Assembly (NCBI GenBank): GCA_045648605.1
Contig: JAZROG010000011.1
Span: 1 to 54,236 of the forward strand
Direction: 5' to 3'
Source of the DNA: Eubacteriales bacterium
GTDB lineage: Bacteria > Bacillota > Clostridia > Oscillospirales > CAG-272
Length of the DNA stretch: 54,236 nt
Part shown: positions 1 through 54,236 of the stretch, in pieces
Position numbering within the stretch: position 1 is the stretch's first letter
Layout: every line of letters begins with the position of its first letter
Position numbers and translations under genes: made by a program
The notes under the pieces: generated by a model
Databases searched by the model: none
What the model was told of the DNA's origin: nothing
What the model saw: the letters and a program-made list of their open reading frames with translations, nothing else

Positions 1-115
1 CAACCTCAAGTGACTCAAGAACCTCCTTTACTGCCTGAAGGAATTCGGGCTGATCGGGGTCACGCTTCTGCGTGTCCGCATAAACTTTTGCGAGATACTG
101 ATTCTTAAAATCCAT
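1..115 (-). CDS. gdhA: NADP-specific glutamate dehydrogenase, first 38 codons only (gene runs off the left edge)
   Basis: Minus-strand translation from ATG at 115..113 gives MDFKNQYLAKVYADTQKRDPDQPEFLQAVKEVLESLEV. The RDPxQxEFxQAVxEV block is the conserved GdhA N-terminus. It is absent from the ORF track because it is truncated. Confidence 0.6.
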   Translation of the reverse strand, partial: MDFKNQYLAKVYADTQKRDPDQPEFLQAVKEVLESLEV

Positions 116-388
116 TATAGTATATCCTTTCAAAAAAATTAACTGAATTGAATATCAAAAGCGACGAAATTCGACACTTCCAAATTACATTCTATATTGT
201 ATCACAATTTTTTTGGTTTTTCAAGTATTTTTTTACATTTTTCTGAAATTTTATAAAAAAATCTTGCAAAATAGCGGCATTTTATGATAAATTATACATA
301 AAAGATTGATATTTTTGTGTCAATACAGCTTGAAAGTCATAGAATCAGTAGATTTTTACAAAAGAAAGGCATTTTGCAAGAAAAATTT

Positions 389-2779
389 TTATTCTTGCAA
401 AACCTTTTTAAGCTTCGCATATGTTGCCATAAGTTTTTTAGTTCCGACCTTATCGAACATTATCTCATAGAGGGTATCCGCGCCCATGGGCTTGACAGAA
501 AGTATTTCGCCCTCTCCAAATGTCATATGACTTACTCTGTCACCCTCGGCAAACAGCGGGGACTTGGGAGTATTTCTAACAAGCGGCTTGCCAACCGTGA
601 TCTCCTCTGCGCGCATCCGTGTTTGTGGTTGCGGCTGTGCTATGCGCTGCGCCCCCATATACTGCGGTGCGCTCTCTCCTTCTTCTTCAATAAGTGCCGA
701 GGGTATCTCCTCAACAAATCTCGATTTGGGATTGTACTGCGTTCTGCCGTAAAGAAGTCGGCATTTCGTATGGGTAATGAAAAGCCTTTCCTTGGCTCTT
801 GTGATCGCAACATACGCAAGGCGGCGCTCCTCCTCAAGCTCGCTCGGATCGAGGATCGACTGCATTCCCGGGAAAATACCGTCTTCAAGTCCGGGAAGGA
901 AAACAACGGGAAATTCAAGTCCCTTTGCACTGTGGATGGTCATAAGAACCACCGCATCTGCATTTTCATCATATCTGTCAATATCTGCTACAAGTGCGTT
1001 TTCTTCAAGGAAGCCTGTAAGCGAGGGTTCTTCAGCATTCTGCTGATATTCAATTATATTCGAAATAAATTCCTCAAGGTTCTCAAGTCTTTCCGCCTCT
1101 TGCTCCCCTGCGTCTATAAGCATCTGCTTATACCCTGTTCTGTGGAGAGTCTCTCTCACAAGAACATCAAGGGAAACATCCCCCGAAAGCTCTGTAAGCC
1201 TCTCAATTATATCCGCAAAATCATCAAATCTTGCCTTATAATTTGCAAGTGCAATATATCTCTCTGAATTTCTTATGACCTCAAAAAGGCTGCATCCCTC
1301 GGCATCTGCGATATCTATTACCGCCTCAATAGCCTTTGCACCGATCTTCCTCTTTGGCTCATTGATAATTCGGAGAAGTCTTTCTCTGTCCGCATGATTA
1401 TTTATAAGCTGGAGATAAGCAACGATATCTCTGATTTCCTTGCGGTCCGAGAATCGCACACCACCAAGCATTCTATAAGGTATTCCGCTTCTTGCAAAAA
1501 CATTTTCGAGGTTGTTCGACTGAGCATTAACCCTGTAAAGCACCGCAAAATCCTTATATTTTCTCTCGCCCGATGAAACCATTCTGTTTATATTTTCTGT
1601 TATGTATCTTGCTTCAAGGTTTTGGTCGTCAAGGCGGCGCAGGTGGATCTTTTCGCCCTCATTTTTTGCTGTCCAGAGTGTCTTTCCCTTTCTTCCGCTG
1701 TTATTTTTGATGACCTCATTTGCAGCATCAAGAATATTTTGGGTGGAGCGGTAATTCTGTTCAAGCTTTATAACCTTTGCATCCTTATATGTACGGTCAA
1801 AATCAAGAATATTTTCAATGGTAGCACCGCGGAATTTATAAATACTCTGGTCATCATCGCCAACGACCATAAGATTTCTGCTTCCCTCGGAAAGAAGCGA
1901 GGTAAGTACAAACTGCGCACGGTTAGTATCTTGATACTCATCAACGCAAACATATCTGAATCTTCTCTGATAATATTCTCTCGCTTCGTCATCCGTTTGA
2001 AGAAGTCTAACGGTCTGCATGATGATATCATCAAAATCAAGCGCATTTGAATCCTTTAAAATCCTCTGATATTCCTTATAAACCGCCGCTATCTTTGAAA
2101 GTCTGAAATCCGATGTAGCCTCGTTCTCAAATGCCTTTGGATCCATAAGTCTGTCCTTTGCTCGGCTGATTTCATTCATTGCGGATTTTATGGGGAGTAT
2201 TTTTTCATCAATATTCAGCTTTTTAAGGCATGATGAAATAAGCTTTTTAACATCATCGGTATCATAAATGGTAAATCCGTCGCTATATCCGATACGAGAG
2301 CCGTATTTACGCAGTATTCTCATACATATCGAGTGAAATGTACCTGCCCATATATCATTTGCAATGCTTTCATCATTGGAAAATACCGATGCAAGTCTTG
2401 TTTTCATCTCGTTTGCGGCCTTGTTTGTAAATGTGATTGCAAGCACCTGCCAAGGAGGACAAGGTCTGCTGATAAACACGGGCAAAAGCTGTTCTATCTC
2501 CTCCGACGGAAGATCAAGGGCGCTTTCAAGGCTTGTCACCTGCGCCTCATTCATCCCCTCGGGAACATTTTCACTATAATATGCATTGCCGTATTTTATT
2601 ATGAATGCTATGCGCTTTACAAGAACTGTAGTCTTTCCGCTTCCCGCTCCCGCAAGAATAAGAAGCGGCTTTTCTATTGTGAAAACAGCCTCTCTCTGCT
2701 TTTCGTTGAGAGAGGAATAAGCCTTATCAAACAGCGCGCGCTTTGCCTTTATATATCTTTCTTTTATTATTTCGGTCAT
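389..2779 (-). CDS. pcrA: ATP-dependent DNA helicase PcrA (UvrD/Rep superfamily 1)
   Basis: 796-aa ORF with Walker A AGAGSGKTTVL, the DEYQDT motif, VGDDDQSIYKFRGA and the QNYRST motif. The C-terminal tail is typical of Firmicute PcrA. Confidence 0.95.
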   Translation of the reverse strand: MTEIIKERYIKAKRALFDKAYSSLNEKQREAVFTIEKPLLILAGAGSGKTTVLVKRIAFIIKYGNAYYSENVPEGMNEAQVTSLESALDLPSEEIEQLLPVFISRPCPPWQVLAITFTNKAANEMKTRLASVFSNDESIANDIWAGTFHSICMRILRKYGSRIGYSDGFTIYDTDDVKKLISSCLKKLNIDEKILPIKSAMNEISRAKDRLMDPKAFENEATSDFRLSKIAAVYKEYQRILKDSNALDFDDIIMQTVRLLQTDDEAREYYQRRFRYVCVDEYQDTNRAQFVLTSLLSEGSRNLMVVGDDDQSIYKFRGATIENILDFDRTYKDAKVIKLEQNYRSTQNILDAANEVIKNNSGRKGKTLWTAKNEGEKIHLRRLDDQNLEARYITENINRMVSSGERKYKDFAVLYRVNAQSNNLENVFARSGIPYRMLGGVRFSDRKEIRDIVAYLQLINNHADRERLLRIINEPKRKIGAKAIEAVIDIADAEGCSLFEVIRNSERYIALANYKARFDDFADIIERLTELSGDVSLDVLVRETLHRTGYKQMLIDAGEQEAERLENLEEFISNIIEYQQNAEEPSLTGFLEENALVADIDRYDENADAVVLMTIHSAKGLEFPVVFLPGLEDGIFPGMQSILDPSELEEERRLAYVAITRAKERLFITHTKCRLLYGRTQYNPKSRFVEEIPSALIEEEGESAPQYMGAQRIAQPQPQTRMRAEEITVGKPLVRNTPKSPLFAEGDRVSHMTFGEGEILSVKPMGADTLYEIMFDKVGTKKLMATYAKLKKVLQE

Positions 2780-2872
2780 GTCTCTTCCCTTTCAAATTTG
2801 TATCCTTTACATTATACACTGTTTTTCTTTTCCTTGCAATAGAAAAAAAGAAAATTAAAAGATTATTCAAAG

Positions 2873-2906
2873 AAAAAATCGGGAGCACCGTTTGATTGGT
2901 GCTCCC
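2873..2906 (-). terminator. Rho-independent terminator closing the secA-side transcription unit
   Basis: GGGAGCACC/GGTGCTCCC hairpin at 2881..2906, followed on the minus strand by a T-run (A-run 2873..2878 on +). It lies 7 nt after the micro-ORF stop. Confidence 0.7.
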
Positions 2907-2912
2907 TTAGAG

Positions 2913-3080
2913 TTATCTATAATTGTCGGAAGAATTTCTGTTCTGATTCTGACTGTTCTGGTTCTGGTTTTTGTTCTGATTTTGCTTATTCTGATTGTTC
3001 TGGCTGTTCTGGCTGTTCTGGCTGTTCTGATTATTCTGGTTCTGGTACTTGTTCTGGTTGTTATTCTGATTATTTGACAT
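2913..3080 (-). CDS. 55-aa Gln/Asn-rich low-complexity micro-protein (unknown function)
   Basis: Manual minus-strand translation: MSNNQNNNQNKYQNQNNQNSQNSQNSQNNQNKQNQNKNQNQNSQNQNRNSSDNYR*. An AAAGGGG SD sits 9 nt upstream of the ATG and a terminator follows directly. It falls below the 60-aa cutoff of the ORF track. Confidence 0.55.
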   Translation of the reverse strand: MSNNQNNNQNKYQNQNNQNSQNSQNSQNNQNKQNQNKNQNQNSQNQNRNSSDNYR

Positions 3081-3151
3081 TTCGGTTAACCCCTTTCTTT
3101 TGCTTCGTAATCTTTCAATTACAAAATGAGTTTACCCGATTCGGCGCCGAA

Positions 3152-4621
3152 TTATTCATCACCGACAAAATGTTTATAATTGATATTTTTTGAAATATCG
3201 CTCAAATTCTGCATAAAGCAGAAAGCAAAGATCATCGAGAAAGCAAGATCGAAAAACCAAATCGCTTCAAATCTATACCACATTGCGATAAAATAGAGCG
3301 GAACACAGGCAGATTGAATAACACCGAAAATCCCTGTCAAAACAAGAGGCCTTGTAAGCTCCGAATGAAGCTCCTTTGTTGCTCTCTCGGGATCAAAGGC
3401 ATCAGTTCCCTGCATAAAATAGCCCGTATATTTCACAGCGATATCGCGGGCAAGAAGCATAAGAAACACAACTGTAAGAATACTTGCTATACCAAAAGCA
3501 ATGGATTTTCCCGTCATCTGCTCCCATGCGGCATAAGCCCCGGGATTTCGCATTATCTGCTCCTTTATGTACTCGCTATTAAAATTATATCTGGATATTT
3601 CAAGAAGTGCCGATGCGGCAGTCATAAGAAACGCGCTTACAAATGTAAAAGTCCATTTTGATGAAAATCTTCTCATTCTATATGAGGCTATCATCAAAAT
3701 AATGCCTGCCAACGCACTTGGAACTATATTGAATTCATCGAAATACAGATTTGTGAAGAAGAATGCTCCGCAAACAAAAAGTACAATTTCAAGGAAAACA
3801 AATTTTTTTACAAAATGAACCCTGTCAGGCAGCACCTCTACGGCGTATTTTTCCTTGATCGCGGCTATAAACACCTTATCGCGCATAACGCCTGCATAAT
3901 ATCTTATGGCAAGCAAAAGCCATATAACGCCCACAAGGAACATGGCGAAAATCGCTAATATTCTGAAAAGATAAATAAATTCGTAATAATTTATCCTTGA
4001 ATCACTGTAACCGTGCTCAAGAAGCGAGGTAAGCTCGGGAAGCACGGGAGTTACAGCCTTGAAAAGCACGAACATGATGGTAGCGCGCTGGAATTTCTCA
4101 GTATTTGAAAGTGACCTGTCGCATCTCATCTTTCTTCTCATTTCATTTCTGCGAAAGGCTTCCATCTTCTCTTCGCTTATATTTTCGGGACATTTTTTAG
4201 GAACAAAGCGGCGTCTGCCGAGAACATATTCACCGTCAAGACGTTCGCCAAGATACATAAGTCCAGAGAAAAGATAAAGATATCCGGGAACAACATATAT
4301 GAGGTCGAAAATATTCATTACAAAGGTGAAAAGAAGCATACTGACAGGCATTTCCCTTTGAGAGACCATTCCGAAAAGAACCACCAAAAGGGCGAGCTTT
4401 ATAAGATTACATATCGCTGCCTTTTTGAAGCAATTTCTTGCCTGATTGATCTTGTCATTGACCTCGGAAAGCTGACTTAGTCCGAAAAGGATAAAAATAT
4501 AACCAAAAACATCGGGTATAATATCGATTATGGCAATATCCGGATTAAAGAGGAAAAAAGGCGATATGATAAGCAAGCCGATCCCCATATATTTCTTTAT
4601 CTTTACCTTTTGATCTGTCAT
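3152..4621 (-). CDS. Polytopic integral membrane protein, unknown function
   Basis: 489-aa ORF with many hydrophobic helices and a charged cytoplasmic loop (RRRFVPKK...RRNEMRRKMR). It starts 4 nt after the upstream membrane-protein gene. Confidence 0.75.
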   Translation of the reverse strand: MTDQKVKIKKYMGIGLLIISPFFLFNPDIAIIDIIPDVFGYIFILFGLSQLSEVNDKINQARNCFKKAAICNLIKLALLVVLFGMVSQREMPVSMLLFTFVMNIFDLIYVVPGYLYLFSGLMYLGERLDGEYVLGRRRFVPKKCPENISEEKMEAFRRNEMRRKMRCDRSLSNTEKFQRATIMFVLFKAVTPVLPELTSLLEHGYSDSRINYYEFIYLFRILAIFAMFLVGVIWLLLAIRYYAGVMRDKVFIAAIKEKYAVEVLPDRVHFVKKFVFLEIVLFVCGAFFFTNLYFDEFNIVPSALAGIILMIASYRMRRFSSKWTFTFVSAFLMTAASALLEISRYNFNSEYIKEQIMRNPGAYAAWEQMTGKSIAFGIASILTVVFLMLLARDIAVKYTGYFMQGTDAFDPERATKELHSELTRPLVLTGIFGVIQSACVPLYFIAMWYRFEAIWFFDLAFSMIFAFCFMQNLSDISKNINYKHFVGDE

Positions 4622-4624
4622 ATA

Positions 4625-5341
4625 TTACCTCCTCTTCTTTTTGTGTTTTTTCTTATTCTTCTTTTTTTCAAGATCTTCGGCTATGCGTTTTTCGGCATAG
4701 CTTTTTGTTTTATCAAATATCTCCTGCTCTCTCTTCTCCGATGCCTCAAAAAGCTTATTGAGAAACGGAATCTTAGAAGGCCTTCTCGGAGCTTCCTCAT
4801 CCCCCTCCTCACAGATATCCTTATAGCAAGAATAGATCAGAAGGAGATTAAGAAGGAATATCACATAAGGATAAAGAATCGCCGCCATCAATATATATTT
4901 TGCAATATTCGGAGCTATATACCACATACCGACAGCAGATATCACTATCAAAAGCTCGATCGCTGCAAAAACACCGAAACGAAGTGAATTAAGTCTTATT
5001 TTTTCAACTCCCACATCACTTGATATCCTATATATTGACCTATAAAGGAAGAAATGGAAAACGACAGCTATAACAAGAAAAGCGCTCAAGCATATATTTT
5101 TCGCATTATCACCAAAGGATATGAAATCAAGAGAAAGAAACATTGCGCTCTCGCAAAGAGATGCAAGGGTCATTCCGAAGCACGAAAGCTTTGCATAAAG
5201 GAAGCTTCTTTCATAATCCGAAAGCTTTGTAAGCGCGGACAGCATAATGGCACACCCCGTTAGTCTGAAAACGAAGCCAAAGCTGTTAAGTGACATGAGA
5301 AAAGCTGCTATATACCCAAGAAATAAGAGACCAAAGCCCAT
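4625..5341 (-). CDS. Integral membrane protein with lysine-rich C-terminal tail, unknown function
   Basis: 238-aa ORF with about 6 hydrophobic segments and a KKKNKKKHKKKRR tail. It begins 10 nt downstream of the secA stop on the same strand. Confidence 0.75.
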   Translation of the reverse strand: MGFGLLFLGYIAAFLMSLNSFGFVFRLTGCAIMLSALTKLSDYERSFLYAKLSCFGMTLASLCESAMFLSLDFISFGDNAKNICLSAFLVIAVVFHFFLYRSIYRISSDVGVEKIRLNSLRFGVFAAIELLIVISAVGMWYIAPNIAKYILMAAILYPYVIFLLNLLLIYSCYKDICEEGDEEAPRRPSKIPFLNKLFEASEKREQEIFDKTKSYAEKRIAEDLEKKKNKKKHKKKRR

Positions 5342-5350
5342 AAATGCTCC

Positions 5351-8125
5351 TTAATCCTCATCTGCGCCGTTATTTGCGCCGCAGCATTTCTTATATTTCT
5401 TTCCGCTTCCGCAGGGACAGGGATCGTTTCTTCCGACCTTTTCGTCTTTTCTGACGATTGTGGTGCCAACCTTTTTCATTCCCTTTTTTGGGGCAGAACC
5501 ACCTGCGAATCCCGCAGTGGTAGGCTTTGCAACCGCAACTCTCTTAACCTCTCTGTCCTCTGCAAGTCTGAATGAAAGGATAGTGCGGACCGTATTTTCT
5601 CTGATCTCACCGATCATCTCGTCAAACATATCACCGCCCGCGATTCGGTATTCTCTTACGGGGTCTCTCTGTGCATATGCCTGAAGTCCGATGGTTTCCT
5701 TGAGATCGTCCATTGCATCAATATGCTCCATCCATTTAAGGTCAACATTACGAAGAAGCACGCTTCTCTCAATTTCCTTAAACAGCTCCTCTCCGACATT
5801 TTCCTTCTTGTCCTCATAGATCTTAATTGCTCTTTCAACAAGAAGTGCAGAAACATCGTCCTTATCGAGTTTTTTTAGCTCGTCCTCGCTATATCTGAAA
5901 TCTTCGTCTGTGCAAAGCAGACCTCTGTAATGATTGCGGAGACCGTCAAAATTCCATTCTGCGGCACTTTCACCGCCGATGAAGGATGCAACATTCTCTT
6001 CGATGGTGGAATTTATCATCTTGCGGATCGTCTCGCCAACATCCTCACCGTCAAGCACGCTCTGTCTCTGCTTATAGATGATATTTCTCTGCTGATTCAT
6101 AACATCATCATAGGTAATAACGTTTTTACGGCGCTTGAAGTTCATCTCCTCAATGCGCTTCTGTGAGTTTTCTATAAGTCCAGATATCAGCTTGACATCG
6201 ATGGGAAGATCCTCAAAGGTTTCCTTATTCTGTACCATTCCGAGCATTCTTTCGCTTCCGAAAAGACGCATAAGATCGTCCTCAAGCGAGAGGAAAAATC
6301 TCGATTCACCGGGATCCCCCTGTCGTCCCGAACGGCCGCGAAGCTGATTGTCGATTCGGCGGGATTCGTGTCTTTCTGTTCCAAGGATAAAGAGGCCGCC
6401 CGCTTCCCTTACCTTCTGCGCCTCCGGCTCTATCTCCTTTTTATACTTTTCATAAAGCTCTCTGAATACTCTGCGAGCTTCTTTTACTTCGTCATTGTCT
6501 ATCTCGGCAGTACCCGTTGCCATAGCGATCAGCTCTTCCTCAAATTCAAGGCGGCGCATCTCCTGCTTTGCCATGTATTCGGGGTTACCGCCAAGCATGA
6601 TATCGGTTCCGCGTCCCGCCATGTTGGTGGAAATTGTAACAGCACCGAATTTACCTGCCTGCGCTACTATCTCTGCCTCTTTCTCGTGGTGCTTTGCGTT
6701 AAGAACAGAATGTGCTATTCCCTCTCGCTTAAGCAGTGCGGAAAGCTCCTCGCTCTTATCAATGGAAACAGTACCCACAAGCACGGGCTGTCCTTTTTCG
6801 TGACATTCCTTTATCTGCTTTACTATCGCACCGTATTTCCCCTTTACACTGGTATATACAACGTCATTTCTGTCAAGTCTTATCATCGGCTTATTGGTGG
6901 GGACTTCAACAACATCAAGATTATAAATCTCTCTGAACTCGCTGTCCTCCGTAAGCGCAGTACCCGTCATGCCCGAAAGCTTATCATACATACGGAAATA
7001 GTTCTGGAAGGTAATGGTTGCAAGAGTTCTGTTCTCCTTCTGTACCTTTACGCGCTCCTTTGCCTCGATAGCCTGATGGAGACCGTTGGAATAGCGTCTT
7101 CCGGGCATAAGACGTCCTGTAAAGGCATCAACGATAACAACACCGTTTTCGCCATCAACCACATAGTCAACATCTCTGTGCATAATTCCGTATGCTCTTA
7201 TCGCTTGATTGATATGGTGCGAAAGAGTTGCGTTTTCGGCATCAGCAAGGTTTTCAATACCGAAAAAGCCCTCTGCCTTTCGTATTCCCTCGGCTGTGAG
7301 GATAGCATTATTTGCCTTTTCGTCAACGATATAATCTGCGTCTATATCGTCATTATCCTTTTTATCGTCAAGCTCCTTGATCACAAATTTGCGGAGCTTG
7401 CGAACAAAAGCATCAGCTCTGTCATAGAGGTCTGTTGACTCCTCGCCCTCACCCGAAATGATAAGAGGTGTTCTCGCCTCGTCAATAAGGATAGAGTCAA
7501 CCTCGTCAACGATAGCAAAGAAATGACCGCGCTGGAATGTTTGCTTTTTATATACAGCCATATTATCACGAAGATAGTCAAAGCCATATTCGTTATTGGT
7601 TCCGTATGTTATATCAGCCGCATATGCCGCTTGCTTTTCATCATTTGACTGACCGTGAACCACAAGTCCTGTAGTGAGTCCCATAAAGGCATAAACTCTA
7701 CCCATCTCCTCGCTGTCTCGGCGCGCAAGATAGTCATTTACCGTAACGATATGGACTCCTCTGCCCATAAGTGCATTAAGATATGCAGGCATGGTTGCAA
7801 CGAGGGTCTTACCTTCTCCCGTTTTCATCTCGGCAATTCTTCCCTGATGAAGAATTATACCGCCAAGCACTTGAACTCTGAAGGGTCTTTTACCGAGAAC
7901 ACGATCGTCCGCCTCTCTCACCGCAGCAAAAGCATCGGGAAGAATGTCATCAAGAGTTTCCCCATCCTCAAGCCTCTTTTTCAGAAGAGCTGTGGTGTCA
8001 CGAAGCTCATCATTTGTCATAGCCTTGTATTTCTCGGCGAGCGCATCCACCGCATCTGCTGTTTTTTGAAGCTTTTTAACCTGTCTTTCACTATATGTTC
8101 CAATTATTTTATCAATCAATCCCAT
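5351..8125 (-). CDS. secA: Preprotein translocase ATPase SecA
   Basis: 924-aa ORF with MKTGEGKTLV Walker A, DEVDSILIDEARTPLIISG, TNMAGRGTDI and the C-terminal zinc motif CPCGSGKKYKKCCG. Confidence 0.97.
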   Translation of the reverse strand: MGLIDKIIGTYSERQVKKLQKTADAVDALAEKYKAMTNDELRDTTALLKKRLEDGETLDDILPDAFAAVREADDRVLGKRPFRVQVLGGIILHQGRIAEMKTGEGKTLVATMPAYLNALMGRGVHIVTVNDYLARRDSEEMGRVYAFMGLTTGLVVHGQSNDEKQAAYAADITYGTNNEYGFDYLRDNMAVYKKQTFQRGHFFAIVDEVDSILIDEARTPLIISGEGEESTDLYDRADAFVRKLRKFVIKELDDKKDNDDIDADYIVDEKANNAILTAEGIRKAEGFFGIENLADAENATLSHHINQAIRAYGIMHRDVDYVVDGENGVVIVDAFTGRLMPGRRYSNGLHQAIEAKERVKVQKENRTLATITFQNYFRMYDKLSGMTGTALTEDSEFREIYNLDVVEVPTNKPMIRLDRNDVVYTSVKGKYGAIVKQIKECHEKGQPVLVGTVSIDKSEELSALLKREGIAHSVLNAKHHEKEAEIVAQAGKFGAVTISTNMAGRGTDIMLGGNPEYMAKQEMRRLEFEEELIAMATGTAEIDNDEVKEARRVFRELYEKYKKEIEPEAQKVREAGGLFILGTERHESRRIDNQLRGRSGRQGDPGESRFFLSLEDDLMRLFGSERMLGMVQNKETFEDLPIDVKLISGLIENSQKRIEEMNFKRRKNVITYDDVMNQQRNIIYKQRQSVLDGEDVGETIRKMINSTIEENVASFIGGESAAEWNFDGLRNHYRGLLCTDEDFRYSEDELKKLDKDDVSALLVERAIKIYEDKKENVGEELFKEIERSVLLRNVDLKWMEHIDAMDDLKETIGLQAYAQRDPVREYRIAGGDMFDEMIGEIRENTVRTILSFRLAEDREVKRVAVAKPTTAGFAGGSAPKKGMKKVGTTIVRKDEKVGRNDPCPCGSGKKYKKCCGANNGADED

Positions 8126-8301
8126 TTCGGTTCTCCTTAAATATTTACAGATATTTTTATTATATCATAAAATACGCAAAAATGCTACCCCAATTTGTAA
8201 ATTTTTATATATACCGATTATTTAACTTTTTTTGCAAAAAGCTATTGAAGAATTTCAAAAAATGCAATATAATATATACATAAAAAACACGGAGAATTGA
8301 A

Positions 8302-8799
8302 ATGGCAAGGATAAATATAGTTTTACACGAGCCCGAAATCCCACAGAACACGGGAAACATTGCAAGAACCTGCGCCGCAACAGGTGCTGCGCTTCATCTT
8401 ATTCGCCCTCTCGGATTTGAGATAGATAACGCGAAGCTGAAGCGCGCGGGGCTTGATTATTGGCATCAGCTCGACATTACATATTATGACGGTCTTGAGG
8501 ATTTTTACGAAAAAAATCCTAAGGCCGAGGTTTATTATTTCAGCACGAAAGCGCCGAGAGCATATACAGAGATAAACTATCCGGAAAAGGTATTTTTGAT
8601 GTTCGGCAAGGAAACAAAGGGACTGCCCGAGCCTCTTCTCGAAAAAAATCCCGATTTCTGCGTCAGAATACCCATGAGAGACGGGCTGCGCTCTCTTAAT
8701 CTCTCAAATTCCGCAGCGATTGCGGTATATGAGGTCTTGAGACAGCAAAATTTTGACGGACTTCGTGAGGACGGAGTGCCTACCACATTTGAATGGTGA
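8302..8799 (+). CDS. trmL: SpoU/TrmL-type tRNA 2'-O-methyltransferase
   Basis: 165-aa ORF. PQNTGNIARTC and the C-terminal LNLSNSAAIAVYE SPOUT-knot motifs match TrmL-size enzymes. Confidence 0.85.
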   Translation: MARINIVLHEPEIPQNTGNIARTCAATGAALHLIRPLGFEIDNAKLKRAGLDYWHQLDITYYDGLEDFYEKNPKAEVYYFSTKAPRAYTEINYPEKVFLMFGKETKGLPEPLLEKNPDFCVRIPMRDGLRSLNLSNSAAIAVYEVLRQQNFDGLREDGVPTTFEW

Positions 8800-8803
8800 T
8801 TTT

Positions 8804-9865
8804 ATGAACAAAAATAAGGTTATGATTGCAATGAGCGGTGGTGTTGACAGTGCCGTTACCGCTCATCTGATAAAAAATGCGGGATATGATGCACTTGGTG
8901 CAACCGCCATTATGTTTGACAGATGCGACAAACGCTTTGCCGCAGAGCAAAGCAACGATATTTCAGATGCAAAGCGAGTTGCCTCCCTGGTTGGAATTGA
9001 CCATTTCGTTTTTGATCTGTCAAAGGATTTTGAAAAGACGGTAATTGACGATTTTATCACATCTTATCTGAATGGTTCAACTCCGAATCCATGTATTGTC
9101 TGTAATAAAAGGATCAAATTCGGTTCTCTTCTCGAAAAGGCGGAGGAGCTTGGATGTACGCACATCGCAAGCGGTCATTATGCAATAATTGAAAAAGACA
9201 CAGGCGGTCGATTTTTGCTAAAGAAAGGCAAGGACACAAAAAAAGACCAGGCATACGTGCTCTGGCAGCTTTCCCAGCATCAGCTGGCCCGTACCCTGCT
9301 CCCCCTCGGTGAGCTTACAAAGGACGAGGTCAGAGAGATTGCTTCAAATATGAATTTTACAAATTCAAGAAAAAAGGAAAGTCAGGATATCTGTTTTATT
9401 CCCGATGGAGATTATGTTTCCTTTCTTTCGCGATTTGCCGATCTGAGCTTTGAGAGCGGAGATTATATTGATATCGCAAGCAATGTTCTCGGAAAGCATT
9501 TGGGCGCTGTAAAATACACCACAGGACAGCGCAAAGGACTTGGAATTGCCCTTGGAGAGCCTATGTATGTTCTCGGAAAGAACATGATAAATAATACGGT
9601 TACCCTTGGTCGCGAGGAGGGTCTTTTCTCCTCTTCTCTTGATGCAAAAAGCATCAATTTCATTGCATTTGACAGGCTTGATTCTCCCATTCGTGTTGAA
9701 GCGAAGATAAGATACAGTCACAAAACCGCAAAAGCAACTCTTGAACAGACGGGCGTTGACAGCTTCCATCTTACCTTTGACGAGCCGCAAAGAGCCATTA
9801 CCAAAGGACAATCGGTGGTTATTTATGACGGAGACTATGTTCTCGGCGGAGGTATCATAGAATAA
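8804..9865 (+). CDS. mnmA: tRNA-specific 2-thiouridylase MnmA
   Basis: PP-loop AMSGGVDS plus the NPCIxCN and KDQSY-like (KDQAYVL) motifs. I place the start at ATG 8804, 5 nt after the trmL stop, rather than the track start 8753, which overlaps trmL. Confidence 0.93.
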   Translation: MNKNKVMIAMSGGVDSAVTAHLIKNAGYDALGATAIMFDRCDKRFAAEQSNDISDAKRVASLVGIDHFVFDLSKDFEKTVIDDFITSYLNGSTPNPCIVCNKRIKFGSLLEKAEELGCTHIASGHYAIIEKDTGGRFLLKKGKDTKKDQAYVLWQLSQHQLARTLLPLGELTKDEVREIASNMNFTNSRKKESQDICFIPDGDYVSFLSRFADLSFESGDYIDIASNVLGKHLGAVKYTTGQRKGLGIALGEPMYVLGKNMINNTVTLGREEGLFSSSLDAKSINFIAFDRLDSPIRVEAKIRYSHKTAKATLEQTGVDSFHLTFDEPQRAITKGQSVVIYDGDYVLGGGIIE

Positions 9866-9962
9866 ATCTTAATATTGTATCACAGAAAAGTAATATAAAT
9901 ATTGATTTTGTTTTCTTTTGCACATATAATTGGTGTAATGTTTAACAAAATGGAGTTTGCAT

Positions 9963-10913
9963 ATGATTATTACAGATTATTTTCGTTCAGAGCCCGACAC
10001 AACCTGGGAAATTGCCAAAGCATGCGGCATTACCAAGGGAACTATCAGACTTCCCGAGCATGATGATTTTGATGTTACAAGTCTTTCTCATCTAAAGGAG
10101 GTCTGCAAAAAATTCAATGATCACGGCATTGAGCCGCTCATAATCGAACCGCTGCCAAACGAGCTTCATGACCATATAAAGCTCGGTGATGAAAAGCGTG
10201 ATGAATCCATCGAAAAATTCATAAAGCTTATGAAAAATATGAGCACGGTCGGCATTGAAACGGTTTGCTTCAACTTTATGGCGCATTACGGCTGGACAAG
10301 AACGGAGCTTGGTCTTACAGAGAGAAATTCAACGGTTACCGGATTTAAGCTTTCCTCGTTTGAGGATGACGGATTTACCATAAGTCGCGAAAAAATGTGG
10401 GGAAATTATGAGTATTTCATCTGCGCCGCAGTTCCATATGCAGAGTAATACGGAATTAAGCTTGCGCTTCATCCGGATGATCCGCACCTTTACACCCTCG
10501 GCTCGGTCGGACGCATCTTTACAAGCCTTGAAGCAATAAAAAAAGGAATGAGCATACTTCCTTCAAAAAATCTCGGTGTTACATTCTGTCAGGCATGCTA
10601 CCATCTTATGGGCGAGGATCTTGAAGAAGCGATCAAAGCATTAAAAGATAAAATTTTCTTTGTTCATTTCAGAAACACAAGAGGAACAAAGACAGATTTC
10701 AGAGAAACCTTCCATGACAATGGAGAAATAGATATGGATAATGTTATGAAGCTATATATTGAGAACGGTATTGATTGCCCTGTAAGAGTCGATCATGTAC
10801 CAACCATGCCCTTTGAAAAAAATTCCGTTGCGGGATATGACGCGCTCGGAAGACTATTTGCAATCGGATATCTGAAAGGAATTATTGAAGCGACCCAAAG
10901 GAGACTTATATGA
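9963..10913 (+). pseudogene. uxuA: Mannonate dehydratase (UxuA family) interrupted by one in-frame TAA
   Basis: Track ORFs 9957..10448 and 10548..10913 share a frame, and there is no other stop between 10449 and 10547. Across the stop the sequence reads AAVPYAE*YGIKLALHPDDPH, versus E. coli UxuA [25 protein letters not shown]..WTRT and FVHFRNT also match UxuA. The TAA is at 10446..10448. Confidence 0.8.
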
Positions 10914-11869
10914 TTTTTGAAAAGCAAGTACTTGATTTATACAAGGGAATGATGTATTCTCGGTGTGATGACACCGGAACAGTGTTCTATTTCTCAGCGG
11001 AGAATTTTCCCGGACTTTTAAGCGAGCCTTATTCATTTAAGTCCTCAGAGGGACATACTCTCAAGGGGTATATTTATAATTATCCCGCCCCAATCCAAGA
11101 TAGGATGGTGGTTTTTGACCACGGCTTTGGCGGCGGACACAGAGCATACATGAAAGAAATTGACATGCTCTGTCGTCATGGCTATCAGGTTTTGGCATAT
11201 GACCACACGGGATGCATGGAATCCGAGGGCGACGGATGCGGCGGTCTGTCTCATTCGCTTTGCGACCTTAATGATTGCATTTCCGCCATAAAATCCGACC
11301 AAAGATTCAGCGGATATGATATTTCTGTGATAGGACACAGCTGGGGAGCATTTTCCACTCTGAATATTTCCGCTCTCCATCCCGAAATTTCACACATTGT
11401 GGCAATAAGCGGATTTGTATCCGCCAAAGAAATGATCCATACCTTTTTCAGCGGCATTATGAGAGGATATAGAAAAGCTGTACTTGATTTTGAAGAAAAA
11501 TCAAATCCCGTTTTTTCAAAATTCAATGCTGTGGAATCATTGTCAAATTCAAATACCAAGGCCTTGCTCATCTATTCGGATAATGACGGAATGTGCAAAA
11601 GGGTTCACTATGATATTTTGAAAAAAGGTCTTTGCGGCAAGGAAAACATCAGCTTTTGGCTCCTCAAGAACAGATATCATAATCCCAATTATACCGATGA
11701 TGCTGTCAAATATCTGGGAGAATTTATAAAAGCAAGATCAAAGATCACAAGCAACAAAAGGCTTTCCGAAAGCGACAAGGAAAAATTTGTATCTTCCTTT
11801 GATTTCGACAGAATGACCGCCCAGGACGAGGCAGTTTGGGAGAAAATTTTTAATCATCTTGACAATTAA
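10910..11869 (+). CDS. Alpha/beta-fold serine hydrolase (esterase/peptidase-like)
   Basis: 319-aa ORF with the nucleophile elbow GHSWG and an upstream HGFGGGH oxyanion-type motif. Its start overlaps the uxuA stop (ATGA). Confidence 0.75.
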   Translation: MIFEKQVLDLYKGMMYSRCDDTGTVFYFSAENFPGLLSEPYSFKSSEGHTLKGYIYNYPAPIQDRMVVFDHGFGGGHRAYMKEIDMLCRHGYQVLAYDHTGCMESEGDGCGGLSHSLCDLNDCISAIKSDQRFSGYDISVIGHSWGAFSTLNISALHPEISHIVAISGFVSAKEMIHTFFSGIMRGYRKAVLDFEEKSNPVFSKFNAVESLSNSNTKALLIYSDNDGMCKRVHYDILKKGLCGKENISFWLLKNRYHNPNYTDDAVKYLGEFIKARSKITSNKRLSESDKEKFVSSFDFDRMTAQDEAVWEKIFNHLDN

Positions 11870-11871
11870 CG

Positions 11872-11909
11872 AAAAAAAGGTTGTTCACCAAAAATGAACA
11901 ACCTTTTTT
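11872..11909. terminator. Bidirectional rho-independent terminator between convergent genes
   Basis: AAAAAAAGGTTGTTCA / TGAACAACCTTTTTT hairpin with A-run and T-run flanks. Confidence 0.7.
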
Positions 11910-11922
11910 GCACAAATCTATC

Positions 11923-12846
11923 TTAAGTTGTGCACTTATAGGCTCTTGCGCCATCCTGCAGCAGTGCTTTTTGTGCTTCTTCTACGCTCTTTTCGTCAGA
12001 GAAAATACCGAATACAGAAGGACCGCTCCCGCTCATCATTGAACAAAGAGCACCGTTTTTGAGCATAATATCCTTCAGTGCCGTAACAAACGGTCGCTCC
12101 CCCTCAACAACACTCTCAAAAATGTTATATGCACCCGAGCAAATAAATTCCCTATTATTTTCAGAAAGTCCCTTTACTATCCTTGAAAATCTTCCGCCGT
12201 CACGAGAAGATGAAAAATCTCCGTACATATTGTCAATTTCTTTATATGCCTTTGGAGTTGAAACCCCTTCACCCTTTATCGCAACTACTATCTGCATTTG
12301 CGGACAACTATCAAGACGGGTTAAAATTTCGCCCCTGCCCTCGCACAAAATCGTACCGCCAACATAGCAAAAGGGGACATCGGAGCCAACGGATGCGGCA
12401 ATTTCAAGCATTTGCGCCTCATTTAAAGGAGCCTTGCTCAATTTATTTAAAATTCGAAGAGCCGCGGCGGCATCGGAGCTTCCGCCCGCAAGTCCGGCAG
12501 AAGACGGAACCTTTTTATTTATCTTAAAATGAGCGCCGAATTTCTTTTGCGTTGCTTTTCTGTATGCATCAGCAGCCTTAATTACCAAATTTGTTGGATC
12601 GGTAGGAATCTCGAGAACATTAGATTCAATAGAATCCCCCGCTTCTTCCGTAAGGCAGATCTCAATGTCGTCGCAGAGCGAAATGCTCTGCATTATGCTC
12701 CTTATATCGTGAAAACCATCGTCTCTCTTTTTTGTTACATCAAGATAAAGATTTATCTTTGCATAGGCTTTATCACAAACCTTTTTGTTGTAGATCAAAA
12801 TATCACCACCCAATAAAATGATAACACAAATATCAAGCTCTGTCAA
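11923..12846 (-). CDS. ispE: 4-diphosphocytidyl-2-C-methyl-D-erythritol kinase
   Basis: AKINLYLDV N-terminal motif and GHMP kinase motif PSSAGLAGGSSDAAA. The real start may be the TTG at 12798 (GGTGGTGA SD just upstream) rather than 12846. Confidence 0.9.
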   Translation of the reverse strand: MTELDICVIILLGGDILIYNKKVCDKAYAKINLYLDVTKKRDDGFHDIRSIMQSISLCDDIEICLTEEAGDSIESNVLEIPTDPTNLVIKAADAYRKATQKKFGAHFKINKKVPSSAGLAGGSSDAAAALRILNKLSKAPLNEAQMLEIAASVGSDVPFCYVGGTILCEGRGEILTRLDSCPQMQIVVAIKGEGVSTPKAYKEIDNMYGDFSSSRDGGRFSRIVKGLSENNREFICSGAYNIFESVVEGERPFVTALKDIMLKNGALCSMMSGSGPSVFGIFSDEKSVEEAQKALLQDGARAYKCTT

Positions 12847-12933
12847 TTATTTTCTTAAAATCGTCTCAAAATCTTGACTTTTTTACTATTTAGAAGTATA
12901 ATATAATAAATAACCGATAAGGAAGTGTGCCAC

Positions 12934-14235
12934 ATGAACAATGAAAATAATAAGTCGAACAATAAAAATAATTATCTAAAAATTCTCTGTATTCTCGCAG
13001 CAGTTTTTGTTGCGCTTTTTGCGCTTGTTAATTTTGGCACATTTGCCATAATTTTTGCGGTGATTATTTCGGTCCTCAATCCTGTGCTCATCGGATTTAT
13101 AATTGCTTATCTCTGCAATCCGATATACAAGGCACTGAGAAATAAAGCCCTTAAAAGGATCAAGCGTCAAAAGCTGAAAAAGGTGCTTTCCATCGTTCTG
13201 ACTTATCTTATAGTTCTCGCTGTTGTTTCCGGAATACTGCTGATAATTATTCCTCAATTTATCTATGCCTTTAAGGATCTTGTTGCAAAAACCGACGGAT
13301 ATATCAGCGCTGCGGTGGCTTGGGCAAATAATCTCATCAGCAATTCTGAGCTTTTTGCCGAGAATACTGACATATTCGATTTTATCGATACGGAAAAAAT
13401 ACTCGCAAACCTCAAAACCTTCTTTGATGCTTCGGGAGATATCCTCAAAAAGGTTGGAGATTGGGCGATAAACTACGGAACCAATATAGTCGGAGGAATT
13501 ACAAATGTTCTTCTTGGCTTATTCATCTCAATCTATGTTCTTGTTTTCAAGGAAAAAATGGGACTTTGGTTCAAAAGGCTTTTCAGAGCCTTTCTTTCAA
13601 GAGAAAAATATGACTCATTTATATACAGAGTTGACCATGTGAATGGCAAATTCGGTAACTATATAATCGGTGCGCTCACGGATTCCATTATAGTCGCTGT
13701 TGAAGGATTTATAATATTCACTTTATTTGGCATACCCTATGCGCCGCTTGTAGCGGTAATAATCGGTATCACTAATATCATACCGATCCTAGGCCCATTC
13801 CTTGGCGCAATACCAAGTGCATTCATAATCTTTATCGTCGATCCTAAAAAGGTCATACTTTTCGTAATTCTCATCATTATCATTCAGCAGATCGACGGAA
13901 ATATCATTGCTCCGTTTATCCTCGGCTCAAGTCTTGGTCTCAGCTCCTTCGGAATCATCATCGCAGTTACGGTAATGGGAAGCCTTTGGGGTGTTCCGGG
14001 AATGTTTATAGGTGTTCCGCTCTTTGCTTATGTTGCAGATGTTATTGAAGAGACAGTAAATAACAAGCTGAGAGCTATCGGTGATCCGGAATTTCCACCA
14101 AATGATAAGCAAAATGATATCAAAGCTCCCTCGCCTATTGTCTCCTTTGTGAAAAAGCAAAGCGGCAATTTACTGAAAAAGGCCAAAACCGCCAAGGGAA
14201 AAGCTTCAAGCAATAAAAACAAGAAAAAGAAATAA
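12934..14235 (+). CDS. AI-2E family transporter (PerM/YhhT, UPF0118) membrane protein
   Basis: Polytopic ORF with the family-typical C-terminal helices (ITNIIPILGPFLGAIP ... GVPGMFIGVPL). ATG 12934 is preferred (AAGGAAG SD 8 nt upstream) over the track GTG at 12925. Confidence 0.85.
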   Translation: MNNENNKSNNKNNYLKILCILAAVFVALFALVNFGTFAIIFAVIISVLNPVLIGFIIAYLCNPIYKALRNKALKRIKRQKLKKVLSIVLTYLIVLAVVSGILLIIIPQFIYAFKDLVAKTDGYISAAVAWANNLISNSELFAENTDIFDFIDTEKILANLKTFFDASGDILKKVGDWAINYGTNIVGGITNVLLGLFISIYVLVFKEKMGLWFKRLFRAFLSREKYDSFIYRVDHVNGKFGNYIIGALTDSIIVAVEGFIIFTLFGIPYAPLVAVIIGITNIIPILGPFLGAIPSAFIIFIVDPKKVILFVILIIIIQQIDGNIIAPFILGSSLGLSSFGIIIAVTVMGSLWGVPGMFIGVPLFAYVADVIEETVNNKLRAIGDPEFPPNDKQNDIKAPSPIVSFVKKQSGNLLKKAKTAKGKASSNKNKKKK

Positions 14236-14247
14236 GAGGTCAAGGAA

Positions 14248-16089
14248 ATGTCAGAAATTCAGAACAAAAAAGGCGGAATATCTGTTGAATCGCAGCATAT
14301 ATTCCCTATCATCAAAAAATGGCTCTATTCAGAGAAGGATATTTTTCTGCGTGAGATAGTTTCAAATGCAACAGATGCTATCACAAAGCTTAAAAGATTA
14401 CAGTCTCTCGGTCAGATATCCTCTTTTGAAGATAAATTCAAGATCACTGTTACTCTTGATAAGGATGCTAAAACACTCTCCGTCAGCGATAACGGTATCG
14501 GCATGACAGAGGATGAGCTCCGCAAATATATCTGCCAGATCGCACTTTCGGGCGCGCTTGAATTCATTGAAAAATATGAGGATGACAGCACCTCGGCACA
14601 AAACGGTATTATCGGTCATTTCGGTCTCGGCTTTTATTCCTCCTTCATGGTCAGCGACACTGTTGAACTGATAACAAAGTCATATACAGATGCTCCCGCC
14701 GTCAGATGGGTCTGCAACGGTGAGGGTGAATACGAAATATTCCCCGGTGAAAGAGACGAAAAAGGAACAACGGTTATCATGCACATATCCGAGGGAGAGG
14801 AAGAATACCTCGACAGTGCAAGGATCCGCTCCATGCTTGATAAATACTGTGCCTTTATGCCTGTTGAAATATTCTTCAACGACGGAGATAAAAAAGAGGA
14901 CGAAAAGATCAAGGCTATAAATGACATCGAGCCTCTTTGGCTTAAAAATCCTTCCGATTGTAAGCCTGAGGAATACAATGAATTTTATAAAAAGGTTTTC
15001 GGAGATTTCCGCGATCCTTTGTTCTATGTTCATATAAATGCCGATTATCCCCTCAATTTCAAGGGAATACTCTTTTTCCCGAAGCTGAATAATGAATTTG
15101 AATCTGTTGAAGGGCAGGTAAAGCTTTATTATAATCAGGTGTTTGTTGCGGATAATATCAAGGAGGTTATCCCCGAATATCTGCTCATGCTGAAGGGTGT
15201 TCTCGACTGCCCCGAGCTTCCCCTTAATGTTTCAAGAAGCTATCTGCAGAATAACACTTATACAGCCAAGGTTTCTGCTCACATCGTTAAAAAGGTTGCA
15301 GACAAGCTAGCAGGTCTTTGTCTTAACGAGCGCGAGGAATATGAAAAGGTTTGGAACGATATCCGCACCTTTGTGGAATACGCTTGTATGAGAGACAAAA
15401 AGTTCTATGACCGCGTTGCCTCTTCCCTGCTTCTCCATCTTACAGACGGCAGTTATGTAACAAAGAATGTATATCTCGACACCGCAAAGGAAAAGCACGA
15501 AAATACAGTGTATTACGCAACAGATGCAGATCTTCAGGCGCAGTACATTTCCCTCTTTGAATCCGAGGGAATAAAGGTCGCTCTCTTCGAAAAGCTCATC
15601 GATACACAGTTCATTTCAATGCTTGAAGGTTATGAGCCGACCGTTAAATATATAAGAGTTGATGCTGATATTGCAAGCGCGCTCAAGGGTGAAGGCGAGA
15701 GCGAAGCCAATGAAAAGGTTTCTGCACTTTTCAAGGAAGTAAGCGGAAAGGAAGAGCTTGAGGTCATATTTGAAGGACTGAAGGACGAAAGCATTCCCGC
15801 AATTCTTAATGTTTCCGAGCAATCGAGAAGAATGGAAGAAATGATGAAGCTTTATTCCATGTCAGGTGGCGGAAATGCACCCTCCTTCCCTCTCGAAATG
15901 AAAATGATTGTAAACACCTCTTCTTCGCTTATGAGCCGTCTCTCTTCTCTTTGCACAGAGGACTATGAAAAAGCAAGGAGGATTGCCAAGCAAGTATTTT
16001 ATCTTTGTCTCATGTCGCAAAGAAGCCTTACAGCCGAGGAAATGAAAAATTTCCTTGATGACAGCTTTGGAATTCTTGAAAATTACTGA
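14248..16089 (+). CDS. htpG: Molecular chaperone HtpG (Hsp90)
   Basis: 613-aa ORF with LYSEKDIFLREIVSNATDA, DNGIGMT and GHFGLGFYSSFMV GHKL ATPase motifs. Confidence 0.95.
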   Translation: MSEIQNKKGGISVESQHIFPIIKKWLYSEKDIFLREIVSNATDAITKLKRLQSLGQISSFEDKFKITVTLDKDAKTLSVSDNGIGMTEDELRKYICQIALSGALEFIEKYEDDSTSAQNGIIGHFGLGFYSSFMVSDTVELITKSYTDAPAVRWVCNGEGEYEIFPGERDEKGTTVIMHISEGEEEYLDSARIRSMLDKYCAFMPVEIFFNDGDKKEDEKIKAINDIEPLWLKNPSDCKPEEYNEFYKKVFGDFRDPLFYVHINADYPLNFKGILFFPKLNNEFESVEGQVKLYYNQVFVADNIKEVIPEYLLMLKGVLDCPELPLNVSRSYLQNNTYTAKVSAHIVKKVADKLAGLCLNEREEYEKVWNDIRTFVEYACMRDKKFYDRVASSLLLHLTDGSYVTKNVYLDTAKEKHENTVYYATDADLQAQYISLFESEGIKVALFEKLIDTQFISMLEGYEPTVKYIRVDADIASALKGEGESEANEKVSALFKEVSGKEELEVIFEGLKDESIPAILNVSEQSRRMEEMMKLYSMSGGGNAPSFPLEMKMIVNTSSSLMSRLSSLCTEDYEKARRIAKQVFYLCLMSQRSLTAEEMKNFLDDSFGILENY

Positions 16090-16931
16090 TGAAAAATGCA
16101 ATAGATACGATAATCGAAAATTTAAAAGGAATAGAAACCGAGCTTGAGCTCGGTAAAAAGGCATACAATCTGTGGCTGCGAGAGCTTATTTGTGCCGCAA
16201 GAAAAAACGGCGCATCATCCTACAGTGATTTCGCCGAGCTGTTTAAAAGAGCCGGAATAACCGAGCCATCAGAGCTTCTTTCCTGTGCTAAGCTTCTTAA
16301 ATACGAAGACCTTGGTGATATACACGACGATTTTTCTGTCGAAATCATCGACAGACCCGTGTATATTGTTTCTAATTTCTGCAATTCTCTTTCAGAGAAA
16401 ACATATGATTTCTTTTTTGGAGAAAGTGAATACAGAATCATTCCAAGGAACAGCTTTGGTGAAATATTTGATGATATTATTAACGAAAAATCCAATTACT
16501 GCATAGTTCCGATTGAAAACAATACCATGGGAACCCTTGGAAATTTCTATCAGCAAATATTTGACCATGATTTAAAGATTGTTAAGGTCTGCGATGTTTT
16601 GCACCCCGATGAAGATTCGGAAACAAGATTTGCTCTTCTAACATCTGCACCGACAAGTCTCGTTTCTCTTGATGAAAGCGAAGACCATTTTGAGATCGTT
16701 ATTCATTCAAGCGACGGAGCGATCCTCCCAAGTATCCTCGAAGCCGCAAGGCTTTGCAAAATGATTCCCGACCGTATTGACTCTATTCCCTTATCACGTC
16801 TTAAAAAGGACCACTCCTTTAAGATCGTTTTCAAAATGCTACTCGATGTGAATCTTACGGACTTTCTTATCTACCTCATTCTTGACAGTATTTCTTATAC
16901 ACCGGTGGGAATTTTCAGTATCAATGAATAA
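16089..16931 (+). CDS. Divergent prephenate-dehydratase-like / ACT-like domain protein (function uncertain)
   Basis: Its ATG overlaps the htpG stop (TGATG). By eye, CIVPIENNTMGTLG and ETRFALLTS resemble the PDT motifs VPxENSxxGxV and TRFxxL. The C-terminal part looks ACT-like. An N-terminal extension of about 90 aa is unassigned. Confidence 0.45.
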   Translation: MKNAIDTIIENLKGIETELELGKKAYNLWLRELICAARKNGASSYSDFAELFKRAGITEPSELLSCAKLLKYEDLGDIHDDFSVEIIDRPVYIVSNFCNSLSEKTYDFFFGESEYRIIPRNSFGEIFDDIINEKSNYCIVPIENNTMGTLGNFYQQIFDHDLKIVKVCDVLHPDEDSETRFALLTSAPTSLVSLDESEDHFEIVIHSSDGAILPSILEAARLCKMIPDRIDSIPLSRLKKDHSFKIVFKMLLDVNLTDFLIYLILDSISYTPVGIFSINE

Positions 16932-16972
16932 TTCCCAAAAAAATATAATAAAATTTGAAAGGTTATTATGAT

Positions 16973-17239
16973 ATGAAAAAGCATATAACTTACACACCAA
17001 ACGGAGTTTGTTCAAGACAGATCGACCTCGATATCGAAAATGATATCATTGTTGGAGCAAAATACACCGGAGGCTGCTCCGGCAATACACAGGGCGTTGC
17101 GGCACTGGTCATAGGCTTGACTGTTGAGGATGCCATTTCCCGTCTTTCGGGAATCAAATGCGGAATGAAGAACACCTCCTGCCCCGACCAGCTTGCAAAA
17201 GCTCTTGAGCAATACAGAAATAACAAGGAGAACGCATGA
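16973..17239 (+). CDS. Stand-alone TSCPD-domain protein (TIGR03905-like)
   Basis: About 88 aa with GGCSGNTQG and the eponymous TSCPD motif (MKNTSCPDQLA). ATG 16973 is preferred, after a GAAAGG SD. Confidence 0.7.
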   Translation: MKKHITYTPNGVCSRQIDLDIENDIIVGAKYTGGCSGNTQGVAALVIGLTVEDAISRLSGIKCGMKNTSCPDQLAKALEQYRNNKENA

Positions 17240-18960
17240 ACTATTATTACCGAGAAAATTTTGACCTTTGGATAAAAAGCAATAAGCTGACCGAAGAAGA
17301 AAAGAATGAGCTTATAAGCATAAAGGATGATGAAAAAGAAGTAAAAAGCAGATTTTCATCCTTCCTTTCTTTTGGCACTGCAGGCTTGCGCGGAACTATG
17401 AAGGTAGGCATGAATGCTATGAACCGTCATACCGTTGCCCATGCCACACAAGGACTTGCTGCCCTTATTCTTAAGGAAGGCAGAGAAAATGACGGTGTTG
17501 CCATTGCATATGACAGCCGCAACAATTCCGAGCTTTTTGCAAAAATTTCCGCACAGGTTCTTGCCGCAAACAATATCAAGACTTATCTCTTTGACGGTAT
17601 AAGACCTACTCCCGAGCTTTCCTTTGCCATCAGAGAGCTTGGATGCGTTGCAGGTATTAACATTACAGCCTCTCACAATCCCAAGGAATATAATGGCTAT
17701 AAGGCTTATTGGGAGGATGGCGCGCAGCTTCCGCCTGAGCACGCAGACACAGTTTCCGAGGAAATTGCAAAGGTCGATATTTTCAACCAGGTTAAGCTTT
17801 TCGATTTTGATGAGGCGCTCCGCGAAGGAAAAATCGTCATAATAGGCAATGATATTGATGAAAAATATCTTGCACAGGTCGAAAATCAGCTCGTAAACCC
17901 CGATGCAATTAAAAAGGTTTCTGATGAGCTTCGCATAGTATATACCCCTCTCCACGGAACAGGACATAAAATGGTTCCCGAAATTTTAAAGAGAGTCGGA
18001 ATAAAAAATCTCTACACAGTTCCGGAACAGATGGTAATTGACGGTGATTTTCCGACGGTCAAAAAGCCTAATCCCGAATTTTCCGAGGTGTTTGACTTGG
18101 GAATAGCCATAGCAGAGGATGTTGGCAGTGATCTTGTTATCGCTACTGACCCTGATGCCGACAGAGTTGGTGTTGTTACCAGAACAACAAGCGGCGATTT
18201 CATGACTATCACAGGCAATCAGATGGGTGCGCTACTTATCGACTATATTCTTTCCGCTTATGAGGAAACAGGCTCTATGCCGGATGAACCTTATGTTGTT
18301 AAAAGCATTGTTTCAACAGAGCTTGCATCAAAGATATGTGCAGAGCACGGTGTTAAGATGCACAATGTTCTGACAGGCTTCAAATTCATCGGCGAGGTCA
18401 TCAAAAATTACGAGAAGGAAGGCCATGGCTCATTCCTCTTTGGATTTGAAGAAAGCTACGGATATCTTAAGGGCACTTATGCAAGAGACAAGGATGCTGT
18501 TGTGGCTTCAATGCTTATCGCAGAAATGACAGCATATTATAAGGCAAAAAATATGACCCTCTTTGACGCTCTTGAAGCACTCTACAACAGATACGGCTTC
18601 TCGGCAGAGAAAAATCTTGAGATAAACATGGAGGGAGTTGACGGTCCCGAGAAAATGGAAGCACTTATGTCTTCTCTAAGGGGCAATACTCCTATCGAGC
18701 TTGGCGGCATTTCCGTTAAGGTCTTTGGTGACTATATGACCGAAAGCTTTACAAATATGCAAAGCGGTGAAAAGACTCCAACAGGGCTTCCAAAGGCAAA
18801 TGTTTTGTATTTTGCTCTTGAAAACGGTGATGTTATAATTGTTCGTCCGTCGGGTACAGAGCCGAAGGTGAAATTCTATTTCCTTGTTTCCGGAAAGGAC
18901 AAAAACGAAGCAGCTACAAAGATAGACATTTATCAAAGCTCTATCAAAAATCTTATATAA
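17236..18960 (+). CDS. pgcA: Phosphoglucomutase / phosphomannomutase (alpha-D-phosphohexomutase family)
   Basis: 574-aa ORF with active-site TASHNPKEYNGYK, the metal loop ATDPDADR and the sugar loop GFEESYG. Its start overlaps the upstream stop (ATGA). Confidence 0.9.
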   Translation: MNYYYRENFDLWIKSNKLTEEEKNELISIKDDEKEVKSRFSSFLSFGTAGLRGTMKVGMNAMNRHTVAHATQGLAALILKEGRENDGVAIAYDSRNNSELFAKISAQVLAANNIKTYLFDGIRPTPELSFAIRELGCVAGINITASHNPKEYNGYKAYWEDGAQLPPEHADTVSEEIAKVDIFNQVKLFDFDEALREGKIVIIGNDIDEKYLAQVENQLVNPDAIKKVSDELRIVYTPLHGTGHKMVPEILKRVGIKNLYTVPEQMVIDGDFPTVKKPNPEFSEVFDLGIAIAEDVGSDLVIATDPDADRVGVVTRTTSGDFMTITGNQMGALLIDYILSAYEETGSMPDEPYVVKSIVSTELASKICAEHGVKMHNVLTGFKFIGEVIKNYEKEGHGSFLFGFEESYGYLKGTYARDKDAVVASMLIAEMTAYYKAKNMTLFDALEALYNRYGFSAEKNLEINMEGVDGPEKMEALMSSLRGNTPIELGGISVKVFGDYMTESFTNMQSGEKTPTGLPKANVLYFALENGDVIIVRPSGTEPKVKFYFLVSGKDKNEAATKIDIYQSSIKNLI

Positions 18961-18999
18961 ATGAAAACGGTACGGAGAAATCCGTACCGTTTTCATTTA
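18961..18999. terminator. Bidirectional rho-independent terminator
   Basis: ATGAAAACGGTACGGA-gaaa-TCCGTACCGTTTTCAT, a perfect 16-bp stem directly after the pgm stop and before the convergent XRE gene stop. Confidence 0.8.
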
Positions 19000-19006
19000 T
19001 TAAGAG

Positions 19007-19222
19007 TCAATCTTCCCTTTTATATTCAATGATATCACAAAGATCGCATCCCAAGGCTTCACAAATTCGATCTAAAATGTAACTATCATAACGAACAACT
19101 TGATTTTTATAATATCGATCAATGGTCTGAAATTTGACCTCGGTTCGTTTTGCCAATTCATATCGGGTAATACCATGCTTGTCCAAATATTTATCTATTG
19201 TCAGCAATACCAAATATATCAC
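19007..19222 (-). CDS. XRE/Cro-C1 family helix-turn-helix transcriptional regulator
   Basis: GITRYELAKRTEVKFQTIDRYYKNQ is a typical HTH_3/HTH_26 pattern. The real start is probably the TTG at 19213 (GAGGTG SD 6 nt upstream). Confidence 0.8.
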   Translation of the reverse strand: MIYLVLLTIDKYLDKHGITRYELAKRTEVKFQTIDRYYKNQVVRYDSYILDRICEALGCDLCDIIEYKRED

Positions 19223-19259
19223 CTCTTCCTTGTATATATTCTACTGTATATATACCCAC

Positions 19260-19288
19260 TTGACAATCTCCGCAATAAGGTATATACT
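19260..19288 (+). promoter_or_regulatory. Sigma-70-type promoter for the SLOG gene, within a GTATATA repeat field
   Basis: TTGACA (19260..19265), 17-nt spacer, TATACT (19283..19288). Four GTATATA(T/C) copies lie in 19231..19302 and are putative XRE operators. Confidence 0.5.
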
Positions 19289-19323
19289 AATATAGGTATA
19301 TATAAAGAAAAGGAATTTATGCA

Positions 19324-19653
19324 ATGAAATTATTGATTGTTGGATCACGAAAGATAAAAGAATTCGACCTAACCCCATATATATCGACCGATGTTGACAC
19401 AATTATAAGTGGTGGGGCAAGCGGAATTGATACCTTAGCGGAATGCTACGCAGATAGTCATAGGATTTCAAAATATATTATTCGACCTCGCTATGAGCTT
19501 TATGGTCGCGCCGCTCCATTAAAACGTAATGAACAAATGGTTGATATGGCAGATGAGGTACTTATAATCTGGGATGGACAATCTAAAGGTGCTCAATATA
19601 CTATCAAATATTCCGAAAAAGTCAATAAACCAACAACTCTTGTTATAGTTTAA
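19324..19653 (+). CDS. DUF2493-like SLOG (SMF/DprA-LOG) superfamily protein
   Basis: 109-aa ORF. IISGGASGIDTLAE, AAPLKRNEQMV and LIIWDGQSKGA match, by eye, the GGAxGxD ... RN..M ... GT pattern of DUF2493/YspA-type SLOG domains. Confidence 0.65.
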   Translation: MKLLIVGSRKIKEFDLTPYISTDVDTIISGGASGIDTLAECYADSHRISKYIIRPRYELYGRAAPLKRNEQMVDMADEVLIIWDGQSKGAQYTIKYSEKVNKPTTLVIV

Positions 19654-19723
19654 CAATAATTGTCAATTTTCGATTTCTATGAATATGCTTTTAGTAAAGT
19701 TTCTTTTGAGAGGAGACGAATTC

Positions 19724-19969
19724 ATGGAAACTGTTTCAAAATTGTCTATGCTTTTGCCGGGATGTTCTGCTTTCGTTTGCGAAAACAATGCTTCCGACTG
19801 CATAAAAGCCAGACTTTACGATATTGGTCTTATAGAAGGCACCGAGGTAAAATGCGTTGGGAGAAGCCCTTGCGGCGGGGTTTCGGCATTTCTCATAAGA
19901 GGAGCGATAATAGCGCTCAGAGATGAGGACAGCTCGCAGATCACCGCGAGAGAGGTGAGAAAATGCTGA
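19724..19969 (+). CDS. feoA: Ferrous iron transport protein A
   Basis: Small SH3-like FeoA pattern (LYDIGLIEGTEVKCVGRSP.GG...FLIRGAIIALR). ATG 19724 follows a GAGAGGAG SD. Its end overlaps the feoB start. Confidence 0.85.
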   Translation: METVSKLSMLLPGCSAFVCENNASDCIKARLYDIGLIEGTEVKCVGRSPCGGVSAFLIRGAIIALRDEDSSQITAREVRKC

Positions 19970-21801
19970 CAGAAAACAAAAAAACAACAAAATGTGTTGC
20001 GCTTGCGGGAAATCCAAATGTAGGTAAAAGCACAGTTTTTAACAATTTGACAGGTATGAACCAGCATACAGGAAATTGGCCCGGAAAAACGGTTGCAACC
20101 GCCACAGGAACAGCCGAGAGCGAAAAATACACCTACTCACTTGTGGATCTCCCCGGTACTTATTCTCTTCTTTCACACTCACCCGAGGAGGAGATCGCAA
20201 GCGAATATCTGAATTCGGGAAAATGCGAGGCAGTTGTTATAGTTTGCGATGCCGCTTGTCTTGAACGTAATCTGATATTGGCTCTGCAGATAATGGAGCT
20301 TGGGATAAAGCCGCTTTTATGCGTAAATCTACTCGACGAGGCAAAAAGAAAAGGAATAAAGATAGATTTGAATATTCTATCCAAAAGTCTCGGGATCCCT
20401 GTTATAGGAACGGTTGGAAGAAAAAAGAAAAGCGCAAGAAAGCTTCTCTCGGCACTTGACAGAGTTTTGGATTCGGATGATACAAAATCAAGAAAATGCT
20501 ATACAGACGATGAAAAAATAGATCAGATAGTAAAAAAAGCCGAGGAGCTTGCAAAGGAAGCGGTTACAAGAAATGAGAAAAAAGCATTTGAGCTTGACAG
20601 AAGGCTTGACAGGATACTCACAGGTAAATACACTGCGTATCCTCTGATGATACTTTTACTTGCTGTTGTTTTCTGGATAACGCTGGAGGGCGCAAATTAC
20701 CCCTCAAAATTATTATCGGCATTATTTTTTCACCTTGGAGAAAAGCTCAAAGACATTCTTGTTTTTTTCAGCACTCCCGATATAATTGTAAGTGCGCTGA
20801 TCGACGGAGTTTATAGAGTTCTTTCTTCCGTGGTATCTGTAATGCTTCCTCCGATGGCAATATTCTTCCCTTTCTTCACCATCCTTGAGGATTCGGGATA
20901 TTTGCCAAGAATTGCATATAATCTTGACAGACCGTTTAAGTGCTCAGGAGCTTGCGGCAAGCAGGCTCTTACCATGTGCATGGGATTTGGATGCAATGCG
21001 GCGGGTGTTGTTGGGTGCAGAATAATAGATTCCCCAAGGGAAAGACTTCTTGCACTGCTCACAAACAGTCTTGTTCCATGCAACGGAAAGTTTCCGACTC
21101 TGATCGCTCTGATATCAATGTTTTTTGTTCTCGAAGGAAGCTTTTCTTCTGCTGTTTCAGCTATTATTCTGACTTCTGTTATACTTCTCGGTATTTTTAT
21201 GACGTTTGCCGTAACAAAGCTGTTATCGCTTACGCTGCTAAAGGGAAAGCCTTCATCATTCATATTGGAGCTTCCTTCATACAGAACGCCGCAGATAGGA
21301 AAGGTCATAATCCGTTCCATTCTTGACAGAACTCTTTTCGTCCTTTGCAGAGCTGTAGCCTTTTCCGCGCCTTGCGGTCTTATAATATGGATTCTTGCAA
21401 ATATCAATATCGGTTCTTCCTCAATTCTCTCAATCTGTGCGGCATTTCTTGACCCATTCGGGAAGGTATTGGCTCTTGACGGTGTTATAATTCTTGCGTT
21501 TATTTTAGGATTGCCTGCAAACGAGATCGTAATTCCCATAATTTTAATGACATACCTCTCCTCGGGAACACTTGTTGAACTTTCAGAGCTTGAATCGATA
21601 AAGACACTTCTGATCTCAAACGGCTGGACTGTAAAAACTGCGCTTTCGATGACTGCCTTTACTCTTTTCCACTGGCCCTGCGCCACAACTCTTTTAAGTA
21701 TAAAAAAGGAGACGGGAAAGCTATATTATTCATTTCTTGCGGCTCTGATTCCAACAGTGATCGGAATAATCCTTTGTATGCTTATAAATATTTTGATATG
21801 A
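19963..21801 (+). CDS. feoB: Ferrous iron transporter FeoB (G-protein domain plus permease)
   Basis: GNPNVGKST G1 motif, DLPGTYSL G3 and NLLD G4, followed by a polytopic gate-domain region. Confidence 0.95.
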   Translation: MLTENKKTTKCVALAGNPNVGKSTVFNNLTGMNQHTGNWPGKTVATATGTAESEKYTYSLVDLPGTYSLLSHSPEEEIASEYLNSGKCEAVVIVCDAACLERNLILALQIMELGIKPLLCVNLLDEAKRKGIKIDLNILSKSLGIPVIGTVGRKKKSARKLLSALDRVLDSDDTKSRKCYTDDEKIDQIVKKAEELAKEAVTRNEKKAFELDRRLDRILTGKYTAYPLMILLLAVVFWITLEGANYPSKLLSALFFHLGEKLKDILVFFSTPDIIVSALIDGVYRVLSSVVSVMLPPMAIFFPFFTILEDSGYLPRIAYNLDRPFKCSGACGKQALTMCMGFGCNAAGVVGCRIIDSPRERLLALLTNSLVPCNGKFPTLIALISMFFVLEGSFSSAVSAIILTSVILLGIFMTFAVTKLLSLTLLKGKPSSFILELPSYRTPQIGKVIIRSILDRTLFVLCRAVAFSAPCGLIIWILANINIGSSSILSICAAFLDPFGKVLALDGVIILAFILGLPANEIVIPIILMTYLSSGTLVELSELESIKTLLISNGWTVKTALSMTAFTLFHWPCATTLLSIKKETGKLYYSFLAALIPTVIGIILCMLINILI

Positions 21802-21825
21802 AAAGGGCTAACTCGCCCTTTTTAT
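21801..21825 (+). terminator. Rho-independent terminator after feoB
   Basis: AAAAGGGC-taactc-GCCCTTTTT immediately after the TGA. Confidence 0.6.
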
Positions 21826-21906
21826 ATTTTTCTGAAAAATTCCTATTGCAACTTTTGTTTTTTTAGGTACAATATTAGGTAGAGATGTAAGAAAAAGGAG
21901 TACAAT

Positions 21907-22107
21907 ATGAAAAAATATGTTTTTGCAGCTTTTTTGATGATATTTTTTGTGCTTGGTATGTGCTTTACATATTGTACCGAACAAAATAATACCGTTATAT
22001 TCGGTCCTTATTGCTATTATATTGAAAATGGCGATATTTACAGAACTCCAATGACCGTCCTTGCGGGTGAAACTCTTGCGGAATGGGATGTTTCTTTAAT
22101 AAAATAA
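21907..22107 (+). CDS. Small (66 aa) membrane-anchored or secreted hypothetical protein
   Basis: AAAGGAG SD 7 nt upstream and an N-terminal hydrophobic helix (VFAAFLMIFFVLGMCF). No recognisable family. Confidence 0.45.
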   Translation: MKKYVFAAFLMIFFVLGMCFTYCTEQNNTVIFGPYCYYIENGDIYRTPMTVLAGETLAEWDVSLIK

Positions 22108-22242
22108 GAAAAAGCACTTGCATTTTTTGTCAATATGTGTTATAACTGTTAAGATAATTGTTACTTTGATTTCATAAATAAAATTCAACAAAGCTTTGAT
22201 CTACAGAGTTAAATTTTTAAAAATTAAAGTTTGGTATTGGAT

Positions 22243-23127
22243 ATGGGTAAAAAGCTTATTTCTTTGAGTTTGGTTTTAGCTGTTTTTATTGCTTTTTTTC
22301 GGTTTTATCCTTTGCGTCTGAAGAAAGCGGAGTTTATTCGGTTACTGTAGGCGGCAAAACCTTCAAAAGCAATACTTCAAGTAGCGGAGACGACTGGAGC
22401 TTTGCAGACAGAGTTCTTACACTTAACAATTATAACAGTACGACCATTAAATCCTCCGGCGACCTTACCGTTCATGCTTTAAACAAGGTTAATATAGTCG
22501 GAACAAATGCAAGCAACTATAATTCCTCAAGCTGCGGAATCGTTGTCACGGGAGCACTTAACCTCACCTCTTATGGTTCCTTGTGCATCAAGGGTGCAAA
22601 TAATAATGGGGCAAATGGCGGCGAAGCAATCGTTGCATACAGTGTTTCCATCAACTCTTATGACGGCGCTGTGGTTGATCTTTACGGAGGAAACAATGCA
22701 GTTGCTCTCAAGTCAAATGATATATTCCTTAAAGTTAGAAATGCTAATTTCTATGGCGGAAAAGACGCATCTGCAATCTATTTTGCTAAATCTTCTCTGT
22801 TAAAGGATTTTCCAATGATGTTATTTCTTCCGGTGCTACCTTGAAAGTGCAACATATAATTTTAATGAAAACGAACAGGTAGTTGAATTCAAAAACAAAA
22901 ACAGCAGGATTGTTGTTTCTGCAAAAAATGATTTCACCTACGGCGACTGTAATTCCGACTGAAAGGTCAATACAAAGGATATAGTTCTTCTCGCACAGCA
23001 TCTTGCAAATTATGATGTGACCATCAATGAATTTGCTGCGGATTGCCGTTATGACAGTTCCGTTGACATTAAGGATGCGGTTCTGCTTGTTCAGCACCTT
23101 GCAATGTGGAATGTTTATCTTGGATAA
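22243..23127 (+). pseudogene. Degraded secreted dockerin-containing surface protein
   Basis: Signal peptide MGKKLISLSLVLAVFIAFF breaks at a T7 run (22293..22299), and one extra T restores ...FFSVLSFASEESGVYSVTVGG. The body is in frame 0 to about 22800. Two more frame changes fall between about 22800 and 22855. A C-terminal type I dockerin duplicate (YGDCNSD*KVNTKDIVLLAQHLA / ADCRYDSSVDIKDAVLLVQHLA) carries an in-frame TGA at 22960..22962. Confidence 0.75.
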
Positions 23128-23134
23128 CGAATAA

Positions 23135-23180
23135 AAAATATGAAGCCTCGAATGCTTAAACATTCGAGGCTTCATATTTT
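23135..23180. terminator. Bidirectional rho-independent terminator
   Basis: AAAATATGAAGCCTCGAATG-cttaaa-CATTCGAGGCTTCATATTTT between convergent genes. Confidence 0.8.
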
Positions 23181-24481
23181 TATTTTATAGTTTTATATAT
23201 AAGCGGTTTTCTTGAGATTTTGTCCTCGGTGAAAGAAAGCGATGAAAGGAATTTTTCTTCGGATGCAGGAATTTTGCTCATAACCGATGTGTGAAGCGTG
23301 GCAACAACCTCGCCGCGCTGTACATAATCTCCGGTTTTCTTTTTAAGAACTATTCCCGCAGACATATCTATAATATCATTTTTGTCTTCCCTGCCTGCAC
23401 CAAGAAGGACAGATGCATTTCCGATATCCTCCGCATTCATGCTTTTTATATAGCCATCACATGGAGATAAAACCTCATGTATAACGGGAGCATCGGGCAA
23501 GAGAGAGGGATCCTCTATCATTTTTATGTCTCCTCCCTGCTCTGATATCCATTCCTTGAATTTTTCGAAAGCCTTTCCGCTATCAATGGCATCCGAAACA
23601 AGCTTCTGGCTCTCTGCGCAAGAAAAACCGAGAGAAAGCTCTATCATATTCGAAGCAAGAGCCTCGCAGACAGTGCGCAGATCACCTCTTGACTCACAGC
23701 GAAGCACAGAAATTGCCTCCTTTACCTCAAGCGAATTTCCGATATTGTTTCCAAGAGGGGTATCCATATCCGTAATCAATGCGGAAATATTTCTTCCGCA
23801 AGCCTTACCGATATCCACCATATTTTGACCTAATCTTTCCGCATCCTCAATGGTTTTCATAAAGGCACCGCTGCCTACCTTGATATCAAGCACGATGGAA
23901 TGAGAGCCTGCGGCTATTTTTTTACTCATAATGCTCGATGTTATAAGCGGGATACTCTCTACCGTCGCTGTTACATCACGCAGCGCATACAGCTTTTTAT
24001 CACATGGAGCAAGATTTCCCGATTGACCGATAACGGCAATGCCGATCTTGATGACCTGATCGATAAATTCACTTGGCGAAAGAGTTGTTTTGTATCCTGT
24101 AATTGCTTCAAGCTTGTCAACCGTACCGCCTGTATGTCCTAATCCTCTGCCCGACATTTTTGCCACCTTTGCGCCAAGCGAAGCAACAATGGGCGCAATT
24201 ATCAGTGTTGTTTTATCTCCAACTCCGCCTGTACTGTGCTTATCAACAGAAAGCTCTCCGAACATTGAAAGATCAACCATATCACCCGATCGCGCCATCT
24301 CCATAGTCAAAACGGAGGTCTCATTATCACTCATCCCTCGGAACATTATTGCCATCATAAGAGCTGAGGCTTGATAGTCCGGAATTTCACCACTTGTAAA
24401 ACCTTTTACAAAAAACTCTATTTCTTCCTTTGTCAGCTCATATCCGAGCCTTTTTTTATGGATAAGATCGTACATTCTCAT
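23180..24481 (-). CDS. pdp: Pyrimidine-nucleoside (thymidine) phosphorylase
   Basis: 433-aa ORF with DKHSTGGVGDKT, SGRGLGHTGGT and TDMDTPLG motifs of the Pdp/DeoA family. Confidence 0.93.
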   Translation of the reverse strand: MRMYDLIHKKRLGYELTKEEIEFFVKGFTSGEIPDYQASALMMAIMFRGMSDNETSVLTMEMARSGDMVDLSMFGELSVDKHSTGGVGDKTTLIIAPIVASLGAKVAKMSGRGLGHTGGTVDKLEAITGYKTTLSPSEFIDQVIKIGIAVIGQSGNLAPCDKKLYALRDVTATVESIPLITSSIMSKKIAAGSHSIVLDIKVGSGAFMKTIEDAERLGQNMVDIGKACGRNISALITDMDTPLGNNIGNSLEVKEAISVLRCESRGDLRTVCEALASNMIELSLGFSCAESQKLVSDAIDSGKAFEKFKEWISEQGGDIKMIEDPSLLPDAPVIHEVLSPCDGYIKSMNAEDIGNASVLLGAGREDKNDIIDMSAGIVLKKKTGDYVQRGEVVATLHTSVMSKIPASEEKFLSSLSFTEDKISRKPLIYKTIK

Positions 24482-24493
24482 AGAAAACTCCTA

Positions 24494-24520
24494 TAAAATA
24501 GGGCTGTCCTCTGACAGCCC
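24494..24520 (-). terminator. Rho-independent terminator after the upstream secreted-protein gene
   Basis: GGGCTGTC-ctct-GACAGCCC hairpin, followed on the minus strand by TATTTTAT. Confidence 0.6.
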
Positions 24521-24526
24521 TGAAAT

Positions 24527-25345
24527 TTAGAACGGATTAAATTCGTTGTCCCCAAGTCCTGCGGACACCTCAAAAATTTCGAGCTTGATATCGCTCATTG
24601 TTACCGATACTCCGAGTTCTTCCTCGATTACTATTGCCAAATACCAATATTCGTATTCATAATCATCGGAAGAAACATCAAAATACACCGCGTTATTATC
24701 AACAAAGGTCTTAAGAGGATAAATATAATTTACATTCCCTTTACTGCCCTGACTCACAATTGAAGCGATTCCGGAATCAAGAAGCTCTTCAACATCAAAA
24801 GCATCGATGAAATTTTTATATCCAACGAAGATATAAACTGTTTTTCCTACAGAATCATCAAAAACCACCTTCAAAAGCTGTGCCTTATTAACCGCGATGG
24901 AAAGAATACCATCACTAAAGGCGGCCTCCACAGCGCCCTTATTCGAAAATACCTCATATCCTTTTTCAACATCTGTATTCAGTGCTACATTGATGGTTAA
25001 ACTATCACCATCGAAATTTATTACCAAAAAATAATGGTCAAGCTCGATAGAGTCACTATCAAAATCAAAGCCGCTTCTTCTGAAAACCTCGGAAATATAT
25101 TTTCCTCCGCCCTGAGCTGCGCTGACGGTAAATTTACCTGTTTTTGATGCACCAAGCTCCTCTTAACCGTCGAAAAAGGCATCGACTACATTATCCGACA
25201 CAGAGGGACAATAAAAACTTGAAAGCTCCTCTATGACACCGCTTTCTTCGATTATCGGAAAGTCAGAGGTCATTGTCTCACTTGCCGCAACAGAAAGAGA
25301 AAGCACAACGGAAAGAATAGCTACAACCAAAAAAAATTCTTGCAA
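24527..25345 (-). pseudogene. Secreted hypothetical protein interrupted by an in-frame TAA
   Basis: Track ORFs 25163..25345 (hydrophobic signal-like N-terminus FFLVVAILSVVLSLSVAA) and 24527..25027 share a frame with no other stop between them. The junction reads DAFFDG*EELGASKTGKF, with TAA at 25165..25163. The C-terminus is LGDNEFNPF. The start is uncertain (TTG; an 8-nt homopolymer at 25328..25335 lies near it). Confidence 0.6.
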
Positions 25346-25377
25346 ATTTTAACAGAAAATTTTACCACCTATAAGAT

Positions 25378-26007
25378 TTATTCAAAGGGATTGAATTCAT
25401 TATCGCCTATCACATAATCGCCGCATTTTCCGGAAAATTCGAAATCAGACGCAAGAGTATGTGCATCACCGACCTTATTATGAGAAGCGAACAATGCATC
25501 CTCAAGAACGGTGCTTACAGCCTGAAAAGCAGTAGCGCCCTCGGAATAAGAAATATAGAGATCATTCTCTACAAGCTTTATGATAAATTCATTATCTCCA
25601 AGCTCGGCATCGGGAAGCGAATTTACACCTATAATTATCGCATATTCGAGGCCCTGCGCGCTTTCCGCGCTTACAATATCTTTGCCAGAAATTGCTTTGA
25701 TCTTCTCGGAAAGATATTCTGAAATATTTTTTTCAACGATATTGTCGCCACTAAAAACGATGCTGTATTTTTCGATGTCATTTTCACCAAGAAAGATAGA
25801 GACAGGCGCAGCTTCTGTTACAATGTCACTGCTATCATCACCATTTTCGGGTGAGGAAGCATTCGTATCGGAAAAGTCGGCCGTATCACGGGTATTGCCA
25901 ATATCCGTGCTGTCATTTGTACCGTTGTTATTTCCTTCGCCGCAAGCAACAAGAAAGATTGCCAAAAAAACCGTTAAAGCCAGTAATAGAAATTTTCTTG
26001 TTTTCAT
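25378..26007 (-). CDS. Lipoprotein, unknown function
   Basis: MKTRKFLLLALTVFLAIFLVAC has a lipobox (LVAC) followed by a G/N/D/S-rich linker. The GGAGGAAAT SD abuts ATG 26007 (the track start 26082 is too long). The C-terminus is IGDNEFNPFE. Confidence 0.75.
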   Translation of the reverse strand: MKTRKFLLLALTVFLAIFLVACGEGNNNGTNDSTDIGNTRDTADFSDTNASSPENGDDSSDIVTEAAPVSIFLGENDIEKYSIVFSGDNIVEKNISEYLSEKIKAISGKDIVSAESAQGLEYAIIIGVNSLPDAELGDNEFIIKLVENDLYISYSEGATAFQAVSTVLEDALFASHNKVGDAHTLASDFEFSGKCGDYVIGDNEFNPFE

Positions 26008-26190
26008 ATTTCCTCCATAAAAATATAAATATATATAATTATACCATATTAACCATCCATTTACAATCGTCATTTTACACAATTTAATGCTTTTTTTTTG
26101 TGCGTTTTGATGTTTTTGGGATAAAGATTATTTTTGCTCTTGTAACGGATAAAGAAAACCATTATAATGTAAAAAAAGGAGGTTTAAAAT

Positions 26191-26853
26191 ATGTCAGTAA
26201 CATATGATAGCATAATTAAAGACAGCTCGATTTCAGCATATATAAAAAAGGCCGATGAATCGCTTATTTCTCTTGGATATACCGAGCACAGCTTTGCGCA
26301 TGTTTATAAGGTGGCTTCAAGCGTTGAGATGATACTGAGGGGGCTAGGATTTTCAGAGCATGAGATAGATATCGGAAAAATAGCCGCGCATTTACATGAC
26401 ATCGGTAATGTTATAAATCGCATTGAGCATTCTCAAAGCGGCGCAGTTATGGCATTCAGAATACTTGATAAAATGGATATGCCCGCCGAGGATATTGCAA
26501 CCGTAATAACCGCCATCGGCAACCATGATGAGGGCACGGGTGTGCCTGTAAATCCCATTGCGGCGGCACTTATTCTTGCGGACAAGTCGGATGTAAGGCG
26601 TTCAAGAGTGCGAAACACACAAATTTCAAGCTTTGATATTCATGACAGAGTAAATTTTTCTGTTGAAAGCTCTGATCTTATACTTGATACAAAATCAAAA
26701 ACCATTATTCTTGATTTGAAAATCGACACGGAAATAAGCCCTGTTATGGAATATTTTGAGATATTCCTTGAAAGAATGCTGCTTTGCAGAAAAGCATCGG
26801 AAACGCTGGGGATGAAATTTTCACTTATTATTAACGATCAAAAGCTGCTATAA
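26191..26853 (+). CDS. HD-domain metal-dependent phosphohydrolase
   Basis: HSFAHV ... AAHLHDIGN ... GNHDE ... LADKSD is the classic H..HD..D HD-superfamily signature. A strong AGGAGG SD is present. Confidence 0.8.
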   Translation: MSVTYDSIIKDSSISAYIKKADESLISLGYTEHSFAHVYKVASSVEMILRGLGFSEHEIDIGKIAAHLHDIGNVINRIEHSQSGAVMAFRILDKMDMPAEDIATVITAIGNHDEGTGVPVNPIAAALILADKSDVRRSRVRNTQISSFDIHDRVNFSVESSDLILDTKSKTIILDLKIDTEISPVMEYFEIFLERMLLCRKASETLGMKFSLIINDQKLL

Positions 26854-26873
26854 AGGCGTAACACTATTAAAGC

Positions 26874-26913
26874 AAAAAAATGAATCAAATGCCAAGCATT
26901 TGAGTCATTTTTT
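26874..26913. terminator. Bidirectional terminator between the HD gene and the GH43 remnant
   Basis: AAAAAAATGAATCAAATGC-caa-GCATTTGAGTCATTTTTT (one mismatch). Confidence 0.65.
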
Positions 26914-27831
26914 ATCCAAGAGCAATTCTTCCATCTTTTTCGAAAGCATCGAAAATCAATGTGCGTTCGTCGGTGAAATGCTCGGGACCGTGGATAACCA
27001 TTTTCTGTTTTCCGTCAAAGTCACAGAAAAACATAGCATGGCCGCCGTTTTTGTCATACACGGGCGCATCAAGATGCTCCCAATTTCCATGTATTCCACC
27101 GCTTCTGCTGACCGCCCGCGCAACGATATAATTCATATCGGGATAGGGCGACCAAGTGAGAAAGAGGCTTCCGTCGCTCAGCTTTACTATAAAAGGAGCA
27201 TCCGAGCCGTATCTTGTAACCGTCTTGCCCATAAATTCATGCACAGACGGACGATTTTTTGATCTTGGAGCATCAAAGGATTCAAAAAGCACAAAAGGAT
27301 CACCTATAGGCTCTCTCAGATCAGCGGAAAGCTCTACTGCACATATTTTGCCAATATAGCACCCCTTCTCCTCCGAATAATTAAACGGCCAATCAGCGGA
27401 ATATACCATATAAGGAGTTCCGTTTTCTATATAAAGTGTTCCATCAATACAGCTATCGTTTTAGGAGTGGACGGTGCATTGATTATCGGCTCATAAATTC
27501 CGTCAACAGAATCAGAAACCGCTATCTGAGTTCCTCTTTTTCCGTCTTTTCCAAGAAGAGATACAAAAAGATAAAACCTTCCGTTATATCGGTGAATTTC
27601 AGGTGCCCAAAGATCACAATAATCGGAGCTGACATCATCGTTTGTAGCCCACGAATCCTCTTGGAGTGTGAAAATTATTCTCGGCTCCTCCCATTCTTTA
27701 AGATCGTGGCTTCTCATTACCCGAAGATGTCTGTCAAAGGTACCGCAAAGGAATGTACCAAAGAGATAATAATATCCGTTTTACGCCACAATGAACGGAT
27801 CTCGGATTATTATTTCATCAAGCTTCTTCAT
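26912..27831 (-). pseudogene. Glycoside hydrolase family 43 (beta-xylosidase/arabinanase-like) with a nonsense codon and a frameshift
   Basis: From ATG 27831 the sequence reads MKKLDEIIIRDPFIVA*NGYYYLFGT (TAA at 27783..27781). It continues ...SHDLKEWEEP...DLWAPEIHRYNGRFYLF. The frame breaks at a 4-nt homopolymer (27459..27462), and one extra base restores STPKNDSCIDGTLYIENGTPYMVYSADW. The start overlaps the upstream stop (ATGA). Confidence 0.8.
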
Positions 27832-28466
27832 TTGTTTTCGAGGCCTTTCACATATTCTGCGATGATCTTTGCTGTGCCATCAACACCGAGAACAGAGGTA
27901 TTAAGAGAAAGGTGATAGTTATCAAATTTACCCCATTTTTTACCTGTGTAAAAATTATAATAATTCATTCTTCTCTTATCGGTCTTTGAGATAAGCTTTT
28001 TTGCTTCATCCTCGTCAACACCCTCATGTCTGTCCATAACTCTCTTTATTCGGCATTCGATATCGCCGTAAAGGAATATGCTTATCCTGTTTTTGTGCTC
28101 GGAAAGGACATAATCCGCACATCTGCCGACAAACACACAAGAGCTTTCGTCCGCAAGCTCCTTGATAATATCCGACTGGATAATGAAAAGCTTATCATTT
28201 ATCGGAATATCGACATTGTAGCTTGTATGTGGCGCACCGAAGGAGTTAGAACCCATTGCAAGAGTGTAAAGCAAGCTGTTTGTGGCCTTTTCATCGATGC
28301 TGTTTATTACGTCGGCATGAAAGCCACTCTTCTGGGCGGCAAGAGTTATAAGCTCTCTATCAACGTATTTGTAGCCGAGAAGTTCTGCGACCTTTTCACC
28401 TATTTCGCGTCCACCGCTACCGTACTGTCTTGCAATCGTAATTGATATTTTTTCTGACATATTCAT
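27828..28466 (-). CDS. Cytidylate kinase-like family P-loop protein
   Basis: ITIARQYGSGGREIGEKVAELLGYKYVDRELI is the hallmark N-terminus of the Clostridial cytidylate kinase-like family. Confidence 0.8.
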   Translation of the reverse strand: MNMSEKISITIARQYGSGGREIGEKVAELLGYKYVDRELITLAAQKSGFHADVINSIDEKATNSLLYTLAMGSNSFGAPHTSYNVDIPINDKLFIIQSDIIKELADESSCVFVGRCADYVLSEHKNRISIFLYGDIECRIKRVMDRHEGVDEDEAKKLISKTDKRRMNYYNFYTGKKWGKFDNYHLSLNTSVLGVDGTAKIIAEYVKGLENK

Positions 28467-28585
28467 ACCTCCGTATAATTACTCTGATAATATTATATCA
28501 TAAAAAGTCCCGTCTGTAAAGTATCATCTTCTATTTTCTTCATCTGCTACATAAATTTTATTACAAAGCTCATAGGAGGACAAAA

Positions 28586-30223
28586 ATGAAGCCTATAAGA
28601 AGATTTATTGCAAGCGGGTTGCTTCTAACATTTTCAGCGCTTATAATGAGAAGCATAAGTGTTTCGTTCGGAGCTTATGTTTCAAGAAGCGCGGGCGCCG
28701 AGGCGATGGGAGTTTTTTCGCTTATTATGAGCGTTTTCGGCTTTGCGCTGACAGTTGCCACATCCGGGGTCAATCTTGCAGTTACAAGAATGATTTCCGA
28801 AGCACTCGGAGAGAATGACGAAGCACTTTTACATAAGAGTATGAGAAAATGCATCGGATATTGCCTGTTTTTTTCTTTAATATCCGCATTTTTGCTCTTC
28901 ACGCTATCACCTTTTTTGGGCAACCGTATTTTGCACGATGCAAGAACAATCAGGCCGCTGAAAATTCTCGCCTTCTCCCTTCCCTTTATATCTCTTACAT
29001 CGGCTTATAACGGATATTTCAGCGCTGTCAGGCGAGTTTATAAAAACACTATTTATTCGGTTTCTGAGCAGCTTATTAAAATATTTTTCACTGTAAAAAT
29101 GTTTGAGATTTTTATTGACAAGGGCATAGAATTTGCTTGTATTGCTCTTGTTGGTGCAGATCTGATCTCCGAATTTTCAGCATTTTTAATATCGGGCATC
29201 ATGTACTTCAGCGACAAAAAAAGATATTCAAATAAACTCGAATCAAAATATTCGGATAGCGAGATAAAGGGAAAGCTTTTTTCCATTGCACTGCCGGTTG
29301 CATTCAGCACCTATTTTCGCTCCTCCCTGCTTACCATTGAGCATATTTTGATACCTAAATGTCTTATAAAAAACGGACTTGACCGCTCTGTGGCTCTTTC
29401 CTCATACGGAACTCTTCACAGTATGGTATTTCCCATCGTTCTTTTCCCTGTTTCTGTTCTGTCTTCCTTTTCGGGACTTCTCATTCCCGAGCTTGCCGAA
29501 GCGAAGATCAAAAAAAGAAAGGTCGCTGTGCAGTATATTGCAAGGCGAGCCTTTCAGTTTTCATTTATTTTTTCGTTTTTGATCTCGGGAATCCTTATCT
29601 GCTTTTCAAGGGAGCTGGGAATGATAATATATAACAGCCCCGAGGCATCCCATTATATCAAGCTTTTGGCACCTCTTGTTCCCATAATGTACCTCGACGG
29701 AGTGACAGATGCAATGCTGAAGGGACTCGGAGAGCAGGTATATTCCATGAATGTCAATATAATAGACGCTCTTCTTTCGATATTTTTCGTTATGCTTTTA
29801 TTGCCAAAATACGGAATGTCGGGATATATCGTAACCATTTACATAACGGAGCTTGTGAATTTCGCATTGAGCTTTTTCAGACTTTTAATGAAAACAAAAT
29901 TAGACATTCACATTGCAAAAACCTTGCTATCCCCTGCTTTTTCGATAATCATAACATCATTTTTTGTGAAAATACTATTTTCCTTCGCAAAAATACAGGC
30001 AAGCGAAACAGTAAGCCTTGTTTTAAAATGTATTTTTGCGGCTTTTATATATTATTTTTTCATAAGAGCTACAAAAGGACTGTCAAAAAATGACACGTTA
30101 TGGCTAAAAAATCTTTTTATTATCAAACGTTACTCGGAAGAACGGTACGAAGAGCGCCGAGATGCTCGCAGATATTCAGCTCCACTGCATCAAGAACGCC
30201 TTCGGAGTATTCGAAAATATTAA
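28586..30223 (+). CDS. MOP-superfamily flippase (SpoVB / MurJ-like polysaccharide or lipid II exporter)
   Basis: 545-aa ORF with about 14 TM segments. The N-terminus (LLLTFSALIMRSISVSFGAYVSRSAGAEAMGVF) resembles SpoVB-type proteins. The last 100 nt or so overlap the convergent phosphatase gene. Confidence 0.8.
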   Translation: MKPIRRFIASGLLLTFSALIMRSISVSFGAYVSRSAGAEAMGVFSLIMSVFGFALTVATSGVNLAVTRMISEALGENDEALLHKSMRKCIGYCLFFSLISAFLLFTLSPFLGNRILHDARTIRPLKILAFSLPFISLTSAYNGYFSAVRRVYKNTIYSVSEQLIKIFFTVKMFEIFIDKGIEFACIALVGADLISEFSAFLISGIMYFSDKKRYSNKLESKYSDSEIKGKLFSIALPVAFSTYFRSSLLTIEHILIPKCLIKNGLDRSVALSSYGTLHSMVFPIVLFPVSVLSSFSGLLIPELAEAKIKKRKVAVQYIARRAFQFSFIFSFLISGILICFSRELGMIIYNSPEASHYIKLLAPLVPIMYLDGVTDAMLKGLGEQVYSMNVNIIDALLSIFFVMLLLPKYGMSGYIVTIYITELVNFALSFFRLLMKTKLDIHIAKTLLSPAFSIIITSFFVKILFSFAKIQASETVSLVLKCIFAAFIYYFFIRATKGLSKNDTLWLKNLFIIKRYSEERYEERRDARRYSAPLHQERLRSIRKY

Positions 30224-30767
30224 GCGCGGTATTTTCGCACCATTTTATATCCTTCATGCCGTCCGTTCCTACACCCATTACCCTTGCATAAAGGCAACGA
30301 AGGGGAGTTGCATGAGTTCCGATAAGAACGGTTTTGCCGTCGTTTTCTTTTGCGATCCTGTCAATGGTGGAATTTATTCTGCTGTAAAGCTCTTTTGTGC
30401 TTTCGCCGCCATTGCACCGACAATTTCCGATATCGTTAAGCCAAACATTGTAATTTTCCGGATAAAGCACGGGAAGATCGGCAAATTTATGTCCTTCCCA
30501 CTCGCCCGCAAAAATTTCTCGAAGTCCGCTATCCTTGATTATCTCCTTACCCACCGCCCTTGCATAAGGCTCAACGGTATGGAAAGGACGAAGAAGATCG
30601 CTTGAATATATTACGTCAATAGGATACTCTTTTTTTACAAGATATTCGCAAAGAAGTCTTGCCTGCTCGTGACCTGTTTCTGTAAGATCCATATCCTTAT
30701 GACCGACAAAGACCTTTTGCATATTAGCGATACTCTGAGCGTGCCTTACTATTATCAATTTTGTCAT
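30123..30767 (-). CDS. Histidine phosphatase family protein (phosphoglycerate mutase / CobC-like)
   Basis: LIIVRHAQS (RHG-type catalytic motif), ...GESTKEL..., and GTHATPLR (second catalytic His). Confidence 0.85.
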   Translation of the reverse strand: MTKLIIVRHAQSIANMQKVFVGHKDMDLTETGHEQARLLCEYLVKKEYPIDVIYSSDLLRPFHTVEPYARAVGKEIIKDSGLREIFAGEWEGHKFADLPVLYPENYNVWLNDIGNCRCNGGESTKELYSRINSTIDRIAKENDGKTVLIGTHATPLRCLYARVMGVGTDGMKDIKWCENTALNIFEYSEGVLDAVELNICEHLGALRTVLPSNV

Positions 30768-30770
30768 TTT

Positions 30771-31667
30771 TTACTCCAAGCTATCAAGATATTCACAAGC
30801 ATGGGTTGCAGCGGAAGCACCGTCAGCAACGGCGGTTGCAAGCTGTCTCACACTCTTTTGTCGGCAATCCCCTGCAACGAAAACACCTGCGGTTTTCGTT
30901 CTGCAATCCTCACCCGATGCGGCATAGCCACCATCATCAAGGTCAATTATATTACCAAACGGCTCGTTTTCAGGAGCTTGACCAACAGCCACAAAAAGTC
31001 CATCAAGAAGAATTCTTTTTCCGCTGTCAAGCTCGATTCCCGAAAGCTGCTTATCTCCGAGAAAGGCAACGATCTTGGCGGGAGTAACTATTTCGACATT
31101 TTCTCTTTCTTTTATTTTGTTGACAAGGTCAATATCGCCTCTGAAGCTATCTCTTCTATGAATAAGATAGACCTTTTTACAAAGATCGGAAAGATAAAGT
31201 GCATCCTGAAGCGCGGTATTTCCGCCCCCGACCACAGCAGTATTCTTTTCCTTGAAAAATGCACCGTCACAGACCGCACAATAGGAAATTCCGCTGCCTA
31301 TAAGGTCATCCTCGCGGTCAAGACCAAGCTTTTTATGCTTTGCTCCGCCTGCGATTATCACTGCCTTCGCCTCAAATTCGCCGCTGTCGCATATTACTTT
31401 TTTAGTATTTTCCTGTGCTTCAATGGAAATTACTCTGTCAAATTCTATTTCCGCGCCAAGCTCGTTTATCTGCTCAAAAAGATTGTCTGCGAGCTCCATT
31501 CCGCTGATTTTCTTTACAAAAGGATAGTTTTCGACGCAAGGCGAATAGGTTATCTGACCGCCTATCATTTCCTTTTCGATAACAAGCACGCTCTTCCCCG
31601 CTCTTCTTGCATAAAGTGCGGCTGTCATGCCTGCGGGACCTGCGCCGATGACAATTATATCATACAT
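30771..31667 (-). CDS. trxB: Thioredoxin-disulfide reductase
   Basis: GAGPAGMTAALYA FAD motif, redox-active CAVCDG, VVGGGNTA NADPH motif and a GDC...Q C-terminal FAD motif. Confidence 0.93.
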   Translation of the reverse strand: MYDIIVIGAGPAGMTAALYARRAGKSVLVIEKEMIGGQITYSPCVENYPFVKKISGMELADNLFEQINELGAEIEFDRVISIEAQENTKKVICDSGEFEAKAVIIAGGAKHKKLGLDREDDLIGSGISYCAVCDGAFFKEKNTAVVGGGNTALQDALYLSDLCKKVYLIHRRDSFRGDIDLVNKIKERENVEIVTPAKIVAFLGDKQLSGIELDSGKRILLDGLFVAVGQAPENEPFGNIIDLDDGGYAASGEDCRTKTAGVFVAGDCRQKSVRQLATAVADGASAATHACEYLDSLE

Positions 31668-31679
31668 ATTTTTAACCTC

Positions 31680-31713
31680 AAAAAACGGAGCAACCGCAGA
31701 TGCGGTTGCTCCG
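31680..31713 (-). terminator. Rho-independent terminator or attenuator between nrdD and trxB
   Basis: CGGAGCAACCGCA-tc-TGCGGTTGCTCCG (13-bp stem) followed on the minus strand by TTTTTT, 13 nt before the trxB ATG. Confidence 0.75.
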
Positions 31714-31720
31714 CGTTATT

Positions 31721-34090
31721 TTAAATAAAGGATTTAATTGCGGGAACGCCTGTGAGAATTTCTATTTTCTCATCCTTACGGGCGATAAGTGTTGGCGCCT
31801 GCTTGATGTCATAGCGCTCAACAAGCTCCTTAACATCCTCTGCGAGAACTGTATTATATGCGATTCCTGCCTTTTCAAGCATGGAAATTGCAACCTTACA
31901 GTTGGGGCAAGTTTTTGTAGTTACAAGAAGCGGGATAGCGAGTCCGAAGGGATCATTAACCACGGGCTTTTCTACCTTGCTTGCCGCAATTATTTCGGCT
32001 CTGTTTGCCGACATATGGGAATTCATAAGATCATAGACCTTACGCTCCTTATATTCCTGAAGCTTACCGTCGTTCCAGTTCTGAACGGGACGGTAGTAGC
32101 CTGTAATACGGCTGTAAACCTCTGTTTTCTTGCCACACTCGGGACAAGTGAACTTCTCACCCGGAATATATCCGTGATCAACACAAATTGAATATGTGGG
32201 CGAGATGGAATAATAAGGAAGTCTGTAATTTGTTGCGATCTTACGAACAAGATCTGCTGCAGCCTTCCAATCGGGAAGCTTTTCGCCAAGGAATGCATGG
32301 AAAACAGTACCCGATGTATAAAGTGTCTGAAGCTCGTCCTGAATATCAAGAGCTGTAAATACATCCTCTGTATAGCCAACAGGAAGATGCGAGCTGTTTG
32401 TATAATAAGGAGTTCCGCCCTTTTCGTTTGCTGTAACGATATCGGGATATCTTGCGATATCATGCTTTGCAAGACGGAATGATGTGGACTCTGCGGGAGT
32501 TGCCTCAAGGTTATAGAGATCGCCGTATTCCTCCTGATAGTCGGAGAGACGCTCTCTCATATGGTTGAGAACCTCCTTTGTGAATTCCTGTGTTGCTCTC
32601 TGTGTAAGATCAGCATGGAGCCACTTTGCATTGAGACCAACCTCGTTCATACCCACAAGACCGATGGTTGAGAAATGATTATCGAATGTTCCGAGATATC
32701 TCTTTGTATAAGGATAGAGACCCTCGTTAAGAAGTCTTGTGATAACTGTTCTCTTAATATGGAGAGAACGTGCGGAAATATCCATAATGCGGTCGAGACG
32801 ACGGTAGAAATCCTCTTTATCGCTTGCAAGATACGCAATTCTGGGCATATTGATGGTAACAACACCAACAGAGCCTGTGCTTTCACCGCTTCCGAAGAAG
32901 CCTCCCGACTTTTTACGAAGCTCGCGCAGGTCAAGACGGAGACGGCAGCACATACTGCGGACGTCATTGGGCTCCATATCGCTGTTTACATAGTTAGAGA
33001 AATAAGGTGTACCGTATTTTGAGGTCATCTCAAAGAGAAGCTTATTATTCTCTGTTTCGGACCAGTCAAAATCACGAGTGATGGAATATGTGGGGATAGG
33101 ATACTGGAATCCGCGTCCGTTTGCATCGCCCTCAATCATGGCTTCAATGAATGCACGGTTGACCATATCCATCTCTGCCTTACAATCCTTATATTTGAAG
33201 TCAACCTCCTTACCGCCGATGATACAGTTCTGCTCTGCAAGGTCTGCGGGAACAGTCCAGTCAAGAGTGATATTGGAGAAGGGAGCCTGTGTACCCCAAC
33301 GTGAGGGAGTATTTACTCCATAAATGAATGACTCGATGCACTTCTTTACCTGATCGTAATTGAGGTTATCTATCTTAACAAAGGGTGCAAGATAGGTATC
33401 GAATGAAGAAAACGCCTGTGCTCCTGCCCATTCATTCTGCATGATACCGAGAAAGTTTACCATCTGGTTGCAGAGAGTTGCAAGATGCTTTGCGGGTGCA
33501 GATGTGATCTTTCCAACAACACCACCAAGTCCTTCCTTGATAAGCTGACGAAGTGACCATCCTGCGCAGTAGCCTGTGAGCATTGAAAGGTCATGAATAT
33601 GAATATCGGCATTTCTGTGCGCATTTGCGATCTCGTCATCATAGATCTCGGAGAGCCAATAGTTAGCAGTGATCGCACCCGAGTTAGAAAGGATAAGACC
33701 GCCGACAGAATATGTTACTGTGGAATTCTCCTTAACACGCCAGTCGGAAACATTTACATACTTATCTACAATATCCTTATAGTCAAGGATAGTGGATTTC
33801 ATATTTCTCATCTTTTCGCGCTGACGGCGATAAAGAATATAAGCCTTTGCAACATCTGCATATCCTGCCTGAACGAGAACAGACTCAACGCTGTCCTGAA
33901 TATCCTCAACGGCAACAAGGCCGTCCTTTATCTTTTCGGTAAAATCCGCAGTTACCTTAAGTGCGAGAAAATCAATAATATTTTGGTTGGTTTCCTTTTC
34001 GAGCGCTTCAAATGCCTGTGAAATAGCGCCACTGATCTTGGCAAGGTCAAAATCTACGACCTTGTTGTCTCTTTTTAGAACTCTGTACAT
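31721..34090 (-). CDS. nrdD: Anaerobic (class III) ribonucleoside-triphosphate reductase with a C-terminal CxxC thioredoxin-fold extension
   Basis: N-terminal ATP-cone (VLKRDNKVVDFDLAKI), SMCCRLRLD, Zn-ribbon CPECG and the glycyl-radical motif RITGYYRPV. About 100 extra residues follow, containing LLVTTKTCPNCK...APTLI, a glutaredoxin/NrdH-like fold. Confidence 0.96.
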   Translation of the reverse strand: MYRVLKRDNKVVDFDLAKISGAISQAFEALEKETNQNIIDFLALKVTADFTEKIKDGLVAVEDIQDSVESVLVQAGYADVAKAYILYRRQREKMRNMKSTILDYKDIVDKYVNVSDWRVKENSTVTYSVGGLILSNSGAITANYWLSEIYDDEIANAHRNADIHIHDLSMLTGYCAGWSLRQLIKEGLGGVVGKITSAPAKHLATLCNQMVNFLGIMQNEWAGAQAFSSFDTYLAPFVKIDNLNYDQVKKCIESFIYGVNTPSRWGTQAPFSNITLDWTVPADLAEQNCIIGGKEVDFKYKDCKAEMDMVNRAFIEAMIEGDANGRGFQYPIPTYSITRDFDWSETENNKLLFEMTSKYGTPYFSNYVNSDMEPNDVRSMCCRLRLDLRELRKKSGGFFGSGESTGSVGVVTINMPRIAYLASDKEDFYRRLDRIMDISARSLHIKRTVITRLLNEGLYPYTKRYLGTFDNHFSTIGLVGMNEVGLNAKWLHADLTQRATQEFTKEVLNHMRERLSDYQEEYGDLYNLEATPAESTSFRLAKHDIARYPDIVTANEKGGTPYYTNSSHLPVGYTEDVFTALDIQDELQTLYTSGTVFHAFLGEKLPDWKAAADLVRKIATNYRLPYYSISPTYSICVDHGYIPGEKFTCPECGKKTEVYSRITGYYRPVQNWNDGKLQEYKERKVYDLMNSHMSANRAEIIAASKVEKPVVNDPFGLAIPLLVTTKTCPNCKVAISMLEKAGIAYNTVLAEDVKELVERYDIKQAPTLIARKDEKIEILTGVPAIKSFI

Positions 34091-34128
34091 AATCTCCTCC
34101 GTTTTTCAGTTTTTTCGTTAGTGAGGAA

Positions 34129-34157
34129 ATTATACCATATCTTGTGGCAAATGTCAA
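34129..34157 (-). promoter_or_regulatory. Consensus sigma-70 promoter for nrdD
   Basis: The minus strand reads TTGACA (34157..34152), 17-nt spacer, TATAAT (34134..34129), about 40 nt upstream of the nrdD ATG with a GGAGGAG SD. Confidence 0.65.
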
Positions 34158-34229
34158 TTAGCAATATTTCACAGATAATATCGCGCTTTTTTGTGCACAA
34201 GCACATATTGTGCTAAATATTGTTTTTTG

Positions 34230-34245
34230 ACACTATATATTGTGT
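34230..34245. promoter_or_regulatory. NrdR box
   Basis: ACACTATATATTGTGT fits the published NrdR-box consensus acaCwAtATaTwGtgt at every position. A partial palindrome CACATATTGTG (34203..34213) lies about 30 bp away. Confidence 0.6.
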
Positions 34246-34253
34246 TCGGATAA

Positions 34254-34955
34254 TTATACACCTCTGATTTCGGCATCAGGGACATATTTTCGGGCAATTT
34301 CAATATATTGATTCATCTGTTCCTTATCAAGTCCGTGCATTTCAGCACAAATAAGGTCTCCCGAATCAACGAAATTTTGCAAATACCAGCGCCTTGCGCC
34401 TGCAATAAGCCTGCCGATATCTTCTATATCCTGTGGGCTATGAAGCTCAGAAACAACAGTGGTTCTAAACTCATAATCAACATCGGAATTCATCAAAACT
34501 TCTATGCTCTCGCATACTCTTTCCGTGTCATAACCGAGTCTTCCCACCGTTTCCGAATATTTATTCAGAGAATTTTTAATATCCACCGCAACATAGTCAA
34601 CAAGACCGAGAGAAACAAGCTCCCTGAGCTTTTCCGGAAAGCTTCCGTTGGTATCGAGCTTCACCTTGAAGCCCATGTCCTTTATTTTTTTGATAAAATC
34701 AACAATATCAGCCTGAAGCAGTGGCTCACCGCCGGTTATAGCCACCCCTTCAAGTGTTCCCTGCCTTTTTTTCAGAAATTCAAAAATATCGTCGGCAGAA
34801 TATTCCTCTCCATTTCTACCGAGGACAAGCGAGGCATTATGACAAAAAGGGCAACGGAAATTACAGCCACCTGTAAAAACCGTACAGGCAAGATGGCCCG
34901 GATAATCAAGAAGTGTGAGCTTTTGAAGTCCTTTTATAACCATCAGAATGCCCAA
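34254..34955 (-). CDS. nrdG: Anaerobic ribonucleotide reductase activating protein (radical SAM)
   Basis: GGCNFRCPFCHN radical-SAM cluster motif and GVAITGGEPL. The start is either the TTG at 34955 or the ATG at 34943, which overlaps the pepS stop (TGATG). Confidence 0.93.
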   Translation of the reverse strand: MGILMVIKGLQKLTLLDYPGHLACTVFTGGCNFRCPFCHNASLVLGRNGEEYSADDIFEFLKKRQGTLEGVAITGGEPLLQADIVDFIKKIKDMGFKVKLDTNGSFPEKLRELVSLGLVDYVAVDIKNSLNKYSETVGRLGYDTERVCESIEVLMNSDVDYEFRTTVVSELHSPQDIEDIGRLIAGARRWYLQNFVDSGDLICAEMHGLDKEQMNQYIEIARKYVPDAEIRGV

Positions 34956-36166
34956 TTACCTTTCTCGAATATCTGAACCTTTCTGCCGTCTCTCGTATAT
35001 GCAACGATATTAAGATCCTCTGAGCCTATCATAAAATCCTCGTGCATGATGGAATCGTTAAGACCCATTTTATGACATTCTTCCATAGTATATTTATCAT
35101 AATCCTTGATACATTCCATAAATCCTCTGCCAAGAGCAAGATGGCATGACGCATTTTCATCAAACAGAGTATTGCAGAATGTAATTCCAAGGTTATTTAT
35201 GGGGGAATCATATGCAATAAGAGCACATTCGCCAAGATATGCCGCGCCCTCGTCCATTCCTATCATCTTTTTGAGAAGGTCGGCATTTTTCTCGGCTGTT
35301 ACCTCCACTGCCTTTCCCTTTTCAAATCTGATGCTGAAGTTTTCTATCAGCTCACCATTGTAGGAAAGAGGCTTTGAGGAATAAACGATGCCCTCGGCAG
35401 TATCCTTATGGGGAGAGGTAAATACTTCCTCGGATGGGATATTGGGATTATAATAATCACCGCCAAGGGTATATTCGCCGCCTCCTGCAAATTTGCTTTG
35501 GGGCATAAGTCCAACTGTGAAGTCGGTTCCGTTTGAGGATGTATAGTGAAGCTTTTCAATATCAAGAGAATTAAGATAATCGCAGCGCTTTGCAAGGTCC
35601 TCGTTATGCTGCTTCCAAGCCGCAATGGGGTCTTCGGTTGCTCTCGATGCCGCAAGAATGGCTTCCCAGAGCTTTTCCATGGCAACGCTCGTTCTTTCAT
35701 TCGGGAACAATTTCTTTGCCCATTTTGCGCCCGGCACCGCCGCAATGCACCACTGATATTTATTATCCATCTTATCTCTGAAAGGCTTTACTACCTTTCT
35801 TTTCGCACCCATTGCGCGGCTGTATTTTTCTTGATCAATTCCCGAAAGTCCGTCGGGATCCTCACTGATAAGATAAATTCTCGCAGGGAGAGTGTCAACC
35901 TGATGCTGAAGCCTTGCCTTCTGCCATTTTTCGGTCTTTGAAAGAGTTTCAAGGGATTGATATTTAACAGCAAGCTTTGTAAGAGGCTGATAATCAAAAT
36001 CAACTATAACCTTTTTTGCACCCGCCTTGTAGCACTCCTCTGCTACCATATATACAAACTCCGGCTGCTCAAGCTCTGCTGTGATCATAACATCCTGATC
36101 TTTTCTTACGTTTACACCCATAGTTGCGATAAGCCTCGCATAATTTTTAAGAACTGATTTTTTCAT
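34943..36166 (-). CDS. pepS: Aminopeptidase, M29 (PepS/AmpS) family
   Basis: 407-aa ORF. The N-terminus LKNYARLIATMGVNVRKDQDV and the EEVFTSP / NASCHLALG motifs are typical of thermophilic-metalloprotease M29. Confidence 0.9.
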   Translation of the reverse strand: MKKSVLKNYARLIATMGVNVRKDQDVMITAELEQPEFVYMVAEECYKAGAKKVIVDFDYQPLTKLAVKYQSLETLSKTEKWQKARLQHQVDTLPARIYLISEDPDGLSGIDQEKYSRAMGAKRKVVKPFRDKMDNKYQWCIAAVPGAKWAKKLFPNERTSVAMEKLWEAILAASRATEDPIAAWKQHNEDLAKRCDYLNSLDIEKLHYTSSNGTDFTVGLMPQSKFAGGGEYTLGGDYYNPNIPSEEVFTSPHKDTAEGIVYSSKPLSYNGELIENFSIRFEKGKAVEVTAEKNADLLKKMIGMDEGAAYLGECALIAYDSPINNLGITFCNTLFDENASCHLALGRGFMECIKDYDKYTMEECHKMGLNDSIMHEDFMIGSEDLNIVAYTRDGRKVQIFEKGNWAF

Positions 36167-36169
36167 TTT

Positions 36170-37324
36170 CTACACTCCAAAATATTTTTTTATTTCATCC
36201 TTTGTATTTTTTATGCTACCTTGTATCATTTCGCTGCTTCCCCCTCCCTTTGCGGATATCTTTTCCCTCATATCCGCAGAAAGCGCACGAAGATCTGCAC
36301 TCTTTGATGTTGCCACAAAGGTATAGCCATCAATATCATTTCCGCTGAAAACAGCGCATATACCACCGCATTTTTCTGCGCACGCATTCATGAGCTTTCT
36401 CATGTCACTTTGAGTTGCTTTCTCCTCAAAAATACAGACATTTCCTTCTGTCGGCTCTATCTCTGCAATTTTGTATTGGGAAAGTGCGCTCCGAAGCTCA
36501 TAATTTTTTTGCTTAAGCTCCGATATTTCGTTTTCAAGCCTTGCTATCGCCTCTCCAAGCTTATCCTGCTTTACAGAAAGTGACCTTGCAGCCTCGGAGA
36601 TCATATGATATCTCGCGTCGTAATCGAAAAGTGCATCAAAGCCGCAAAGAAGATGGATTCTAGTTCCACCCTTGTTTTTTTCAAAATCAAGAAGCTTGAT
36701 CATTCCGATCTCACCTGTTGCGGTAACATGAGGAGCACAGCAAGCACAGGCATCATAGCCCTCGATAGTTACTATCCTCACATTTTCCGTAAGGTCAAGC
36801 TTACTTCTGTATTGGAGATTTTTGAGCGCTTCGGGGGTCGGATATTCACAGGTGATTCGCACATTTTCCGTTACTGCTTTATTGGCAAGAAATTCTATCA
36901 TTCTGATATTTTCTCCCGTAAGGACCCCGTTTATATCAAGAGTTACATCCTCATGCCCCATATGGAATCCAACATTGTCAAATCCGAAATGTCTATGTAT
37001 AAGCCCCGAAACGATATGCTCACCCGAATGATTCTGCATTCTGCGGAATCTTTTTTCAAAATCAAGCTTACATTTGTAATTTTGACCGACCTCAAGTGGC
37101 TTGTCGGCGAAATGAGTGATAATCCCCGCAGATATCTGAGCATCAAGAACACAGGCGTCGCCTATAATGCCCGTATCGGCATTTTGCCCACCGCCCTCGG
37201 GGAAAAACGCGGTCTTATCGAGAATTACTCTATATAATTTTCCGTCCTTTTCACATGAAAGAGCTGTTGCGAAAAACTCGTTCAGATGACTGTCCTCTTC
37301 ATAGAGCTTAATGGTTTCTATCAT
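36170..37324 (-). CDS. alaX: Alanyl-tRNA editing protein AlaX-L (AlaRS second-additional-domain plus DHHA1-like)
   Basis: HSGEHIVSG and CCAPHV zinc/editing motifs of the AlaX/ThrRS SAD, plus a C-terminal GGGSSEMIQG DHHA1-like motif. Confidence 0.85.
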   Translation of the reverse strand: MIETIKLYEEDSHLNEFFATALSCEKDGKLYRVILDKTAFFPEGGGQNADTGIIGDACVLDAQISAGIITHFADKPLEVGQNYKCKLDFEKRFRRMQNHSGEHIVSGLIHRHFGFDNVGFHMGHEDVTLDINGVLTGENIRMIEFLANKAVTENVRITCEYPTPEALKNLQYRSKLDLTENVRIVTIEGYDACACCAPHVTATGEIGMIKLLDFEKNKGGTRIHLLCGFDALFDYDARYHMISEAARSLSVKQDKLGEAIARLENEISELKQKNYELRSALSQYKIAEIEPTEGNVCIFEEKATQSDMRKLMNACAEKCGGICAVFSGNDIDGYTFVATSKSADLRALSADMREKISAKGGGSSEMIQGSIKNTKDEIKKYFGV

Positions 37325-38187
37325 TTTCCAACCGCCGTTCCGAGAAGGTGCACAAGCTCAAGATTTGATGCTCTTACTATCCTTTTAAGGGTCGGAACGC
37401 TGCGAAGTCCTTCCCCAAGAACATCCGAATAAGCATCAAACGGTCTTGATATCTGACCGCCAAGAACAAGTGCCTCGATCTTGTATTCATTGAAAAGCTC
37501 CACAAGCACTGCAGCGATGGCTTTTGCCATTTCGCGGTAAGCTCTGATGCAAATCTCATCTCCCGCAAGCGCACCGTCGATTATGTCACGGCAAGCGAGA
37601 GCTTTTCCGCCGCTTTCTTCCTTATAAAGTCGCTCAAGGCCTCGAAGCGAAACAAATTCTTCTGCAATCGTTCCCATATAAGGCGTATCGTATCTTTCAT
37701 AAAGCGGCTCGCCGCCGGCTTTCCTTAGAGGCTCGCCGTCCACCATCATTCCATAGCCAAAGCCCGTGCCTATCATAACCCCTGCAACTCTCTTGCAATC
37801 GGGTACATCCACCGCCGCACCTTGGATAAATGCCGCGGAATCGTGCATAAATCTGACGGGAACACCGGGTGCAGCTTCCTCAAACCAAGGGAGAAGAGGC
37901 ACATCCTTTATCGATAAGTATTTATGCTCCATATGGCTTATTCCCTTTTCATAATCAAAGGGTGCAGGTATATCGACGTGTATAGCATCAAGCGCGAGAC
38001 CGTTTTTCTCTGCATTCTTCACGCCGCGCTTCAGAATTGCTATATATCCGCTCTTGATCTCATCAAGAGGTCCGGAAGAATTTGCAGGCTCACTGTCAAG
38101 TGTTCCGTCAACGAGCATTTTGCCGACGAAAAGCCCTGCTTTAACATTAGTTCCGCCAACATCAATGGCAAGCACTACCTTTTCCAT
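37321..38187 (-). CDS. ROK-family sugar kinase (glucokinase-like)
   Basis: LAIDVGGTNVKAGL ATP-binding motif and MIGTGFGYGM. It overlaps the alaX start (ATGA). Confidence 0.85.
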   Translation of the reverse strand: MEKVVLAIDVGGTNVKAGLFVGKMLVDGTLDSEPANSSGPLDEIKSGYIAILKRGVKNAEKNGLALDAIHVDIPAPFDYEKGISHMEHKYLSIKDVPLLPWFEEAAPGVPVRFMHDSAAFIQGAAVDVPDCKRVAGVMIGTGFGYGMMVDGEPLRKAGGEPLYERYDTPYMGTIAEEFVSLRGLERLYKEESGGKALACRDIIDGALAGDEICIRAYREMAKAIAAVLVELFNEYKIEALVLGGQISRPFDAYSDVLGEGLRSVPTLKRIVRASNLELVHLLGTAVGK

Positions 38188-38327
38188 AATTTTTCTCCTT
38201 TGTTTTTTACTGTTTTATATTTTACACCAAAAAAAGACTTTTGTCCATAGTATTTTTAATTTTCTATTTACATAATTTAAAATCTATGGTATAATATCTT
38301 AACGATTGTGATTTTAAGAGGAAAATT

Positions 38328-38780
38328 ATGACGATAATAGATAGTATAACTCTCTCTCCCGAAGAAACGGAAAATATTGGCAGAATTCTTGCAGAAAAGA
38401 TATTGAATGACAGCTCGCTTCCGCGTTTTGTTGCTCTTTACGGCGATCTCGGAGTTGGAAAGACCGCATTTGTGCGCGGCTTTACATCGGCTGTTACAAC
38501 AAATGCCACTGTAAAATCCCCTACATTTACGCTGGTAAATGAATACAAGGGCGGAAAGCTTCCCGTGTTTCATTTTGATATGTATAGAATCGAGGATGAG
38601 GACAGCCTTTATTCTATCGGATTCTACGATTACCTTGACAGAGGAATTTGCCTTACCGAATGGACGGAGAACATTGAATTTGCTTTGCCCGAAGAATTCA
38701 TCAAGGTAACTATAACAAAAAATAATATAGAAAATACCGAAAGCCGTTCTGTTGCGGTAGAGCTTATTTGGGAGGGTTGA
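38328..38780 (+). CDS. tsaE: tRNA t6A37 biosynthesis ATPase TsaE
   Basis: LYGDLGVGKTAFVRG P-loop, SPTFTLVNEY, HFDMYR and EW motifs. Confidence 0.92.
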   Translation: MTIIDSITLSPEETENIGRILAEKILNDSSLPRFVALYGDLGVGKTAFVRGFTSAVTTNATVKSPTFTLVNEYKGGKLPVFHFDMYRIEDEDSLYSIGFYDYLDRGICLTEWTENIEFALPEEFIKVTITKNNIENTESRSVAVELIWEG

Positions 38781-38781
38781 T

Positions 38782-39483
38782 ATGAAAATACTTGCAATAG
38801 ACAGCACCGCGATAGTCGGCTCATGTGCAGTGCTTGAGGATGAAAAGCTTCTTTCTCATTTCACTGTTAATAACGGAAACACGCATAGCGAAACGCTTTT
38901 GCCCATGATAGAAGCCTCGCTTAAATTGCTCGGATTAACCGCATATGATATCGACATATTTGCGCTTGCCGAGGGCCCCGGCTCCTTTACAGGTGTAAGA
39001 ATCGGCGCGGCGACGATCAAGGGGCTTGCCTTCGGAAAGGAAAAGCCCTGCATCGGTGTTTCAACCCTTGAGGCGCTGGCTGAAAATCTTTCGTCCTCAA
39101 ACGGAATAATTTGCCCGGCTATGAACGCAAGGCGAAATCAGGTTTACAATGCGCTATTCAGATGCAAGGACGGAATTATTCAAAGACTTACCGAGGACAG
39201 AGCAATTTCGGTAAGCGATCTTGAGGAAGAGCTGAAGGCTTTTGATGAGCCGATATTTATTTGCGGTGACGGTGATTTTCTTCTTTATGAATCAAGCACA
39301 AAAACAGTTGAATATCGTTTTGTCAGTGAAAATTTGCGCCATCAAAACGGAGTCTCCGTTGGTCTTTGCGCATTGAAAAAATATAAAAACGGCGATGTGA
39401 AAACAGATATCACCATCGCTCCCACTTACCTTCGCCCATCGCAGGCGGAAAGAACAAGAAATGAAAAGCTTAAGGATAATTAA
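38782..39483 (+). CDS. tsaB: tRNA t6A37 biosynthesis protein TsaB
   Basis: ILAIDST...H.E.L.P...GPGSFTGVRIG pattern. It starts 1 nt after the tsaE stop. Confidence 0.9.
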   Translation: MKILAIDSTAIVGSCAVLEDEKLLSHFTVNNGNTHSETLLPMIEASLKLLGLTAYDIDIFALAEGPGSFTGVRIGAATIKGLAFGKEKPCIGVSTLEALAENLSSSNGIICPAMNARRNQVYNALFRCKDGIIQRLTEDRAISVSDLEEELKAFDEPIFICGDGDFLLYESSTKTVEYRFVSENLRHQNGVSVGLCALKKYKNGDVKTDITIAPTYLRPSQAERTRNEKLKDN

Positions 39484-39485
39484 CA

Positions 39486-39947
39486 ATGAAAAAATTAGTT
39501 ATAGGCGCAGATCACGCGGGATATGCTTTGAAGGATAAGATCAAGGCTGTACTTATTGAAAGAGGCTATGAGGTTACAGATGTTGGAACATTTTCAGCGG
39601 AAAGCTGCAAATATCCTATAATTGCCCACGAGCTTTGCAAGAACATTCAGGAAGGCAAGAGCGAAATGGGAATTCTTATCTGCGGCACGGGTGTTGGTAT
39701 GTCACTCTGCGCAAACAAGCATAAGGGCATCAGAGCCGCTTGCGTTTCCGACACATTCAGCGCAAGACTCACAAGAATGCACAATGATGCGAATGTTCTT
39801 TGCTTTGGCGAAAGAGTTGTTGGCTATGGACTCGCAATGGAGCTTGTTGACGCGTTCATCGAAACAGAATTTGAGGGCGGCAGACACGCAGAGAGAGTTG
39901 CCCTTATAAACTCAATAGAAAGCGAAGATTTTGACACGCTCAAATAA
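39486..39947 (+). CDS. rpiB: Ribose-5-phosphate isomerase B
   Basis: IGADHAG...GILICGTGVGMS..ANK..GIRAA...R.HND.N LacAB/RpiB signature. Confidence 0.93.
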   Translation: MKKLVIGADHAGYALKDKIKAVLIERGYEVTDVGTFSAESCKYPIIAHELCKNIQEGKSEMGILICGTGVGMSLCANKHKGIRAACVSDTFSARLTRMHNDANVLCFGERVVGYGLAMELVDAFIETEFEGGRHAERVALINSIESEDFDTLK

Positions 39948-39988
39948 TTAGAAATTAAGATTCAAAACTAATTATATTAGGAGAAAAA

Positions 39989-40771
39989 ATGTGCAAATTA
40001 AAGGATTTTTTCGGCTCGGTCGCATCTGTTCTGCGCGCTGTAACAGGTAATACAAGAGACAAAATATTCACCTCTGCAATCATCGTTGCAGGCGGCTCTT
40101 CCCTTCGCATGGGCGGTGACAGAACAAAGCAGATGATGCTTATTTGCGGAAAACCCGTGGTTGTCCATACATTGCTCGCTTTTCAAAGCTGCGAAAGAAT
40201 ATCAGAAATAATCGTTGTAGCAAAGGAAGACGATATACCGCTTTACAGCGAAATCGCAAAAAAATACGGCATTACAAAGCTTGCAAGGGTCGTAAAGGGC
40301 GGAGATACAAGACAAGCATCTGCTCTTTGCGGATTTGATGCAGCATCTCCTAAAGCTGATTTCGTTGCGATACACGATGCGGCAAGATGCCTTATCTCAA
40401 ATGATGATATATGCAATGTACTTGACGCAGCAATAAAATACGGTGCTGCAAGTGCTTCTGTCGGTGTTTCGGATACTGTAAAAATCGTTGATAAAAATGG
40501 CTTTTCTGTCCGTACCGAGGACAGAAATTCAGTTATGCTTGCTCAAACTCCTCAGATCTTCGGAAGGAATCTTTACTGCGCTGCCGCATATACAGCAAAG
40601 GAAGAAGGCTTTGAAGTAACAGATGACAATATGCTTGCAGAGCGCATCGGGTACAAGGTCAAAATGGTTGATTGCAGCAGAGAAAATATTAAAATCACTT
40701 TTCCCGAGGACATTGAAAGGGCAGAAAAAATTATAAACAAACGAAGAGAGGCCGAGGAAAAATATGTTTAG
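39989..40771 (+). CDS. ispD: 2-C-methyl-D-erythritol 4-phosphate cytidylyltransferase
   Basis: [23 protein letters not shown] and IHDAARC motifs. Confidence 0.92.
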
Positions 40772-41237
40772 AATTGGTCACGGTTATGATGTTCACAGGC
40801 TCGTCGAAGGAAGAAAATTGATAATCGGCGGTGTAGAAATCCCCCACGAGGTCGGTCTTCTCGGTCATAGCGATGCTGATGTTCTTCTCCATGCAATTAT
40901 GGATTCCTTGCTCGGCGCTGCCGCACTTGGTGACATTGGAAAGCTATTTCCCGATAATGATAATGCTTTTAAGGGAGCAGACAGCCTTGTTCTTACTCAA
41001 AAGGTAGGAATGCTTATTAAAGAAAATGGTTATACCATCTCCAATATTGATGCAACTGTTATTGCACAAGCACCCAAGCTCGCTCCACACATTGATAAAA
41101 TGCGAGAAAACATAGCAAAAGGACTTGACACCGATATCGACCGCATAAGCATTAAGGCAACCACCGAGGAAAAGCTCGGCTTTACAGGAAAAAAAGAAGG
41201 CATTGCGGCTCATGCTGTTTGCCTTATAGAAAAATAA
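40764..41237 (+). CDS. ispF: 2-C-methyl-D-erythritol 2,4-cyclodiphosphate synthase
   Basis: [22 protein letters not shown] and DIGKLFPD motifs. It overlaps the ispD end by 8 nt. Confidence 0.95.
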
Positions 41238-41240
41238 ATA

Positions 41241-41259
41241 GGGCTGCCAATGACAGCCC
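41241..41259 (+). terminator. Probable terminator hairpin after ispF
   Basis: GGGCTG-ccaatga-CAGCCC. The downstream T-tract is weak (CTATATAATT). Confidence 0.45.
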
Positions 41260-41425
41260 CTATATAATTCGGGAATTTCTGATGCTTTACTAATCACACA
41301 TCCTTGATTTTTATAAATCACACTATCAGATTCATCCCTATTGCTTTCATACTAAATTTTATGTCTGAAAGCAATGTTTCGTTACAAAATTCGTCGCAAA
41401 TCGACATAAAACAAGGAGGTTTAAA

Positions 41426-42097
41426 ATGACATTTATATCACCGTCTGTTCTCGCCTGCGATTTTTCCCATCTTGCGGACGAGGTAATAAAAATGGAGGCC
41501 GCCGGTGCCGATTATCTGCATCTTGATGTTATGGACGGTCATTTCGTTCCTAATATCAGCTTTGGCCCCGGTGTGATCTCTTCCGTAAGAAAGGTCAGCC
41601 GTCTGCTTTTTGATGTTCATCTTATGATAAGCGAGCCCGCTAAATATCTCGACAGCTTTATTCGCGCGGGCGCGGATATAATAACCATTCATGCAGAAAG
41701 CGAAGGCAATATAGGCGAGATGATCGACTATATCAAGGAGCACGATGTCAGAGCCGGTCTTGCGATCTCTCCAAAAACCTCCTATGAGGTTGTGCTTCCC
41801 CATCTTGACAAGCTTGATATGGTACTTGTTATGACAGTCGAGCCGGGCTTTGGCGGTCAGAAGATGATTCCCGAAACTCTTGATAAATGCCGAATACTTC
41901 GTCGCGAGATAACTATGAGAGGTCTTACGACCAATATCGAGGTCGATGGCGGCATAAATGCAGAAAATGTTTGGCTCTGCTCCTCAAACGGTGCTAATGT
42001 TATCGTTGCAGGCTCTGCTATTTTCGGCTCAAGCAAACCAAGAACAGTCATTTCAAAGATGAAGAGCGAATGTGAGCTTCACCCCTTTGCGGGTTGA
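41426..42097 (+). CDS. rpe: Ribulose-phosphate 3-epimerase
   Basis: SPSVLACDF, LHLDVMDGHFVPN, MTVEPGFGGQ and EVDGGI motifs. Confidence 0.95.
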   Translation: MTFISPSVLACDFSHLADEVIKMEAAGADYLHLDVMDGHFVPNISFGPGVISSVRKVSRLLFDVHLMISEPAKYLDSFIRAGADIITIHAESEGNIGEMIDYIKEHDVRAGLAISPKTSYEVVLPHLDKLDMVLVMTVEPGFGGQKMIPETLDKCRILRREITMRGLTTNIEVDGGINAENVWLCSSNGANVIVAGSAIFGSSKPRTVISKMKSECELHPFAG

Positions 42098-42991
42098 TCA
42101 TAAAAGGTCAAGCTCATTCATCAGCTTATATAGCTTTTCCCTGTTCTCATCGCTTATTGAGCATAGAGGAAGACGGAATTCCTCATGACAAAGACCTTTT
42201 GCGGCAAGGGCTGTCTTTACGGGTATCGGATTCACCTCTGAAAACATAGCACGCATGAGAGGTAAATATTTTTTGAAAATGCTTCTTGCTTCATCTGTAT
42301 TCCCTTCAAAATATTTTTTGCAAATATCGTGTATTTCCCGGGGAATAATATTTGAAGCAACGGATATCGTTCCTTTTCCACCGAGTGCAAGGCACGGGAA
42401 TATCTCATCATCATTTCCGGTGTAAACATCAAGAGATTCGCCACATTCAAATATAAGCTCTGCGCAGCTTACGATATCGGGGTTTGCTTCCTTAACAGCA
42501 ACTACATTTTCGATTTTTGATAATTCCTTGTAGCTTTGAAGAGTTATATTGACGCTTGTTCGTGTTGGAACATTATAAAGGATTATCGGCAGATGAGTGC
42601 TTTCAGCAATTACCTTATAGCTTTCTATCAACCCCTTTTGCGTTGCTTTATTATAGTACGGAGTCACCACAAGGCAAGCATCAGCACCCATATCGGTTGC
42701 TATTTTAGTGAGTCTTTGAGCTTTAGCGGTATCGTTACTGCCGCTTCCAAGAATAAGAGGTAATCTTCCTGCTATTTTTTCTTTGGAAAATTTTGCAAGT
42801 GATTTGAATTCATCCTCCGTAAGCGTTGTGGCTTCACCCGTAGTCCCCGAAACCACCAAGGCATCTATGCCATTTGTTATCTGATACTCTATAATGTTAC
42901 CCAATGCTTCAAAATCTATTTTACCACCATAGAATGGTGTTACAAGGGCTGTTGCAGCCCCACTGAAAACCGATTTTTTATTTTTACTCAT
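42098..42991 (-). CDS. dapA: 4-hydroxy-tetrahydrodipicolinate synthase
   Basis: ALVTPF, VSGTTGE, YNVP and VAVKEA (Schiff-base Lys) motifs. Confidence 0.93.
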   Translation of the reverse strand: MSKNKKSVFSGAATALVTPFYGGKIDFEALGNIIEYQITNGIDALVVSGTTGEATTLTEDEFKSLAKFSKEKIAGRLPLILGSGSNDTAKAQRLTKIATDMGADACLVVTPYYNKATQKGLIESYKVIAESTHLPIILYNVPTRTSVNITLQSYKELSKIENVVAVKEANPDIVSCAELIFECGESLDVYTGNDDEIFPCLALGGKGTISVASNIIPREIHDICKKYFEGNTDEARSIFKKYLPLMRAMFSEVNPIPVKTALAAKGLCHEEFRLPLCSISDENREKLYKLMNELDLL

Positions 42992-43071
42992 ATATATCTC
43001 CTATATATTTATTTCCTCAGTAAATTATATGCAGAGAAATATTTTGTAGTTACCCAAGGAAAGGCAAGGAT

Positions 43072-44151
43072 ATGTCAGAAACCATCACAAACAAAAAGGC
43101 TCCCACAGATCTTAAAACCAAGGATTTTTACTATGATCTTCCCGAGGAGCTGATTGCACAGCATCCCATGGAAAAGCGTGATAATTCACGTCTTTTGGTG
43201 ATAGACCGCAAAAGCGGCGAGCTTCAGCATAAGCACTTTTACAATATAATCGACTACATAAATCCCGAAGATGTGCTTGTTATCAATGATTCAAAGGTCA
43301 TTCCCGCAAGGCTTTACGGTCACGCCGAGGGACGAGAGGATGCAAAGATCGAGCTTCTTTTGCTTCGCTCACACGGACTTGACACATGGGAAACTCTTGT
43401 TAAGCCGGGAAAAAGAGCAAAAATCGGCAGTAGGCTTGTTTTCGGAGACGGTCTTCTTACAGGTGAGATCACGGACATCGTTGAAGAGGGTAACAGAATA
43501 ATAAAATTTGATTACGACAGAGAAAAACATTCTAATGTTTATGAAATTTTACATCAGATAGGTCTCATGCCCCTTCCACCTTATATTACAGAACGTCTCA
43601 GTGACAACAGCAGATACCAGACGGTTTACGCAAAGGACGAAGGCTCAGCGGCAGCACCAACTGCGGGACTGCATTTCACTCCCGAGCTTCTTGAAGCCAT
43701 AAGAGCAAAAGGCTGCGCCATTGCTCCCGTTATGCTTCATGTTGGACTTGGAACCTTCAGACCGGTGAAAGCTGACAGAATTGATGAGCATATCATGCAC
43801 ACGGAATTTATTTCGGTTTCGGAGGAAAGTGCAAGAATAATAAATGAGCGAAAGGCCGCCGGAGGCAGAATCATTGCTGTCGGCACAACATCCTGCCGAA
43901 CTCTCGAAAGTGTTGCCGATGAAAACGGTATTATTAAGCCAATAAGCGGAGATACGGGAATTTTTATCTATCCGGGATATAAATTCAAGGCAGTCGATGC
44001 TCTCATTACCAATTTCCACCTTCCCGAAAGCACTCTGCTTATGCTCGTTTCCGCATTTTATAACAGAGAAAAAATGCTTGAGGCATATAATACAGCGGTG
44101 GACGAGAAATATAGATTTTTCTCCTTTGGCGACGCGATGTTTATATGTTGA
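43072..44151 (+). CDS. queA: S-adenosylmethionine:tRNA ribosyltransferase-isomerase
   Basis: [42 protein letters not shown] and [10 protein letters not shown] motifs. Confidence 0.96.
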
Positions 44152-44210
44152 CAACCAAACACAAAACGCGCATGAAAGCACGATTCATGCAAAAATTACA
44201 ACATAATATG

Positions 44211-44239
44211 TTGACAAATTGGACATAATATGATATACT
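44211..44239 (+). promoter_or_regulatory. Promoter of the relB/dinJ-yafQ operon with flanking 10-nt direct repeats
   Basis: TTGACA (44211..44216), 17-nt spacer, TATACT (44234..44239). ACATAATATG occurs at 44201..44210 and 44223..44232, bracketing the -35. Confidence 0.55.
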
Positions 44240-44261
44240 ATTATCGAAAGGAGTTGATATT

Positions 44262-44543
44262 ATGTCTAAAGTATCTACGAACATCAGCCTTGATGCTGAA
44301 ACCAAAGCTAAAGCGCAGGTAATGCTTGCTGATCTTGGAATGGATCTTTCTACTGCTGTAAACATTTTTCTTCGTCAAATGCTTTATGAAGGTGGAATTC
44401 CGTTTTCTATTACCAGAGATGTTCCTAACAAGATTACTCTTGAAGCAATGAAAGAAGCACAGGAAATGTTCCGTTCTCCCGAAAAGTACAAGAAGTATGA
44501 CAATGTAGACAGTATGATGGAGGACATTTTAGGTGAAGTATGA
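44262..44543 (+). CDS. Type II antitoxin, RelB/DinJ family
   Basis: The 93-aa N-terminal ribbon-helix-helix pattern (NISLDAETKAKAQVMLADLGMDLSTAVNIFLRQ) is typical of DinJ/RelB. It overlaps the toxin gene by 11 nt. Confidence 0.85.
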   Translation: MSKVSTNISLDAETKAKAQVMLADLGMDLSTAVNIFLRQMLYEGGIPFSITRDVPNKITLEAMKEAQEMFRSPEKYKKYDNVDSMMEDILGEV

Positions 44544-44808
44544 GATCGTACCTTCCAATCAATTTAAGAAGGATTTAAAATTAGCGCAAAAACGCGGATA
44601 TGATCTTGATAAAATAAAAAAGGTTATTACTGCTCTTGCGAACGGTGAAACACTTGAAGCAAAATATCGTGACCATTTGCTTACCGGTAATTACGGCGGT
44701 TATCGAGAATGTCATATTCAACCGGATTGGTTGCTCGTATATCAAATAGACGGAAATCAATTGATATTGTTCTTGGCTCGAACAGGCACGCACAGCGATT
44801 TGTTTTGA
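44533..44808 (+). CDS. yafQ: Type II toxin, YafQ family (RelE/ParE superfamily mRNA interferase)
   Basis: FKKDLKLAQKRG ... DHLLTGNYGGYRECHIQPDWLLVYQ ... ARTGTHSDLF matches the YafQ signature, including the terminal H..LF. Confidence 0.85.
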   Translation: MKYEIVPSNQFKKDLKLAQKRGYDLDKIKKVITALANGETLEAKYRDHLLTGNYGGYRECHIQPDWLLVYQIDGNQLILFLARTGTHSDLF

Positions 44809-44811
44809 GCT

Positions 44812-44964
44812 TTACCGATTGGTTTGTACAACATTGCCGATCGGTAATTTCTTATATAACATCAACATCGGAGATGCCTGTTACATTTGCTAAATTTTAT
44901 GTGATATATCATATATAAATCATGCAACATTACCAATCGGTAAAACTGAATATCCAATCGGTAA
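44812..44964. repeat. Cluster of palindromic TTACCRATYGGTAA-type motifs (four copies here, more at 45865..45893)
   Basis: Copies are TTACCGATTGGT (44812), TTGCCGATCGGTAA (44834), TTACCAATCGGTAA (44930) and ATCCAATCGGTAA (44952). Two sit in a longer unit, CAACATTRCCRATCGGTAA (44829..44847 and 44925..44943). Confidence 0.6.
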
Positions 44965-45012
44965 TTCTTTCGGCAACAATAGAAATAAAACTAAAAAACT
45001 TTCCGAAATCTA

Positions 45013-45041
45013 TTGACAAAATAGGATATATCCTATATAAT
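45013..45041 (+). promoter_or_regulatory. Consensus promoter with a perfect palindromic operator in the spacer
   Basis: TTGACA (45013..45018), 17-nt spacer, TATAAT (45036..45041). The spacer contains the 14-bp perfect palindrome TAGGATATATCCTA (45022..45035), and a TAGGATA half-site repeats at 45049..45055. Confidence 0.65.
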
Positions 45042-45084
45042 ATATGTGTAGGATAAAACATTCCATTTTTACGGAGAATAATCA

Positions 45085-45354
45085 ATGAATGAGATCAAAA
45101 TCAGGTATTCAAAGGACGCACTGAAATTTTTATCAAAATTGGATAAAAAATCGGTTGGTAGAATCCGTGATGCTATTACAGGACTAACTTATAATCCACC
45201 CGTTGGAGACATCAAAACAATGCAAGGCTACAACGACGGAAGGAAACGACTCCGTGTTGGCTCGTGGAGAATTATCTACCGGCACGAAAATGAAGAAATG
45301 GTTGAGATCATCTTCGTGATTGATATTGGTAATCGCGGAGATATATACAAATAA
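45085..45354 (+). CDS. Type II toxin, RelE/ParE family
   Basis: 89-aa ORF. KDALKFLSKLDKKSVGRIRDAI..L..NP ... KRLRVGSWRIIY ... V.IIFVIDIGNRGDIYK is the RelE/StbE/ParE fold pattern. Confidence 0.85.
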   Translation: MNEIKIRYSKDALKFLSKLDKKSVGRIRDAITGLTYNPPVGDIKTMQGYNDGRKRLRVGSWRIIYRHENEEMVEIIFVIDIGNRGDIYK

Positions 45355-45367
45355 GGAGGTATCTTTT

Positions 45368-45586
45368 ATGTCAAGTATTGCGATTGAAGCGGCACGCTTA
45401 ATGGATGCTCTGCCCGAAGCAGACAAAGCGTTTGCTTACGAGTTTATCAAGAAATTGGTTTTAGCTTGGGATCCCGATTTTACTAAGGTAACTGCCGATG
45501 AGGCAAAAAGAATAGAGGATGCGGAAAACAGCGGCTACGTTGATGCAGACGAAATTGATTGGGAGAGCATTGGAACCGATGAGTAA
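45368..45586 (+). CDS. Small acidic protein (72 aa), putative antitoxin or neutralising component
   Basis: An AAGGAGG SD sits 8 nt before ATG 45368. The C-terminal half is highly acidic (EDAENSGYVDADEIDWESIGTDE). It is sandwiched and translationally coupled between the toxin and the HTH gene. No family is recognised. Confidence 0.6.
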   Translation: MSSIAIEAARLMDALPEADKAFAYEFIKKLVLAWDPDFTKVTADEAKRIEDAENSGYVDADEIDWESIGTDE

Positions 45587-45812
45587 TATAACCCGTATTG
45601 TCGAAGCGGACGAAATTATACAAGCATTGATCGAGGCAAGACGCGCGTCGGGAATGACGCAAAAGGAATTGTCAGAACTTACAGGAATCGCCCAGGGGGA
45701 CATCAGTAAGCTGGAAAAGGGAAATTCGAATCCTTCTCTGCGTACTTTGATTCGGCTTGCCGAAGGAATGGGAATGCAGTTAAAAGTGGAATTTTGTCCT
45801 TCAAGCCATTAA
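45579..45812 (+). CDS. XRE-family HTH protein (antitoxin or regulator of the module)
   Basis: ATG 45579 overlaps the previous ORF by 8 nt. RRASGMTQKELSELTGIAQGDISKLEKGNSNPSLRTLIRLAEGMG is a canonical HTH_3 domain. Confidence 0.85.
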   Translation: MSNITRIVEADEIIQALIEARRASGMTQKELSELTGIAQGDISKLEKGNSNPSLRTLIRLAEGMGMQLKVEFCPSSH

Positions 45813-45846
45813 CTCAGCAGGGCATTTTTTGCCCTGCTGAGTTTTT
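45813..45846 (+). terminator. Rho-independent terminator of the three-gene TA module
   Basis: CTCAGCAGGGC-atttttt-GCCCTGCTGAG followed by TTTTT. Confidence 0.85.
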
Positions 45847-45963
45847 GAATTTAAGCATTAAAAATTACCAATTGGTTATGTAAGTTACCAATCTTATATC
45901 CCATCAACATCGGTGATGCTATGCTCATCCTTTAAAGGATGAGCTGATGAAAAATGAATAATC

Positions 45964-46007
45964 AAAAAGGTGCCGCCTCAAATACAAAAATTTGAGACGT
46001 CACCTTT
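45964..46007 (-). terminator. Rho-independent terminator after the FAD oxidoreductase gene
   Basis: Imperfect long hairpin AAAGGTGCCGCCTCAAAT / ATTTGAGACGTCACCTTT with a T-run on the minus strand (A-run 45964..45968). Confidence 0.65.
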
Positions 46008-46011
46008 CCTT

Positions 46012-47289
46012 TTATTCAAACAGATCGATTCCTTTATTTGTCAGAACCTTTTGAACCTCTTTATAGTCAAGTGATTTATTGGATTTATTGTTTTTCACAC
46101 AAAGCGCCGCAGCGATTCCCGCTGCCTCAGCGATATTGAGCGCAATATTCATTACTCTGTAAGACGCGTGTGCTCTGTGTGTTCCGCTTATACATCTACC
46201 CGAGGTAAACAGATTTTCGTTTACGAGAGGCACTATGCATCTATACGGAATATCATATTTCTGGGTTGAAACAGGAAGAGTTTCGCTTTCTGCCTGCCCT
46301 GCCCCTCCGGGATTATGGATATCAATGGGAAAATCCGCCTTATGTACGATAACATCCTCGAAGGGTCTGCCGTCAATAAGCGAATCAGCGTCAAGAACAT
46401 ACTGTCCCATAACACGTCTTGATTCTCTGACGCCAACAACATCGGAGCTGTCCTTGATAAATACATTTTCAAAGCCTTCAACATTGCTTTTCAGAAAATC
46501 AATTATCATCTTCGTCTGTCTCCGAAGTGCGACCTGTGCTTTGGTATATTCCAAGGGATCAAGAGGATTGAATCCATTTATCTGTGTGGCATTAACAACT
46601 CTTTCATCCGAGTTTTTGCCCGGATAAAGTCTGCCGATATTAACCTCGGGAGGAAGCTCGCCTTTTTCGCAGGCTTCTCGGCACATATGCAAAAATCCGC
46701 CATTTTTCAAGATGGTTTCGTCCTCTTCGTGGTAACAGGTCAGCTTTTGCATGGGATCGATTCCGCCTATTGTAAACATTATTGACATCGGCTGAACAAG
46801 ACCGTCCTCCCTACCGTATTCTGTTTTCTCACCCGCTAGATAAGAAAGGACACCGTCACCTGTTCCGTCAATAAACACCTTTCCCTTGATAGCCTTCAGA
46901 CCATACTGTGTTGAAATAATGACAGATTGGATCCTGTTATTCTCAATTATTACATCGGAAAGAGATGTATTGAGATAAACGTCAATTCCCTTCTCATCAA
47001 GCAAAGCAGTAAGCCTGATCTTTGCTTCCTCTGCATTGCAATCGGGCTTGTTTTCATCTGAAAGATAGCGTATAATGAAATCTGCCATTGTGTTGTCAAT
47101 ATAGCGTCCCATAAGCGGAGAAACATGACCTATAGTTATATTTCCGACAACAACGCCCGCGCGCTCAATTATCAACACTCGCATTCCGAGGTCTGCGGCA
47201 GAAATAGCTGCACCGATACCACCGGGGTCTCCACCCGCTATCACAATGTCGTATTCGCCTATCACATCAATAAGTTTTCTATATTCCAT
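46012..47289 (-). CDS. FAD-dependent oxidoreductase (FAD_oxidored/GIDA-like fold)
   Basis: N-terminal dinucleotide-binding motif YDIVIAGGDPGGIGAAISAADLGMRVLIIER and C-terminal SGTHRAHASYRVM, typical of this family. Confidence 0.85.
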   Translation of the reverse strand: MEYRKLIDVIGEYDIVIAGGDPGGIGAAISAADLGMRVLIIERAGVVVGNITIGHVSPLMGRYIDNTMADFIIRYLSDENKPDCNAEEAKIRLTALLDEKGIDVYLNTSLSDVIIENNRIQSVIISTQYGLKAIKGKVFIDGTGDGVLSYLAGEKTEYGREDGLVQPMSIMFTIGGIDPMQKLTCYHEEDETILKNGGFLHMCREACEKGELPPEVNIGRLYPGKNSDERVVNATQINGFNPLDPLEYTKAQVALRRQTKMIIDFLKSNVEGFENVFIKDSSDVVGVRESRRVMGQYVLDADSLIDGRPFEDVIVHKADFPIDIHNPGGAGQAESETLPVSTQKYDIPYRCIVPLVNENLFTSGRCISGTHRAHASYRVMNIALNIAEAAGIAAALCVKNNKSNKSLDYKEVQKVLTNKGIDLFE

Positions 47290-47297
47290 AATTCACC

Positions 47298-47900
47298 TCA
47301 GCAACAAATCTGTTGAAATTCGTTTTTTCCCTTTCTCAAAGCATATCCCTTATAATTGAACTTATCATAAGTGACGTTTGATCTACTGCGCGGAGCACAA
47401 TTCCCGAAAATGATTAAAAATTCTTCATTGGCACTCGGATCAAAGGCATTAACCTGTGATAAGCAATCATGGGCAAATTTGAGTTTTTCTTTTTCTATGG
47501 TATCTCTCTCGTCACATGGATTATAAGCTATAATCACCTTTAAGGGACATTTTATGTGCGCAAGCTTGATAAGCTCATCGGTCCAATCGGGTGAATCGTT
47601 TTCATGCTCAACTGCAATCATCAAATCCCATAAATGACGCGCCAGCCCGAGCTTTTTACTGTGTTCCTCATCAATATCGGTACATTTTGTTTTCCATCCA
47701 ACAGTATCGATTTTGAAATACTCATTTTGGAATGTATAACCTGCCTTATTTATAATTTGAGGAACGATAATTTTGTTTATGAGTCTTGTGTATGCCGACT
47801 GATCGCTTTTTTAGATCTTCAAATAATTATCTTTACCATCATATATGTATTCTTCTTTTGTAAGATCAAGAAAATGTACGAAAAATTCATTCGCGTTCAA
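47298..47900 (-). pseudogene. Hypothetical protein gene with an in-frame TAA and ambiguous start
   Basis: The minus frame reads LNANEFFVHFLDLTKEEYIYDGKDNYLKI*KSDQSAYTRLINKIIVPQIINKAGYTF...DLMIAVEHENDSPDW... through to 47298. The TAA is at 47813..47811. A well-spaced GGAGG-ATG at 47905 is out of frame (ATG ACT TGA), and an in-frame TTG at 47900 is 10 nt from the SD. Confidence 0.5.
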
Positions 47901-48028
47901 GTCATTTATGCCTCCAAATAGAAATCAAAGCAATTGTAGCATAAATCACAAAAAAGTCAATACGACAATTAAATATTTTTTATGTCAATATTTTTATAAT
48001 TTGAAACACATTTGTAATGATTTTTTTC

Positions 48029-48057
48029 TTGACTTTTTTTAAAAAATGTTATATAAT
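48029..48057 (+). promoter_or_regulatory. Promoter of ssrA (tmRNA)
   Basis: TTGACT (48029..48034), 17-nt spacer, TATAAT (48052..48057), about 40 nt upstream of the mature 5' end. Confidence 0.6.
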
Positions 48058-48094
48058 ATTCAGTGCTTATCTCATTCCCGATAAGCGCAGAAAT

Positions 48095-48494
48095 GGGGGC
48101 GCAATGGTTTCGACAGGGATTCTGAGGTATGATAAGCGTGGCGGGCCGGCTAATCCCGATAAAATGGCTAAATTAAAAAATAAACGACAACTCTACAGTT
48201 GCAATGGCTGCCTAATTAAGTGCGTCCTCGGACGCATTTAATGGCAGTGCTGCGGTTCATTTAATACCGCCCGTTCCGCCGAGGAATACTGCGACCTCGG
48301 CCTGAGCGTCATTTACAGCAGTGAACTTGCATTGGTCTTTCGCCCTTGAACCGATCAAGCATAAAAGGGCTACCGCAAAGGAAAGTCTGTTTGCCGACGT
48401 TCCCACGCGGGAATTCTTAAAAGACAAACTGCCCACGGAGAAAGTCATATCAACGGGTTTTTGGACACGGGTTCGATTCCCGTCGCCTCCACCA
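48095..48494 (+). ncRNA. ssrA: Transfer-messenger RNA (tmRNA, SsrA)
   Basis: 5' GGGGGCGCAATGGTTTCGACAGGG pairs with 3' ...CGCCTCCACCA, an acceptor stem with a G3:U wobble. A T-arm GGACACGGGTTCGATTCCCGTC is present. The internal tag frame ends ...AAC GAC AAC TCT ACA GTT GCA ATG GCT GCC TAA (stop at 48213..48215). Confidence 0.93.
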
Positions 48495-48525
48495 TTCGAA
48501 TTCAAGTAAACAGTAAAATTACAAA

Positions 48526-48572
48526 AATACGCCTTATAGTAAGCATTGGCTGGCTATAAGGCGTATTGCTTT
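48526..48572 (+). terminator. Terminator hairpin downstream of ssrA
   Basis: AATACGCCTTATAG-(14 nt)-CTATAAGGCGTATT followed by GCTTTG. A second small hairpin, GATGGCGA-cta-TCGCCAT, follows at 48574..48592. Confidence 0.65.
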
Positions 48573-48841
48573 GTGATGGCGACTATCGCCATAGATAATA
48601 AATTTAGAAAAACTGATGAAAATTGAGGCTAAAACAGCTACACACCGCTTTTGTCAAGTAAAACCATTAGTATTTTATAAGAACCTCTATTCTTCTGAAA
48701 AATCACGCAATTGCGTTTGAGCCCTTGTAGTACAAGGCTTTTCTAACGCAGTTTTTACGCAAATTTTACGTGAAAACTACGTTTTTTCCTCAATTCTTCC
48801 TTTTTTGCTCCGACAGGGGTTTAATGCGATGGTTGATAAAA

Positions 48842-51800
48842 TTAAGCCGCAGGATATGCTTGATACACATACTCATATATTCTTTGCTTATAATCTGCAA
48901 CCTCATTATCGTCATAGCTTTCGGGAAGATCAGCCCATAGCAGATCACGAATCAAGACATTGACAATAGACTGCGTTTCTTCCTTGTCACGCCAGTGATC
49001 CAAATCATGTATGCAGGATTTCACTTTTGAAAGCATAGTTTTAGAAAGCGCTTTTACCTTCTTGATCTCATCTTTAGTAAGTGAATCCTTGCCGTTGACA
49101 AGCAAATCAAAGATAGTCAATTCCTCATCGCTGTCAAAACCTTCTCGAACATAACGCTTCTGCTCATCGTCAAGAGTGTTGACAAGTTTGATTAGATTTT
49201 CAAATATAACAGCTATCTCGTCCTTATGATTGTTTTGATTATATTCATCAACGATTTCTTGGTAACGCTCATAATAGTTAATTCTCAGCGGATTATTTTT
49301 AAGCATTTTAGCAAGACGAGACTCAACAAGTTCCTGTAAATCCTTTAGCAGAAGATTTTTGTTCCAAACTCGTTCAAACTCTCTCTGCAACAGAACGAAA
49401 TCTATACTGCTGATATCGAATTTTTTGCTTTCAACAAGCCCTTCTTCGTCCTGAGGAGATACAGTTACATATTCGCTTACTATCTTGCTTATGTTAGACA
49501 TTAAAGCAGAATTATCGGCATGAATTTTCTTTTCCTGCATCTGATCATAAATGGCACTGATTGCGTTTTTGTAACTAACTGTTTGTTCGGAAACTTCACC
49601 CTTTTCAATGTATTTAAACATTTTGAAAAGCTCTCTTGCCTGTATCTCAAATCGCTTCTTGATCTCACTTGTGGTGCACATAGCATCCGCTCCCGACTTA
49701 ACAAGCTTTAACTTATCAAAATCAGACTCGTTTACCAGAGAATTCAATGAAAACCCGTTTTCAAGCATATAGGTATCTATGCTCTTGATTGTATTCATTA
49801 TTTTTGTGATCAGTTCGCTCTTATCAGGTGCAGGATCATCACCAATCTTTTCTCCACCCTTTGTTGTGTAATCAGACAACGCCTGTCTCAGCGCCTTAAC
49901 AACGCCAATATAGTCAACAATAAGACCATTACTTTTTCCGTCACAAACACGATTAGCTCTCGCTATCGTTTGCATAAGAGTGTGTGCTTTCAAAGGCTTA
50001 TCAAGATAAATTGTTGCAAGAGATTTAACGTCAAAGCCTGTCAACCACATAGCACATACAAAAACGATTCTGAACGGATTATCCGAATCCTTAAATTCTT
50101 TATCCATTTCGCGTTTTTCCATCTTTGTTCGATGAGGAGTAATGTCTAAGCCCCAATTATTGAAAGTTTGAATCTCATTTTGCTCTTGGCTGACAATAAC
50201 AGCCATTTCCGTTTCCTTCATCCATTCAATTTTGCGCATAAGCTCTTGGGACTCCTGCTGTGTTGCCTTTTTCAGCTCTTTTTCAAGCTCGGCAATTTTC
50301 TCTTGCCAATATTTCTGTGCAAGATTATACATCTTAGCACAAGTGACCTTATTTACACAGACAAACATAGCCTTGCCTGTTGTCCAAAGTTCCGAATAAT
50401 GATTGACAAAATCCATGGCTATTGCATCAAGACGCGGCTCGGAAGTTATAATATGAATCTCTTTAGCGATCTCCATTTCGAGCTTTGCCTGTTTGTTGAC
50501 ATCAAGGTCGGCTTCTTCAATGGCTTCAAGAAGTGCTTCATTGATTTCGGGATTTGTGATATTAAGCATATCACTTCGGTTTTCATAGTAAAGCGGTACT
50601 GTTGCACCATCTTCCACTGCTCTTTTGAAATCATAAATAGAGACGTAATTACCAAAAGTACGCTCGGTTATATTGTCATATTTAAACAGAGGTGTACCTG
50701 TAAAGCCTATTCTTGAGGCTGTTGGTAAAAGCTTGCACATATTATCCGCAAAAATACCGTTTTGCGAGCGGTGTGCTTCATCTGAAAGAATAATGATATC
50801 ATGCTCTGGTGTGATCGGATCTATAGAATCATCATTAAATTTTTGAATGAGCGTAAAAATAAAACTCGGATTGCCCCTAAGCATATCAAGCAATTCCTTG
50901 CCGCTTGCGGGAATATACTGACTTGATTTTGTTGCAAGACAACCGCAGGATTCAAAAGTATCGCTTATCTGCTTATTAAGCTCTTCTCTATCTGTAAGGA
51001 TAACAAAGGTGGGGCTGCCGACAAACTGACGTCTGATCTTTTGTGCAAGAAAAACCATTGAATAGCTTTTTCCGCTTCCCTGTGTGTGCCAGAATACACC
51101 CAGCTTTCCGTTTTTTAGCTTACGTGCCTTATAAGATTCAACAGCTTCATTAACACCAAGATATTGATGATTTCTTGCCAATATTTTTGAGGTTCTTCCG
51201 CCGGAATGATCATAGAGAATGAAATTCTCAAATAAATCCATAAAGCTTTTCTTATTACATATACCGAGAAGCATTGTTTCGAGATCTACTGCACCAACCT
51301 CATCTTCCTTCAATCGCTTCCACTCATGGAAAAACTCAAATTTAGAACCCATGGTGCCAACCTTGGCTTCAAGACCGTTAGAAAGCATCAAAAAGGCGTT
51401 AAAATGGAACAACTGAGGAATGGTGTCGAGATAGTCCTTATAATTACAATTAAAAGCATCTTCAACCGCAACATTTTGCTTTTTCAACTCAACGAAAAGC
51501 AACGGAATGCCATTAACAAATCCAACAATATCAGTACGTCTGCGATAATTGACACCGTGAATCTTCATTTCCTTAACTGCAAGAAAATGATTTTTTTCAG
51601 GTTCTGCAAAATTAAATACAGAAGCATTGCGTATTTCAAAGGTACCATCGTTTTTCTTAAACTGAACAGGGATACCATCACGGAGCATAGAATATTTTTC
51701 CTCGTTGATCTGCATGAGCGTGGCAGATGCTGTGTAGGCGCAGAGAGTCTTGACGGCAGAATCAGCACATTCTTCCGTCATCCAATCATTATTATCAAAG

Positions 51801-51979
51801 AGTGCACGGCGAAGATAACGCACAAGAACGATTTCCTTGTATGATTTTCTTCCAAGCGTGCCATCCTCGCCTAAAACCTCTGTATTATAAGCGAAAATGA
51901 CCTCCCAGCCCAGCTTGTCCGAAAGGACATTCCCTGCACTGTTCTGAACGAGTATATTTTCGGAATATTCCCAGCTCAT
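48842..51979 (-). CDS. hsdR: Type I restriction-modification system, restriction (R) subunit
   Basis: 1045-aa ORF with an N-terminal PD-(D/E)xK nuclease (RTDIVGFVNGIPLLFVELKK). SF2 motor motifs are HTQGSGKS (I), ILSDEAHRSQ (DEAH, II), GFTGTP (III) and QTIARANR (VI). The long helical C-terminal domain is typical of HsdR. Confidence 0.95.
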   Translation of the reverse strand: MSWEYSENILVQNSAGNVLSDKLGWEVIFAYNTEVLGEDGTLGRKSYKEIVLVRYLRRALFDNNDWMTEECADSAVKTLCAYTASATLMQINEEKYSMLRDGIPVQFKKNDGTFEIRNASVFNFAEPEKNHFLAVKEMKIHGVNYRRRTDIVGFVNGIPLLFVELKKQNVAVEDAFNCNYKDYLDTIPQLFHFNAFLMLSNGLEAKVGTMGSKFEFFHEWKRLKEDEVGAVDLETMLLGICNKKSFMDLFENFILYDHSGGRTSKILARNHQYLGVNEAVESYKARKLKNGKLGVFWHTQGSGKSYSMVFLAQKIRRQFVGSPTFVILTDREELNKQISDTFESCGCLATKSSQYIPASGKELLDMLRGNPSFIFTLIQKFNDDSIDPITPEHDIIILSDEAHRSQNGIFADNMCKLLPTASRIGFTGTPLFKYDNITERTFGNYVSIYDFKRAVEDGATVPLYYENRSDMLNITNPEINEALLEAIEEADLDVNKQAKLEMEIAKEIHIITSEPRLDAIAMDFVNHYSELWTTGKAMFVCVNKVTCAKMYNLAQKYWQEKIAELEKELKKATQQESQELMRKIEWMKETEMAVIVSQEQNEIQTFNNWGLDITPHRTKMEKREMDKEFKDSDNPFRIVFVCAMWLTGFDVKSLATIYLDKPLKAHTLMQTIARANRVCDGKSNGLIVDYIGVVKALRQALSDYTTKGGEKIGDDPAPDKSELITKIMNTIKSIDTYMLENGFSLNSLVNESDFDKLKLVKSGADAMCTTSEIKKRFEIQARELFKMFKYIEKGEVSEQTVSYKNAISAIYDQMQEKKIHADNSALMSNISKIVSEYVTVSPQDEEGLVESKKFDISSIDFVLLQREFERVWNKNLLLKDLQELVESRLAKMLKNNPLRINYYERYQEIVDEYNQNNHKDEIAVIFENLIKLVNTLDDEQKRYVREGFDSDEELTIFDLLVNGKDSLTKDEIKKVKALSKTMLSKVKSCIHDLDHWRDKEETQSIVNVLIRDLLWADLPESYDDNEVADYKQRIYEYVYQAYPAA

Positions 51980-51998
51980 TTGGGTACCTCCTGTTTTG

Positions 51999-53375
51999 TT
52001 ATAACATTTTTATTGTTTCAGCAAACCTTTTCAACTCACCATAGTGATGAGCTATCGTTTCATAATTATCACCCTTGTAATGCGAAAACACGACTCTTGA
52101 ATGTCTCCTATGCATCCAATACCAATTATAAAGAACCGCGCAGTATAAATTGGTTTCTTTAGGCAGTATGTATTTTGTTGGCTCGTCAGGAAAACCACGT
52201 TCTGTCTTGAAACAAATATTATCATACTTATCCTTAAAAAAATCACTGAACGCTGGAGTTAACGTTTGGTTGGGTGAAACAAAGATTTCTGCATACATTT
52301 TTTCCGATTGATTCAAGTTTATAGGATTATTCAAAAAGCAAGAATTGTCATTATATACACATATCAAAACAGTTAAAAGTAACTCCATACACATAAATAC
52401 ATAATCTTTTTTATCTGAAAATAACATTTGATGTGCAATAGTAGCTTTATTCACAAGCTGTTCTTGCGTTCTTGCGTCTATATTCTTAAATATAGCTTGA
52501 ATGAATTCTTCAACAGAATCGCCGAACTGAAAAATATCTTTATCAAACATTGCGATGTAATCGGAATATTTTTCTATCACTTTCTCCGACACTTCGCCAC
52601 GATCTAACTTTATTTCAAACTGAATAAATTTTCCAAGATATTTTTCTGGCTTATCAAATCCGAAAATTTGTTTTACACTTGTTTGTAATTGTTCTTTATC
52701 CATTGAAAGAACGGTGATAACATTGTTGGATTTTTCGGTTAGATGGTGCAACCGCTCTAAAACCTTAATCGAATACTCCGGCAAACAACGATCAAGCTCG
52801 TCTACCATGAATACGACCGTTTGATCTTTGCTCAATTCTGCAATCAATTCTTGCAAACGATGCAAAGCTTGGTTAAAAGAAAAGTAAACATCATATTCGT
52901 GTGATTGCTCGACTTTTTCTTCTTCAGCACTAACCGAGGTTTTCAATGTTTCATATGTAGCCTTAACATCTACACCAATCTTATCTTTAATACCATCGTT
53001 AACCATAGATAGCAGAGTGGTTCCAACCGCTTTTAACACCCCAAGAACTCGTGCTTTCTTCTTCTCATCATTCCAGAGCTTTGTTTTTTGATTGATAATA
53101 TCAATCATAGATGCAACAATAGCCACAAGTGGTTCTTCGTAATAATCGTATTTCCAGCAATTATAGCGAATCACGAAATATTTGTCCGATGTTGTTTCTT
53201 CGGATTGTATCTTGCTCAACTGTTCTTCGTACATATCCAAAACGAAGCTTTTACCACATCCCCAAACTCCATTGATTGCAAAAGATGTGCTTATCTTGTT
53301 CACAGATATATTTTCAGTTAGGATTACAAGTTTATCAACAAATTCTTCACGATTTAAAATATCAAGTTTACCCAA
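51999..53375 (-). CDS. KAP-family P-loop NTPase (apparently soluble)
   Basis: 458-aa ORF with Walker A GVWGCGKSF and the KAP-typical Walker B VVFMVDELDRC, separated by a long insert. It uses a TTG start with a GAGGT SD 6 nt upstream. Its stop lies 19 nt before the hsdR ATG, and that gap contains the hsdR AGGAGG SD. Confidence 0.88.
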   Translation of the reverse strand: MGKLDILNREEFVDKLVILTENISVNKISTSFAINGVWGCGKSFVLDMYEEQLSKIQSEETTSDKYFVIRYNCWKYDYYEEPLVAIVASMIDIINQKTKLWNDEKKKARVLGVLKAVGTTLLSMVNDGIKDKIGVDVKATYETLKTSVSAEEEKVEQSHEYDVYFSFNQALHRLQELIAELSKDQTVVFMVDELDRCLPEYSIKVLERLHHLTEKSNNVITVLSMDKEQLQTSVKQIFGFDKPEKYLGKFIQFEIKLDRGEVSEKVIEKYSDYIAMFDKDIFQFGDSVEEFIQAIFKNIDARTQEQLVNKATIAHQMLFSDKKDYVFMCMELLLTVLICVYNDNSCFLNNPINLNQSEKMYAEIFVSPNQTLTPAFSDFFKDKYDNICFKTERGFPDEPTKYILPKETNLYCAVLYNWYWMHRRHSRVVFSHYKGDNYETIAHHYGELKRFAETIKML

Positions 53376-53399
53376 TGCTATACCTCAATTTTGTTAGTC

Positions 53400-54206
53400 T
53401 TAATTGTTTATTTTTTGCAAGACTGTTTCTACTCTCTTTTTGCGCTCTAAATTATCAATTTCCAATTTTGCTAACAGCCACATTTGATAGATATCATCAT
53501 AACACTCTTCAATTTCTTTTGGTGAAAGAGATTTGATATAGGGGTTGTCCTCATTATTATGGCGAACAAATTTTTGTAGCATTTGAAAAAGATCATCTGC
53601 AAAAGCCCTGTTTATTCCGTTTAAAGTTTTTCGTTGTGGCTCTATGTCATCTGCCAAAAGTTTAAGAATTGCCTTTTTCTTTGCTATATTACCATTAAGG
53701 CTATGATGATTATACTCAAGAATACTAACTGCAATATCTTCCTTAACAATTTCAGCCACAGATACCACATCAGCCTTTTGAGGTACAAAAATTGTAATAC
53801 TATCTACTTTCAAAGGTTTATGAGCAATATCAGTAATGCACTCGCGAATAATCTCTATTAAATGCTCAATGTTTTCTTTTTCACTTTCACTTATTGCTTG
53901 ATAAGCATATTTAAATGTTGCGTCACAAAGATTCCAAATATATTCGCATAATGAAAGCAAATCATCTACTCCAACCGAAGCAAAGAAATCAGAAAATGAA
54001 AAGTCATAAGTTTCATTAAAATCAGAAATAGAGGTAGTTCTTCCTCGCAAAAACTTGGGCAACATTTCAAAATATTCATCCACTGTATAAACTATAGCTG
54101 CTTCTGTTGAAGTCCCTTGAAAAAACAATTTATAAATTCTCTTGTATTCCGCTTGTACGTTAAACGATGATTCATTTAATATTTCATAAAAATTACGTCT
54201 TACCAA
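53400..54206 (-). CDS. Hypothetical protein (268 aa), first gene of the KAP cassette
   Basis: Clean ORF with a TTG start and a GGAGGTG SD 5 nt upstream. The SD lies inside the last codons of the preceding gene. It is mostly helical and acidic by composition, with no motif I can assign. Confidence 0.7.
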   Translation of the reverse strand: MVRRNFYEILNESSFNVQAEYKRIYKLFFQGTSTEAAIVYTVDEYFEMLPKFLRGRTTSISDFNETYDFSFSDFFASVGVDDLLSLCEYIWNLCDATFKYAYQAISESEKENIEHLIEIIRECITDIAHKPLKVDSITIFVPQKADVVSVAEIVKEDIAVSILEYNHHSLNGNIAKKKAILKLLADDIEPQRKTLNGINRAFADDLFQMLQKFVRHNNEDNPYIKSLSPKEIEECYDDIYQMWLLAKLEIDNLERKKRVETVLQKINN

Positions 54207-54208
54207 AA

Positions 54209-54236
54209 TTACACCTCCAATTCGCCGCTCATAAGT
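54209..54236 (-). CDS. 3' end of an upstream gene in the same operon (identity unknown; hsdS or hsdM would be expected)
   Basis: The minus strand reads ...LMSGELEV* with TAA at 54211..54209. Only 9 codons are visible. Confidence 0.3.

Follow-up and report, generated by a model that had tools for sequence, protein, structure and literature searches.

A class III ribonucleotide reductase with a C-terminal CPNC redoxin domain, encoded next to a thioredoxin reductase gene

Class III ribonucleotide reductase (RNR) is a main route to dNTPs in many strict anaerobes, and the reductant of most such enzymes is unsettled. Assays exist for few class III RNRs, and the most common of the double-cysteine types, which combines an MCCR finger loop with a glutamate (MCCR + Glu), is on paper capable of using formate or thioredoxin. 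One of the closest known systems is the thioredoxin-dependent "NrdD2", which is represented by Neisseria bacilliformis (with TrxA, TrxB and NADPH) and by T. maritima (PDB 4COI and 4U3E). The use of thioredoxin, TrxB and NADPH by the N. bacilliformis enzyme is reported by Wei 2014, as relayed in PMC4493059 and PMC9669993. The columns that are diagnostic of the subtypes were defined by Burnim 2022 (PMC9669993). In that study, the MCCR + Glu enzymes form the majority of double-cysteine class III RNRs and have, in principle, the components for either formate or thioredoxin, and their reductant was left open.

A small CxxC redoxin that is covalently attached to an RNR subunit is also found in the Grx::ATP-cone::NrdB protein of Facklamia ignava, in which the fused Grx domain was shown to act as the RNR reductant (PMC6187632). 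The same paper tabulates one "Glutaredoxin:NrdD" protein (Lachnospiraceae bacterium TWA4, subclass NrdDd) without studying it, and beyond this 2018 table entry, nothing on a fusion of NrdD with a thioredoxin domain was found in the searchable literature. The Facklamia fusion belongs to an aerobic class I RNR, in which a glutathione-dependent GrxC-type domain is attached at the N-terminus of the radical-generating subunit. In contrast, the fusion described here belongs to an anaerobic class III RNR and is C-terminal on the catalytic subunit; it carries a CPNC motif and has TrxB encoded beside it in a 92%-complete genome where no glutathione synthesis genes were found.

Free-standing redoxins provide a further comparison. 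NrdH, which works with class Ib RNR, and the YruB family (TIGR02196) of clostridial glutaredoxin-like proteins likewise have a thioredoxin fold of 70-80 residues with CxxC and a cis-proline in QAP(T/V), and for these redoxins, as for the tail described here, the presumed reductant is TrxB and not glutathione. NrdH redoxins are reduced by TrxB, and their active-site motif is C(V/M)QC. The tail differs from NrdH in its CPNC, in showing no WSGFRP-like NrdH signature, and in being fused instead of free-standing. In Methanosarcina barkeri, NrdD3 reportedly (Wei 2015) works with an NrdH-like redoxin and a ferredoxin:disulfide reductase. As in the present case, a class III enzyme is accompanied by a small NrdH-like redoxin and the reductase is encoded alongside. 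However, the M. barkeri redoxin stands apart from NrdD3 as a protein of its own, and the enzyme that reduces it contains Fe-S and is not a flavoprotein. The finger loop of NrdD3 is QCCR/A, with neither the methionine nor the glutamate (PMC9669993).

The window, that is, the whole stretch of 54,236 nucleotides that was analysed, contains the gene order nrdG-nrdD::redoxin-trxB. The genes and the main landmarks of the reductase are as follows.

34254..34955, reverse strand: nrdG, the radical-SAM activase of class III RNR, 233 aa (Radical_SAM and Fer4_12 domains; TIGR02495, NrdG2, cut-off 131, score 225 bits)
31721..34090, reverse strand: nrdD, encoding a class III ribonucleotide reductase that ends in a redoxin tail, 789 aa in total (PF13597 626 bits, NF006126 1127 bits)
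33815..34084, reverse strand: ATP-cone of NrdD, residues 3-92 (PF03477, 75 bits)
32099..32101, reverse strand: Gly664, the glycyl-radical site in RITGYY, a motif that starts at residue 661 (from motif position and sequence)
30771..31667, reverse strand: trxB, a low-Mr thioredoxin reductase, 298 aa (TIGR01292, 322.6 bits, slightly below the cut-off of 343.45)

NrdD scores above the cut-off with TIGR02487 (511 bits) as well as with the two family profiles listed. It has the NRDD barrel (NRDD domain at residues 121-686), the glycyl-radical motif, the zinc site of the glycyl-radical domain (C636, H639, C649 and C652), and the partner NrdG that characterise class III RNRs. It is also the only RNR found in this 92%-complete genome, in which PF13597 has one match and a profile search with PF02867 gave none. 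The NF006126 match stops at residue 687. The first-pass annotation had noticed that NrdD continues for about 100 residues past RITGYY, and 102 extra residues (688-789) indeed lie beyond the usual class III end. They include the tail sequence that had been read there, LLVTTKTCPNCKVAISMLEKAGIAY...QAPTLI, with CPNC at residues 728-731. The fusion is genuine and not an assembly artefact, since hundreds of independent genomes have this tail within a single open reading frame, of about 790-830 aa.

The fused NrdD and NrdD2 have in common the betaA cysteine, the double-cysteine loop, a glutamate in the column of T. maritima residue 495, the Cys/His zinc site, and an NrdG2-type activase; the alignment with T. 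maritima NrdD scores 137 bits over residues 151-689. The fused enzyme is unlike NrdD2 in that the putative reductant is covalent and not free, an ATP-cone is present, and trxB lies directly downstream. The residues of the active site were placed as follows.

33566..33568, reverse strand: Cys175, on strand betaA of the active site and conserved (same column as T. maritima NrdD Cys125 and the P. copri betaA cysteine)
32942..32953, reverse strand: finger loop Met380-Cys381-Cys382-Arg383, MCCR (aligns with SCCR, residues 328-331, of T. maritima NrdD)
32504..32506, reverse strand: Glu529, putative proton donor in class III RNRs of the thiol type (T. maritima NrdD counterpart: Glu495)

The context of Glu529, YNLEATPAE, aligns with FNIEQVPAE of 4COI, and the same column holds Leu in the formate-type P. 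copri enzyme and Tyr in chain 9D3X. The alignment against both NrdD subtypes that had been suggested came out in favour of the first-pass interpretation. Cys175, the double-cysteine loop and Glu529 are of the thiol type and support a thiol route, but the formate-type methionine, Met380, is kept as well. With MCCR in place of SCCR, which is also the loop of 119 of the 120 closest fused homologues, the enzyme is not part of either of the two small subclades that Burnim 2022 treats as "thioredoxin-only", and Met380 places it in the larger MCCR + Glu group. Because this methionine is kept, NrdD may use formate.

One alternative explanation starts from this residue. Turnover would draw on formate by way of Met380 and Cys175, as it does in E. 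coli, and the tail would do no more than keep cysteines reduced, either the active-site pair or the Cys/His zinc site, for activation by NrdG or for recovery after oxygen. It is consistent with the methionine of the formate-type MGCR loop being kept in 119 of 120 fused homologues, with the view that MCCR enzymes could use either reductant (PMC9669993), with the reported activation of E. coli NrdD by thioredoxin (Padovani 2001, as relayed in PMC4390871), and with hosts that are gut anaerobes exposed transiently to oxygen. Nevertheless, this explanation is considered unlikely: Glu529 and the second finger-loop cysteine are features tied to formate-independent turnover, a repair role has no obvious need for a covalent tether and for tight reductase synteny across hundreds of species, and no canonical pyruvate formate-lyase (PFL) was found in the 92%-complete draft genome, in which the sole PFL-like enzyme belongs to the dehydratase/PFL2 family. 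A second alternative, that the MCCR + Glu site runs on formate or on the tethered redoxin, whichever is available, appears less probable still. Both sets of residues are present (Met380 on the one hand, Cys381/Cys382 and Glu529 on the other), and the signature also occurs in unfused sister enzymes that are not linked to trxB, but no class III RNR is known to accept both reductants, and no formate-producing PFL was found in the 92%-complete genome.

The tail consists of a linker and a folded domain.

31934..32029, reverse strand: linker, residues 688-719 (about 32 residues), predicted to be flexible, unconserved (pLDDT 55-68 for tail residues 1-33)
31724..31933, reverse strand: thioredoxin-fold redoxin domain, residues 720-789, 70 residues (pLDDT 92-98; Foldseek probability 1.00)
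31898-31909, reverse strand: CPNC of the redoxin tail, C728 and C731 (cis-proline P766 in QAPT)

The tail had been described as a glutaredoxin/NrdH-like fold with a CPNC active site, a description that depended on whether the C-terminal region models as a thioredoxin fold. The structure was predicted by AlphaFold2 from an 80-sequence alignment, and a confident model of that fold was obtained, with pLDDT above 92. The predicted order of elements is beta-alpha-beta-alpha-beta-beta-alpha (pLDDT 92-98 over tail residues 34-102), including a strand at 34-37, a helix at 42-54 and a strand at 80-85 in tail numbering. When the model was used as the query in Foldseek, thioredoxins and glutaredoxins were matched at a probability of 1.00. 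The linker has zero conserved columns in the 80-sequence alignment; invariant in the 80 homologues are both cysteines of CPNC (tail C41 and C44), L738 and P766 (tail P79).

Profile searches connect the tail to particular redoxin families more loosely. The Pfam Glutaredoxin profile PF00462 gave 23.0 bits against a gathering threshold of 22.9 for the tail alone and 19.6 bits, below the threshold, for the whole protein. The scores of the tail were 17.5 bits against a cut-off of 90 for GRX_bact, a weak 21.5 against 88.6 for the YruB-type Grx-like family TIGR02196, and 15.1 against 85.75 for the NrdH model TIGR02194, so that the tail is no member of NrdH by sequence. The best single-sequence PDB alignments of the tail include NrdH 1R7H. 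The resemblance to NrdH appears to be one of functional concept and not of sequence membership. Searches of the 92%-complete genome gave no glutamate-cysteine ligase, neither GshA nor GshF (the TIGR01435 positive control was weak), which would tend to argue against a glutathione-dependent glutaredoxin.

The neighbouring reductase has FAD and NADPH Rossmann domains, its redox centre CAVC (residues 130-133), and the NADPH-binding motifs GGGNTA (147-152) and HRRDSFR (170-176), and its NADPH-site residues align with HRRD in the PDB thioredoxin reductases 4ZN0 and 7AAW. In a PDB search, the best match of TrxB was 4ZN0, the Methanosarcina thioredoxin reductase (244 bits), which is reportedly NADPH-dependent; the ferredoxin-dependent 6GNA scored 134 bits. 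A ferredoxin-dependent (FFTR-like) partner was rejected for this locus, because the NADPH motif is present and the match to 6GNA is far weaker than that to the NADPH type. In other loci, about three quarters of the partner reductases are without the NADPH motif that TrxB keeps here, and for those of the QNL type, an FFTR-like reading may apply.

The genome holds no other strong TrxB homologue, and TrxB is likewise the sole one in 10 of 10 relatives checked. As two free thioredoxins are encoded elsewhere in the genome, TrxB must serve these also and is not private to NrdD. Of the "self-contained" redox module that had been envisaged, the fused redoxin and the adjacent TrxB are therefore real, but the private reductase is not. 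Moreover, because TrxB is the only such enzyme of the genome, its adjacency to nrdD could reflect general co-regulation and no specific partnership.

The spacers on both sides of nrdD carry regulatory signals.

34091..34253, reverse strand: spacer between nrdG and nrdD, containing two palindromes that resemble NrdR boxes and a sigma-70 consensus promoter (sequence motifs)
31679..31714, reverse strand: nrdD-trxB hairpin that resembles an intrinsic terminator and is followed by a U-run (folding energy -26.8 kcal/mol, z = -5.5; stem of 13 bp)

The predicted promoter at 34157-34129 (TTGACA-17-TATAAT with a TG extension) matches at 12 of 12 positions. The palindromes ACACAATATATAGTGT and GCACAATATGTGC upstream of it are candidate NrdR boxes, and an nrdR gene is present in the genome (contig C40). 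On the other side, trxB follows nrdD after 53 nt with only a terminator/attenuator-like hairpin between them, as had been read at first. The 13-bp stem has 9 GC and is followed by six U, and in the folding-energy test, none of 200 shuffles folded as well. In a genome of the same genus (G149), the stem is kept, the loop differs, and one A-to-G change leads to a G-U pair. A sequence scan found no separate trxB promoter; a promoter-like match at 31681-31654 was rejected because its -10 box lies inside the trxB coding sequence. Partial termination at the hairpin would probably set the ratio of the two products. Such a strong terminator-like hairpin between nrdD and trxB counts against the redoxin route proposed below, as the two genes may not be co-transcribed.

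The distribution of the fusion, which the first-pass annotation had proposed to survey, shows that the arrangement is common and not a rarity, as it is shared by hundreds of gut species. The fusion occurs in about 130 of 201 sampled genomes of the same family, in about 72 of 399 sampled genomes of the class, and in no fewer than 592 genomes at species level, among them Faecalibacterium prausnitzii and Lentisphaeria. Approximately 80-90% of fused loci have a trxB-like gene downstream, and it is found within 1 kb in 28 of 30 same-family loci (the present locus counted), 27 of 29 loci of the class and 64 of 80 named genomes, often after a gap of just 11-30 nt. For 15 of the 80 named fused loci (e.g., Lentisphaeria and some Lachnospiraceae), there is no trxB within 4 kb. 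None of the 12 unfused MCCR NrdDs has trxB within 4 kb, and their gene order is mostly nrdD-nrdG; among the related loci with a fused nrdD and enough flank, nearly all have nrdG upstream of it. This comparison of gene order lends strong support to the first-pass interpretation.

Apparently free-standing CPNC proteins of 74-80 aa are also present among the matches (P0204, P0209, P0224 and P0227). A stand-alone tail candidate (G478:C74) was rejected, as it is what remains of a fused NrdD cut off by the end of a contig, with trxB after it. Similarly, most of the short matches in the 50%-representative search start inside NrdD (…QNWNDGK…) and are fragments and not free redoxins. Since the inspected candidate and most short matches are fragments of NrdD, a genuine split form lacks support.

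In a tree of the catalytic core, from which the tail had been removed, all 63 fused enzymes lie to one side of a single branch. The fusion is apparently of single origin and was kept through wide divergence and transfer between phyla. This history makes it very improbable that the tail is a general cellular thioredoxin that was fused by chance and has no specific role in ribonucleotide reduction, even though TrxB is the only thioredoxin reductase of the cell and the tail has a generic small redoxin fold. In addition, the genome already encodes two ordinary free thioredoxins, and a tethered domain would be ill-placed for other clients.

It is rather probable that the CPNC domain of the tail is a tethered NrdH/thioredoxin-like disulfide reductant of NrdD, which is recharged by TrxB with NADPH. 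As in every class III RNR, NrdG would generate the radical, here on Gly664. Turnover would oxidise Cys175 on strand betaA and either Cys381 or Cys382 to a disulfide, with Glu529 as the proton donor. The tail would then swing on its linker of about 32 residues and re-reduce the active-site disulfide of its own subunit or of the dimer partner, after which it would itself be recharged by TrxB. The electron path is most likely from NADPH through TrxB and the tail to the active-site disulfide. The sequences directly show the domain architecture, the fold, the residues of the active site, the NADPH motif and the conserved gene order; from these it is inferred that TrxB would reduce the tail, the tail would reduce the disulfide, and turnover would proceed by this route rather than with formate. 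Precedents are the Grx domain fused to NrdB, which works as an RNR reductant (PMC6187632), the N. bacilliformis enzyme, and the NrdH redoxins.

A broader reading, for and against which the case seems evenly balanced, combines several of these observations. The fused redoxin would be genomic evidence that MCCR + Glu enzymes use protein thiols and not formate, and the sole trxB of many gut Clostridia would be organised around dNTP synthesis in the order nrdG-nrdD::redoxin-trxB. This reductase would come in at least two interchangeable donor types, HRR (NADPH, as in the present locus) and QNL/QDL or TLF (NADPH motif replaced), and members of a single genus may differ in the type. With the tethered redoxin, the neighbouring reductase provides a natural and directly testable system for studying the choice of reductant in class III RNRs. 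As F. prausnitzii and other abundant gut species have the module, it bears on how the supply of dNTPs is related to NADPH and the redox state in the gut microbiota.

The first-pass annotation had described a class III RNR fused to a redoxin domain and followed by trxB, and this observation was confirmed. The genes concerned form a block on the minus strand, as listed here.

Features of the nrdD block, in the order of the block
34943-36166, minus strand: M29 aminopeptidase gene, the first in order
34254-34955, minus strand: nrdG
34091-34253, minus strand: nrdG-nrdD spacer, 163 nt
31721-34090, minus strand: nrdD, 789 aa
between 31667 and 31721, minus strand: nrdD-trxB spacer, 53 nt
30771-31667, minus strand: trxB, 298 aa
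30123-30767, minus strand: histidine-phosphatase-family gene (His_Phos_1, 173 bits)

The window NrdD consists of an ATP-cone (residues 3-92) and an NRDD barrel with the glycyl-radical domain (121-686), in which the glycyl site is Gly664 within RITGYY. NF006126, which scores highest among the NCBIfam models (1127 bits), stops at residue 687, so residues 688-789 are an add-on and the protein does continue past the glycyl-radical motif. At the other end of the block, the histidine-phosphatase-family gene begins 3 bases past the trxB stop and, because of this short gap, is probably co-transcribed with trxB. Its protein had no tblastn match in 80 named related loci, and the linkage to trxB is therefore local.

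The 102-residue tail is barely recognizable by family models. Taken alone, it scores 23.0 bits against Pfam Glutaredoxin (threshold 22.9), and within the whole protein it scores 19.6 bits, below the gathering score. There are weak matches to YruB-type glutaredoxin-like proteins, Grx3, NrdH and thioredoxin, all far under the family cut-offs, and a single-sequence query of the PDB gave NrdH 1R7H among its weak matches. In an alignment of 80 diverse homologues, four tail positions are invariant: both CPNC cysteines, one leucine, and the QAPT proline, which occupies the cis-Pro position. AlphaFold2, with this alignment as input, gave a model of mean pLDDT 86.5, in which the first 33 residues form a linker (pLDDT 55-68) and residues 34-102 (pLDDT 92-98) adopt the order beta-alpha-beta-alpha-beta-beta-alpha. 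Foldseek matched the model to thioredoxins and glutaredoxins in the PDB with probability 1.00. As modelled, the add-on is thus a genuine thioredoxin-fold domain with a CPNC site, as had been proposed. It is Grx/NrdH-sized (~70 residues) and, judged by sequence, lies outside both the NrdH family and the glutathione-type Grx family.

This type of NrdD is not rare. A word-indexed search with the tail returned 614 protein clusters (90% identity) among NrdD-length proteins; the best 120 of these all carry CPNC, and 119 carry the finger-loop motif MCCR. Genome surveys, the follow-up that the first-pass annotation had suggested, were queried with NrdD residues 641-789. Within the same family, ~130 of 201 sampled genomes have a full-length match in an ~800-aa ORF, and 74 of 97 genera are positive when any match is counted. 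Class-wide, the fused form was found in full length in ~72 of 399 sampled genomes, and ~60 further genomes match the glycyl-radical part only, in unfused ORFs of ~700 aa. With each species represented by one genome, at least 592 fused loci were found. Among the matches listed, named genomes with the fusion belong to Acutalibacteraceae, Oscillospiraceae (Faecalibacterium prausnitzii, Ructibacterium), Lachnospiraceae, Clostridiaceae, Peptococcaceae, Erysipelotrichaceae, other Bacilli, Coriobacteriia and Lentisphaeria. In the literature search, the sole trace of a published redoxin-NrdD fusion was one "Glutaredoxin:NrdD" of subclass NrdDd, from Lachnospiraceae bacterium TWA4, in a RefSeq survey performed at the Pfam gathering score (PMC6187632). 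Many tails of the window type fall below the Pfam Glutaredoxin threshold in whole-protein context, and for this reason that survey may have missed a large fused family. Where C-terminal extensions were analysed in an earlier study, the glycyl-radical domain was the only one described for class III enzymes (Burnim et al. 2022, PMC9669993).

The neighbouring reductase gene accompanies the fusion. Using tblastn with the window TrxB downstream of the tail, trxB was found within ~1 kb in 28 of 30 loci of the same family, the window's own included (25 on the same strand within ~300 nt), in 27 of 29 loci of the class (26 on the same strand within 200 nt) and in 64 of 80 loci of named genomes (63 on the same strand and directly downstream). 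It is clearly missing from 15 of these 80, and one more runs off the contig end. No TrxB homologue lies within 4 kb of any of 12 unfused NrdDs of the same class, and linkage to trxB is, on these counts, specific to the fused form. The nrdG gene is upstream of fused nrdD in nearly all loci with enough flank, and downstream in 11 of the 12 unfused loci. The unfused enzymes carry MCCR (12/12) and, in at least 10 of 12, the NLEATPAE glutamate motif.

The complete nrdG-nrdD::redoxin-trxB block is also present, unannotated, on a scaffold from human faeces filed as "UNVERIFIED: Bacteriophage sp." (MT835493.1, 43431-51637), where the NrdD core is 83% identical to that of the window. Either a phage carries the module here, or the scaffold is bacterial and was filed in the wrong collection. 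In two metagenomic proteins, P0139 (255 aa) and P0134 (138 aa), an N-terminal part of TrxB, which in P0139 includes CAVC, is joined to a CPNC redoxin domain. Assembly or gene calling may have joined the two parts artificially across the nrdD-trxB junction, or TrxB and the redoxin may be truly fused in these proteins.

The origin of the fusion was addressed with a midpoint-rooted FastTree of 75 catalytic cores without the tail, in which the fused rows came from the best 80 matches and the unfused sample was small. A single branch (SH-like support 87) groups all 63 fused enzymes together, and a long, fully supported branch of length 0.55 separates them from 11 unfused enzymes. A single gain would be enough to explain the sampled tree. 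The sister to all fused enzymes is the unfused 696-aa NrdD of genome G549 (G549:C1:13719-21862), whose core is 76% identical to that of the window; nrdG lies upstream of it and a gene for an unrelated 1063-aa surface protein downstream. This enzyme either preserves the state before the fusion or has lost both its tail and the linkage to trxB. The Lentisphaeria sequences are nested within those of Bacillota, a pattern that suggests that the fused gene was transferred as a unit.

The spacers of the window block carry candidate signals. Between nrdG and nrdD, there is a perfect sigma-70 consensus (TTGACA-17-TATAAT with TG; 34157-34129, minus strand), and upstream of it are two putative NrdR-box-like palindromes of 13-16 bp, ~32 bp apart (ACACAATATATAGTGT and GCACAATATGTGC); NrdR is encoded on contig C40 of the genome. 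The hairpin noted earlier as a terminator or attenuator between nrdD and trxB has a 13-bp GC-rich stem followed by UUUUUU (-26.8 kcal/mol, z = -5.5). In G149, of the same genus, the stem is kept, the loop differs, and one change gives a G-U pair. Expression of trxB probably depends on read-through of the hairpin, because no credible promoter follows it in the window spacer. A lone consensus promoter match near trxB was rejected, its -10 box lying inside the trxB coding sequence. The nrdD-trxB gap is only 11-30 nt in many other fused loci, which therefore have no room for a terminator.

The window TrxB is a low-Mr thioredoxin reductase (TIGR01292, 322.6 bits, slightly below the 343.45 cut-off) with CAVC at 130-133, GGGNTA at 147 and HRRDSFR at 170. 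Its HRRD is matched in alignments to 4ZN0 and 7AAW; 4ZN0, a Methanosarcina thioredoxin reductase that we take to be NADPH-dependent, scores 244 bits, whereas 6GNA, of the ferredoxin-dependent type, scores only 134 bits. For these reasons, NADPH is supported as the probable donor. The flow of electrons from NADPH to the RNR, as first suggested, fits the window, whose TrxB keeps the motif, but does not extend to most relatives. When the column of residues 170-176 was read in the nrdD-linked reductases of related loci (L014-L150), HRRxxFR was present in only 17 of 55 and 15 of 63 of them in two samples. Most have QNLxxxT or QDLxxxT and a few TLFDKFF, so that in about three quarters one of these replaces the NADPH-binding motif. 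The window and G149 are of the HRR type, and G073 (L014), another species of the genus, is of the QNL type.

This reductase is not private to NrdD, and in this respect the proposal of a "self-contained" module did not hold. In the window genome (1.91 Mb, 153 contigs, 92% complete), trxB is the sole strong TrxB homologue, and two ordinary thioredoxins are encoded on other contigs. The nrdD-linked gene is likewise the only full-length TrxB homologue in all ten relatives checked, five of the HRR type and five variant (G073, G155, G110, G043, G072, G149, G095, G098, G056 and G002). In these eleven genomes, the whole cellular thioredoxin system thus relies on a gene located behind nrdD. No RNR other than NrdD was found in the window genome, which has a single NRDD match and gave no match for a large subunit of class I or class II. 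Canonical pyruvate formate-lyase and glutamate-cysteine ligase were not found in it either. The sole PFL-like glycyl-radical enzyme (841 aa, G000:C34:5812-7857; L009 1081-3606 and 260-1063) is a member of the PFL2/glycerol-dehydratase family (TIGR01774, 803 bits) that adjoins its own activase; it is not a canonical pyruvate formate-lyase, because it reaches 167 bits against the TIGR01255 cut-off of 994. Since the genome is a draft, these absences are provisional; they fit a thiol-driven, glutathione-independent system.

The active site was compared with solved NrdDs through HMMER alignments. Cys175 aligns with the betaA cysteine (Cys125) of T. maritima, M380-C381-C382-R383 with its finger-loop SCCR (328-331), and Glu529 with its Glu495, a column that holds Leu in the formate-dependent Prevotella copri enzyme and Tyr in chain 9D3X. 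Class III RNRs have been classified on these three columns, and the thioredoxin-only label is limited to two small subclades that lack the Met and have N. bacilliformis and T. maritima among their members (PMC9669993). By its aligned residues, the window NrdD is placed in this scheme as a double-cysteine enzyme with glutamate and also methionine. The subtype comparison proposed earlier therefore gave a divided answer: the thiol-type residues are present, but the retained Met still allows formate use. The main rival explanation, which Met380 allows, has formate as the turnover reductant and the tail in a maintenance or activation role; a dual-reductant enzyme is the second possibility.

The evidence best supports the reading of the window NrdD as a class III RNR with a tethered reductant. 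Beside the observed architecture, fold, residues, NADPH motif and evolutionary coupling, we infer an electron path in which NADPH would reduce TrxB, TrxB would reduce the CPNC tail, and the tail, on its ~32-residue flexible linker, would reduce the disulfide that each turnover leaves between Cys175 and one of the finger-loop cysteines; Glu529 would serve as the acid/base. The closest system in function is the thioredoxin-dependent NrdD of N. bacilliformis and T. maritima, which shares this active-site logic; there, the reductant is free and the Met is missing, whereas in the window NrdD, the reductant is fused and the Met is kept. The closest in design is the Grx::NrdB fusion of Facklamia ignava, whose Grx domain was demonstrated to reduce the enzyme (PMC6187632). 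The idea of a redoxin-dependent NrdD is thus supported as a hypothesis. The redoxin-tailed NrdD represents an uncharacterised form of a familiar type of enzyme, and its moderate interest lies in the clean experimental access that it gives to the question of which reductants class III RNRs use.

Follow-up and report, generated by a model that had tools for sequence, protein, structure and literature searches.

Two separable genes, X268 and a KAP P-loop NTPase, as probable single-gene cassettes at the hsdS-hsdR junction of a type I restriction-modification operon

Organization of the locus

The window, meaning the whole stretch of DNA analysed here, is 54,236 nt long. The type I restriction-modification (R-M) operon lies on its minus strand, and the upstream end of this operon is cut inside hsdS. 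The features are listed below in the order of transcription of the operon, followed by the tmRNA gene that adjoins the operon end. X268 is our name for the 268-aa protein encoded directly downstream of hsdS.

54209 to 54236, minus strand: 3' end of hsdS, truncated by the window edge (tail LMSGELEV and stop, 54209-54235)
53400 to 54206, minus strand: X268, 268 aa, TTG start, 2 nt past the hsdS stop
53376 to 53404, minus strand: degenerate second hsdS 3' end (ATTAAGACTAACAAAATTGAGGTATAGCA), overlapping the X268 stop codon and carrying the GAGGT Shine-Dalgarno motif of the KAP gene
51999 to 53375, minus strand: KAP P-loop NTPase gene, 458 aa, TTG start
48842 to 51979, minus strand: hsdR, ATG start, encoding the 1045-aa type I restriction subunit
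48095 to 48494, plus strand: tmRNA gene (ARAGORN), tag peptide DNSTVAMAA and stop

The hsdS tail, X268, the KAP gene and hsdR form a chain with gaps of 2, 24 and 19 nt, the last two at 53376-53399 and 51980-51998. Shine-Dalgarno (SD) motifs precede each gene of the chain after hsdS, namely GGAGGTG (54212-54218, within the final hsdS codons) before X268, GAGGT (53382-53386) before the KAP gene and AGGAGG (51987-51992) before hsdR. These are the motifs that an earlier, sequence-only reading of this DNA had pointed out, and they were found where it had placed them. No terminator-like site was found on the minus strand in the X268-KAP or KAP-hsdR gap, and X268 and the KAP gene are apparently co-transcribed with the R-M operon.

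Only the last eight codons of the gene upstream of X268 are in the window, and searches for identical X268, KAP and HsdR sequences, meant to extend the locus past this edge, found none on record. This gene is identified as hsdS because its tail is the conserved HsdS C-terminus, being identical to that of locus L084 and one or two substitutions away from those of L001, L006 and L011. The order hsdM-hsdS-...-hsdR is found in all related loci, the window itself showing the hsdS 3' end only; hsdM would lie past the window edge. HsdR scores 482 bits against TIGR00348 (cut-off 284.55) and matches PADLOC REase_I at E 2.3e-154; its Pfam domains (HSDR_N, SWI2_SNF2/ResIII and T1R_D3-like) comprise both a nuclease and an SF2 motor. 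The open reading frames, gaps, SD motifs and hsdS tail thus all agree with the earlier placement of X268 and the KAP gene between the hsdS and hsdR genes of a type I R-M operon.

The GC content, 41-44% in the flank, drops to 33-34% across X268 and the KAP gene. The tmRNA gene marks the island boundary, and the homologous island of L001 likewise adjoins a tmRNA gene. The stretch would hold the distal portion of a type I R-M operon, carried on a low-GC island beside the tmRNA gene of a gut-type Clostridia genome.

Both TTG starts are supported, because homologues begin at equivalent residues (MxRRNFYEI for X268 and M-x-KLDILNR for the KAP protein). However, ATG is the start codon in 8 of the 12 X268 homologues examined, and the 10 KAP homologues examined divide into six with ATG and four with TTG. 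The TTG starts are not conserved, and the 'deliberately low expression' that had been read from them is therefore not a family trait, although the starts themselves stand.

The KAP P-loop NTPase

Judged by its sequence, the KAP protein is a soluble KAP P-loop NTPase. It matches Pfam KAP_NTPase (PF07693) over aa 28-258 with 101.2 bits (cut-off 20; E 8.4e-29), and carries a Walker A motif, GVWGCGKS, at aa 36-43 (nt 53247-53270) and a Walker B motif, VVFMVDELDRC, at aa 187-197 (nt 52785-52817). The C-terminal region comprises about 200 aa without a known domain. Inserted transmembrane helices in the NTPase domain are typical of many KAP members, which is a lead rather than a rule. A Kyte-Doolittle scan found no such insert between Walker A and Walker B and no 19-residue stretch near transmembrane hydrophobicity, and the peak 19-residue mean of the whole protein (1.58) falls in the C-terminal half, at aa 323-343. 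The scan agrees with the sequence-only reading, which had recognised the Walker motifs and seen no transmembrane insert.

On the strength of its profile match, the KAP gene is a full-length member of the PADLOC phage-defence candidate PDC-S20 and so is already catalogued: residues 3-457 align with positions 4-444 of the 446 positions of profile PDLC04957 (E 6.8e-151). PADLOC models PDC-S20 as a single-gene candidate. The PDC families came from a 'guilt-by-embedding' approach applied to genes that lie within BREX, DISARM and type I R-M loci (Payne et al. 2024, bioRxiv 10.1101/2024.01.29.577857). A literature search for 'PDC-S20' returned no paper mentioning the name, and the family is a computational candidate. 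The two genes had been put forward as a candidate undescribed cassette; the PADLOC match removes the KAP gene from that description, which holds for X268, as set out below.

The KAP protein has 2,774 homologues at E<=1e-10. QatA and PifA give weak, partial matches to its N-terminal part (E 1e-15 to 4e-19). The Qat system (QatABCD) was ruled out, given an NCBIfam QatA score of 68.8 bits, restricted to the N-terminal region and below the cut-off of 600, and neighbours that are X268 and hsdR.

The KAP NTPase most likely works alone, and NTP binding and hydrolysis would control its C-terminal region. This mode is proposed by analogy, because it derives from experimentally tested KAP-fusion defence proteins. 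EF_KAP and three gut-metagenome open reading frames are experimentally validated KAP P-loop NTPase fusion defences; KAP fusions protected E. faecalis against phage, and defence by EF_KAP depends on the Walker B motif as well as on the C-terminal region (PMC13552941). The analogy is a loose one, since the tested proteins are only distant relatives and have transmembrane helices and different C-terminal regions. Together with the PADLOC candidate family, these proteins support the earlier suggestion that KAP NTPases are linked to phage defence, and we infer a defence role for the KAP gene of the window. As a clean, soluble PDC-S20 member from gut Clostridia, it is directly testable.

The X268 family

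X268 belongs to a large family. The first search returned 204 homologues (best E 6.5e-111), and the exhaustive search at least 1,092 representative clusters at 50% identity. Searches of X268 against Pfam, PADLOC, NCBIfam and PHROG gave noise and no family match, a Pfam scan of 63 family members gave nothing consistent, and tblastn against plasmid and phage collections found no match. The AlphaFold2 model (pLDDT 92.3) is nearly all alpha-helical with one beta-hairpin, and its C-terminal domain is modelled as a bundle of four long helices. At E<=0.001, Foldseek found no match in the PDB to the full model (best E 0.13) or to the C-terminal domain model (best E 0.75), and a fold search of the full model against the viral BFVD found none either (best E 0.19). 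The top PDB rows are GPCRs and generic helical bundles with TM scores below 0.2-0.5. X268 therefore represents a large family that is absent from Pfam, PADLOC, NCBIfam and PHROGs and has no fold relative in these searches. It is the new part of the locus, and the earlier remark that the protein resembles nothing recognisable is borne out by both profile and structure searches.

Four polar residues, Y165, K177, H216 and D237, are invariant in the family, and E88, H167, E189, R215 and E233 are nearly so. The invariant polar residues suggest, as far as conservation can indicate it, a putative enzymatic or ligand-binding site. By visual comparison with the conserved residues, the HEPN (Rx4-6H), HD and PD-(D/E)xK motifs were set aside: the conserved R215 and H216 are adjacent, the HD signature is absent, and the fold is nearly all alpha-helical. 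X268 is acidic, with a pI of about 5, and the charge analysis gave no sign that it binds DNA-mimic proteins.

One lead took the C-terminal domain for an all-alpha NTP pyrophosphohydrolase of the MazG kind, so that X268 would act by nucleotide degradation. Three family profiles give weak hits (E 0.005-0.07) to two structures of integron MazG, 2q73 and 2q5z, aligning the MazG EExxD motif with the invariant EExYDD motif of X268 (E233 and D237 being present), and the bundle of four long helices also counted towards this reading. However, the match spans only the last two X268 helices, and the position corresponding to the first acidic motif of MazG (EExxE) is not conserved across the family. Foldseek returned no MazG, dUTPase or HisE structure for either model, and no MazG-type Pfam family is among the 25 most-matched of the 59 families hit by the 63 members scanned. 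A MazG-like activity is improbable on this evidence, and the lead was rejected as unsupported after the three profiles and the domain model had been considered.

Genomic context of X268 and KAP

The context samples were anchored on X268 or on KAP and are small and drawn mostly from metagenome contigs, so that the percentages behind the following counts are rough. In 17 of the 26 distinct loci that could be evaluated, X268 is preceded by hsdS/M and followed by hsdR, usually starting 2-3 nt past hsdS and using the hsdS-borne SD. The other 9 of the 26 have no R-M neighbours, which argues against a strict dependence of X268 on R-M. Such non-R-M settings include a Fic-X268 bicistron with its own terminator (L002-L005 and L010). 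In another non-R-M locus, L016, the neighbour of X268 is a HipA-like gene.

Pairwise identities of X268 and HsdR are correlated (Spearman 0.74 over 171 pairs, which are non-independent and could reflect shared descent only). X268 identities range over 34-56% against 38-83% for HsdR, so that X268 evolves faster, and faster evolution is usual for conflict genes. X268 would be a fourth gene that these operons may or may not carry, passed on along with their R-M genes.

The two genes are separable. Among 55 distinct X268 loci, KAP is a neighbour in only 5, to which the partial locus L048 adds another, and X268 is missing from 5 of 6 sampled KAP contexts; co-occurrence of the pair had been set in advance as a test that could refute the proposed cassette, and on these small samples the two genes are neither an obligate nor a co-occurring pair. 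Adjacency of X268 and KAP nevertheless recurs in at least seven distinct loci (the window, L024, L041, L048, L050, L074 and L092). X268 precedes KAP in L024, L041, L048, L050 and L092-L094, the last group being the only KAP-anchored contexts with both genes. In L027 the order is reversed, with KAP upstream of X268, and in L074 two genes lie between them.

KAP is embedded in type I R-M in the window, L084, L085, L092 and L096. The operons of L084 and L085 read hsdM-hsdS-KAP-hsdR, without X268. L084 is the nearest relative of the window operon, with a KAP protein 86% and an HsdR 85.5% identical, and tblastn found no trace of X268 in it; hsdS is directly followed by KAP. In L096-L097 a TIR/SEFIR protein lies upstream of KAP, at the place of X268. 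Outside R-M, KAP lies beside a SACS/helicase gene (L086-L091) or alone near Fic and conjugation genes (L095).

The junction between hsdS and hsdR

The hsdS-hsdR junction in this operon clade appears to function as a plug-in slot, where different genomes carry different defence-type genes. The final hsdS codons, GAA TTG GAG GTG TAA, would also act as a ribosome-binding site for the gene that follows, and in 33 of 37 junctions the SD motif in the hsdS tail precedes the following gene, whichever it is. Other occupants of the slot include PDC-S56 (L019), PDC-S32/AbiJ_NTD4 (L021), PIN_12 (L062) and several unknown families. Comparison by hhalign among the X268, 220-aa, 203-aa, AbiJ_NTD4 and Y231 families and the N-terminal extension found no relationship between these occupants.

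The true hsdS tail of the window and its degenerate second copy lie on either side of X268 as an imperfect direct repeat, an arrangement to be expected of a plug-in cassette. In blastn comparison with L084, window positions 53390-51381 correspond to L084 5932-7939 (81%), the homology beginning inside the L084 hsdS tail, and the true hsdS tail of the window (54236-54197) corresponds to L084 5918-5957. An hsdS 3' end that serves as ribosome-binding site, with a copy flanking X268, would be the physical basis of the slot, and it suggests how embedded defence genes swap.

Interpretation

X268 and KAP are probably two independent single-gene cassettes that occupy one type I R-M slot. X268 most likely acts alone, whether as a backup or accessory linked to R-M at the position of PrrC or as a defence protein in its own right. 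We infer its defence role, and likewise any coupling of X268 or KAP to the R-M enzyme; the two proteins may cooperate where both are present.

The sequence-only reading had combined the two genes, by analogy, into a possible guard or abortive-infection module, with KAP as an NTP-driven sensor or switch and X268 as the effector, fired when phage inhibits the R-M enzyme. Their adjacency, common orientation and apparent co-transcription in the window are consistent with such a module, as are the recurrent X268-then-KAP order and the position at hsdS-hsdR, which both genes do share with PrrC as had been pointed out. This combined module is nonetheless very unlikely, given the few X268 loci with a KAP neighbour, the KAP contexts that lack X268, the closest operon being one of them, the reversed order in L027, the intervening genes in L074, the TIR/SEFIR protein in the place of X268 in L096 and the treatment of the KAP family by PADLOC as a single-gene candidate. 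A KAP sensor with a novel effector has no comparative support, and the PrrC-like guard idea may still hold for X268 alone, with KAP as an unrelated co-resident. X268 would then be held inactive by HsdM/HsdS/HsdR and set free to act as a toxin or antiviral effector once a phage anti-restriction protein (Ocr, ArdA or Stp-like) disables restriction. The frequent position between hsdS and hsdR with use of the hsdS SD, the tracking of HsdR identity, the precedent of PrrC and the many invariant polar residues, which hint at catalysis, all point towards a guard. Against it, neither the sequence nor the fold searches link X268 with PrrC or with any nuclease or toxin, and X268 occurs in loci without R-M neighbours as well as in the Fic-X268 bicistron that has its own terminator. 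A guard role is therefore a tentative and rather unlikely reading. The same low likelihood applies to its fuller form, in which a widespread family of guards, made stoichiometrically with HsdS, would monitor the R-M complex and trigger a backup through a putative enzymatic activity upon anti-restriction, the hsdS-hsdR junction being a dedicated cassette-exchange site for such backups.

It is less likely still that X268 is an accessory or regulator of R-M (in assembly, restriction alleviation or control of HsdR) rather than a defence effector. Translational coupling to hsdS, co-inheritance with hsdR and a position always inside the operon, not beside it, would suit an accessory. However, the operons of L084, L085 and L096 lack X268 with an HsdR 63-85% identical or the same architecture, X268 is also found away from R-M, and its faster evolution than HsdR is like that of conflict genes.

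The locus is of value as a concrete lead open to testing, more than as an advance in concept. It is well established that genes nested in R-M operons yield new phage defences (PrrC, TgvAB and the PADLOC 'guilt-by-embedding' candidates), and the locus is not surprising in kind, because thousands of embedded uncharacterised families have already been reported. X268 is a strong candidate for a new R-M-linked immune protein, since roughly two in three of the evaluable loci have it where PrrC would lie.

Comparison with known systems

In the E. coli prr (EcoprrI) locus, the gene between hsdS and hsdR is that of PrrC, a fusion of an ABC-type ATPase with an anticodon nuclease. It is commonly cited as a gene that hardly ever occurs outside type I R-M operons. 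X268 and KAP both lie at this hsdS-hsdR position, and X268 shares much of the R-M exclusivity (17 of the 26 evaluable loci). X268 differs in having neither a P-loop nor a recognisable nuclease domain, and no PrrC model is among the PADLOC matches of X268 or KAP at E<=1. TgvAB, a GmrSD-like type IV restriction pair in the type I R-M operon of Vibrio cholerae VPI-2, is HsdR-independent (PMC11411939) and likewise represents extra defence genes nested within a type I R-M operon. TgvAB is, however, a true two-protein system of a known enzyme family, whereas X268 and KAP are separable and X268 has no known family.

Tmn, QatA and PifA, further P-loop NTPases of the KAP/YobI group with links to defence, share a P-loop NTPase core with the window KAP. 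Tmn belongs to the YobI family and is a transmembrane NTPase, and none of its models matched the window protein; QatA works with QatBCD, which are absent in the window; and PifA is longer, with a PADLOC profile of 720 positions against 458 aa. EF_KAP resembles the window KAP in having a KAP domain followed by a C-terminal region without a known domain, and in its gut Firmicutes source. By description, EF_KAP has transmembrane helices and a C-terminal region of 322 aa, whereas the window KAP has no insert and about 200 aa. The window KAP matches the PDC-S20 profile end to end and without structural difference. Like the founding members of that family, it is embedded in type I R-M, and in the window it shares the slot with X268.

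Organization of the operon and its genomic setting

The type I restriction-modification (R-M) operon at the end of the window carries two additional genes, one encoding a member of a 268-aa protein family (hereafter X268) and one encoding a KAP P-loop NTPase. The features are as follows.

54209-54236, minus strand: 3' end of hsdS, the last 8 codons (LMSGELEV*, asterisk for stop), truncated by the window edge; assigned by tail identity
53400-54206, minus strand: X268, 268 aa, TTG start; open reading frame
51999-53375, minus strand: KAP P-loop NTPase, 458 aa, TTG start; open reading frame, PF07693
48842-51979, minus strand: hsdR, 1045 aa, ATG start; open reading frame, TIGR00348
48095-48494, plus strand: tmRNA gene, tag DNSTVAMAA*, about 350 nt past the end of hsdR
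45519-45812, plus strand: XRE-type HTH protein
45085-45354, plus strand: ParE-like toxin
44533-44808, plus strand: YafQ toxin
44262-44543, plus strand: RelB antitoxin

From head to tail, the minus strand reads hsdS tail, X268, KAP and hsdR, with gaps of 2, 24 and 19 nt. Shine-Dalgarno sites are found in the end codons of the truncated frame (GGAGGTG), ahead of KAP (GAGGT) and ahead of hsdR (AGGAGG), and the intergenic gaps of the operon contain no terminator-like hairpin on the minus strand. Re-derived from the sequence, the frames, gaps, ribosome-binding sites and chaining described in the sequence-only reading were right wherever they could be checked, and X268 and KAP are apparently co-transcribed with the R-M operon. 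HsdR is identified by TIGR00348 (482 bits) and its HSDR_N, SWI2_SNF2 and T1R_D3-like domains. The truncated upstream gene is taken as hsdS because the 8 codons present translate to exactly the C-terminus that HsdS conserves in related operons.

From 41-44% in the genome on its flank, the GC content falls to 37-40% across hsdR and to 33-34% across X268 and KAP (52000-54000), as would fit a recent horizontal acquisition of both cassettes. tmRNA genes are common sites for genomic islands. The R-M island looks like a tmRNA-associated island, since a homologous R-M island in comparison locus L001 also adjoins a tmRNA gene (4380-4746), in the opposite orientation. Across the tmRNA gene from the operon lie two toxin-antitoxin-like modules (44262-45812, plus strand), RelB with YafQ and the ParE-like toxin with the HTH protein.

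Probable independence of X268 and KAP

Look-ups of exact proteins, together with one scan of genomes and one of metagenomes, yielded 83 X268 loci (handles with L denote comparison loci), and their reading frames were classed by iterative BLAST against reference HsdM, HsdS, HsdR, Fic and KAP. These loci hold 55 distinct X268 sequences, 26 of them with at least 2.5 kb on either side. X268 and KAP had been proposed as a co-occurring pair, and this proposal did not withstand the comparison: a KAP homologue adjoins X268 in only 5 of the 55 distinct loci; L048, a partial locus, adds one more case. Even the layout varies, as KAP lies upstream of X268 in L027 and two other genes separate them in L074. 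The KAP-anchored sample comprises six distinct contexts.

Table. Contexts of KAP homologues in the KAP-anchored sample
L084: hsdM-hsdS-KAP-hsdR
L085: hsdM-hsdS-KAP-hsdR
L086-L091: large SACS/helicase gene adjoining KAP, in a defence-rich region
L092-L094: hsdM-hsdS-X268 (408 aa)-KAP-hsdR
L095: lone KAP, with Fic and conjugation genes nearby
L096-L097: hsdM-hsdS-TIR/SEFIR-KAP-hsdR

L084, whose operon is the nearest to that of the window (KAP 86% and HsdR 85.5% identical), shows no trace of X268 by tblastn. Its KAP begins with TTG 2 nt past the hsdS stop, the very position that X268 takes in the window. X268 and KAP are separable both ways, because each occurs without the other across the sampled loci, and they are probably two independent embedded cassettes. 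A lack of co-occurrence in other genomes was an outcome that the sequence-only reading had itself named as refuting the pair.

In L096 (6091-6978) and L097 (639-1526), a 295-aa TIR_2/SEFIR protein stands directly after hsdS and before a KAP of the PADLOC candidate family PDC-S20, another case of stacked defence-type genes at the hsdS-hsdR junction.

The KAP gene

The KAP domain (PF07693, 101 bits in Pfam) contains a Walker A motif, GVWGCGKS, at residues 36-43 and a Walker B motif, VVFMVDELDRC, at residues 187-197. A hydropathy scan found no hydrophobic insert between them, in agreement with the reading of the protein as a soluble KAP variant. The view that the cassette was undescribed fails for this gene: in PADLOC-DB it is a full-length match to PDC-S20 (E 6.8e-151), with weak, partial matches to QatA and PifA and none to the Tmn and PrrC models. 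On its sequence, the window KAP is thus a new member of an already catalogued candidate family. PDC stands for 'phage defence candidates', a set that Payne et al. (bioRxiv 10.1101/2024.01.29.577857) derived from genes nested in loci of the BREX, DISARM and type I R-M kinds; the 'S', judging by the name, presumably marks a single-gene candidate. A literature search found no mention of PDC-S20 by name.

In a 2026 study, KAP NTPases fused to uncharacterised C-terminal regions defended E. faecalis against phages; three of the protective fusions came from human gut metagenomes, and the single fusion that was dissected depended on its Walker B motif as well as on its C-terminal region (PMC13552941). 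The window KAP resembles these fusions in layout, its NTPase domain (about 260 aa) being joined to about 200 aa without known function, but differs in having no transmembrane helices. By analogy, it would be a stand-alone, NTP-dependent defence protein with its C-terminal region as the effector.

X268 as a protein family

The observation that the 268-aa protein resembles nothing known stands, as Pfam, PADLOC, NCBIfam and PHROG return no match. The family is large: 204 homologues came up in a word-indexed search, and exhaustive profile searching at E<=0.001 gave 1,092 representative clusters at 50% identity, of which 779 reached E<=1e-10. Nearly all members measure 260-300 aa. No source gives its members a protein name, and tblastn found no homologues in plasmid or phage collections. 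The AlphaFold2 model from 63 sequences is confident (pLDDT 92.3, pTM 0.75) and predicts a nearly all-alpha-helical fold with one beta-hairpin, for which Foldseek found no relatives in PDB or BFVD (best E 0.13 and 0.19; TM <0.2-0.5). As a family, X268 is new, and it has no fold relative in these two collections. Y165, K177, H216 and D237 are invariant, and near-invariant residues include R3, E88, N92, H167, E189, R215, N218, E233, Y236 and Y240; this pattern of Tyr, Lys, His, Asp and Glu points to a putative catalytic or ligand-binding site.

A MazG-like identity was considered, as three X268 family profiles matched the integron MazG structures 2q73 and 2q5z (E 0.07, 0.005 and 0.009), aligning the X268 EExYDD with the MazG EExxD motif. 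It is not supported: the match is confined to the two final helices, X268 does not conserve the site of the first acidic motif of MazG, and the C-terminal domain, modelled separately and with confidence (pLDDT 94.4), brought up no structure of MazG type (best E 0.75).

In a subgroup of 405-421 aa, the N-terminus is extended by about 145 residues (L006 10001-11242, L012, L017, L092 5761-6987), and in L027 (5929-6552) and L074 this extension is a separate 207-238-aa frame downstream of a short X268. Such fusion and fission suggests that the extension may be a functional partner; it matches no family except, weakly, PADLOC PDC-M14B (E 0.0015).

Genomic context of X268

Within three genes of X268, hsdS/M upstream and hsdR downstream are found in 17 of the 26 evaluable loci. 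The commonest and simplest layout is hsdM-hsdS-X268-hsdR (e.g., L025, L028, L031, L040, L042, L043), usually with 2-3 nt between the hsdS stop and the X268 start. Pairwise identities of X268 and the adjacent HsdR are correlated (Spearman 0.74, 171 non-independent pairs from 19 loci), X268 diverging faster. X268 is carried by Firmicutes of gut and rumen (Lachnospiraceae, Oscillospiraceae, Acutalibacteraceae, Phascolarctobacterium, Absicoccus) and by one member of the Sphaerochaetaceae. R-M neighbours are absent from the remaining nine loci; in L002-L005 and L010, which have no R-M genes, Fic and X268 make up a bicistron with a 2-nt gap and a strong terminator behind it (e.g., L002 9078-10810). 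Other neighbours include AAA_14/DUF4143, DUF4365, RlaP and HipA-like genes.

A phage-type integrase element adjoins the Fic-X268 bicistron in those five loci, and Fic genes also occur ahead of hsdM (L001, L006-L009) and near KAP genes (L086, L087, L095). Directly after hsdR, operons with a 413-aa X268 encode a 952-aa protein (L006 14449-17307, L007, L009) with a faint DUF6650 match and none in PADLOC, which may be a further operon-linked gene.

Cassette junctions at the hsdS 3' end

The content of the hsdS-hsdR junction varies, and KAP is only one among many occupants. Alongside X268, the junction also accommodates PDC-S56 (L019), PDC-S32/AbiJ_NTD4 (L021 group), a PIN_12 protein (L062), a conserved 209-224-aa family directly upstream of a 280-aa X268 subgroup (18 loci), and 203-aa, 231-aa and other families. 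Comparison by hhalign found no relationship among the occupant families. The 209-224-aa protein always precedes the 280-aa X268 (L021 7329-7958; L054-L066, e.g., L056 6296-6958; L050 324-962), itself preceded by a 203-aa protein of unknown family or a 278-aa AbiJ_NTD4/PDC-S32 protein; the 280-aa X268 and its upstream genes may form a multi-gene module within the junction.

The HsdS C-terminus ...(E/S)(L/I)EV* is encoded by ...GAA TTG GAG GTG TAA, which contains a strong Shine-Dalgarno site, and this motif precedes the gene after hsdS, whatever its kind, in 33 of 37 junctions. In the window the hsdS tail with this site is present twice, since both the true tail (54236-54197, matching L084 5918-5957) and the start of the KAP cassette match the L084 hsdS tail by blastn. 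On the minus strand, the two copies (53376-53404 and 54197-54236) bracket X268 as a direct repeat, imperfect and about 30 nt long. Homology to the X268-less L084 resumes exactly at the second copy (window 53390-51381 against L084 5932-7939, 81%), the KAP-cassette homology starting inside the L084 hsdS tail. Tail-like sequences also precede KAP in L092 and L074. From these junctions, we infer that cassettes would be gained and lost through recombination at the hsdS 3' end, each retaining a ribosome-binding site.

Possible roles and relation to known systems

X268 would act as a stand-alone protein. It may be coupled to the R-M enzyme, serving as its accessory or as a backup like PrrC, or it may be one more autonomous defence gene that hitch-hikes in the operon. 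Some anti-phage role has about an even chance of being correct, and a PrrC-like guard in particular is unlikely. The value of the locus lies in X268 and the cassette junction, not in the proposed X268-KAP pair.

Embedded genes are numerous: 3,231 embedded protein families have been identified, and more than half of the embedded genes per host system are still unexplained after the addition of 145 candidates (Payne et al., bioRxiv 10.1101/2024.01.29.577857). X268 belongs to this large, acknowledged pool of embedded genes without known function. The arrangement itself is known, through PrrC, TgvAB and guilt-by-embedding: like the window genes, the E. coli anticodon nuclease PrrC is encoded within a type I R-M operon at the same position, and the TgvAB defence genes are likewise nested in a type I R-M operon (PMC11411939).
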